32,070 bases of DNA from an uncultured bacterium. GTDB lineage: Bacteria; Gemmatimonadota; Gemmatimonadetes; Gemmatimonadales; Gemmatimonadaceae. The stretch is from assembly GCA_963978095.1 (NCBI GenBank), contig CAXBQP010000035.1, forward strand, positions 1 to 32,070, given 5' to 3'. The notes beneath the pieces are model-generated. The model searched no databases. It saw only the letters and a list, made by a program, of their open reading frames with translations, and was not told where the DNA came from. The position numbers and the translations under genes were made by a program. This document shows positions 1 through 32,070 of this stretch, piece by piece; within the stretch, counting starts at the first letter, position 1; every line of letters starts with the position of its first letter.

Positions 1-1
1 A

Positions 2-406
2 AGCTGGATCAATGTTCGGGCGTGAACCGTTGAATTGCTCCCTGAGCCTGTAGTAGTAGGCGGCCTTGTCATCTGATTCCCCGTACTCGGCTTGCAAGAC
101 CTTAAGTCGCCGATTGACTGCCTCCGGATCGGTCTTTACAGCAGCGAAGGTTGCGATGAGCTGACGGTTGATGTCTCCGAGTATTGCCGAGAAGGGTCGT
201 GTCTCGCGCCGTGCGAGATAGAAGAAAACGGAGCCGCCGCCAACAAAGGGGTCGATGTATTTTCCGTGAAACCGCGGCAGTATTCCGCCGTATCTGGCGA
301 GGAACGGTTGCTTTCCGCCTGCCCATCGAAGGAAGGGTTTCGCGCTGGAAACTCGGCGGACCCACGTGTCCAACTGGTTGTTGAAGGCGGTGTTACTATT
401 TGCCAT
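2..406 (-). CDS. Dam/D12-class N6-adenine DNA methyltransferase, N-terminal part (runs off the left edge; absent from the ORF track)
   Basis: Manual translation from ATG at 406: MANSNTAFNNQLDTWVRRVSSAKPFLRWAGGKQPFL...KYIDPFVGGGSVFFYL...ILGDINRQLI...YYYRLREQFN. It contains the Dam-family KPFLRWAGGK motif, SAM-binding motif I (PFxGGGS) and DIN; no stop before the window edge. Confidence 0.92.
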   Translation of the reverse strand, partial: MANSNTAFNNQLDTWVRRVSSAKPFLRWAGGKQPFLARYGGILPRFHGKYIDPFVGGGSVFFYLARRETRPFSAILGDINRQLIATFAAVKTDPEAVNRRLKVLQAEYGESDDKAAYYYRLREQFNGSRPNIDPA

Positions 407-709
407 TGAGCCTTAGTCCTGTTCTGACTGCGAGGGTGTCCGCATCGTACCCTTGGAAACGATTCGCTTTGGGTCGACCGATGTGCCGTTAGGTGTTTAG
501 GAGCGGTAGCTTTCACACCCCGCCACTTCTCGCGCGCGATAGACGGAGCGGCCTCTCGAATCAACTGCTTGACTTGAAGCAATGTACGCCGTTTGGGTTG
601 ACTCGGCGAGTATCACGCGGTTGCAGTAAGAGGCGGAATCGCGCTTGTGGTGTGCTTTACCGCCTGAACATCATCATCGCGGTTCTTGAGCGTTGGACCG
701 CGTGTTCTG

Positions 710-1957
710 TTAGTACTGCAAGAGGAAGCGCTGCAATTCCCGAGCGTCCTTCGTCTTCGTCAACGCCACCATCATCAATATGCGCGCCTTCTGCGGCGTC
801 AGATGCTGCACCGTCACCTGCGGCGCGAGCGGCGCCTGATCCGCCGCACCCGCTCCAGCAGCACCACCTGCCCCTGCCCCACCGCGTCCGCCTCCGGGGC
901 CGCCAGCAACCGGCGCCCCAGCCCCATCAAACCCACCGACCGCCGTCACGTTATCCCCCGACGGAAATGCCGTCGCCACAACCCCCCCAGCCCGCCGCAA
1001 CGCCAAGTACGGAGCCTGCTCCCCCCGCGAGAACCCAGTCGTCGCCACGACCACGCCAGCCGGCAGCGTATCAAACTTCACCCCCGTCCCCCCCGGATAA
1101 CTGAACGTCAGCTCCACCCGCGGCAACACACTATCCACCCCCGCCAGATCGAACTCGCTCTGACTCCCGTGGCGGCGCGTCGGGGAGAAGAAGAACTCCA
1201 CCCCGCTCCCGCTCACCACGCCGAGCATCCCCATCTCGCCGCCGCTAAACCCGCCCACGCGCTGGTAGTTCTTGCGCACCTCGCGCGCGCTGATGATCCG
1301 GTCGTCCATCACGACCATCACTCCCTTCCCCACCGCACTCGGCGCTGCCGCCGTGCGGACCGCTGCCAGCAGATTGATGGGGCCGTCGGGCGAAAGCCCC
1401 GTCGCCGGATGCTGCGCCCCCGTCACCACCACCGGCTTGTCGCTGCGCACCGTCAGGTACAGGAAGAACGCCGTCTCCTCGAGCCGGTCCGTGCCGTGCG
1501 TCACCACCACGCCGGCCAGATCCTTCCGCTCGCTCAACACCGTGTTGATCCTTCGGCTCAGCGCCACCCACTGCGCCGGCGTGATCGCGGTGCTCGCCAC
1601 GTTCGAGAACTGCTCGCTCTCCACCTCCGCATACCGCGGCAGCTCCGGCACGCTCGCAATGATCGCCTCGGCGCTCAAACTCCCCGCACGATACGCGCCC
1701 GTCGTGCCCGGCTGGTCCTGCGCCCCCGCGATGGTGCCGCCCGTCGCGATCACCAGCACCTTGGGACGGGGCCCAGCCGGGATCTGCAGCGGCACCGGCT
1801 GTGGCGCGCGCGGCGTACTCTGGATGCCGCCACCGATCGCACCCGTGGCCGCGACCGGCGCCGCGCCGGTCGTCACCGCAGGCGGCGAGGCGCATGCGCC
1901 GAGCCAGGCGAGAACGGCCAACGACATCACACACGAACGCACGAACCGTACGGCCAT
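710..1957 (-). CDS. L-asparaginase (type II-like), probable lipoprotein
   Basis: ATGGTIAG and HGTDRLEET catalytic Thr motifs, SDKPVVVTGA, DGPINL. Start placed at MAVRFVRSCVMSLAVLAWLGAC (lipobox-like LGAC). Confidence 0.92.
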   Translation of the reverse strand: MAVRFVRSCVMSLAVLAWLGACASPPAVTTGAAPVAATGAIGGGIQSTPRAPQPVPLQIPAGPRPKVLVIATGGTIAGAQDQPGTTGAYRAGSLSAEAIIASVPELPRYAEVESEQFSNVASTAITPAQWVALSRRINTVLSERKDLAGVVVTHGTDRLEETAFFLYLTVRSDKPVVVTGAQHPATGLSPDGPINLLAAVRTAAAPSAVGKGVMVVMDDRIISAREVRKNYQRVGGFSGGEMGMLGVVSGSGVEFFFSPTRRHGSQSEFDLAGVDSVLPRVELTFSYPGGTGVKFDTLPAGVVVATTGFSRGEQAPYLALRRAGGVVATAFPSGDNVTAVGGFDGAGAPVAGGPGGGRGGAGAGGAAGAGAADQAPLAPQVTVQHLTPQKARILMMVALTKTKDARELQRFLLQY

Positions 1958-2065
1958 CTCGATCGCTCCGGCGGGTGGTATCACGACCATGTCATCTATA
2001 AGATGTGGAACTGCTCGTCCTAATATCCGACGCGCCCACGGCGTCCGCCAGCGTCGCACAATCTC

Positions 2066-2094
2066 TTGCGCGCCGCGTCAAGCGGGTGTATACT
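2066..2094 (+). promoter_or_regulatory. sigma70-type promoter for the riboswitch/AAA operon transcript
   Basis: TTGCGC (2066-2071), 17 bp spacer, TATACT (2089-2094). The predicted start site (~2100-2101) coincides with the first base of riboswitch 1. Confidence 0.75.
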
Positions 2095-2100
2095 ACGGGA

Positions 2101-2190
2101 GCATCAAGATGAGGGACGACCCTCGCCAACCTGCCCGCCCGGGTAAGGTGGATCCCGAAAGGGGATGCGGCCTCCGGCAATCTCACGGGC
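2101..2190 (+). ncRNA. SAM-I/IV-type riboswitch aptamer, copy 1
   Basis: P1 GCAUC(2101-2105)/GAUGC(2164-2168); J1/2 AAGA; P2 GAGGG/CCCUC; P3 core GCCAACCU...AAGGUGG; P4 CCC-GAAA-GGG; P5 GCC-UCC-GGC then AA; loop GCCC (2137-2140) complementary to GGGC (2187-2190), as in PK-2. Matches SAM-I clan core nucleotides and SAM-I/IV architecture by eye. Confidence 0.85.
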
Positions 2191-2202
2191 TGCGCGAGAC
2201 TC

Positions 2203-2240
2203 ACCCTCCTCTGCATGCCAGATGGAGGGTTTTTCTTTTT
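2203..2240 (+). terminator. Intrinsic terminator, expression platform of riboswitch 1
   Basis: ACCCTCC-TCTG-catgc-CAGA-t-GGAGGGT hairpin followed by TTTTCTTTTT. Confidence 0.85.
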
Positions 2241-2278
2241 CCGCCACGGTCGCGGCCCGCGACCGACACGTTCCACCA

Positions 2279-2393
2279 GCATCGCGAGTGAGGCGAACGC
2301 CTCCGCCAACCTCCCCGACCCGGGAAAGGTGGTCCCACCTCCCAAGGTGGCATGCGGCGCCCGGTACTTCCACCGGACGCAACCGAGCGGGTC
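2279..2393 (+). ncRNA. SAM-I/IV-type riboswitch aptamer, copy 2
   Basis: P1 GCAU(2279-2282)/AUGC(2352-2355); J1/2 GCGAG; P2 GAGGCG/CGCCUC; P3 core GCCAACCU...AAGGUGG; P4 CCACCU/AGGUGG; P5 GCGcCCGGU/ACCGGaCGC then AA; loop GACCC (2317-2321) complementary to GGGUC (2389-2393), as in PK-2. Confidence 0.8.
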
Positions 2394-2414
2394 TCGGCAT
2401 GGGAAATCGTTCGT

Positions 2415-2438
2415 GCTCCTCGCCCCACCCAGAGGAGT
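2415..2438 (+). promoter_or_regulatory. Shine-Dalgarno-sequestering hairpin (candidate translational platform of riboswitch 2)
   Basis: GCTCCTC (2415-2421) is complementary to GAGGAGT (2432-2438), which contains the SD of the ATG at 2444. Confidence 0.6.
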
Positions 2439-2443
2439 AGCCC

Positions 2444-3856
2444 ATGACCGCCCCGCACAACATCTTCGCCCGCCTCGGACTCCACGGCTTCGAGCCCCTG
2501 GCTCCAGTCCTCCTCGCCGCGCTCGTGACCGAGGAACCCCTCCTTCTCCTCGGACCGCACGGCACGGCCAAGTCGCTCCTGCTCACGCGCACCGCCGCCG
2601 CCCTCGAGCTCAGCGCCCGGCATTACAACGCGAGTCTGCTCAACTTCGACGACCTCGTCGGATTCCCGATCCCCGGCAAGGACGGCTCCCTCGACTATGC
2701 CAAGACCCCGGCCGCGATCTGGGGGGCCGGTGCCGTCATCTTCGACGAGCTCTCCCGCTGCCGCCCCGAGATCCAGAACAAGCTCTTCCCCATCATCCAC
2801 GAGCGGAAAGTGCAGGGACTTCCACTCGAGGGACTGCGCTACCGCTGGGCCGCCATGAATCCCCCGCTCACCGACGAGAAGTCTCCGACGTACATCGGCA
2901 CCGAGCCGCTCGATGTCGCGCTCGCGGACCGCTTCGCGTTCGTGGTCACCATGCCGGACTGGAGCGCGCTCAGCGAGGCGCAGCAGATCGCCGTGATCCG
3001 CGCCACCGACCTGCCACTCGATCCAGGCATCGGTGAGGAGTTGCGCGCGGTGATCGATCAAGTACGTCGCGTCCGAGCGGCCATTGCGGAGCCCGTCGAA
3101 GCCGCGCTGGCGGACTACACGCGCACGGTCTGCGCGTTGGTCGCGCAGAGCGACATCACCCTCAGTCCGCGGCGCCGCGGCATCATCCTGCGGAACACCC
3201 TCGCCGTCATCGCCGCGGCGGCGGTGATTGCGCCGGATCTGGATATGGCGCGCTGCGCGCTGCTCACACTGCGCTCGTCACTGCCACATCTCGCCTCTGG
3301 CGAGGCGATCGACGATCGGAAGCTCGTGGCGTGCCACCGCGAGGCGTGGGCGGCGCATCCGTGCGCCGAGCTCCGCGAGATCGTCCTCCTGGCCGATCCG
3401 CTCGCGCGCTTCGAGGCCGCGATCGCCGCGCCGACCATCCCGTCGCGTGACTTCTCGTCGATCGTCGCTGACTGTCTCGCACGGATGCGCAGCGGCGAAC
3501 GCTACGCCTCGGCCGTGCACTTGTACGAGAGCAACGCGGCGAGCCGCCTGAACGTCGCCATCGCGGATCAGACCGCTCGCGCATTCAAGCAGATCATGGA
3601 GAATGAGGAACATGGTTTGCACGATGGACTTCAGCGTCATCAGGAGTACGCCGAACCCCTGGGGTATTTCCGCAAGCACGGACACGTCATCGAGCTTCGC
3701 GACGTCCTGTTCCTCGACCCCGATCAGCCGATCGACCTGCCGCAACAATGCGGGGCTGTCGGTCCTGAAGGCAAAGCACTGTTTCGCGAGGACCTGGTGT
3801 CGTTCATCACGGATTTTCGCGCGACCCGTGCGCGGCTCGCGGGGAGGGCCGCATGA
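2444..3856 (+). CDS. MoxR-type AAA+ ATPase
   Basis: Walker A GPHGTAKS, Walker B VIFDELSR, QNKL, sensor AAMNP, arginine finger LDVALADRF, later SPRR. Good SD (AGAGGAG). Confidence 0.9.
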   Translation: MTAPHNIFARLGLHGFEPLAPVLLAALVTEEPLLLLGPHGTAKSLLLTRTAAALELSARHYNASLLNFDDLVGFPIPGKDGSLDYAKTPAAIWGAGAVIFDELSRCRPEIQNKLFPIIHERKVQGLPLEGLRYRWAAMNPPLTDEKSPTYIGTEPLDVALADRFAFVVTMPDWSALSEAQQIAVIRATDLPLDPGIGEELRAVIDQVRRVRAAIAEPVEAALADYTRTVCALVAQSDITLSPRRRGIILRNTLAVIAAAAVIAPDLDMARCALLTLRSSLPHLASGEAIDDRKLVACHREAWAAHPCAELREIVLLADPLARFEAAIAAPTIPSRDFSSIVADCLARMRSGERYASAVHLYESNAASRLNVAIADQTARAFKQIMENEEHGLHDGLQRHQEYAEPLGYFRKHGHVIELRDVLFLDPDQPIDLPQQCGAVGPEGKALFREDLVSFITDFRATRARLAGRAA

Positions 3857-4257
3857 CGACCGCTTCGAACCTCGGGATCGACTGGCGGATCGTGCGGTTC
3901 AGACTGGACGATCGATTCGTCGGACTTTCGCCGGCCGAGTTGCTCGCCGCGCTCGGTCTCTCCGCCGGCGAGGATGCGGAGGCCTCGCTCCAGCGCATCA
4001 TCGAGCGGGTCGCAGCACAACTCACCCTTCCGGATGTCTGTCCCGTCGCGGATTGGACCAGGGCCATCCCCCCTCGTGACGAATTCGTGGAACCGCTCAG
4101 CGCGATCGCGGTCATGGCCAAGTCCTCGCCGCATGTGTGGGTGCGCAGCAAGCTCCCGTTGGTGCACGCGGCGAACGAACGTCATTCCGTGTCGCTCTTT
4201 CTCACCCCAGCGCAACGCCAGCGCTTCCGGCGGAGGGTGCCTCGTGTCACTGCTTGA
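3853..4257 (+). CDS. Hypothetical protein (134 aa) coupled to the AAA+ gene
   Basis: ATGA start/stop overlap with the ATPase, GGGAGG upstream, fills the gap to the next gene. No recognisable motif. Confidence 0.65.
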   Translation: MTTASNLGIDWRIVRFRLDDRFVGLSPAELLAALGLSAGEDAEASLQRIIERVAAQLTLPDVCPVADWTRAIPPRDEFVEPLSAIAVMAKSSPHVWVRSKLPLVHAANERHSVSLFLTPAQRQRFRRRVPRVTA

Positions 4258-5623
4258 ACGGATCCTGAACTGTTTTCCCACCGGCCACTACGCGATCACG
4301 GCGTTCCTGCGCGTGGTGGACATCGTCGAAAGTCGTGACGTCCCGACGGCCGCCATCGAGAACAAGATCTCGCCGCGCATGCTCATCAACCCGGATTTCG
4401 TCGAGCAGCACGCCGAGACGCCGGAGAAATTGCTGATGCTGGTGATGCACGAATTGCATCACATGATGCTCGGGCACACGGTCTCCCACCCTCGGATCAC
4501 GCCGTTCGACAACTTCGTCTTCGATGCGGTCATCAATGGCGTGCTCTGCCAGATGTTTCCGACGCCAGCCTTCACCTCGCTCCTGACCGACTACTACTCG
4601 GAGTCGTTTCCCGAGTGTCTGTTACGCCCCCCTCCGGACTGGCCGGAACAGGGCGGCGTCGCCTTGGGGATCACCGCGTTGCGCGATCCGCGTCAGGTCA
4701 AGGCGGCGGCGGCCGCGCATCGCGGACTGTACTCGGAGGCTGGCTATTCCTACGCGGAGCTCTACGTGTTGCTCTCGTCCTTCGGTCTGGGTTCCGCGCC
4801 GGTCGCGGGGCGACTCCTCGGCGATCACGCGAGCGAGACCGAGCTGGTCCTGGAGAATTCACTGGCGGAGATCGCCGCGGATTTCGGCTCGACCTTCGCT
4901 GAAGAGTTCCCGCACATCTGGACGGACGAGGTGTACATGCGGTACGAGAGACGCGGGACGGCGATGGCTCCGGTCGAACGGATCGTCAAACCGCGGACGA
5001 ACCACCGGAACCGGGCAGCGCTCCGGCGTCTCTTGTCGCGGATCGCACGAGGTGGACGAGGCGGCACCCAGCGGATCATGGACTGGACGGCCCGACCGGT
5101 GGAGCAGGCGATGCCGACCATGGACCGTCGTGCCTCGGTGCAGCGCCTGCTCGGACACCAACCGCTGCTCCATTGGGACGAACGCGTGGCACGGCGCGCG
5201 AACTGTCCCGGCGAGCGGGTGCACGTGTATTTCGATGTTTCGGGCAGCGTCTGGCATCTGCTCGAGGAACTCTACGGCGCCCTATTGGACGTGGAGGCGG
5301 ATGTGCACCCTGTCGTGCATCTGTTCTCGACGCAGGTCTACGATATGCCGATCGAGCGGTTCCGTCGGGGGGCCATGCGCACTTCGCTCGGGACCGAGAT
5401 CACCTGCGTCGCTCGCCATATGGCCAAGTTCGACGTGCGCCGAGCACTGATCGTGACGGACGGCTTCACAGATTCCCCGAGCGGTCGCGATCTGGCCGTC
5501 ATGCGCCGCGCAACCCTCGGCGTCGCCGTCATCAAGGGCGAGCAATGCCAACGTGACTTGGAAAAGGTCGTGGACTTCTGGGGGTTCCTGGAGGTCGATC
5601 CCCCCGTCGCGGCGAGCGCGTGA
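4244..5623 (+). CDS. HExxH metallopeptidase-like N-domain plus vWA (MIDAS) domain protein (DUF2201-like architecture)
   Basis: GTG start at 4244 after GGAGGG; MLINPDFV...VMHELHHMMLGH zincin motif; NFVFDAVIN; C-terminal YFDVSGS, GT and LIVTDG MIDAS residues. Confidence 0.85.
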   Translation: MSLLERILNCFPTGHYAITAFLRVVDIVESRDVPTAAIENKISPRMLINPDFVEQHAETPEKLLMLVMHELHHMMLGHTVSHPRITPFDNFVFDAVINGVLCQMFPTPAFTSLLTDYYSESFPECLLRPPPDWPEQGGVALGITALRDPRQVKAAAAAHRGLYSEAGYSYAELYVLLSSFGLGSAPVAGRLLGDHASETELVLENSLAEIAADFGSTFAEEFPHIWTDEVYMRYERRGTAMAPVERIVKPRTNHRNRAALRRLLSRIARGGRGGTQRIMDWTARPVEQAMPTMDRRASVQRLLGHQPLLHWDERVARRANCPGERVHVYFDVSGSVWHLLEELYGALLDVEADVHPVVHLFSTQVYDMPIERFRRGAMRTSLGTEITCVARHMAKFDVRRALIVTDGFTDSPSGRDLAVMRRATLGVAVIKGEQCQRDLEKVVDFWGFLEVDPPVAASA

Positions 5624-5696
5624 ACGACGATGACGGACCCTATGGATGTTCGCGCTGTCGCCAACACCCTCCCCAACAACTTGTGGACGCATCAAA

Positions 5697-5722
5697 AAAT
5701 ATTATGATATTGGATAATATTT
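5697..5722. promoter_or_regulatory. AT-rich inverted repeat abutting the start codon of the HTH-like ORF (putative operator/promoter)
   Basis: AAATATTAT (5697-5705), 8 bp spacer, ATAATATTT (5714-5722), then ATG at 5723. Contains TATGAT and GATAAT -10-like hexamers. Confidence 0.55.
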
Positions 5723-6163
5723 ATGAAAATCATCGTGAGCACCGCTGCCCTAGCGCTCGGGGTCTCCCCCACTCGGCTCCGTCTCTTCCTCTCCCGACAC
5801 GGCCCCCACTTGGCCGGAGAACCGTCGGCACGCCGCCAAGGGCGCCGCCGCCCCATCCCGGAGCAGGCGCTCGAACCACTCCTCCTGGCCTTCCTCCTCG
5901 CCCGCGACCTCCGGATCCCGGATGGACCCGCCCTTCAGCTCGCCGAACGACTGCTCAAGGCCGACTCCGCTGCCAGCCCACAGAAGTCCGTCGGAGCCGG
6001 TCCAGCACCCGCCACCATCGAACTCTCTCCGATCCTCCGACTCTCCGCCGACCTCCCCGCCCTCCGCCTCCACCTCCGCCACGCCATCGCCGACGCCCTC
6101 GAAGCCGCGCCCCCTCCCCCGCCCCGCGGCCGGCCGCGTCGTGGCGCTATAAGGACCCGTTGA
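5723..6163 (+). CDS. Small hypothetical protein with HTH/MerR-like N-terminus
   Basis: VSTAALALGVSPTRLRLFL resembles a helix-turn-helix, followed by RQGRRR; C-terminal PPRGRPRR is AT-hook-like. Confidence 0.55.
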   Translation: MKIIVSTAALALGVSPTRLRLFLSRHGPHLAGEPSARRQGRRRPIPEQALEPLLLAFLLARDLRIPDGPALQLAERLLKADSAASPQKSVGAGPAPATIELSPILRLSADLPALRLHLRHAIADALEAAPPPPPRGRPRRGAIRTR

Positions 6164-7178
6164 CCCGCGCTTCGAGCGCCGCCAGTCGATCCAGAAGATC
6201 CTCGAAGCTTGGGGGCTCCCCGAAGAACATCTCCCGCATCTTTCGGTAATCCTCGCCAAGCGCGCTCACGCGCTCCGGTGCCGGGAGCAAGCGAAGCGTT
6301 CCTGATCTGGCGGTGTGGTAGTTCGCCCAGCCGGAAGCGAAGAACAGGGACTTATTCTCGACGACCGTTTCCAAGAGGTCCCTTCGGTCCAAGGCGGCAC
6401 TCCCCACCGCTGATTCGGCGAGCACCGCCATGTCGAAATAGTGTCGCGCGAGCCGTGCCGGCAGCGCCTTCTCCTTGGGGCGGTGATATTCGGCGTGGAG
6501 AATCGTGGCTTTCTCCCAGAAGGTGCGCTCGGCGGCAAGCGTTCGAACGCCACCCACCGACTCGCGCACCGTGTCCGGAAATGCGTCTGCGCAGTACGAG
6601 GTGATCTCGCGCGACTCGACGGGCCACGGCTCTGAGCGGGCACCGAGCTCGAGCCTGACGGTCGGCATGATATAGTCGGCGTTGCCATACACCTCCGCGC
6701 TGAACGCCCGCGGGTAGGCGAATAGGAGTGTCGCCTCCGACATCCCGTCAACGCGCAGGTCAACGCTCTCCCCGATGAGGCGGTGCGACATCGCCGCGGC
6801 AATCTCCCGGAGGAACGGACCCGCCGCCCACTCTCGCAACGCGGGGGCGATTGCGTCGATGATCCGCCGCGCCTCGGCGCTGGATGGTGCGGTGCGGGGG
6901 TCAAGAGGATGCTCGCTGATGACGGTCCTAGCGACCGACAGGTCGATGTCTTCGGAGAAGCGGTCGACTAGGCGATAGACTTTCGAGAGGCTCGTTCCTC
7001 CCTTGAAAACCAAGACATCGCGATAGGCGCTCTGGAAGACGAGGTCCAGGGCCCAGCACACCCAGTAGTCCTTTTCGATGGCGATCGGGGAGGTGATTCC
7101 CGTTCTCGCTGCCGTTTCGGTGAAGAGTTCGGCACGGTCCTCTGCGCGCCATTGCGCCACGGACGTCAGCTTGCCCAC
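6147..7178 (-). CDS. abiEii: AbiEii-family nucleotidyltransferase toxin (type IV TA)
   Basis: IEKDYWV, LVFKGGTSLSKVY, DRFSEDIDL, ERTFWEKATILH and RHYFD motifs. GTG start directly follows the antitoxin stop. Confidence 0.92.
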   Translation of the reverse strand: MGKLTSVAQWRAEDRAELFTETAARTGITSPIAIEKDYWVCWALDLVFQSAYRDVLVFKGGTSLSKVYRLVDRFSEDIDLSVARTVISEHPLDPRTAPSSAEARRIIDAIAPALREWAAGPFLREIAAAMSHRLIGESVDLRVDGMSEATLLFAYPRAFSAEVYGNADYIMPTVRLELGARSEPWPVESREITSYCADAFPDTVRESVGGVRTLAAERTFWEKATILHAEYHRPKEKALPARLARHYFDMAVLAESAVGSAALDRRDLLETVVENKSLFFASGWANYHTARSGTLRLLPAPERVSALGEDYRKMREMFFGEPPSFEDLLDRLAALEARVNGSL

Positions 7179-7787
7179 TCACCCCTCCGTCGCGATTCGG
7201 CGAATCGCCGAGTGGAGCCAACCGGGGGCATGGCGGATCATCCCGAGCAGCGCGCGCTTGTCGGCCGGTCGCAGCGTTGCGGCGAGCCGATGGATCACGG
7301 TGTCATCGACGCCGCCCGTTCCCAAGTACGAAAGTGCGCGAATCACATCGTCGGCCACACCGCTCGGACGGCCCAGCTTCGAAGGCGCGCGATGGACAAG
7401 GCGCATGGTCCTGCCCTGCACCGTGACGGTCCGCGATCGACCGGTCGTCTCGAGCACCGTACGCATCGGCACTTGCGTGCTCACGCCGAGCGCGTTCGCC
7501 ACCTGGGCTGCTGACGACTTGAGCGTGGCGCCGCTCCTGCGAGCGAGTGCCCGCTCCACCGCTTTCGGACTCGGAGCCAAGACCCCCAGTCGAGCGCTGG
7601 TCTTGGGATAGTCGTAGAGCCCCCGTCCGATGCGGCGTAGCTGGCCGGCGCGGACGAGGCGACTCAACGCTTGATCGACTGATGCTCGCGAAGCTAGATC
7701 AACGAAGTCGCGCGGTGTACACACGTGTCCTCGTCCGAATCGACGAATACGCGCAAGTATTTTATCGACAACGCTTTGGTAGGTCAT
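7179..7787 (-). CDS. abiEi: AbiEi-family antitoxin / transcriptional regulator (DUF6088-like)
   Basis: Winged-HTH N-terminus SVDQALSRLVRAGQLRRIGRGLYDYP and ANALGVSTQVP; lies immediately upstream of abiEii. Start at MTYQ (7787). Confidence 0.88.
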   Translation of the reverse strand: MTYQSVVDKILARIRRFGRGHVCTPRDFVDLASRASVDQALSRLVRAGQLRRIGRGLYDYPKTSARLGVLAPSPKAVERALARRSGATLKSSAAQVANALGVSTQVPMRTVLETTGRSRTVTVQGRTMRLVHRAPSKLGRPSGVADDVIRALSYLGTGGVDDTVIHRLAATLRPADKRALLGMIRHAPGWLHSAIRRIATEG

Positions 7788-7801
7788 AATGCCGTGGTTT
7801 T

Positions 7802-7831
7802 TGTCAGATAAATATATGCGAATATCTGACA
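7802..7831. promoter_or_regulatory. Inverted-repeat operator upstream of abiEi
   Basis: TGTCAGATA (7802-7810), 12 bp spacer, TATCTGACA (7823-7831), 14 bp upstream of the start codon. AbiEi proteins are known to autoregulate through inverted repeats. Confidence 0.7.
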
Positions 7832-7880
7832 TTCGCAACCCTGGTTCGCGCGCAGATCGGCATCGAGACCCCACGAAGCC

Positions 7881-7911
7881 AAAGCGGGGCGCCCCTTTCG
7901 GAGCGCCCCGC
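7881..7911 (-). terminator. Intrinsic terminator downstream of cspA
   Basis: GCGGGGCGC/GCGCCCCGC stem (7884-7911) followed by a short U-run on the minus strand. Confidence 0.65.
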
Positions 7912-7945
7912 CTCTTGGTGCGTGGTTCAGTGACTTGAGCTCAGC

Positions 7946-8158
7946 TCAGCCGCCGACCTTCGTGACGTTCTCAGCCGCCGGGCCCTTCTGGCCCTGCACG
8001 ATGTCGAACTCCACCGCGTCACCCTCGGCCAGGCTCTTGAAGCCCGAGCCCTGGATGGCGCTGTAGTGCACGAAGCAATCCTTCTGCCCGTTGTCGGGGG
8101 TGATGAAGCCGAACCCCTTCGCGTCGTTGAACCACTTCACCTTTCCGGTCGTACGCAT
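7946..8158 (-). CDS. cspA: Cold-shock protein
   Basis: [16 protein letters not shown] (RNP1), CFVHYSAI (RNP2), [17 protein letters not shown] before the ATG at 8158. Confidence 0.97.
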
Positions 8159-8389
8159 TCCCAACTCCTGTGTGATGATTGATGCAGGGAGCGGAACACG
8201 CCGTACCCTGACAATCTGTTCTACTTCGCGGGATCCATGAGATCCCCCGCGATGGACCGCTGCGCACCCCCAGTCAAGAACCGAGTGACAATGCGCAACC
8301 CTGAGAACCTACAGATATCCAGTCAAAAGTGCAAGAGCCCGCCCGCCGGCGTGCCCGACCCCGGCAACTCCTCAGGTCCTGACCCCCCC

Positions 8390-8800
8390 CTATGGGATCA
8401 CCTTCACCCCGGAGACGAAGTACTGGGTCTCGCCGAAACAACTCGTCGGGACTCCCACATGCTGTCGGTAGGTCAGGACCACGCGGTGGTTCTGCACCAT
8501 GGCCTCATTGATCACCCCGGCGATCGAGTCGTTCCGCACCGAGAAGTTGAACATCTGGCTCATCGCCCCCGGCATGTTCACCATCGCCAGCTCCCCTTCC
8601 CACGTCTTGCAGACCCACCCCTTCTGGGAGAGCTTCTGCAGGAACCCCGAGCGCTCGCCGCTCGAATAGGTGAAGGTCATGGCGGCGCCGGCCCAGATCG
8701 TGAAGATGAGCGCGGGCACGAGGATCAGGGTGGTGAGCGTCAGCTTCCCCCAGTGACGGCTGAAGAAGCTGGAAGCGGGGCGTGGAGTGGCGTCGGCCAT
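8390..8800 (-). CDS. Conserved hypothetical single-pass membrane protein
   Basis: N-terminal hydrophobic helix, then [27 protein letters not shown]...FNFSV...GETQYFV. Clean high-GC codon pattern. Confidence 0.75.
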
Positions 8801-8983
8801 GGTCGGGTGCACGGGAGCTGGGGGACAATCCGCGGGGCGCCCTTCGCGCGCCCGCATCGCTGGGTCCGGCCTTCCGTACGGCTCCAGCTCGTAGGAAGTT
8901 GCGCCCCAGCCCCCGCCCCGCCAAGTGGGTGGCTATTTTTCCATCGATCCCCTGCCCCACCTCCGGACCCGAAAGGAGTGCCT

Positions 8984-10201
8984 GTGGTCTTCACGTCCCG
9001 ACGCAAGACAGTCACCGCGATGGTCGGTCAGGTGCCGGTGGGTTCGGCGCACCCGATCGTCGTGCAATCCATGACGAACACGGACACCGCCGATCCGGCG
9101 AGCACCGCCGCGCAGATCGCCGCCCTCGCGACGGCGGGTTCGCAGTTGGTGCGCATCACCGTCAACAACGACGAGGCCGCCGCGGCCGTGCCCGAGATCG
9201 TGCAGCGCTGCGCCGACCTCGGGTGCACGGTGCCGATCATCGGCGACTTCCACTACAACGGGCATCTGTTGCTGGTGAAGTACCCCGAGACGGCGCGCGC
9301 GCTGGCCAAGTACCGCATCAATCCCGGGAACGTGGGGGCCAAGCGCCGCGACGACAACTTCCGCACGATCGTGCAGGTCGCGGTCGACCACGACAAGCCG
9401 GTGCGGATCGGCGTGAACTGGGGATCGCTCGATCAGGACCTGCTGACCTCCATGATGGACGCGAATGCCGCGCTGGCGCAGCCGGCTGACGCGAAGGACG
9501 TCTACATGGAAGCGATGCTCGAGTCGGCGCTCCGGTCAGCGGCGCTCGCCGAAGAGGTGGGGCTCGCGCATGACCGGATCATCATCTCGGCCAAGATCTC
9601 GCAGGTCCAGGATCTGCTCGACTGCTATCGCCGGCTCGCGGTGCGCTGCGACTATCCGTTGCACCTCGGCCTCACCGAAGCGGGACTCGGCACCAAAGGG
9701 GTGGTCGCCACGACCGCCGCGCTCTCGCTCGTCTTGGCCGACGGGATCGGCGACACGATCCGCGTGTCGCTCACGCCGCGACCGGGCGGCGATCGCACGG
9801 AAGAGGTGTTCGTCGCGCAACAGGTGTTGCAGTCCCTCGGCTTGCGATCCTTCACACCGCAGGTGACGGCGTGCCCCGGCTGTGGTCGGACGACGTCCAC
9901 CTTCTTTCAGAAGATGGCCGAGGATATCCAGGGGTATCTGCGCGAGCAGATGCCCGTGTGGCGCGGGGTGCATCCCGGCGTGGAAGAAATGAAGGTGGCC
10001 GTGATGGGATGCGTGGTGAATGGTCCCGGCGAGTCGAAACACGCGAACATCGGGATCTCGCTCCCCGGGACGTTCGAGGAGCCCAAAGCGCCGGTGTACG
10101 TGGACGGTGCGTTGCGCGTCACGCTCAAGGGGGACCACATCGTGCCGGAGTTCCTGGAGATCCTGAACGGCTACGTGGAGCAGCGGTATCCGAAGGCGTG
10201 A
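8984..10201 (+). CDS. ispG: (E)-4-hydroxy-3-methylbut-2-enyl-diphosphate synthase
   Basis: [64 protein letters not shown] start after AAGGAG. Confidence 0.97.
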
Positions 10202-10235
10202 GCGTTCGCGGGCAGGGCAGGGACGTGAAGCGGGA

Positions 10236-10838
10236 TCAGTTGCCGAAGTGCGATAGCTCCGCGCTCACCGATTTCAGCTCTTCGAGGATCGTGCCGTTGA
10301 ATCCGATCTCGACGAGTCGCTCGTAGACCGCGCGGTACCAGCGTTCGGTGCCGACGCGGCCGGCAGCGAAGCGGCTCCAGACGCTATCCGGATCGACCGT
10401 GCGCCCCAAGTCGGCGAGGAGGGAAGAGCCGTTGTGCACATGGTCGGCGGCGGCGAGCCAGCGCGAGCGCTGCCCGGAGCGCGCGAGGCGCGCCAGGTAG
10501 TCGGCGCGCTGTTCGTCGCGATCCATTTCGTAGCCGTCGTCGTCGAACTTGCGGGTCGCGATCGCGATGGTGGTGTCGAGCACGTCGGCACCGAACTTCT
10601 CTTCGAGGCGATCGGCGATTTCTTCGCGCGTCCAGCCGTCGCGCGTGTAGTCCTCCACCACATTGAGCAGGATGCCGCTGACGACGGTGTCCTCATCCTG
10701 CCCATAGCGGGTGAGGATGAGTGCGACATTCGCGGGATGCGTGAGGTAGGGCAGGCGCGTGCCTTTCCGGACCTCGCGGTCATGGTGCTTCGCGGCGAAA
10801 GCGAAGGCGTGATTGATGCGATCGGAGTAGCCGGTCAT
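10236..10838 (-). CDS. RelA/SpoT hydrolase-like (small alarmone hydrolase-type) HD-domain protein with a degenerate HD motif
   Basis: AFAAKHH..VRKGTRLPYLTHP..VA, GILLNVVED (normally LLHDVVED), FGADV, AADHVHN. Confidence 0.82.
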   Translation of the reverse strand: MTGYSDRINHAFAFAAKHHDREVRKGTRLPYLTHPANVALILTRYGQDEDTVVSGILLNVVEDYTRDGWTREEIADRLEEKFGADVLDTTIAIATRKFDDDGYEMDRDEQRADYLARLARSGQRSRWLAAADHVHNGSSLLADLGRTVDPDSVWSRFAAGRVGTERWYRAVYERLVEIGFNGTILEELKSVSAELSHFGN

Positions 10839-11057
10839 CCGTGGGATCGCGATCGAGGGAAGGACAGTGGAGTTCTTGCGGGAAAGGTAGCGGAGTCGCC
10901 AAGGGCGCGCGAGCGGATGCTGGCAGGTCGTCGCCTTGGATCGGAGCGTCTTGGAGCGCAAAAAGTGGTGGAAAGTCCTAAAAATGACCCTATGATGGTG
11001 CTATAATGTTCTATTATTGACGCGATATTCTGCATTTTTTCCATCTTTTCGGCAACG

Positions 11058-11094
11058 AAAAAGGCGGGGCACCCGGAACGGGTGCCCCGCCTTT
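11058..11094. terminator. Intrinsic terminator after the cupredoxin gene (possibly bidirectional)
   Basis: AAAAA-GGCGGGGCACCCG-gaa-CGGGTGCCCCGCC-TTT, a 13 bp perfect stem. Confidence 0.88.
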
Positions 11095-11117
11095 GTGCGT
11101 CCTGGTGCGATCCGCGC

Positions 11118-11609
11118 TTACTGGACCGTGACCTTGATCTTCATGTTCATCGCGAGGTGCGGGGTGCAATGGAACTCGTACACACCGGCCTTGATGCCAC
11201 CGAACGAGATCGTGGTCGACTCGCCGGCGTTGAGGAGCATCTTGCTCGAGAGTTCGCCCATCTTGTCGGCGCCGAAGTTCGCGTCGAGCGCGCTCTTGAC
11301 GTCGGCCGGCACGGCGGCCGGATCGATGGCGACGTTGTGCGGGCCGCCCGAGACGAAGGTGAACTTGATGCCGTCGCCCGCCTTCACGGTGATCGCGGCC
11401 GGCTCGAACTTATAGCCCGAGGCGTCGCCGATCATCTTCACTTCGTGAGTCGTCCCGGTGATCGGGGCAACGCCACCGGCCGGAGCCGCCGCCGCCGGAG
11501 CGGCCGCCGGAGCGGCCTCGGGAGCCTTCGCCTCTTCAGCCTTCTTCTCACCGCCGCAAGCGGCGAGCACCACAGCGCTCGAGAGGAGCGCGAAACGGAT
11601 GGAACGCAT
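11118..11609 (-). CDS. Plastocyanin/azurin-family type-1 blue copper lipoprotein
   Basis: Lipobox VLAAC, Ala/Pro linker, GGPHNV and YEFHCTPHLAMNM (His, Cys, His, Met ligands). Confidence 0.93.
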   Translation of the reverse strand: MRSIRFALLSSAVVLAACGGEKKAEEAKAPEAAPAAAPAAAAPAGGVAPITGTTHEVKMIGDASGYKFEPAAITVKAGDGIKFTFVSGGPHNVAIDPAAVPADVKSALDANFGADKMGELSSKMLLNAGESTTISFGGIKAGVYEFHCTPHLAMNMKIKVTVQ

Positions 11610-11720
11610 GTGTCTACAGCCTCCAGTACAGTCTGTACGAATGGGATGGAATTCCAGCGCCGGGGTGATCAAGCCCCAGCCTTGTGAAATTATTCACAAC
11701 ACCCCCATAACGCAACCGTT

Positions 11721-12467
11721 TCACCCGCGGTTCCCGCCCGGCGTGGCCCGCCCCTTGGCCACGGAATCCTGAAGCTGTTTGAGGCGCGCCGAGTCGATGA
11801 CTTTCTTGGTGGGAATCGCCAGCGGGGGAGGGGGGGCCGTCTCCGGCTTCCCGGCCTCGTACGCCGTGAGGACCTGCTCCATCCACCCCCAGTCCTGCGC
11901 GCCGAAATAGGGCTTCCCGTTCACCACGAAGGCGGGAGTCCCGCGCACCCCGGTCTGACGGGCCAGGTCGTCCGCGGCGTCCAACCGCCGCTGGTGCTCC
12001 TTGCTGGCGGCACAGCGCGCGAAACGGGCGGTGTCCACCCCGAGCTCCTGCGCATACCCCTGCAGGATAGCCGGGATGTCACCGGCGCGCTTCCAGCTGT
12101 CCTGGCGCGCGAACAGCAACTCATGCATCTCCCACCATTTCCCCTGTTCGGCGGCGCACACGGTCGCGGCACTCCCGGCCACACTCCCGCGGTGCCACGC
12201 CAGATCGATGACGGTCAACTGCAGCTTCTTGGCCGCCACCCACTGCGTGCGGATCGGTTCCGCCGCCTGCTGCGAGAACTGGCGGCAGTCGTCGCACACG
12301 AGGTCGTCGAAGTACAGGACCCTGATCGGCGCGGTCGCATCGCCTTCGACATGCGCGATCGCGGCGGCCATGGTGTCGCCCGTGGCGGGCGCACTCTTCT
12401 GGCACGCCGAGCTCACAAGGAGCGCCACCACCGACCACACACCGCGCTGCAGGAACCACCGCTTCAT
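11721..12467 (-). CDS. DsbA/thioredoxin-fold oxidoreductase, probable lipoprotein
   Basis: Start MKRWFLQ, VSSAC lipobox-like; GDATAPIRVLYFDDLVCDDC, CAAEQGKWWEMHELLF, GVRGTPAFVVNG. Confidence 0.88.
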   Translation of the reverse strand: MKRWFLQRGVWSVVALLVSSACQKSAPATGDTMAAAIAHVEGDATAPIRVLYFDDLVCDDCRQFSQQAAEPIRTQWVAAKKLQLTVIDLAWHRGSVAGSAATVCAAEQGKWWEMHELLFARQDSWKRAGDIPAILQGYAQELGVDTARFARCAASKEHQRRLDAADDLARQTGVRGTPAFVVNGKPYFGAQDWGWMEQVLTAYEAGKPETAPPPPLAIPTKKVIDSARLKQLQDSVAKGRATPGGNRG

Positions 12468-12515
12468 GACGGACTCCGTTCGAGGGGACGTCGTGGGGTC
12501 GTCGCCTCCCCCACG

Positions 12516-12544
12516 TTGACTGCGGCACCCCATGAGACTACACT
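12516..12544 (+). promoter_or_regulatory. sigma70-type promoter of the his operon
   Basis: TTGACT (12516-12521), 17 bp spacer, TACACT (12539-12544). Confidence 0.75.
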
Positions 12545-12554
12545 TCGCTCCACA

Positions 12555-12653
12555 ATGCGCCAGACGCTCCCGCGGACGCTCGTCCACCATCGCCATCATC
12601 ATCACGCCCCGACGGGTCGTGTCATTGATGCGCGTGTCCGGATGTCCGCCTAG
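12555..12653 (+). CDS. hisL: his operon leader peptide
   Basis: MRQTLPRTLVHHRHHHHAPTGRVIDARVRMSA*: six His codons clustered at 12585-12605, located between the promoter and the attenuator. Confidence 0.82.
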   Translation: MRQTLPRTLVHHRHHHHAPTGRVIDARVRMSA

Positions 12654-12685
12654 CGCCACGGCGACCCACTGCACCGCCCAATGCC

Positions 12686-12715
12686 CGGCCCGTCCACTTC
12701 TGGACGGGCCGTTTT
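12686..12715 (+). terminator. his attenuator terminator
   Basis: CGGCCCGTCCA-cttc-TGGACGGGCCG-TTTT. Its 5' arm can alternatively pair with GACGGGTCG (12611-12619). Confidence 0.85.
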
Positions 12716-12748
12716 CGTTGCTCACCCTTCTGGTGTCAGGTCTTCCCC

Positions 12749-13612
12749 ATGCTCCGCATAGCGCTCCCCAACAAAGGACGGCTCAATCTCGACTGTCGCG
12801 AGCTGCTCGGTGATGCCGGGCTCGAGGTCCGCGCGAGCTCCGAACGGTCGCTCACGGCTTCCCTGGGCGGCGAGTTCGAGGCGATCTTCGTGCGTGCGCA
12901 GGACATTCCGGAGCTCGTCGCCGATGGCGCGGCCGACGCGGGGATCACGGGGTGGGATCTGGTGCGGGAATCGGATCGCCCCCTGACGTCGCGGCTGGAT
13001 CTGGAGTTCGGGCGCTGCCGGTTGGTGGTGGCGTCGCGCGAGGAGAGCGGGGTGACGTCGGTCGAGGCGATCACGGGTACGCCGCGCGTGGCCACGGTCT
13101 TCCCGCATCTGACCCGGCAGTTCTTCGAGCAGGCGGGCAAGCCGATCGTCGTGGTCCCGGTGAGCGGCGCGGTGGAGGTGACGCCGCACCTGGGGATCGC
13201 GGATCTGATCGTGGATCTCTCGAGTACCGGGAGCACGCTGAAGGTGAACGGTCTCAAGGAGATCGCATCGGTGCTGCAGTCGTCGGCGCGCCTGATCACG
13301 CGGGCGGCGCCGTCCGACGACCCCACGCGGGCGGCGGCACTCGACGAACTGACGTCGGCGCTGCAGTCGGTGGTGGCCGCCCGCAGCAAGCGCTATGTGA
13401 TGGCCAATGTCCCGCGGGCGCAGCTGGACGAGGTGCGGCGGGTGTTGCCCGGAATCACCGGCCCGACGGTCATCGATCTGATGAACGACGGCGTGATGGT
13501 GGCGGTGCACTCGGTGGTCGATGCCAAGGGGTTGTACCGGACGATCCGCGATCTCAAGAAGTTGGGCGGCGAGGGAATTCTCGTGACGCGCATCGAGCGG
13601 CTCACCGCATGA
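12749..13612 (+). CDS. hisG: ATP phosphoribosyltransferase (long form)
   Basis: LRIALPNKGRL, VRAQDIP, GITGWD, GAVEVTP.LGIADLIVDL, C-terminal PGITGPTV regulatory domain. Confidence 0.97.
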   Translation: MLRIALPNKGRLNLDCRELLGDAGLEVRASSERSLTASLGGEFEAIFVRAQDIPELVADGAADAGITGWDLVRESDRPLTSRLDLEFGRCRLVVASREESGVTSVEAITGTPRVATVFPHLTRQFFEQAGKPIVVVPVSGAVEVTPHLGIADLIVDLSSTGSTLKVNGLKEIASVLQSSARLITRAAPSDDPTRAAALDELTSALQSVVAARSKRYVMANVPRAQLDEVRRVLPGITGPTVIDLMNDGVMVAVHSVVDAKGLYRTIRDLKKLGGEGILVTRIERLTA

Positions 13613-14913
13613 GCGGCGTGACCTTCGCGGCGCTCGGGCCGCTCACGGCGCTGCGCGATACCGCGCGGGCGGCGCTCATGGACCGTGCGACGAGCCGCGA
13701 CGCCGGGATCCGCGACCGCACGGCCGCGGTGGTGGAGCGGGTGCGCCGCGACGGCGACGTGGCATTGCGCGAGATGGCACGCGAGTTCGACGGCGTGACG
13801 CTGACGTCGCTCGAGGTGCCACGCACGCTCTGGCGCGCAGCGCTCGACGGGCTGGATCCGGACGTGCGGCGCGTCTTGGAGCGTGCCGCCGCGAACATCC
13901 GCACGGTACATGAGGCGTTCCGTCCGGTGTCGAGCGAGGTCACGACCGTCGATGGCGTGCGGATCGGGCGTCGTCCGGACCCGCTCGGGCGCGTGGGTGT
14001 GTACGCGCCCGGCGGGCGGGCGACGTATCCGAGTTCGTTGCTGATGGGTGCCGTGCCGGCGCGCGTCGCCGGCGTGGGTGAGGTGATCGTCTGCTCGCCG
14101 CCGGATGCGTCCGGGCGGCCCTCTGCCGTCCTGATGGCGGCGGCGGCGATCGCTGGCGTGGACCGAATGTTCGCCATCGGCGGGGCTGGTGCGGTGGCGG
14201 CGATGGCCTACGGTACGGAGACGGTGCCCGCGGTGGACCGGATCGTCGGACCGGGCAATGCGTACGTGGCCGAGGCCAAGTTGCAGGTCGCGGGCGCGGT
14301 CGCGATCGATGCGCCCGCGGGGCCATCGGAGCTGTTGGTGATCGCGGACGCGTTCGCGGATCCGGTCGTCGTGGCCACCGAGATGATCGCGCAGGCGGAG
14401 CACGACCCGCTCGCATCGGTGGTGTTGGTGACCTGGGCGCCGGAACTCGCCACGCGCGTGGTGCTGGCGCTCGAACGGCTCGTGCCGCTCACACCGCGCG
14501 CGGACATCGTGCGGGCGTCGTTCGCGGCGAAGGGCGGAGTGGTGACCGTCGCCACGCGCGCGGAGGCGATCGCCTTCGGGTCGGCGTACGCGGCGGAGCA
14601 TGCGCTGATCGCCACGCGCGACGCGCGCGCGGTGGCGGCGGAGTTGCGCAACGCCGGCACGATCTTCGTCGGCGAGACCGCGAGCGTCGCCTTCGGCGAC
14701 TACCTGTCCGGTGCGAACCATGTGTTGCCCACCGGCGGGATGGCGCGCAGTTATTCGGGGCTCTCCACGCTTGATTTCTATCGTTGGACCACCTGGCAGG
14801 TGATCGATCAGGCCGCCGCGGGAACGCTGGCGGCCGATGTCGGTTGCTTTGCCGATGCCGAAGGGTTGCCCGGTCACGCCGCGGCGGCCCGTCAATGGAT
14901 GAGGATCGCATGA
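13609..14913 (+). CDS. hisD: Histidinol dehydrogenase
   Basis: VGVYAPGG, IVGPGNAYVAEAK, AGPSE, QAEHD, GDYLSGANHVLPT. ATGA overlap with hisG. Confidence 0.97.
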   Translation: MSGVTFAALGPLTALRDTARAALMDRATSRDAGIRDRTAAVVERVRRDGDVALREMAREFDGVTLTSLEVPRTLWRAALDGLDPDVRRVLERAAANIRTVHEAFRPVSSEVTTVDGVRIGRRPDPLGRVGVYAPGGRATYPSSLLMGAVPARVAGVGEVIVCSPPDASGRPSAVLMAAAAIAGVDRMFAIGGAGAVAAMAYGTETVPAVDRIVGPGNAYVAEAKLQVAGAVAIDAPAGPSELLVIADAFADPVVVATEMIAQAEHDPLASVVLVTWAPELATRVVLALERLVPLTPRADIVRASFAAKGGVVTVATRAEAIAFGSAYAAEHALIATRDARAVAAELRNAGTIFVGETASVAFGDYLSGANHVLPTGGMARSYSGLSTLDFYRWTTWQVIDQAAAGTLAADVGCFADAEGLPGHAAAARQWMRIA

Positions 14914-15956
14914 CGCAACGCACGCCAGCGGAACTCGCCCGCGAGGGCTTCTCCTCGATCCCGCGCTATGGCGCGGGGGCGACGGTCGAGGTGAATCTCG
15001 CCGACAACACGAATCTCTGGGGCACCCCGCCACAGGCCGCGGCGGTGTTGCGCGAGGGAGCGAATGTCGCGGAGTATCCGGATCTCTACGGCCAGTCGCT
15101 CAAGGAGGCGGTGGCCGCGATGGCGGGGATCGCGCCGGAGTGCGTGGTCACGGGCAACGGCTCTGATGACATCCTCGATTGCGCGATCCGGGCCTTCGCG
15201 GCGCCGGGCGACACGATCGCACACCCGGACCCGACGTTCGTGATGCTTCCGGTCTTCGGGCGCATCAACGGGGTGACGCCGATCGCGGTGCCGTTGACCG
15301 CCACGTACGCGATGGATGTCGACGCCCTGCTCGCGACGCAGGCGCGGATCATCTACCTGTGCCAGCCCAACAATCCGACGGCCACGACGACACCGGCGGC
15401 CGACATCCGTCGTGTGATCGCGGAGGCGCCGGGCCTCGTGATCCTCGATGAGGCGTACGCCGAGTTCTCGGGTGATGCGGGATTGCTCGCCGAGGCGCCG
15501 GCGTTGGGGCGGGTGGTGGTGGCGCGCACGTTGTCCAAGGCATACGGGCTCGCCGGACTGCGTGTCGGGTATGGGGTGGCCTCGCGCGAGATCGTGGAGA
15601 CGATCGAACGGTCCCGCGGACCGTACAAGTTGAACGCGCTCGCGGAGCGGGCCGCGGTGGCGGCCATGACGCGCGACCGTGAGTGGGTCGTGGCGCGCGC
15701 GGCCGAAGCGGTCGCGAATCGGGATCGTCTGGCGGCGGCGTTGGCGACACGCGGACTCGTGGCGCTTCCCTCGGCGACGAACTTCCTCTGCGTGCCCACC
15801 GCACGCGCGATGGACTACGCCGCGGCGGCGCGCACGGCCGGCGTCGGAATCCGGGCCTTCGCCGCACTTCCTGGCATCGGGGGCGCGTTGCGCATCACCG
15901 CCGGCCCGTGGCCGATCATGGAACGACTCCTGGCTGCACTCGATACGGTGGCCTGA
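14910..15956 (+). CDS. hisC: Histidinol-phosphate aminotransferase
   Basis: GNGSDD, PNNPT, DEAY, RTLSKAYGLAGLRVGY (PLP lysine). ATGA overlap with hisD. Confidence 0.95.
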   Translation: MTQRTPAELAREGFSSIPRYGAGATVEVNLADNTNLWGTPPQAAAVLREGANVAEYPDLYGQSLKEAVAAMAGIAPECVVTGNGSDDILDCAIRAFAAPGDTIAHPDPTFVMLPVFGRINGVTPIAVPLTATYAMDVDALLATQARIIYLCQPNNPTATTTPAADIRRVIAEAPGLVILDEAYAEFSGDAGLLAEAPALGRVVVARTLSKAYGLAGLRVGYGVASREIVETIERSRGPYKLNALAERAAVAAMTRDREWVVARAAEAVANRDRLAAALATRGLVALPSATNFLCVPTARAMDYAAAARTAGVGIRAFAALPGIGGALRITAGPWPIMERLLAALDTVA

Positions 15957-16546
15957 TGCGCATCACGCTGTTCGATTACGGCGCCGGGAATCTCCACTCG
16001 CTGGCGAAAGCCCTGCGAGGGGACGGGCGCTCCGTGGTGCTGGAGACCGATCCGCACGCCGCGCTGGCGACCGACGTGCTCGTGCTGCCCGGGGTCGGCG
16101 CCTTCGCGCCGGCGGCCGCAGCGCTCGCGCCGGCCCGCCGGGCGATGCGTGATGCGATGCGTGGAGGGCTCCCGACACTCGGCATCTGCCTTGGCATGCA
16201 GCTCATGTTCGACGCGAGCGATGAAGGCGCGGGCGCGGGACTCGGGGTGTTCGCAGGGCGCGTGACGCCGATACATGCGCCACAACTGCCGCAGATCGGA
16301 TGGAACACGCTCGACGAGGTGACGGATCCGTCGATCCGCGCGGCACGGCTCGATACGGCGTACTATGCGAACAGCTTTGTGTGCCGCCCGACGGACGCGG
16401 CCGTGGTGACCGCATGGTCGTCGCACGGCGGCGACCGCTTTCCCGCGGCCGTACGCACGGCACGAACCCTAGGCGTGCAGTTCCACCCCGAGAAGAGTTC
16501 TGCGCCCGGCGTTCGGTTCATCCAGTCATTCCTCCAGTCCATGTGA
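15956..16546 (+). CDS. hisH: Imidazole glycerol phosphate synthase, glutamine amidotransferase subunit
   Basis: DYGAGNLHS, LPGVGAF, GICLGMQ, QFHPEKS. Confidence 0.96.
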   Translation: MRITLFDYGAGNLHSLAKALRGDGRSVVLETDPHAALATDVLVLPGVGAFAPAAAALAPARRAMRDAMRGGLPTLGICLGMQLMFDASDEGAGAGLGVFAGRVTPIHAPQLPQIGWNTLDEVTDPSIRAARLDTAYYANSFVCRPTDAAVVTAWSSHGGDRFPAAVRTARTLGVQFHPEKSSAPGVRFIQSFLQSM

Positions 16547-17262
16547 TGATGCTTGCGATTCCGGCCATCGATCTGCGAGAAGGGAAGGTCGTCCAGTTGG
16601 TGGGCGGCGATTATGCCAACGAGGCGGTGCGCCTCGACAACCCGGTGGAGGTCGCGCGCGAGTGGGTTCGCGCGGGCTTCACGCGGCTGCACTGCGTGGA
16701 CCTGGATGCGGCGACGGGGCGGGGCACCAATCATGCGGCGATCCGCACCCTCCTCGACGACGACGAGGCGCTGTTCCAGGTCGGCGGGGGGATCCGCACC
16801 GCCGATCGGGTGCAGGCGTTGCTCGAGGCGGGGGCCGCGTTCGTCGTGGTGGGCACCCGTGCGATCGAGGAGACGGACTGGATGGTCGAGATTGCCGATG
16901 CGCATCCGGGACAGATCATCGTCGCGGCGGATGTCCGCGAGCGGAAGATCACCACCCGCGGCTGGGTCAAGGACACCAACAGGCATGTCGTGGACTTCGT
17001 CGAGGAGTTCTCCCCGCTCCCTCTGGCGGGTTTCCTCGTGACCGCGGTACATCGCGAGGGGTTGATGGGCGGGACCGACATGCGGCTCATGGAGGATGTC
17101 GCCGAGGCGAGCGCCCATCCGGTGTTCGCTTCGGGCGGGATTTCCTCGCTCGGCGAGTTGCGGGCGCTCGATGACATCGGCATCGCCGGCGCCGTGCTCG
17201 GCATGGCACTCTATACTGGAGCCTTGGACCCGCGCGCCGTCGCGGAGGAGTTCGGACGATGA
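16546..17262 (+). CDS. hisA: ProFAR isomerase
   Basis: IPAIDLREGKVVQL, HCVDLDAA, QVGGGIR, ASGGI. Confidence 0.95.
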   Translation: MMLAIPAIDLREGKVVQLVGGDYANEAVRLDNPVEVAREWVRAGFTRLHCVDLDAATGRGTNHAAIRTLLDDDEALFQVGGGIRTADRVQALLEAGAAFVVVGTRAIEETDWMVEIADAHPGQIIVAADVRERKITTRGWVKDTNRHVVDFVEEFSPLPLAGFLVTAVHREGLMGGTDMRLMEDVAEASAHPVFASGGISSLGELRALDDIGIAGAVLGMALYTGALDPRAVAEEFGR

Positions 17263-17810
17263 GCACGCCGTCGGTGGTGGAGCGGGTGACGAAGGAGACG
17301 ACGGTCCGCGTGGCCGCGGTGATCGGGACCGGCGTCGCGGTCGTGGATACGTCCGTGCCCTTTCTGGATCACATGCTGGTGGCACTCGCCAAATACAGTG
17401 GCGTGGATCTCACCGTGTCGGCCACGGGGGATCTGCGGCATCACATCATCGAGGATGTGGCGCTGACGGTGGGGCAGGCGATCGCGGGGATCGTCCCGGT
17501 GGGGGCTGCGCGGTATGGCGAGCGCACGGTGCCGATGGATGAGGCGCTCGTGCAGGCGGTCCTCGATGCGGGGGGGCGGCCCTATTATCAGGGTCCGGTC
17601 CCGAGCTCGCTCTATGAGCACTGGTTCCGTTCGTTCTGCGATGCCGCGCGTTTCACGCTGCACCTCCGCGTGTTCCGCGGGACGGATCGTCATCACATCG
17701 TGGAGGCGGCGTTCAAGGCGCTGGGGTTCTGTTTGCGACAGGCGCTGGCTGACACGGGCAGTGTGTTCAGCACCAAGGGGGCGGTGTCGGTGCAGCAGGA
17801 CGTGCCGTGA
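17259..17810 (+). CDS. hisB: Imidazoleglycerol-phosphate dehydratase (monofunctional)
   Basis: [38 protein letters not shown]. Confidence 0.96.
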
Positions 17811-18574
17811 GCCTCATGCGACGGGTGATCGTCTGCCTGGATGTGCAGGCGGGGCGCGTGGTGAAAGGCACGCAGTTCGTGGGCCTGCGCGACGTGGGCG
17901 ATCCGGTGGAACTCGCGGAACGCTACGAGCGGGACGGGGCTGACGAGCTGGTGTTCCTGGACATCGCCGCGACCCACGAGGAACGGGCGACCTTGTTCGA
18001 CCTGGCGAGGCGCACCGCGGAGCGGGTGTTCATTCCACTCACGATCGGGGGCGGCATTCGGTCCGCGGCGGATATCGGGTTGGCGTTGCGCGCGGGCGCG
18101 GACAAGGTCGCCGTGAACTCTGCCGGGGTGCGCGATCCGTCGATCTTCACCGCCGGCGCCGAACGGTTCGGGGCGCAGTGCGTGGTGGCGAGCATCGATG
18201 CCAAGCGTGAAGGGGACTCGTGGCGCGTGTACACCGCTGGCGGACGGAAGCCGACGGGACTCGACGCCGTGGAATGGGCCCGTGAAGTCGTCGCGCGCGG
18301 AGCCGGGGAGATCCTGCTCACGAGCATCGACCGCGACGGCGCGCGCGACGGCTACGACGTGGCGCTCACGCGCGCGATCGCGCGCGCGGTGGCAGTGCCA
18401 GTGATCGCGAGCGGCGGGGCCGGGAACGCCGCGCACGTGTGTGCGGCGATCCGCGAGGGGGAAGCCGATGCGGCGCTCGTCGCGGGGATCCTGCACGATG
18501 GTGTCACCACCGTGGCCGCCCTCAAGGAGGCGATGCATGCGGCGCAGATCCCGGTGCGCGCGGTGGCGGCATGA
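17807..18574 (+). CDS. hisF: Imidazole glycerol phosphate synthase, cyclase subunit
   Basis: [46 protein letters not shown]. Confidence 0.97.
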
Positions 18575-19353
18575 CGCGCGCCTCGATCGAGTCATTGATG
18601 CACGCGGCGGGCGAAGCCGCGGCGCTCGCGGCGTCCGTTGCGATGCGACATTACCGCACTGGCATCGCGGTCGAGACCAAGGGGGACGGAAGCCCCGTCA
18701 CGGTCGCGGATCGCGGCGCGGAGGAGCGGGTCCGTGCCTGGATCAGCGAGCGCTTTCCGGGCGATGCCGTGCTGGGCGAGGAGTTCGGTGATTCCGGCGG
18801 CACCACCGGTCGCCGATGGATCATCGATCCGATCGACGGCACCAAGGCGTTCGTGCGCGGCGTCCCGCTCTGGGGATCGCTCGTGGCGGTGGTCGACGGC
18901 GATACCGTGGTGGCGGGTGCGGCGAATTTTCCGGGGGTCGGGGAGGCGCTGGTGGCGGCGAACAGCTGTGGGTGCTGGCACAACGGCGCACGCGCGCAGG
19001 TGAGCGCCGTGGATTCGCTCGACGCGGCGACCATTCTGATCACGGATCCCCGTACGAACCGCCCACCGATCACGCCCGGGGGATGGGATCGTCTCGCCCG
19101 CCGCGCCGCCGTGTGTCGCAGCTGGGGGGATGCCTACGGCTATCTCCTCGTCGCCAGCGGTCGCGCCGATGTGATGATCGACCCCATCGTGAATCCGTGG
19201 GATGTCGCCTGCTTCCAGCCGATCATCACCGAAGCTGGCGGAGTGTTCACCGATCTCAACGGCGTGCCGAGCCCGTTCGGCGGCCATGCCATGGCGTCCA
19301 ATGCGGTCCTCGCGCATGACGCGCGGACCCTCCTCACGAGCCCCGATGCTTGA
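18571..19353 (+). CDS. hisN: Histidinol-phosphate phosphatase, inositol monophosphatase family
   Basis: [34 protein letters not shown]; lies within the his operon next to a monofunctional hisB. Confidence 0.9.
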
Positions 19354-19939
19354 TCTCGATGCGCTGGACTTCACGAAGGGCGACGGTCTGGTGAGCGTCG
19401 TCACGCAGGATGCGCGGTCCGGCCAGGTGTTGATGACCGCATTCGCGGATCGGGAAGCCCTCGAACGCACGCTCGCCACCGGCGAGATGCACTACCGCTC
19501 GCGCACCCGCGGACTCTGGCACAAAGGGGGGACGAGCGGACATGTCCAGCGGGTGATGTCGCTCACGGCGGACTGCGATCGCGACGCGGTGCTCGCGCGG
19601 GTGATCCCGGCGGGCCCGGCCTGTCATACCGGGGCCATCACCTGCTTCGGTGACGGCGCCGCCGAGGAACTCGGCGCACTCGACGGCACGATCGCGTCTC
19701 GTCGGAGCGCCGCGGCCGGTGCGAGTTATACCGCCACGCTGTTCGCCGACCGCAACCTGCGCCTCAAGAAAATCGGCGAGGAATCGAGCGAGTTCGTGAC
19801 CGCGTGCGCCGATGGCGATCGGTCGCGCGCGACCGAGGAGGCGGCCGATCTGATCTATCATGCCTTGGTGGCGTTGCACGCCGTCGGGGGCTCCCTCGAC
19901 GGCGTGCGGGACGTGCTGCGGACGCGGGCGCGAGGGTGA
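19346..19939 (+). CDS. hisIE: Bifunctional phosphoribosyl-AMP cyclohydrolase / phosphoribosyl-ATP pyrophosphatase
   Basis: LWHKGGTSG, DCDRD, PACHTG..TCF, KKIGEE, EAADLIYH. Confidence 0.96.
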   Translation: MLDLDALDFTKGDGLVSVVTQDARSGQVLMTAFADREALERTLATGEMHYRSRTRGLWHKGGTSGHVQRVMSLTADCDRDAVLARVIPAGPACHTGAITCFGDGAAEELGALDGTIASRRSAAAGASYTATLFADRNLRLKKIGEESSEFVTACADGDRSRATEEAADLIYHALVALHAVGGSLDGVRDVLRTRARG

Positions 19940-21241
19940 TCAGAAATCGAGGAGACGCTCGCGACGGATCTTCGAGGGGTCGCCGATGTACGCCCACCGC
20001 ACATTCTGGAAGTAGCGGCGCATGACACGCTGGATGTCGGTCCCCTTCACGTTGCGGAGATCTTGGACGAACCGTTCACCGGCGCGGAAGTCTCCCCGGT
20101 ACAGCTGATTGCGGGCCAGGAAATCCGCCTGCGCCCCGATCGTTTCGTTCTCGAGGAAGTACTCGGTGATGAACTGCTGGATCAGGGGGCGCAGCAGCTG
20201 GGTGTCGATCGTCAGATCCTTGAGCGCCCGCACTTCGTTGCGCATGATCGTGATGGTCTGCTCGGGATCGTTCGTGGTGACGTACAGTCCGATCGTGGTG
20301 AGCCCGTGATCGCGGAAGCTCGACGAGACCGCGTAGGTGAGATTGCGCTTGCTGCGGATCTCGCTGAAGAGACGTCCCGAGAGGACGGCGGTCGCCACGC
20401 GCAGCGGTGCGGCATCCGGTGAATCCGCGCGGGGTCCCAGGAAATACCCCTGCAGATAGTTCGTCGGGAGCGATCGCTTCAGGAAGACCGCATCGGCGCG
20501 CACGGTGACGAGCGTGTCGGGCGCCGTCCAGAGGTAGTTGCCGACGGGCAACCGTCCGATGCTCGTGGTGATCAACGCCTCGATCCGCTCGCGCGAGACG
20601 TCACCGACCACCACCAGCAGCATGCGCGACGTCACGATCTCGCTCTTGTGATACGCGCGCAGTTGCGCGGCGGTGATTCGGGAGACCGCGGATGCGGAAC
20701 CCACCGGATCGAGCGCGAACGGCGAACCGGCGAAGGTGATGCTGTCGGCCAGATAGTCGAGCGTGGCGTCCGGACTGTCGGCGCGCTGACGGATTCCCGT
20801 CACGAGTTGGTCGCGGATGAACTCCACATCGCTCGTGTCGATGTTCGGTCGCATGAGACGATCCGCGAAGATCGCCCAGGAGGAATCGAGCTCCGTCTTG
20901 GTGGTGCGGAGACCGAAGACGGTCCAGTCCTCCTTGGGGCTCACGCCGATCTCGCTGCCGGTGCGTGCCATCGCACGTCGCAGCGCGTCACGCGAGTAGC
21001 CCTTGGTCCCGCGTTCGGTCACGGCGAGCAGGAAGGTCTCGATGCCGGCATTCGCCGGCGTGAGCTGGCGCACGCCGCCCAGGAGATACAGGTTCGCGAC
21101 CACGATCGACGTGTTCGTACGCCGGTGGATGACCTTCACCCCGGACACCGTGTAGCTCGTCGTGGCGGTGTCGCGTTGAATCTGCGCGCCACTGGGGATC
21201 GAGACGAACAGCAGGAGGGCGCTCAGTACGAAGCGCGTCAT
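19940..21241 (-). CDS. M16 (pitrilysin) family protein, probable non-catalytic subunit
   Basis: Start MTRFVLSALLL overlapping the upstream stop; signal peptide; SGRLFSEIRSKRNLTY (R/Y pair); lacks HxxEH. Confidence 0.88.
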   Translation of the reverse strand: MTRFVLSALLLFVSIPSGAQIQRDTATTSYTVSGVKVIHRRTNTSIVVANLYLLGGVRQLTPANAGIETFLLAVTERGTKGYSRDALRRAMARTGSEIGVSPKEDWTVFGLRTTKTELDSSWAIFADRLMRPNIDTSDVEFIRDQLVTGIRQRADSPDATLDYLADSITFAGSPFALDPVGSASAVSRITAAQLRAYHKSEIVTSRMLLVVVGDVSRERIEALITTSIGRLPVGNYLWTAPDTLVTVRADAVFLKRSLPTNYLQGYFLGPRADSPDAAPLRVATAVLSGRLFSEIRSKRNLTYAVSSSFRDHGLTTIGLYVTTNDPEQTITIMRNEVRALKDLTIDTQLLRPLIQQFITEYFLENETIGAQADFLARNQLYRGDFRAGERFVQDLRNVKGTDIQRVMRRYFQNVRWAYIGDPSKIRRERLLDF

Positions 21242-22686
21242 GGCACGGTCTCCCCGAGCCGGGCGAGCTCGTCCGGCGTGAGTTTGAGCTTGGCGCGATC
21301 GGCGGGCGTCATCATCACCCCGACGATATGCGGTTTGCCGATGATGTACTTGGTGGCGTAGGACCGCAGATCGGCGGGAGTGCGTTTGGCCATCTCGTCC
21401 ACGTATTTCATGTAGTACTCGAGCCCGGAGGCAGCCCACCAGAAGCCGATGGTGTGCGAGAAATCGCTGGCTTTCTCGCGTCCGAACGCGCTCGACACGG
21501 CACGCGACGCTTTGGTGGCCTCGAGTTCCTCCTGCGTGAAGTAGCCGGGCTTGGTGGAGGCCTCGAGTTCCTTGTACAGGGCAGCCATCGCCGGGCGGAG
21601 CTTGTCGGCTGACGTCTGCCCGCTGACCGAGATCGGGCCGACGTTGTTGAGCGTGTAGTAGTTGACCGCCACGCCCTGCCAGAGTCCGCTGTCCACGAGC
21701 TTCTTCTGGAAGCGTGACTGCTGGTTGTTCAGCACGTCGGAGTACACGTCGGCCACGAACGTCGCGGCCTCGTCCTTGCGCACACTCGGACCGTGCCACT
21801 GGATCACGACGCTGACGGCATTCACATCCTCTTCGACGATCACCCCGTCGCTCTTGGTGAGCGGGGGGATCGGCGGCACCGGCGCCTTCACGAAGGGATC
21901 ATCCCCGCGCTTCCACGGCGAGAAGATCCGCTCCGCCAGCGCGAAAGCCTGCGCCGGATTCACGTCGCCCGTGATGATGAGCACCGAGTTGTTCGGCACG
22001 TAGTAGAGATCGCGGATGTACCGCATCTTGTCCGGGGTGGTCGTGCTGATCACCTTGCGGTCACCGATCACGTTCTTGCGGCTCCACTCGGTGGTCCAGA
22101 GCTTCTTGCCCATCGCCTCTTCCAACCGGAAGAAGGGGGAGGACTCATTGCGGTCGTATTCACCGATCACGACCTGCCGCTCACGCTCGAGTTCGTCGGG
22201 GCGGAACTTCGGGGCGAGCAGGGGCGCGACGAGGAACTTCAGCCCGGCTTCGAGCGAGTCCGACGAGAGCGTCAGGAAGTAGTTGACCTGCTCCTCGCGC
22301 GTGCTGGCATTGAACACCGCCCCGAGCTCCGACGCGCGATCGATGTACTGATCAGGATTCGGATATTGATCGTTGGCCTTGAAGTACATGTGCTCGTACA
22401 GGTGGGCGAGCCCGGCATACTCCGGCGTCTGTGTGAAGCTCCCGTTCCGTACCGTGATCTCCGCGGTCACGATCGGTACGCCGTGCGACTCGAACACGAT
22501 CACTTCGAGTCCGTTGGGGAGCACCTTGCGCTGGATGACCTTCTCCAACTCGGCGCGTTGCGCGCGTGCCGGCGCTGCCGTGGCCGCAACAAGCGCGCCA
22601 GCCGCCACACTGGACAGCGCAACGGTCGCCACGATGGTCGGTACGCTGGCGATCTGCCGCCAGCGCTTGTTGATTTCCTTCATCAT
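21238..22686 (-). CDS. M16 (pitrilysin) family zinc peptidase, catalytic subunit
   Basis: Signal peptide ending APARA; LPNGLEV, GLAHLYEHMYFK (HxxEH), NAST, ERQVVIGE, YYVPNNS. Confidence 0.93.
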   Translation of the reverse strand: MMKEINKRWRQIASVPTIVATVALSSVAAGALVAATAAPARAQRAELEKVIQRKVLPNGLEVIVFESHGVPIVTAEITVRNGSFTQTPEYAGLAHLYEHMYFKANDQYPNPDQYIDRASELGAVFNASTREEQVNYFLTLSSDSLEAGLKFLVAPLLAPKFRPDELERERQVVIGEYDRNESSPFFRLEEAMGKKLWTTEWSRKNVIGDRKVISTTTPDKMRYIRDLYYVPNNSVLIITGDVNPAQAFALAERIFSPWKRGDDPFVKAPVPPIPPLTKSDGVIVEEDVNAVSVVIQWHGPSVRKDEAATFVADVYSDVLNNQQSRFQKKLVDSGLWQGVAVNYYTLNNVGPISVSGQTSADKLRPAMAALYKELEASTKPGYFTQEELEATKASRAVSSAFGREKASDFSHTIGFWWAASGLEYYMKYVDEMAKRTPADLRSYATKYIIGKPHIVGVMMTPADRAKLKLTPDELARLGETVP

Positions 22687-23653
22687 GTCCCGTGAAGTCT
22701 CCGCCCCGGCCCAATCGCCCGACGCGATGCGTGAAGCGCTCCGCGGCGGGATCGCCGTTGAGCGACTACGAACTGCCGTCCCGCTGGCCCCCCGTACCTC
22801 GTTCAGGATCGGTGGGCCCGCGGACCTCCTGTACGATGCCACCACGGCAGAGGAACTCGCCAGCGCCGTGACCGCCGCCCGGGCCGCCGGGATCCCCTGG
22901 TTCGTGCTCGGCCTGGGGGCCAACATCCTGGTCGGCGACAAGGGATTCCGTGGCCTCGTCATCAGAAACACGGCAGCGCACCTGGAGTTTCCCGACGCCG
23001 AGCGGATCCGCGCCGAAAGCGGCACGACCGTCGCCGATCTCATCAAAATCGCGGTCGGGAAGGGGCTCTCCGGGCTCGAGCACTATGTGGGGATCCCGAG
23101 CACCGTCGGCGGGGCGGTGTGGCAGAACCTCCACTTCCTCTCGCCCGCCCCGGAACGGGCGCGGACGATGTTCATCGCCGAGGTGGTGGATTCGGTCGAG
23201 CTCCTGCTGGCTGATGGGGCCCGCCGGACCGTCAGTGCCGAGGAGATGGCCTTCGGCTACGACACCAGCCGACTGCACGGCTCCGGGGAGATCGCCCTCG
23301 CGGTCACCTTCAAGCTCGCGCGTGGCGACTCCTTCATGATGCACCGGATCCTCCAGGAGAACCTGAGCTGGCGCGGCTCGCGTCACCCCTGGCTCGAGAT
23401 CCACCCAAGTGCCGGCTCGATCTTCAAGAAGATCGAAGGGGTCGGTGCAGGCCGGCTGATCGATCAGTGCGGACTCAAGGGACACCGGATCGGCGGGGCG
23501 CAGATCTCGCACATCCACGCCAATATCATGGTGAACTTGGGCGGGGCGACCGCGGCCGATGTGCGCGCCCTGATTGCCCATGCCCAGCGGGCGGTGCTGG
23601 AGAAGTTCGGGGAGCGGCTGGAACCCGAGATCGGGTTCATCGGCGACTTTTAG
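22685..23653 (+). CDS. murB: UDP-N-acetylenolpyruvoylglucosamine reductase (start may be 22727)
   Basis: TSFRIGGPAD, LGLGANILVGD, GIPSTVGGA, PSAGSIFK, HANIMVN, LEPEI. Confidence 0.93.
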   Translation: MSREVSAPAQSPDAMREALRGGIAVERLRTAVPLAPRTSFRIGGPADLLYDATTAEELASAVTAARAAGIPWFVLGLGANILVGDKGFRGLVIRNTAAHLEFPDAERIRAESGTTVADLIKIAVGKGLSGLEHYVGIPSTVGGAVWQNLHFLSPAPERARTMFIAEVVDSVELLLADGARRTVSAEEMAFGYDTSRLHGSGEIALAVTFKLARGDSFMMHRILQENLSWRGSRHPWLEIHPSAGSIFKKIEGVGAGRLIDQCGLKGHRIGGAQISHIHANIMVNLGGATAADVRALIAHAQRAVLEKFGERLEPEIGFIGDF

Positions 23654-25923
23654 AACAGCCGTCCGAACAGGAGATCCAGCTTCCAGGGCGCTGCGTGGTC
23701 CACAGGTCGGCCGATCACGAGACCGAACGCACCGCCAAAGAAGCGCAGCCCGGCGGAGATCGTCGTACGCGGCGGACTCGCGGTGCTGGTGTAGTCCGAA
23801 GCGCACGGCGCACCATCGGACGCGGGCACAACCGGATCACTGATCCCCACCGACAGATTCGACCGGGCCAGTGACGCGATCGAGCACGCGTATGGTGGCT
23901 GCGACGTCAGGGCATTGAGCCCGACACTCGCTGGTGTGCCGCCGGGAATCGCCGTCCAGACACTCTGTACGCCAACCGTGATCGCCGGCGCGATCCCGGG
24001 AAGCCAGAAACGCTCGGTCAGCCGGATGGGGCGCTCCAACACGCCGAGTCGGTACATGGCGATCCCGCGGAGCAGCGCCGCTTCGGTTCCCACGAACTCC
24101 TTGTAGTTGTATCCGGCGAGGCCGCTCTCACTGCCGGCCTCGAACAGATACTGCGGCGGAAAATCGCGGCCGAGCATCGTGCCGGCGTCAAAGCGCCCGG
24201 CGTACGTCCATCGCCCACGATTCACGCGCTCCTCGGCCTGAACCTCAAGACGCTGAAACGTCACTTGCCCATCGCCGCGCGTGTATTTGACTTGCGCTCC
24301 CCACCCCGTACGCATGAACTCGGCGTTCGCGTCCGGGTGCCACTGATACACGACCTTCGTGCGAACGTAGTCCCCCGGAGCGATCGATCGGTTGGGGAGA
24401 TAGCGTTTTCCCTTGATCGGTGCCCAGCTCACATGATTGACGGTGGCTTCATCGCGCATCCATCCGCTTTCCACGCGGACGCGTGCGTCGCCACCCAGGA
24501 GATCACGCTGCGCCGAGGCCAGGGCGAAGCCGCGACTGACGTAGTCGTAGCGATCCTGCCCGAAGAACGCACCGATGGTGCCCGCCGAATCGAAGACGTT
24601 GCGGAAATCGTTGGTGTTGTCGAGCGTGCGGCCGACCCGGAGCGCGTAGCGCCATCCCCCGCGCTTGAGCTCGACGGCCACCCGCCCACGCAGGGTCTTC
24701 TCGGTCCACGCATACCCGCCTTGAAGCTGCAGCGTGTAGCCCGGGAGCGTCGCGTTGCCATGGTAGGTGACACCCAGCCCGGTATACAGTCCTTCGATCC
24801 GGTTGAAGCGCCCGAAATCCGAGAGCCGCTCGGCCTGCAACTCGAACGTTCCAGGTCCGTCGCCGCGATACCGCGAGGGCGACACGTCCTTGAAATCGTC
24901 GGCGTGCGTCGCGGAGGTGGCGCTCCCGATTTCTTCTTTCCACGTCCCGTAGGCGGCCAGGGAGTCCAGCGTCGCTTTGGTGAGCGCATGGATCGCGGAC
25001 CGCAGCGTGTCCGCCACCGCCAGATCGGCCTGGGCGGGAGTCTCGATGTCATAGCTTCGGAACCGTGAAACGATCCGGAAGACCGCTTTGGAATCACCGA
25101 GCATCGCAGCCGTGGCCTGGGCCTCGAATCGCTGATAACTCGGCAACCAGAACTCCTGGTTGACTTCGCTGTTCACCAGCTCCACGTAGGCGATGCCTTC
25201 GAGCCTCGTGGCTTTGAGAATCCCCCCGAGCGGCCCTTGCGGCTCTTCCCCGGCCACGGCGAAGGCCCCTCGCATCCGCACGATGTGTTTGCGGTCCATG
25301 TCGAGGTCTACCTCGCCCGTGAACACCACCGAGCGCGCCGGGAGCACGCCGCGGGGCGCCACCTCGAGACGCACGATCCGAATCGTGCGATCGCCGACCT
25401 TGAGTTCTTGAATCGTGTCGCCGCCGGCATAGCGGTAATACCGCTCGCGATCATCGCTCAGCGGATGTACCGCGAACATCGTGCGGCGGTCGTTGGATCC
25501 CCGACCGATCCCGCGACGTCCCGTATCGCTCCCGAACAGCAACGCCAACCGGTTGCCATACAGTGAAGGGACCGCCCAGGAGTTCTGAAGCACGCCGAGC
25601 GTTGAGAACTGCAACCCCGCCGCTTGTTGGCGATACCCGATCACGTGCTGTTCGAACTCGCCGATCCGATTCCACGTGAGGTCGCTCGCGACCTGCTCGA
25701 GCGTCAGCGCATTCTCGGCGCCCACCCCATTGGTGGCACCAACGGAGATCTCGCTCTCCAGTTGTGCGTGATACCGACCAAGCGTCGCGGGCACCCGGTG
25801 ATTGATGCGCGCCGCCTCCGTCACCAGCGCGCGCAACGCTGGGGTTCGATACGTACTGGTATCCACACCCTGCGTCACCCCCGTGACGGCGATGATCTGC
25901 AGGGCCAATGCGACTGACAACAT
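23650..25923 (-). CDS. Probable outer-membrane beta-barrel protein
   Basis: N-terminal signal-like segment, RFNRIEGLYTG, alternating aromatic/polar strands in the C-terminal half, terminal Phe (LLFGRLF). Confidence 0.65.
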   Translation of the reverse strand: MLSVALALQIIAVTGVTQGVDTSTYRTPALRALVTEAARINHRVPATLGRYHAQLESEISVGATNGVGAENALTLEQVASDLTWNRIGEFEQHVIGYRQQAAGLQFSTLGVLQNSWAVPSLYGNRLALLFGSDTGRRGIGRGSNDRRTMFAVHPLSDDRERYYRYAGGDTIQELKVGDRTIRIVRLEVAPRGVLPARSVVFTGEVDLDMDRKHIVRMRGAFAVAGEEPQGPLGGILKATRLEGIAYVELVNSEVNQEFWLPSYQRFEAQATAAMLGDSKAVFRIVSRFRSYDIETPAQADLAVADTLRSAIHALTKATLDSLAAYGTWKEEIGSATSATHADDFKDVSPSRYRGDGPGTFELQAERLSDFGRFNRIEGLYTGLGVTYHGNATLPGYTLQLQGGYAWTEKTLRGRVAVELKRGGWRYALRVGRTLDNTNDFRNVFDSAGTIGAFFGQDRYDYVSRGFALASAQRDLLGGDARVRVESGWMRDEATVNHVSWAPIKGKRYLPNRSIAPGDYVRTKVVYQWHPDANAEFMRTGWGAQVKYTRGDGQVTFQRLEVQAEERVNRGRWTYAGRFDAGTMLGRDFPPQYLFEAGSESGLAGYNYKEFVGTEAALLRGIAMYRLGVLERPIRLTERFWLPGIAPAITVGVQSVWTAIPGGTPASVGLNALTSQPPYACSIASLARSNLSVGISDPVVPASDGAPCASDYTSTASPPRTTISAGLRFFGGAFGLVIGRPVDHAAPWKLDLLFGRLF

Positions 25924-25953
25924 GTTCTACCGGGCTCGGGGGGGGGAGGACGA

Positions 25954-27258
25954 TCACACCGTCGCGAACGGCTTCTCCAGACTGGGGCTCTGCGGCGTGA
26001 ACAACTCGGCGCCGTTCTCGGTGATGACCATGTCATCCTCGAGACGGATCCCGAACTCACCCGGGATGTAGATCCCTGGCTCGTCGCTGAACACCATGCC
26101 GGGCTGCAGCGGGAGCTTGTTGCCGCGCACGAGATACGGCCACTCGTGCCCGTCCATCCCCATGCCGTGTCCGACGCGATGGCCGAAGAACTTGTAGTCG
26201 GGACCGAAGCCGGCGTCGGTGATCACCTTGCGCGCGGCGGCATCGACCGCCTCGCACGCGAGGCCCGGACGCGCGGTCTTCACCGCGGTCGTCTGCGCCT
26301 TGTGTTCGATCTCGAACACGTCCTTCATCCGCTGCGTCGGCTTGCCGAGCACGAAGGTGCGCGAGATGTCGCTGCTGTACCCTTCGACCTTGCAGCCGCC
26401 GTCCATCAGCAGGATCGAACCCTCACGCACCACCTGCGGCGTGGCCGACCCGTGCGGAAGCGCGGAGAACTTCCCGACCTGCACGCCCGCTGAGCCCGAG
26501 AAGCCGAGCTGCGTGTGCGCCTGCGCGACGAGCGTCGCGAACTGATCCTGCGTCATCCCTTCCTTGAGCGACTTCCACGCCGCCTCATACGCCTTGAGCG
26601 TCACCTGGCTCGCGAGTCGCATGAGCGCGATCTCGTGCGTGTCCTTCACCATGCGGCATCCCGCAGTGACAGGTGTGCCTAACACGACCTTCACCGCCGG
26701 GAGATGCATCGCGCCGTCCACGTACTGGAAACGCACCGTCTCCTCGACGCCGATCGTCGCGGTGGACATCCCGCGCGCCTTGAATCCCTTGGCGATCAGC
26801 TCGTAGGGGCTCTCGTCCTCCTCCCACGCATAGACATCGGCATCCTTGCCGAGCGGGCCGAGGTGCGCCTGTTCCATGGCGCGCTCCTCTTCGAACTTCG
26901 GCGTCACGAGGAAGGCCGAGCCCTTCACCGGGATGATCGCCGCGAGCAAGCGCTCGCTCACACCCCAGCGGATCCCCGTGAAGTACTCCATCGAGGTGCC
27001 GCCGGTGAGCATGAGGGCATCGATGTTGTTGGCCTTCATCAACGCACGCGCTTTCTCGAGACGGGCACGTCGTTCGTCCACGGTGATCGGCTTGGCGAGC
27101 GCCTTCATGGAGGTCAAGGCTTTGATCGCCGGCGGCAGATCGGAAGCGGCGGGCTTCCCCTGCGCCTGAGCGACGCCCGCGTGCACGGGGTCAGCCCCGA
27201 GTGCGAGCGCGGCGGCCGAGGCGGCGGAAACCGAGAAGAAATCGCGACGAGTCGTCAT
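25954..27258 (-). CDS. Tat-exported Xaa-Pro aminopeptidase (M24 family)
   Basis: MTTRRDFF twin-arginine signal; LPHG, MDGG, YSSDISRT, HRVGHGMGMDGHE, DEPGIY, GIRLED. Confidence 0.95.
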   Translation of the reverse strand: MTTRRDFFSVSAASAAALALGADPVHAGVAQAQGKPAASDLPPAIKALTSMKALAKPITVDERRARLEKARALMKANNIDALMLTGGTSMEYFTGIRWGVSERLLAAIIPVKGSAFLVTPKFEEERAMEQAHLGPLGKDADVYAWEEDESPYELIAKGFKARGMSTATIGVEETVRFQYVDGAMHLPAVKVVLGTPVTAGCRMVKDTHEIALMRLASQVTLKAYEAAWKSLKEGMTQDQFATLVAQAHTQLGFSGSAGVQVGKFSALPHGSATPQVVREGSILLMDGGCKVEGYSSDISRTFVLGKPTQRMKDVFEIEHKAQTTAVKTARPGLACEAVDAAARKVITDAGFGPDYKFFGHRVGHGMGMDGHEWPYLVRGNKLPLQPGMVFSDEPGIYIPGEFGIRLEDDMVITENGAELFTPQSPSLEKPFATV

Positions 27259-27358
27259 GGTCGGTGGGCAGGTTGGTCGAGCGCGAAGAAGGCTACCTCC
27301 ATCTATTATACGATGCGGCGAGCGCTCGTGATTTCCCACGTGATGTCCAGGAGTTCTT

Positions 27359-27982
27359 GTGGTAGCCAGCGGTCTGTTCGCGAGGGAGGGGGTGACTCGC
27401 TGTGCGTGGTGCCAGGCGGGCCCGGATTACATCGCATACCACGACCACGAGTGGGGGTTTCCGGTGCGGGACGATCGCCGGCTGTTCGAGAAGATTTCGC
27501 TCGAAGGGTTCCAGAGCGGGTTGAGCTGGCTGACGATCCTCCGGAAGCGGGAGAACTTCCGTCGCGCATTCGCCGGGTTCGATCCCGAGCAGGTGGCCCG
27601 CTTCGGCCCCCGGGATGTGGACCGGCTGCTCGGGGATGTCGGGATCGTCAGGCACCGCGGGAAGATCGAGAGCGTGATCAACAACGCGCGGCGCTATCTC
27701 GAGCTCGTGGCGACGGAGGGGTCGCTGGCAGAGTTCGTGTGGCGGTTCGAGCCCGACCCGGCGTCACGCCCGCGGCGGATCACCTGGGAGGCGCTCCGGG
27801 CGATGCCGACGACCCCCGAGTCCACCGCACTCAGCAAGGAGCTCAAGGATCGCGGGTGGACGTTCGTGGGGCCGACCACCGCCTATGCGTTCATGCAGGC
27901 GATGGGGATGGTGAATGATCATGTGGAGGGGTGTCGCGTCCGGGGGGTGGTCGCGTCTGACCGGCAAACCGCTGATTTTTGA
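27359..27982 (+). CDS. tag: DNA-3-methyladenine glycosylase I
   Basis: RCAW, YHDHEWG, LEGFQSGLSWLTILRKR, IVRHRGKI, FVGPTTAYAFMQAMGMVNDH..C. Confidence 0.97.
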   Translation: MVASGLFAREGVTRCAWCQAGPDYIAYHDHEWGFPVRDDRRLFEKISLEGFQSGLSWLTILRKRENFRRAFAGFDPEQVARFGPRDVDRLLGDVGIVRHRGKIESVINNARRYLELVATEGSLAEFVWRFEPDPASRPRRITWEALRAMPTTPESTALSKELKDRGWTFVGPTTAYAFMQAMGMVNDHVEGCRVRGVVASDRQTADF

Positions 27983-28205
27983 GGGCAATAGGTGATTTGG
28001 GACGGTAACACCGTCCGAAAGAGCCTGATTTGGACGGCGGTACCATCTATTGTCAGGACGGGCATTTGTTCACCCGCTGCCGCCTGTGCGGCGCCAACTC
28101 CCTCCGCGTGGTGCCCATCACGGAATCGCTGCGGGGGATCGTGCCGGGAGAGCCGCTCGTGGGGTAAGATCCCGCGAGTCGCGCACTCCCTGTCCGACCG
28201 TCTGA

Positions 28206-30725
28206 CTACAGCCGATCCGCCCGCACCACGCGAACCCCGTAGATCGGCACGATCCGTCCGCTCGTCGCCCCTGCCTGGAAGCGCACCGTCACCTTCTGCT
28301 TCCCGCGCACCAACTCCGCCGGCACATCGTAGCGCCCCTCGACGAACCCGCTCGCCCCGCGCACCGGCTCGTACTTCGCGATGCGCGTGCCCTCGACCTG
28401 GATCTCGAAGTTGCCGAGTTGCGGCGGAAGACCGACTTCGTTGAAGTAGGTCACCAGCAGTGCCGTCGGGCTCGTGGCGTCGACGGGGACATCGAAGGAG
28501 AACCACCCCGTGCCGCCGCGATTGCCGCGGCCGTTCGTGCGCGCCGTCGGACGATCCGCGGGATCGCTCTGATAATTGAAATCGCGCTCGGGCTGCATCT
28601 CTCCCGGCTGCACCATCGCGACGGTGGCAGCCTCGAGGCGACGTTTGCGCTCCGACTCCGCCGCGATCGCGGCGCCCTTCGCGTCGAAGTCCTTCGGGGT
28701 CAGCAGATCGAAGTACACGCTGTACACGCGACGGTGCGTGCGCCAGAAGGGCGTCAGTGCCACATCGAGCGGCCCTTCGGTCGGCCTTCCCGCGATACGC
28801 CCCACTTGCTTCGCGGTGAAATCGCCGGGCTGTGATCCGGCGATCACCCAATCGGTGAGCGGGCGGTCCGCCGCCACGAGCACAGGGATCGGTGACTCCG
28901 CATTGCGTGTCGCGCGTCCTTCGCGGCGCGGGCCATGATTGCCGGTGAGCACGAGCGGCCCCCACATGATCGCGGTGACGCGCGCGTTGTCGGGAGTGGG
29001 TTCGAGATGCACGGTCTTGGGGATGCTGATCTCGACCTTGTCGCCGCTCTTCCACGTGCGCGTGATGTCCACGTACGAACCGGCGAGTGGCGCGGCGTCC
29101 TCATTCCCGAGTGCGCGGCCACCGGCGGCGCCCGCACGGAGCGACGCGAGCGGCGGCACTGTGATCGCGTCGCCATTCACCTTCACCGCGAAGGCATCAC
29201 CGGCCCACGACGGGCGGCGCAGATGCAGTGTGAACTCCTTCGCAGCGGGCAGCGTCATCGTGAGCGTCGCGCGGTCGCCGTCGGGGAAGCTCGTCTCCAT
29301 CGCGAAGCGGGCGTTGCCGAGTGCGAGTTGCGCGGTGGAGGGGACGAAGAGATTGACCCAGGCCGCGTTCGCGGACTCGTAGTAGACGCCGTCGCCGTGG
29401 AGGGCGTGACTCTCCATCCCGGAGCCGACGCAGCAGGTGAAGTCGCGCTGCATGTCCTGGTATTCCTGCTGCACCCCGCGGCCCACAGGGACCATGTACG
29501 ACGTGCGACCATCCTCGGGGTCCATCGACGCGAGGATGTGATTGAAGAGCGCGCGCTCGTGGAAGTCGGCGTAGAACGCGTCGGGACGGAACCCGAAGAG
29601 CCGACGCGTGAGCTTGAGCATGTTGTAGTCGTTGCACGTCTCGCAGGCGCGGCCGTCCACGCGATCGCTCAGCTTGTCGGGATCGCCGAAATACTCCGAG
29701 AGCCCGTGTCCGCCCGTGGCGTACGAGTGATGCTGTACGACGCGATCCCAGAAGAACGACGCCGCTTCGATGTCGGCGGAGTCGCCGGTGTAGCCGTAGC
29801 GCACCGCGGAGCCCATGAGCTTCGGGATCTGACAGTTGCCGTGCTTGCCGTCGAGGTTGTCCTGATGGCGCTTGAGGGCGTCGGTGAAAGCGCGATGTTC
29901 GAATCGGATCGAGAGATCGAGCCAGCGTTGATCGCCGGTGTCGGCATAGAGATCGGCGAGCACTTCGTTCATCCCACCATGCTCGGTGAGCAGCATCTTC
30001 TGCACCTGCGCGTCACTCATCGGCGCGAGCACCGACTCGGCCCATTTCGCGTACTTGATCTCGACGTCGAGCGCGGTGGCGTTCCCCGTGTGGCGATACG
30101 CGTCGCGCAGGCCGGCGAAGGTCTTGTGCAGGGTGTACCACGGGGACCAGAGGCCGTTGAGATCGAAGCCACCGGAGCGGATGTCACCCTTGGAGACGGC
30201 CGCGAAGGCCTCGCGTCCCCCTTCGAGTGCGCCGAGGTAGCCGTCGCCGTTCTTGTCCTGCACTTCCTTGAGTTCGCGGACGAGGTAGTCGGCGCGCGTC
30301 TTGTAGCGCGTGTCGCCGGTGGCCGCGAACATGAGACTCACCCCCGAGAGGTGATGTCCCGCGATGTGTCCGGTCAGGTTCCGCTTGTCGCCGTCCCACC
30401 CGGTGTACCCCTCGGCCTTTTTCGGTAGCCCCGCGCGCACGCGGTAGTAGGCCATCATGCGGTCCGGATCGAGCGCCAGAAGGTAAGCGCCATTCATCTC
30501 CTGCGCATGCTTGAGCGGGCCGCCGGTGAGTCGCACCCTGGCGAGCGGCACCGGGCGTGCGCGGAGGAGGCGCGCTTCGAAGGCGCGGATCTGGGCGGGA
30601 GTGTCGACAGCGGCGCTATTGCGTGACTCGGTTCGCTCGGCGGCCGAGGCCGCGACAGGGGCGAGGGAGGCAGCGGCCGCGGCGGCGGCGGAGCGCTGGA
30701 GGAAGGTGCGGCGGGAGGTGGGCAT
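28206..30725 (-). CDS. Tat-exported GH127-type glycoside hydrolase (beta-L-arabinofuranosidase-like)
   Basis: MPTSRRTFL signal; GHIAGHHLS, PWYTLHK, EHGGMNE, CETCNDYNMLKL and FTCCVGSGME (Cys/Zn site). Confidence 0.92.
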   Translation of the reverse strand: MPTSRRTFLQRSAAAAAAASLAPVAASAAERTESRNSAAVDTPAQIRAFEARLLRARPVPLARVRLTGGPLKHAQEMNGAYLLALDPDRMMAYYRVRAGLPKKAEGYTGWDGDKRNLTGHIAGHHLSGVSLMFAATGDTRYKTRADYLVRELKEVQDKNGDGYLGALEGGREAFAAVSKGDIRSGGFDLNGLWSPWYTLHKTFAGLRDAYRHTGNATALDVEIKYAKWAESVLAPMSDAQVQKMLLTEHGGMNEVLADLYADTGDQRWLDLSIRFEHRAFTDALKRHQDNLDGKHGNCQIPKLMGSAVRYGYTGDSADIEAASFFWDRVVQHHSYATGGHGLSEYFGDPDKLSDRVDGRACETCNDYNMLKLTRRLFGFRPDAFYADFHERALFNHILASMDPEDGRTSYMVPVGRGVQQEYQDMQRDFTCCVGSGMESHALHGDGVYYESANAAWVNLFVPSTAQLALGNARFAMETSFPDGDRATLTMTLPAAKEFTLHLRRPSWAGDAFAVKVNGDAITVPPLASLRAGAAGGRALGNEDAAPLAGSYVDITRTWKSGDKVEISIPKTVHLEPTPDNARVTAIMWGPLVLTGNHGPRREGRATRNAESPIPVLVAADRPLTDWVIAGSQPGDFTAKQVGRIAGRPTEGPLDVALTPFWRTHRRVYSVYFDLLTPKDFDAKGAAIAAESERKRRLEAATVAMVQPGEMQPERDFNYQSDPADRPTARTNGRGNRGGTGWFSFDVPVDATSPTALLVTYFNEVGLPPQLGNFEIQVEGTRIAKYEPVRGASGFVEGRYDVPAELVRGKQKVTVRFQAGATSGRIVPIYGVRVVRADRL

Positions 30726-30764
30726 GGCGGAGAATCTGTCTTGTTGAGGCCCCAACGGCGAGCA

Positions 30765-32069
30765 TCACGGAGTCGCGTGCTGCTTCTCGAATCTGTCGTA
30801 GAGAGTTCTGAGCTTGGGAACTGAGATTCGGAACTGACTACGGCGGTGCGTCTTCGGCTTCGCGCTGGAGGCGTTTTCGACTTTTATTCCCGGATCGTAG
30901 ACTATCGCGCCCTCAGACACGGCTTTCAGGAACTTGGTGAAGTCCGTCCCCTCTCCCATCCAACACACCGCTCCGAATCGATATTTCTGTGGTGAAGCCT
31001 CGAGCAGAGAAGGCACGTACACGGCCTGCGCGTGCTTCCTGTTCCAATGGCCGAGCAGTGTTGCGAATGGCCAACCTGCTGCCACCTCGTCTCGTTCGTC
31101 CCGCAGGACGAGGCCACCGGATGCGTCCGTGATCTTCTCAAGCTCGTGATCGAAGCCCTCAAGGCGAAGCGTCAGTCGAGTACGGGCATCTCTGCGGTTG
31201 ATCTTGTGGGCCCCACCGAAGTTCAGTCGGTCGACCGTTCCGTCCAGCGCTGCGTACCCATAGCTTCGCACGAACGGAATCAGCCCTTCCTCAACGTAGA
31301 CGCCTGTCGTCGGCTCGGGAGTGAACAGGGTCACCAAGCTCTTTGCAGCGTAGGTCGTGAAGTTCCGGGCGCCATACTGCTTCAGCTCCCACCCGAGGTA
31401 GTCGGGTTCGGCCCGACCATTCGGAACGACTCCGAACTGCGCTTCCAATGTGTATCCGCCACAGTTTCTGGAATTGCAGGGCTTGGTGATTCCTCCCGGC
31501 TCCAGTTTCACCGAGTCGATCCAGCCCCTACTCGAGATCTCATGCAACTTCGCCAGCACCTCGCGCTTCGGATCCGAAGTGCCCAAAGGAATCTCATGAA
31601 GCACTCCTCGATCCGACACCGCCAAGGCCCGCTCGAGTTCTCGTGCGGCAGGCGACGTGGGGGCAATCACCAACGCGACGACCGTTCTATCGCGCCGAAT
31701 TCCGAAAAATAGGATCCGCCCTGCCACGCGGGCTCTGTCGTTCATGAGATCCGCTGGCGCCCCAGCCGAACCACGCAAGAAGCCGGAGAAGCGCACCTCG
31801 GGATACTGAGGATAGAGAATGAGCTTGGCATGCGGCGCAAGCGACAGCTCCCCATTCTCGCGCAACCACGACAGTGCCATGGGCGCATGGAGAACCTGTC
31901 TGCCGTGGCCGCTTGTCTCAACGACCGGGGCTCCGGAAGGGATCAGGTTCGTCGGAGCGAAGCTTCCGGCGAGATATACCTGATTCTTCGAATTGTCATT
32001 CTCGGCAAGGCGCTTCACCAGAAGCTTGGTCGCCCCGACCCTGATGAACGCTTCCCTGATATCGGATAG
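30765..32069 (-). CDS. MvaI/BcnI-family restriction endonuclease (5' end beyond the window)
   Basis: GYTLEAQFGVVPNGRAEPDYLGWELK (PD-(D/E)xK), VTLFTPEP, HWNRKH, YDPGIK, RRSQFRI; N-terminal NDNSKNQVYL. The frame stays open to the window end (LSDIREAFIRVGATKLLVK). Confidence 0.88.
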   Translation of the reverse strand, partial: LSDIREAFIRVGATKLLVKRLAENDNSKNQVYLAGSFAPTNLIPSGAPVVETSGHGRQVLHAPMALSWLRENGELSLAPHAKLILYPQYPEVRFSGFLRGSAGAPADLMNDRARVAGRILFFGIRRDRTVVALVIAPTSPAARELERALAVSDRGVLHEIPLGTSDPKREVLAKLHEISSRGWIDSVKLEPGGITKPCNSRNCGGYTLEAQFGVVPNGRAEPDYLGWELKQYGARNFTTYAAKSLVTLFTPEPTTGVYVEEGLIPFVRSYGYAALDGTVDRLNFGGAHKINRRDARTRLTLRLEGFDHELEKITDASGGLVLRDERDEVAAGWPFATLLGHWNRKHAQAVYVPSLLEASPQKYRFGAVCWMGEGTDFTKFLKAVSEGAIVYDPGIKVENASSAKPKTHRRSQFRISVPKLRTLYDRFEKQHATP

Positions 32070-32070
32070 T

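Follow-up and report, generated by a model that had tools for sequence, protein, structure and literature searches.

Client-specific pairs of a MoxR-class AAA+ ATPase and a vWA protein include CbbQ-CbbO (Rubisco activase), CoxD-CoxE and CobS-CobT, and to our knowledge a paralogue of MetK (SAM synthetase) is not a client of any MoxR protein. Tandem riboswitches are known from SAM-II/SAM-V in 'Candidatus Pelagibacter ubique' and from the tandem glycine aptamers. Iron insertion into NO reductase is described for NorQ-NorD in the available text of two papers (PMC9976466, PMC13036017), and met genes preceded by S-boxes with a hairpin and poly(T) in that of another (PMC545781). In the available part of the paper on vWA-MoxR systems (Kaur, Burroughs, Iyer and Aravind, 2020, eLife; PMC7159879), 'S-adenosylmethionine synthetase' is not mentioned, and no paper was found that describes the operon reported here.

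The locus lies in a window (the whole stretch of 32,070 nt that was analysed) from an uncultured member of the Gemmatimonadaceae, where two predicted SAM riboswitches precede genes for an AAA+ ATPase, a small protein and a zincin/vWA protein (Table 1). It is probably the reduced copy, gained by horizontal transfer, of an operon that is widespread but has so far gone undescribed and that would respond to low SAM by the mechanism proposed below. The copy is regarded as reduced because it has no MetK-like gene and because the N-terminus conserved in the family is missing from its small ORF.

Table 1. Features of the locus and of its neighbours, with positions in the window
Feature	Position	Strand	Basis or remark
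D12 methylase fragment	2-406	-	fragment only
Asparaginase gene	710-2059	-	between D12 methylase fragment and cassette
Promoter-like site	2066-2094	+	TTGCGC (2066-2071), 17 nt, TATACT (2089-2094), read from sequence
SAM-I/IV aptamer 1 (predicted)	2096-2194	+	RF01725, 46.8 bits (cut-off 41.1), E 8.9e-05, model positions 1-99
Intrinsic terminator, riboswitch 1 (predicted)	2203-2240	+	11-bp hairpin, one bulge (2203-2230), then UUUUUCUUUUU
SAM-I/IV aptamer 2 (predicted)	2274-2396	+	RF01725, 43.9 bits (cut-off 41.1), E 3.8e-04, model positions 1-99
SD-covering hairpin (predicted)	2414-2439	+	minimum-free-energy fold; SD GAGGAG (2432-2437), 6 nt 5' of ATG 2444
AAA_5/MoxR-class AAA+ ATPase, 470 aa (P0001)	2444-3856	+	Pfam AAA_5, 37.8 bits (cut-off 22), E 2.4e-09
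Small family-specific protein, 134 aa (P0002)	3853-4257	+	tblastn relatives in 28 loci; 4-nt overlap with AAA stop
HExxH zincin-like N-domain + vWA/MIDAS C-domain protein, 459 aa	4244-5623	+	alignment A1; Pfam; AlphaFold; Foldseek
Empty slot, site of MetK-like gene in relatives	5624-6146		no MetK-like remnant
AbiEii/AbiEi pair	6147-7874	-	directly 3' of cassette

Results

When the whole window was scanned with cmscan, exactly two matches exceeded the Rfam gathering score, both of them full-length to RF01725, and these two are also the sole RF01725 matches in the whole 2.98-Mb genome. The two SAM-I/IV-like aptamers that the earlier note had read from the letters were thus borne out by the covariance model. 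The terminator behind aptamer 1 is backed by the minimum-free-energy fold and by a hairpin/T-run detector; a strict consensus terminator scan made no call there. In the fold, its 5' arm can alternatively pair with the 5' half of aptamer 1 until the 3' arm has been made. The terminator is near-identical in the related genome G022, where a UCUCCU/AGGAGA hairpin is the counterpart of the SD-covering hairpin, and the fold of aptamer 2 offered no clear SAM-dependent alternative to the latter. An OFF-type design of aptamer 1 is supported by these predicted structures; given the terminator hairpin and its U-run, OFF logic is therefore most likely, with the operon presumably silent at normal SAM and induced when SAM falls. 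We infer that both predicted aptamers would bind SAM.

The 'clean sigma70 promoter' proposed before exists as sequence elements, but 'clean' is too strong, as these agree with 8 of 12 consensus positions and were not picked up by a consensus scan. TTGCGC, 17 nt and TATTAT precede the homologous leader of G022 in the same layout. Nucleotide similarity to G022 starts at about this site, which is the probable left edge of a transferred module.

All three overlapping genes proposed in the earlier note are real, although the third starts at about 4244 and not at 3974. The AAA+ ATPase, an assignment borne out by the Pfam match above cut-off and by readable Walker A (GPHGTAKS) and Walker B (VIFDE) motifs, had 404 relatives in a search of genome contigs; it also has a weak match to the bpMoxR model (26.0 bits, under the cut-off of 27). 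No match to the small protein was found in Pfam, PDB sequences or Atlas. Its C-terminal block is conserved (alignment A3), whereas the near-invariant N-terminal motif LLHNMSAPPK..Y.GL is absent, and by this alignment the protein in the window is N-terminally shortened compared with its family. In 26 of 28 loci, a start codon for the small ORF falls at the 4 nt that it shares with the end of the AAA gene, a count for which the script chose the start closest to the overlap position.

For the zincin/vWA protein, alignment with 32 homologues places the start at GTG 4244; the start at 3974 was rejected, as it adds about 90 R/S/P-rich residues that are read out of frame. The HExxH and vWA identity is confirmed by the residues invariant in alignment A1, namely H69, E70 and H73 of HExxH, plus H78, and D331, S333, S335, T384 and D406 of the MIDAS. 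Across the family, Pfam detects DUF2201_N in 33 of 33 members and VWA_CoxE in 29 of 33. The AlphaFold model (pLDDT 80) gave the MIDAS domain of Rea1/MDN1 and the VWA domain of NorD as best Foldseek matches, and the linker of the protein in the window differs in part from the consensus of the family (alignment A1).

The related loci, 80 in all, span at least ten phyla. A vWA gene follows the AAA gene in 62 of them, and 17 of the 18 loci without one stop within 1.1 kb past the AAA match. The ORF after the vWA gene carries all three MetK Pfam domains; this MetK paralogue ends the operon in 43 of the 49 related loci that leave 700 nt or more for it, and also in L063, and is missing after vWA in L032, L039, L049, L077 and L079. 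The MetK-like protein retains GHPDK, DQ, PDGK, GDxGLxGxK and GGGAxSGKD..DR, its profile matches solved MATs over the full length (E about 1e-61), it shares about 28% identity with housekeeping MetK, and its gene is a second copy besides canonical metK in all five genomes checked. A DUF3293 gene sometimes opens the operon. As read from these sequences, the full operon is SAM riboswitch(es), DUF3293 in some cases, AAA_5/MoxR-class ATPase, small protein, zincin/vWA(MIDAS) and divergent MetK paralogue.

Conservation of the riboswitch in homologous loci had been suggested for checking, and SAM-I/IV or SAM-I aptamers above the cut-off were found at the same position, upstream and on the same strand, in 40 of the 80 loci, 9 of these with two. 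Mixed-class tandems, SAM-I/IV followed by SAM-I, occur in L047, L054 and L056, and a hairpin and T-run follow 27 of the 49 aptamers that accompany the cassette in relatives. The remaining 40 loci have no riboswitch above the cut-off, with upstream sequence missing in only 4; in further loci, sub-threshold SAM-II or SAM-V lies at the same position (8 of 14 matches). SAM control is, by this comparison, ancestral to a metK-containing operon, since the operons of relatives carry both the MetK paralogue and riboswitches at the same position. The AAA genes of relatives are not unlinked insertions near met genes, an outcome that the earlier note had considered, but an integral, translationally coupled part of this operon. 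Its premise of a SAM riboswitch over an operon without a SAM gene proved peculiar to the copy studied here; given the MetK paralogue in relatives, SAM control has an ordinary feedback rationale.

Within the window, the statement that no Met/Cys/SAM gene follows holds: a MetK-like remnant was found neither in the slot by tblastn nor between 5401 and 8000 by full-sensitivity hmmsearch. A listed ORF at 5620-6249 was rejected as a gene, its translation being P/R-rich junk. The vWA stop is spanned by contigs from runs X1 (5470-5948) and X4 (5193-5769), and one X1 contig departs from the window just past this stop, at 5630, which points to strain variation at the junction. The MetK-like gene of G022 is broken by a frame change, so the cassette in this genus may be decaying.

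RF01725 was present in 2 of 41 genomes (the window genome, G000, and G022, i.e. one of its 40 relatives), a close AAA homologue was found in the same two only, and a sample of 150 other genomes of the phylum yielded no RF01725 match. The host's metF-metH has a SAM-II-like element instead of RF01725. From 2099 onward, the leader of G022 shares 76% identity with that of the window across 965 nt, which take in the 5' end of the AAA gene, and the flank upstream of the leader is not common to both genomes. With riboswitches and cassette confined to these two genomes among the relatives, the module is foreign to this host and was probably acquired horizontally.

As to the neighbours named in the earlier note, the AbiE pair does lie directly downstream, whereas the Dam-type methylase is present as a D12 fragment only, with the asparaginase gene intervening. 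The local defence 'island' consists of AbiE and this distant methylase fragment and nothing else, and the remainder of the window holds housekeeping genes (his operon, ispG, murB). Patchy spread within the genus and frequent restriction, Abi or transposase neighbours are commoner for accessory or conflict genes than for core metabolism.

Discussion

In the mechanism that we propose, aptamer 1 would bind SAM at normal SAM levels and the terminator would halt transcription, while any read-through would meet a second check at aptamer 2 and the hairpin that masks the ribosome-binding site; serial switches of this kind would shut expression off more tightly. A fall in SAM would allow expression of the translationally coupled genes, which in the full operon would yield a spare SAM synthetase plus an AAA+/vWA pair dedicated to remodelling. 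If CbbQ-CbbO, NorQ-NorD and CoxD-CoxE are a guide, the pair would serve one client, for which gene order and this analogy suggest the MetK-like enzyme, and could assemble it, reactivate it or process it proteolytically by means of the zincin domain. The proposed client gene is missing from the locus under study itself, which counts against this mechanism, as do the half of the related loci with no riboswitch above the cut-off, the fold of aptamer 2, the broken MetK-like gene of G022 and the patchy distribution with its restriction, Abi or transposase neighbours. We infer that the copy in the window would be either decaying or acting on another target, perhaps the housekeeping MetK.

The same switches could instead serve a phage-defence or counter-counter-defence 'RNA guard', in which a SAM lyase or an inhibitor of MetK from a phage would collapse SAM and open the riboswitches, whereupon the AAA+/vWA-zincin proteins would kill the cell or attack the phage factor, or, in the full form, an inhibitor-insensitive MetK would restore SAM and keep SAM-dependent restriction or BREX working. 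The sporadic, horizontally transferred distribution, the AbiE pair adjoining the window cassette, the transposase genes adjoining L006 and L063, and the dual action of phage T3 SAMase, which according to the available text of bioRxiv 10.1101/2023.02.27.530186 cleaves SAM and also inhibits its synthesis, are consistent with such a role. When the two nearest ORFs on each side were surveyed at 33 related loci, strong PADLOC matches (HEC-09, PLD_Helicase, capP, type II RM, MkoA-like, type I REase+AbiLi, type IV REase) flanked 7, but most flanks, those of 26 loci, were housekeeping or unknown, both being raw counts with no control set. Moreover, none of the cassette proteins is hit by a PADLOC model, housekeeping genes make up the rest of the window, the cassette was not found in 50,697 phage and 72,556 plasmid records, a transcriptional switch would require ongoing host transcription during infection, and a SAM riboswitch over a metK paralogue already has an ordinary metabolic rationale. 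A guard is not favoured; it has little support and we regard it as unlikely.

Two further readings concern the three-gene form, which could be the working minimal version of a SAM/methionine-starvation module independent of the MetK-like gene, its AAA+-driven zincin/vWA protein degrading or remodelling cellular proteins at low SAM. Three intact ORFs with Walker A/B, HExxH and MIDAS, and the five loci that likewise lack a MetK-like gene after vWA, agree with this, but 43 of 49 loci have the MetK-like gene together with the trio, the small protein here has also lost its conserved N-terminus, and the divergence of the vWA linker would fit erosion better than a form that is minimal by design; we find this version unlikely. 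Similarly unlikely is a non-functional remnant, acquired, deprived of its fourth gene (perhaps on arrival of AbiE) and now drifting, as the traceless loss of the MetK-like gene, the shortened small ORF, the frame change in G022 and the X1 divergence at 5630 might suggest; against it, the three ORFs run through 1,063 codons in total without stop or frameshift, all family-invariant residues are kept, both aptamers still exceed the Rfam cut-off, and the leader is well conserved with respect to G022.

Comparison with known systems

The reduced low-SAM response operon, as we prefer to read the locus, resembles CbbQ-CbbO, NorQ-NorD, CoxD-CoxE and CobS-CobT in the placement of an AAA_5-type ATPase gene beside that of a vWA protein with a complete MIDAS; the top structural matches of the model include the NorD VWA domain of the NorQD complex (9qhe_G, 9qh6_G), and the full-form operon includes one enzyme gene, a possible client. 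It differs from these pairs in the N-terminal HExxH zincin-like domain (DUF2201_N-like) of the vWA protein, in the family-specific small protein always encoded between the AAA and vWA genes, and in the predicted SAM riboswitch control of the whole unit, with the client gene absent from the window. As in the vWA-MoxR ternary conflict systems, to the extent that the available text of PMC7159879 describes them, a MoxR-type ATPase is combined with vWA, spreads patchily and horizontally and often lies in variable regions; the third components given there (beta-propeller, iSTAND, FtsH-type) were not seen here, where a small novel protein and a MetK paralogue take the place of partners.

As in S-box/SAM-I clan control, an aptamer and terminator precede an operon whose versions in relatives encode a homologue of SAM synthetase, an arrangement suited to negative feedback. 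In contrast to the classical S-box, the metK concerned is a diverged second copy that shares about 28% identity with the housekeeping one and closes an operon of four or five genes, none of the others being known to act in sulfur metabolism; the riboswitch class moves with the cassette and is alien to the phylum of the host, and the cassette in the window has no metK after it. Like the known tandems, two complete aptamers for the same predicted ligand share one leader, as they also do in G022 and in 9 of the 40 riboswitch-bearing relatives. Unlike them, the aptamer classes differ within some relatives (L047, L054, L056), and each aptamer appears with its own type of platform, a terminator and then an SD-covering hairpin.

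Results

The leader contains two SAM-I/IV aptamers with different predicted expression platforms

When the 32-kb window was scanned with the Rfam covariance models, exactly two RNA matches over gathering were found, both of them full-length SAM-I/IV aptamers. The earlier note had read two SAM-I/IV-like aptamers here from sequence alone, and both scored above the RF01725 gathering score of 41.1 bits. It had also named the SAM-I/IV, SAM and SAM-IV models for a scan; a genome-wide search of the assembly (2.98 Mb, 91% complete) with RF01725 recovered only aptamers 1 and 2, and the SAM-I and SAM-IV models gave no match in the same assembly. The features of the cassette and its neighbourhood are collected in the table.

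Features of the cassette and of its surroundings in the window
Feature	Position	Strand	Remarks
D12 adenine methylase fragment	2-406	-	Near the window edge, in a lower-GC stretch (0.556)
Asparaginase gene	Upstream of the cassette		710-2059 (-), between the methylase fragment and the cassette
Promoter-like site	2066-2094	+	TTGCGC, 17 nt, TATACT; read from sequence
SAM-I/IV aptamer 1	2096-2194	+	RF01725, 46.8 bits, model positions 1-99
Aptamer-1 terminator hairpin	2203-2230	+	11 bp, then UUUUUCUUUUU (U-run); fold
SAM-I/IV aptamer 2	2274-2396	+	RF01725, 43.9 bits, model positions 1-99
Shine-Dalgarno-covering hairpin	2414-2439	+	Covers GAGGAG, 6 nt before ATG 2444; fold
AAA_5/MoxR-class AAA+ ATPase, 470 aa	2444-3856	+	Pfam PF07728
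Small protein (ORF2), 134 aa	3853-4257	+	4-nt overlap with the AAA stop; no family match
Zincin-like (HExxH) and vWA/MIDAS protein, 459 aa	GTG 4244 onward	+	32 homologues align from there
AbiEii/AbiEi pair	6147-7874	-	After the cassette, opposite strand
MvaI/BcnI-family restriction endonuclease gene	30765-32018	-	Far end of the window

The promoter-like site matched 8 of 12 consensus positions and was not called by a consensus scan; the same layout also precedes the homologous leader of G022, a congeneric genome with a homologous cassette. In a fold of the nascent transcript, nucleotides 2205-2217, in the 5' arm of the hairpin behind aptamer 1, paired alternatively with aptamer 1 itself, in its 5' half. 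Aptamer 1, the hairpin and its U-run have the predicted anatomy of a SAM-OFF terminator (transcription attenuation) switch. The hairpin behind aptamer 2 folded whether P1 pairing was allowed or not, and no SAM toggle was revealed by the fold.

The three encoded proteins

The AAA protein matched AAA_5 with 37.8 bits (cut-off 22), and its Walker A (GPHGTAKS) and Walker B (VIFDE) motifs were intact. The cut-off of 27 bits for bpMoxR (PF20030), the MoxR of MoxR-vWA-beta-propeller ternary conflict systems, was reached neither by the window protein (26.0 bits) nor by its G022 homologue (23.4 bits). NCBIfam gave far sub-threshold matches only (GvpN, RavA and ovoA_Nterm), and a search of PDB sequences with the AAA protein gave nothing beyond a weak match to Midasin.

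The earlier note had described the third gene as coding for a HExxH and vWA protein that starts at 3974. The identity of the HExxH and MIDAS parts was upheld, and the start had to be moved to the GTG codon, as the first ~90 residues of the longer reading are out of frame. In an alignment of 33 sequences, the MIDAS residues D331, S333, S335, T384 and D406 (DxSxS, T, D) were invariant, as were the HExxH motif and a further (third) His. Foldseek with the AlphaFold model (pLDDT 80) returned MIDAS/VWA domains with probability 1.00, the top structural matches being the MIDAS domains of Rea1/MDN1 and the VWA domain of NorD from the NorQD complex. Pfam VWA_CoxE matched 29 of the 33 family members, with the window protein itself unmatched at E <= 0.05. 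DUF2201_N (PF13203) scored 15.4 bits with the window protein (E 0.014; cut-off 23.2 bits) and was found in 33/33 members at E <= 0.05, all of the matches being weak (best 1.2e-05); the N-domain is a putative metallopeptidase that resembles DUF2201_N. A PDB sequence search with the window vWA protein returned nothing, and of the 34 pattern matches in a metagenome scan with this protein 0 were confirmed.

The small protein of the window is devoid of the ~40-residue N-terminus, bearing a near-invariant LLHNMSAPPK..Y.GL, that is common to 27 relatives, and a variant of which is retained in G022. No match was obtained when its profile was searched against PDB sequences, and the ESM Atlas gave no usable match with a full-length small protein of the family as the query.

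In other lineages the operon mostly continues into a MetK-like gene

Relatives of the AAA protein were collected from contigs with one genome per species (404 in total), and the best 80 of the 404 loci were studied. According to the record titles, these best 80 belong to Acidobacteriota, Alpha-, Beta- and Gammaproteobacteria, Chloroflexota, Nitrospirota, Binatota, Planctomycetota, Bacteroidota, Myxococcota, Verrucomicrobiota and Armatimonadota. The gene order AAA-small ORF-zincin/vWA was conserved across the loci; the vWA gene followed the AAA gene in 62 of the 80, and 17 of the remaining 18 end at most 1.1 kb past the AAA match. In 26 of 28 loci, the small ORF has a start codon that overlaps the AAA stop by 4 nt; the script behind this count took the start closest to that position.

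The ORF directly 3' of the vWA gene contained all three Pfam domains of MetK, the SAM synthetase, with modest scores. This MetK-like fourth gene was found in 43 of the 49 loci in which 700 nt or more remain behind the vWA gene, and also in L063, behind a shortened vWA match; it was missing in L032, L039, L049, L077 and L079. Its product retains the MetK catalytic motifs, and its profile matched solved methionine adenosyltransferases over the full length (E ~1e-61); identity to the housekeeping MetK was ~28%. All of the carrier genomes checked (5/5) also have a canonical metK, which makes this gene a second copy. A complex prediction for the vWA protein of L015 and its MetK-like neighbour scored 0.00, which speaks neither for nor against.

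A DUF3293 gene separates the riboswitch from the AAA gene in L006, L008, L015, L020, L022, L031, L037, L038, L043, L053 and L055. L010 has one at the start of its contig; a PDB sequence search with DUF3293 returned nothing. Some loci have small conserved ORFs without Pfam match ahead of the AAA gene, behind the riboswitch or the DUF3293 gene, one type of ~69-87 aa (L024:483-689, L025:4774-4980, L055:3998-4258) and another of ~105 aa (L012:4555-4866, L032:4523-4840), and both may be optional members of the operon. In L025, the cassette is flanked by two additional DUF3293 genes in reverse orientation, one of which adjoins an NT5C-type 5'-nucleotidase gene (L025:2925-3398, 3398-3856 and 9398-9850, all -).

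SAM riboswitches of more than one class precede the operon

In half of the loci (40/80), gathering-level scans detected a SAM-I/IV or SAM-I aptamer in the orientation of the AAA gene, 45-1430 nt ahead of its start. Two aptamers were present in nine loci, three of which (L047, L054 and L056) have SAM-I/IV followed by SAM-I. The SAM-II (SAM_alpha) element of L011 also passed the cut-off, at a distance, however, of 3.5 kb upstream. Four of the 40 unmatched loci have <300 nt of upstream sequence. When 11 of the 40 were re-scanned at E <= 0.5, 8 of the 14 matches belonged to SAM riboswitch families on the + strand, with sub-threshold matches just before the AAA gene to SAM-I/IV in L048 (33.3 bits), to SAM-II in L007 (27.5 bits) and L045 (26.4 bits) and to SAM-V in L010 (32.6 bits). 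A third riboswitch class (SAM-II/V) on the operon is thus probable, and only probable because these scores lie below the curated cut-offs. A hairpin followed by a T-run was found by a crude detector behind 27 of 49 aptamers, a frequency consistent with OFF switches. As judged from these comparisons, the link between riboswitch and operon is ancestral and crosses riboswitch classes.

Three SAM-II-like elements occur within 3 kb in L045. Sub-threshold matches to Bp2_287 (RF02424, a Burkholderia sRNA) were observed antisense to SAM-II-like matches (L045:1896-2024 and 3973-4092; L007:1-99), and this sRNA family may partly represent leaders of the SAM-II-like kind, taken in the wrong orientation.

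The module is foreign to its host

Among 40 relatives of the window's genome, 24 of them in the same genus, SAM-I/IV was found in G022 only, again as a tandem pair, and a close AAA homologue (59% identity) was likewise confined to G022. A sample of 150 further genomes from across the phylum, searched under stricter filters, gave no RF01725 match. The window and G022 share 76% of nucleotides over 965 nt from 2099, and the upstream flank is not common to both. As the similarity starts at the leader and the flank is unshared, the promoter, the switch pair and the genes would travel together as a unit. On this sequence evidence, the module came into this organism from outside. Base composition over 2-8 kb gave no clear island signal, and the other ~24 kb of the window is housekeeping (ispG, the his operon, murB, peptidases) apart from the MvaI/BcnI-type endonuclease gene.

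The metF-metH operon of the host (contig 41) is preceded by a SAM-II-like element of 33.5 bits (cut-off 36). Another SAM-II-like element (RF00521, 35.3 bits, cut-off 36) was seen at G000:C27:15356-15430 (-), the locus L088 of the window's own genome, directly upstream of panB; this gene, for ketopantoate hydroxymethyltransferase, is an unusual SAM riboswitch target.

The copy in the window is reduced

In the window, the AAA, small-protein and zincin/vWA genes follow a SAM riboswitch in the order of the full operon and are translationally coupled, with the MetK-like gene absent. No MetK-like remnant was found after the vWA gene by tblastn at E 10, nor any MetK-like sequence in 5401-8000 by a full-sensitivity profile search (hmmsearch --max); the sole MetK-like sequence in the 91%-complete assembly is the housekeeping metK on contig 13. 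An ORF at 5620-6249 (209 aa), considered as a fourth overlapping gene, was rejected as a P/R-rich junk translation with no relatives among the loci. The vWA stop was bridged by independent DNA contigs from two sequencing runs (X1, 5470-5948; X4, 5193-5769). One X1 contig tracks the window to 5630, 7 bases past the vWA stop, and continues with 226 nt of unrelated sequence; this divergence right after 5630 suggests that a co-occurring strain carries different sequence downstream of the cassette, and thus strain variation at the junction.

The three ORFs of the window and all of the family-invariant residues are intact. In G022, the MetK-like gene is present and frame-split into two ORFs, 871-1824 and 818-1033 (L090 = G022:C128, ~818-1824, -), and the split near residue 290 is either frameshift and decay or an assembly error. 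The window copy could be undergoing erosion, could use the housekeeping MetK as its target or could serve some other purpose. It adds to the family a reduced, tandem-switch form in which the sensor was kept although the metK-like cargo is gone.

Discussion

The simplest account of these data places the SAM control on an operon that has a back-up SAM synthetase among its cargo. At low SAM, termination would be lifted, and in the window a second, translational block would be lifted as well, so that the operon would be expressed.

The earlier note had put forward a defence guard, in which the riboswitch would lead a response to SAM depletion by phage; this is possible and we do not favour it. The patchy, transferred distribution of the cassette and the AbiE neighbour in the window are in its favour, as are strong PADLOC matches close to the cassette, within two ORFs on either flank, in 7 of 33 related loci (L004, L006, L039, L040, L043, L060 and L065), a raw count made without control genes and excluding the near-duplicates L057, L075 and L080. 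However, the flanks are mostly ordinary genes. Moreover, no defence model of PADLOC-DB 2.0 matched any cassette protein, whether the AAA protein, ORF2 or the vWA protein was searched at E <= 0.01 (0 families) or one MetK-like and one DUF3293 protein at E <= 1e-10 (0 families), and the cassette was not found in the phage or plasmid collections searched.

In its most developed version, this idea makes the operon a mobile guard of the SAM pool with its own RNA sensor, which would fire when a phage SAM lyase or a MetK inhibitor drains SAM. In the full form, a divergent, inhibitor-insensitive MetK would restore SAM, the AAA+/vWA-zincin machine would strip or degrade the phage factor or inactivated MetK polymers, and SAM-dependent restriction and BREX would be kept working; reduced copies beside AbiE, as in the window, would keep only the remodelling/protease arm. 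We regard this scheme as improbable; if true, an immune response set off by a riboswitch and a host answer to SAM depletion by phage would both have their first known example.

The reading as a SAM-feedback operon with a back-up synthetase raises a question of its own. The regulation of sulfur and methionine genes by SAM riboswitches is textbook knowledge. In this case, a single operon, present in at least 10 phyla, is the meeting point of at least two classes that pass the Rfam cut-off (SAM-I/IV and SAM-I), with SAM-II/V as a probable addition, and three of its four to five proteins are not known to be linked to SAM. What a MoxR-class ATPase, a zincin/vWA adaptor and a small protein do with a second SAM synthetase at low SAM is the question, and the answer would be either a new client class for the MoxR/vWA "activase" family or a SAM-triggered conflict system. 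As the module carries its own sensor between phyla, it illustrates in nature how a riboswitch and its cargo can be portable as a unit.

The literature searches turned up no connection between a SAM riboswitch and a MoxR/vWA operon and no account of this MetK paralogue, although an early remark could be missed; passages of PMC3766115 and PMC545781 make no mention of the operon. Client-type MoxR/vWA systems and SAM-feedback operons are each known as kinds, and no description of their combination was found. The AAA_5 ATPase and the MIDAS-vWA protein of the operon resemble the client-specific pairs CbbQ-CbbO, NorQ-NorD and CoxD-CoxE, and from this analogy, together with the fixed gene linkage, the MetK-like enzyme would be the most plausible client of the AAA/vWA pair.

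Follow-up and report, generated by a model that had tools for sequence, protein, structure and literature searches.

Two aptamers of the same SAM riboswitch class stand one behind the other in the leader of an operon headed by the gene for a MoxR-type AAA+ ATPase, and the question raised by this locus is whether they act as two separate controls on one transcript. We analyzed the window, that is, the whole stretch of 32,070 nucleotides in which the leader lies, together with related leaders from the same genus and from other phyla. With a probability of roughly 0.78, we consider that the operon is guarded in series, on one transcript, by two SAM-I/IV riboswitches that respond to SAM independently as OFF switches. 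The original prediction had proposed two complete aptamers with an expression platform each, a terminator first and sequestration of the SD second, and this arrangement was recovered both as matches to RF01725 and as hairpin folds. The reading of the pair as a transcription lock followed by a translation lock appears well supported by comparative anatomy.

The leader is an intergenic region of 384 bases on the forward strand (2060-2443), flanked on its 5' side by an asparaginase-like gene on the reverse strand (710-2059) and on its 3' side by a forward-strand gene that starts at 2444. A putative promoter can be read from the sequence at 2066..2094 on the forward strand, with TTGCGC (2066-2071) and TATACT (2089-2094) separated by a 17-base spacer; its 3' end falls about 6 bases short of P1 of the first aptamer. 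The TTGCGC block is kept in the leader alignment by two other genomes of the genus (G022 and G026), and one strain variant (2091, T>A) lies within the putative -10 box. A sigma-70 consensus scanner run over 1800-2600 called no promoter, the TTGCGC/TATACT site included. Between the present genome (G000) and these two relatives, DNA identity of the leader is about 76 to 80%, and identity of the AAA+ protein is 58 to 59%, a contrast that suggests selection on the leader. A search of public sequencing runs for the stretch found no RNA run that carries it.

When Rfam cmscan was run over the whole 32-kb window, exactly two matches reached the gathering score, both of them to SAM-I/IV (RF01725, gathering score 41.1 bits), both on the forward strand, and both covering model positions 1-99. 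The first aptamer (2096-2194; 46.8 bits, E = 8.9e-05) was assigned to subtype A, and the second (2274-2396; 43.9 bits, E = 0.00038) was assigned to subtype B. We checked the pairs of both copies letter by letter. In aptamer 1 these are P1 (2101-2105/2164-2168), P2 (2111-2115/2120-2124), P3 (2126-2135/2142-2151), the P4 junction hairpin (2154-2156/2161-2163), P5 (2170-2172/2176-2178), and the pseudoknot PK-2, in which GCCC (2137-2140) pairs with GGGC (2187-2190). The helices of aptamer 2 are the same, but its junction hairpin and its last hairpin are longer: P1 (2279-2282/2352-2355), P2 (2290-2294/2299-2303), P3 (2306-2316/2322-2332), P4 (2335-2339/2346-2350), P5 (2357-2364/2373-2380), and PK-2, formed by GACCC (2317-2321) and GGGUC (2389-2393). 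The motifs on which the original prediction was built lie exactly where it had placed them: GCCAACCT at 2125 and 2305, AAGGTGG at 2145 and 2326, CTGCAT at 2211, ATGCGG at 2165, GAGGAG at 2432, and the pairs GCCC/GGGC (2137/2187) and GACCC/GGGTC (2317/2389). Across the 2.98-Mb assembly, which is 91% complete, RF01725 returned the same two copies and no others, and no match to SAM-I or SAM-IV was found. Two SAM-II matches slightly below the cut-off were seen on other contigs of the assembly.

Both copies contain the P1-P3 core with its conserved junction, except for a single C2313.A2325 mismatch in P3 of aptamer 2, beside the conserved bulged A; G-C or G-U stands at this position in 31 of the 32 distinct sequences in the alignment. 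In either copy, P2 forms a simple hairpin of 5 pairs and lacks the kink-turn internal loop that SAM-I and SAM-IV have there. These features agree with the RF01725 family as the accessible part of PMC2864571 describes it, with a P1-P3 core, a P2 without an internal loop, a hairpin after P1, and a pseudoknot that joins the P3 loop to the 3' tail. What sets the present copies apart from that family is an extra hairpin between P3 and the 3' strand of P1, an insertion relative to the Rfam model that both copies carry, and the division into two old subtypes with a different platform each.

We then scored a hand-written structure of 29 pairs on an alignment of 33 aptamers, all of them Rfam matches (6 from the genus and 27 from other loci). 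Cells at paired positions could pair in 88.9% of cases, versus 80.1% in shuffles and 34 to 46% when partners were slid; changes on both sides of the pair were seen in 19 of the 29 pairs, and the observed covariation score was matched by 0 of 500 shuffles, although these figures overstate independence, since the sequences share ancestry and were before us when the structure was drawn up. Even so, the covariation signal for the aptamer structure remains strong. For PK-2, 96.8% of cells were paired, with both-sided change in 3 of 3 pairs. These counts accord with the earlier proposal that the two copies differ in P2, P4, P5, and PK-2 in ways that keep the pairing. All 17 invariant columns of the alignment are kept in both G000 copies, as are the tandem A-U/U-A pairs of P1 (alignment columns 8-97 and 9-96). 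Tandem A-U/U-A pairs in P1 recognize the sulfonium group of SAM. We infer that SAM is the ligand of both aptamers.

Copy 1 is followed by an intrinsic terminator on the forward strand (2203..2240), with a stem of 2203-2209/2224-2230, an inner CUG/CAG pairing, and then the U-run TTTTTCTTTTT (2230-2240). The hairpin (2203-2230) has a predicted energy of -16.0 kcal/mol, and the U-run follows it directly. Scripted detection placed the terminator at 2230, and it is kept in G026 and G022. A simple terminator scanner called nothing over 1800-2600 because it needs an uninterrupted stem and a loop of 3 to 8 bases, and the stem here is bulged; the rules for intrinsic terminators, moreover, derive from other phyla.

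The structure that would compete with this terminator is probably formed by the 5' half of the aptamer itself. In minimum-energy folds of 2096-2216, 2096-2220, and 2096-2223, the segment 2101-2115, which comprises the P1 5' strand, J1/2, and the P2 5' strand on the forward strand, is paired with 2204-2218. For a transcript ending at 2223, the antiterminator fold was computed at -53.0 kcal/mol versus -46.7 kcal/mol for the aptamer fold. For the full-length copy 1 leader in the absence of ligand, no fold is more stable than that with the terminator (-61.4 kcal/mol, versus -55.3 kcal/mol for the antiterminator fold); read-through must therefore be kinetic, with the choice made during transcription. 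Relatives point to the same pairing. In these, the P2 5' strand plus loop has its reverse complement directly 3' of the subtype A aptamer; the two covary, for example in L012, L031, L037, L050, L073, and L086, and the complementary segment extends into the 5' arm of the terminator. In copy 1 of G000, the loop part of this family complementarity is eroded, and relative to shuffled sequences the G000 duplexes reach modest z-scores (copy 1, -1.9; copy 2, -1.1). The original prediction had named a different antiterminator, between ATGCGG (2165-2170) and CTGCAT (2211-2216). That pairing is possible on sequence because GCAU is self-complementary, but it costs about 6 kcal/mol more (-49.1 versus -55.3) and is not conserved outside the genus; we retain it as the less likely alternative.

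Behind copy 2 lies a hairpin of a different kind (2414..2439, forward strand), in which CUCCUC (2416-2421) pairs with the GAGGAG SD (2432-2437), six bases 5' of the ATG at 2444. The hairpin has 8 pairs and a predicted energy of -11.1 kcal/mol, and the whole of GAGGAG is paired. A candidate anti-sequestor strand on the forward strand (2284..2299) consists of J1/2, the P2 5' strand, and the P2 loop of aptamer 2, and it could form 15 pairs with 2408-2423, interrupted by two single-base bulges. Minimum-energy folds of 2274-2423 and 2274-2431 contain this pairing, with the anti-SD held in it. For 2274-2446, the anti-sequestor state was calculated at -66.9 kcal/mol and the aptamer plus SD hairpin at -67.8 kcal/mol; the two states thus lie within 1 kcal/mol of each other, which suits the needs of a translational switch.

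Taken together, these pairings suggest how the leader would work. Without SAM, 2101-2115 would pair with 2204-2218 and block the terminator of switch 1. With SAM bound, P1 and P2 would be held in the aptamer, the hairpin 2203-2230 would form, and the polymerase would halt in the U-run at 2230-2240. Switch 1 would act cotranscriptionally, and switch 2 would act on the finished mRNA. There, the absence of SAM would leave 2284-2299 paired with 2408-2423, so that the anti-SD is held and GAGGAG is free; with SAM bound, the aptamer would keep 2284-2299 for itself, and CUCCUC (2416-2421) would capture GAGGAG (2432-2437), so that the AAA+ ATPase gene at 2444 could not be translated. Both switches would accordingly be of the OFF type, and two OFF switches in series would allow expression of the operon only if SAM is low at both steps. 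In the original prediction, such a double lock would keep leak very low and sharpen the response, as might suit a costly or toxic output.

The division of labor between the copies recurs well beyond this locus. We assigned subtype labels from the aptamer sequence alone, with subtype A defined by a short junction hairpin and subtype B by a longer junction hairpin and a different J1/2, and then scored platforms by script over the 110 bases after each of 41 aptamers. A hairpin followed by a T-run was found after 23 of the 33 subtype A aptamers, and in 11 of these 23 the hairpin also holds the SD before the start codon; the remaining subtype A copies had either neither a terminator nor a buried SD (7) or a buried SD only (3). 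After subtype B aptamers, a terminator-like site was found in 0 of 8 and an SD inside a hairpin in 8 of 8, counts that are inflated by close kin (G022/L016 is nearly the same as G026, and L020 nearly the same as L030), such that the 8 copies represent roughly 5 to 6 lineages. Subtype B forms one clade in a FastTree phylogeny of the 33 sequences (support, 0.987), with copy 2 of G000 inside it. The two copies of G000 thus represent two old aptamer subtypes, spread over several phyla and each tied to a different platform.

Sequence identities tell the same story for the pair. Between copy 2 of G000 and the second copy in L013, an alphaproteobacterial locus, identity is 81%, but between copy 2 and copy 1 of G000 it is 65%; copy 1, in turn, is 76 to 77% identical to the first copies in L009 and L013. 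That identity is higher across phyla than within the locus argues that the duplication is old and that the pair moved between phyla as a unit, and the earlier view that this was not a fresh duplication holds. G022 and G026 carry this doublet with the same two platforms, and it is also found in L009 (Xanthobacteraceae), in the gammaproteobacterial L020 and L030, and in L013, where a gene lies between the copies. In doublets, subtype B is the promoter-distal copy; in L051 it stands alone behind its own promoter. With this recurrence in the genus and in other phyla, the pair is more than a chance find.

The strongest challenge to two locks is that only one of them works in this genome, with copy 2 decaying or the copy 1 terminator serving as a constitutive attenuator, so that the tandem would be a relic brought in with the cassette. 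Several features of G000 lean in this direction: no copy scores lower than copy 2, which also carries the C2313.A2325 mismatch; copy 1 lacks the loop complementarity that the antiterminators of its relatives have; and a MetK paralogue that usually belongs to the operon (see below) appears to have been lost from G000 or never to have been there. However, both copies score above the gathering threshold with every invariant column kept, and for G000 itself folding still predicts both alternative pairings. In metagenome contigs that cover the leader, moreover, the strain differences seen fall in loops (2116, 2137, and 2345), with none at 2313 or 2325. We therefore regard a single working lock as rather unlikely, though it is the best placed of the alternatives.

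Less probable still is a non-serial arrangement, in which either copy 2 has an internal promoter or copy 1 with its terminator is mainly a stand-alone, trans-acting small RNA. The spacer between the copies in L009 contains a possible promoter (TTAGTC-18-TAGAAT), and terminated transcripts of a SAM-II riboswitch are reported to act as small RNAs in the accessible part of PMC9373788. The G000 spacer (2241-2273), by contrast, is G+C rich and mostly hairpin, and no promoter-like site was found in it. Since subtype B in L051 stands alone with its own promoter, an internal promoter here would be visible. The spacer hairpin itself (2248..2264, forward strand; 7 pairs, 3-base loop, -10.7 kcal/mol) is kept in G026 and G022 with a single change, which falls within the loop, and it is possibly a folding insulator.

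The serial arrangement of two locks, which we prefer, stands before an operon of three genes on the forward strand. Gene 1 (2444..3856) encodes a MoxR-type AAA+ ATPase of 470 amino acids with a Pfam match to AAA_5 (E = 2.4e-09; 37.8 bits versus a cut-off of 22); its match to bpMoxR (26 bits) is slightly below the cut-off of 27. Its family is large, with 2851 relatives at E <= 0.001 among the 8000 candidates scored. Gene 2 (3853..4257, from the open reading frame list) starts within the stop of gene 1 (ATGA) and encodes a small protein of 134 amino acids that had no match in Pfam, NCBIfam, or PADLOC; tblastn matches to it occur at the same position in many loci. Gene 3 (4244..5623) encodes a protein of 459 amino acids with an HExxH motif and a VWA-like C-terminal part, and its GTG start at 4244 was taken from comparison with G026. 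A frameshift joining the open reading frames 3853-4257 and 3974-5623 was considered and ruled out, as the G026 comparison gave two genes. For the gene 3 protein of G000, Pfam gave DUF2201_N (0.014) and no VWA match; its G026 orthologue matched DUF2201_N (0.00053), DUF2201 (0.0063), and VWA_CoxE (0.013), all below the cut-off. The end of gene 3 is spanned by fragmentary contigs from another study (X5, 5550-5749; X2, 5470-5948). An NCBIfam search returned a sub-threshold GvpN match and nothing more, and PADLOC returned no match for the five proteins submitted to it. An AbiEii/AbiEi pair lies 3' of the operon on the opposite strand.

None of the three G000 genes belongs to known SAM metabolism. 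In both G022 and G026, a fourth gene comes next, its start codon overlapping the stop codon of the third; it encodes a 369-amino-acid MetK paralogue with all three S-AdoMet synthetase domains, whose best PDB matches are SAM synthetases (E = 2e-35). This paralogue was not found in the 91% complete G000 assembly, where the only match was the ordinary metK, on another contig and at 32% identity. In a sample of 80 of the 502 confirmed stretches from a species-level genome collection, the order ATPase, VWA-like protein, and MetK paralogue was observed in 45 of 80 loci. The loci include one (L022) from a named isolate, Limnohabitans sp. 2KL-51. Where 1.2 kb or more follows the VWA-like gene (52 loci), the paralogue was missing in 7, which makes the three-gene form of G000 a recurring minority form.

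Pairs of a MoxR AAA+ ATPase and a VWA protein dedicated to a single client enzyme include CbbQ-CbbO, NorQ-NorD, and CoxD-CoxE. The present operon resembles these systems in placing an AAA_5/MoxR-type ATPase beside a VWA-like protein, mostly beside one enzyme gene, that of the MetK paralogue. It differs from them in that its VWA and metallopeptidase matches fall below Pfam cut-offs and in that the candidate client gene is apparently absent from G000.

Of 61 genomes surveyed from the genus, family, and order, three carry the ATPase gene (E <= 1e-30), and the same three, and no others, carry the riboswitch doublet; no synteny of G000 with G022 or G026 was found outside the cassette. The operon belongs to a cassette that has spread laterally and comprises the MoxR-type AAA+ ATPase, the small protein, the HExxH/VWA-like protein, and usually the MetK paralogue. 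Its leaders repeatedly carry SAM sensors. At the Rfam gathering score, SAM-I/IV was found in 17 of 17 loci preselected by the core motif, and SAM-I/IV or SAM-I was found in 8 of 20 loci without this motif, several of which have little upstream sequence. Canonical SAM-I (RF00162, above the cut-off) precedes the cassette in four loci from other phyla (L057, L062, L070, and L085). We also trained a covariance model on the 33 aptamers; its 66 matches in 82 sources all lie on the gene strand, and half of them (33) are the training sequences themselves. A further element resembling SAM-II/SAM-V, often positioned over the SD, was sought with a loose pattern over 787 kb, which gave 53 matches on the gene strand and a single one on the opposite strand; three instances had sub-threshold Rfam matches (SAM_V, 33.8 and 32.6 bits; SAM_alpha, 27.5 bits). 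SAM-I/IV followed by a SAM-II-like element also occurs ahead of the same cassette in other loci.

When covariance-model matches, two Rfam SAM-I matches, and the SAM-II/V-like pattern were pooled, 63 of the 66 loci that have 700 or more upstream bases carried at least one predicted sensor (two in 22 loci and three in 9), counts that are rough because the SAM-II/V-like pattern is unvalidated; the 14 loci left out have short upstream sequence. A different ligand, for instance SAH or some other compound derived from SAM, would fit the unusual association with a MoxR-type ATPase and a VWA-like protein, and rare SAM-I variants with odd gene associations are described as sensing spermidine in the accessible part of PMC10853860, but we think this the least probable alternative. 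The core columns are those of the RF01725 family, and neither copy has lost the tandem P1 pairs; in other phyla the cassette stands behind SAM aptamers of unrelated classes, and its last gene is usually that of a MetK paralogue.

With SAM retained as the ligand, control of one transcript by two SAM sensors in series at the levels of transcription and translation has already been published. The accessible part of PMC9481103 defines a bi-mechanism tandem as one in which the first SAM switch terminates transcription and the second controls translation, and in silico the present leader fits this definition, with two complete switches that have their own platforms, a terminator and then occlusion of the RBS. 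The tandems counted there include 149 of SAM-II/SAM-V, 164 SAM-I doublets, and 44 SAM-II doublets, some with mixed platforms, as well as 7 in which SAM-II precedes SAM-I/IV and 2 in which SAM-I/IV precedes SAM-II. The principle is the same as here, and SAM-I/IV was already known as a tandem partner. A SAM-I/IV element followed by another SAM-I/IV element is absent from the tables in the accessible part of PMC9481103, whose supplement may list such a case. The SAM-II/SAM-V tandems of "Candidatus Pelagibacter ubique" and marine metagenomes, as presented in the accessible part of the same paper, are similarly same-ligand sensors in series, both of them OFF switches. They combine two pseudoknot classes ahead of methionine or sulfur metabolism genes, whereas the present leader uses one class with a junction fold (SAM-I/IV) ahead of an AAA+/VWA-type operon. 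In the accessible part of PMC12452182, all SAM classes are treated as one group, and this operon goes unmentioned. In the open-access literature, we found no paper on tandem SAM-I/IV riboswitches and none that links the cassette with a SAM synthetase or a riboswitch; it is the SAM-I/IV pairing and the genes that it guards that appear to be undescribed.

A broader but distinctly tentative interpretation is that the doublet forms the regulatory head of a mobile, undescribed low-SAM module. Two ancient SAM-I/IV sub-lineages would have specialized, the first for termination of transcription and the second for translation, and traveled with it across phyla, and elsewhere the second lock would have been replaced by SAM-I or by the SAM-II/V-like element. 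That two or three SAM sensors are used time and again would then suggest a module kept silent unless SAM is really scarce. An ATP-driven remodeler or maturase of SAM synthetase would fit such a module. If this is true, three-gene forms such as that of G000 would act on the housekeeping MetK or on some other client.

A tandem of a transcriptional and then a translational switch is the textbook case of tight, energy-saving control. As a homotypic pair in which the aptamer subtype is tied to the mechanism, the doublet would also offer a clean system for the coevolution of aptamer and platform. The presence of the cassette in many phyla, behind sensors from up to three SAM aptamer classes, would mark it as part of SAM homeostasis, and the main value of the locus may be as a pointer to this unstudied SAM-linked cassette.

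Across the 80 cassette loci that we drew from a species-level genome collection, the sensors preceding the MoxR-type ATPase gene varied in class and number. In many loci, the second SAM-I/IV copy was replaced by a SAM-II/SAM-V-like element, the 3' end of which often constituted the Shine-Dalgarno sequence (for example, L011, 5008 to 5053; L031, 424 to 470; L017, 259 to 305 and 620 to 667; L014, 926 to 973; and L040, 3470 to 3512). A loose pattern describing this element matched 53 times on the gene strand versus once on the other strand; its Rfam matches were all below the cut-off. Nine loci (L013, L022, L028, L037, L043, L054, L056, L084, and L086) carried three predicted SAM sensors in the leader or operon head, with extra small genes separating the first predicted sensor from the ATPase gene. 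In L086, for instance, such an open reading frame (ORF) starts near 3521, directly after a terminator. In Planctomycetota-type loci, two aptamers in a row preceded the cassette, either a SAM-I/IV and then a canonical SAM-I or a pair of SAM-I elements, and every one of them exceeded its Rfam cut-off (L070, 261 to 677; L085, 1267 to 1703; L062; and L057).

Within the two aptamers of the window, strain variants from metagenome contigs of other studies were located at 2116, 2137, 2143, and 2345, all in loops (those of P2, of P3, and of the copy 2 junction hairpin), and no variants were reported in the aptamer helices in these contigs. Between the copy 1 terminator and the start of copy 2 lies a G+C-rich hairpin of seven pairs (2248 to 2264). 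It is kept in the host genome (G000) and in two further genomes of its genus with the same doublet (G022 and G026), with differences confined to the loop, and may insulate the folding of the two switches from each other. Elsewhere in the host assembly, two SAM-II (RF00521) matches fell slightly short of the gathering score of 36 (contig C27, 15356 to 15430, minus strand, 35.3 bits; contig C41, 19678 to 19752, plus strand, 33.5 bits); possibly, these are the sensors with which the host itself monitors SAM.

Comparison of positions 5620 to 6250 with loci L007 and L008 identified the HExxH/VWA-like gene as the last of the host operon, with no MetK paralogue following it in this interval. In G022 and G026, the MetK paralogue comes next, its start overlapping the HExxH/VWA-like gene. 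The three-gene form seen in the host was found in 7 of the 52 loci with enough downstream sequence (L038, L044, L072, L073, L074, L080, and L083).

A GcpE (IspG) homologue of 654 amino acids is encoded at 8237 to 10201 (plus strand). Since its Pfam match covers only residues 260 to 643, the ORF as listed has either a long unexplained N-terminal part or a later true start. The operon is immediately followed by a convergently oriented AbiEii toxin and AbiEi/DUF6088 antitoxin gene pair (6147 to 7874, minus strand; AbiEii, PF08843, 4.3e-39). Its presence beside the operon is in keeping with a variable, laterally acquired region.
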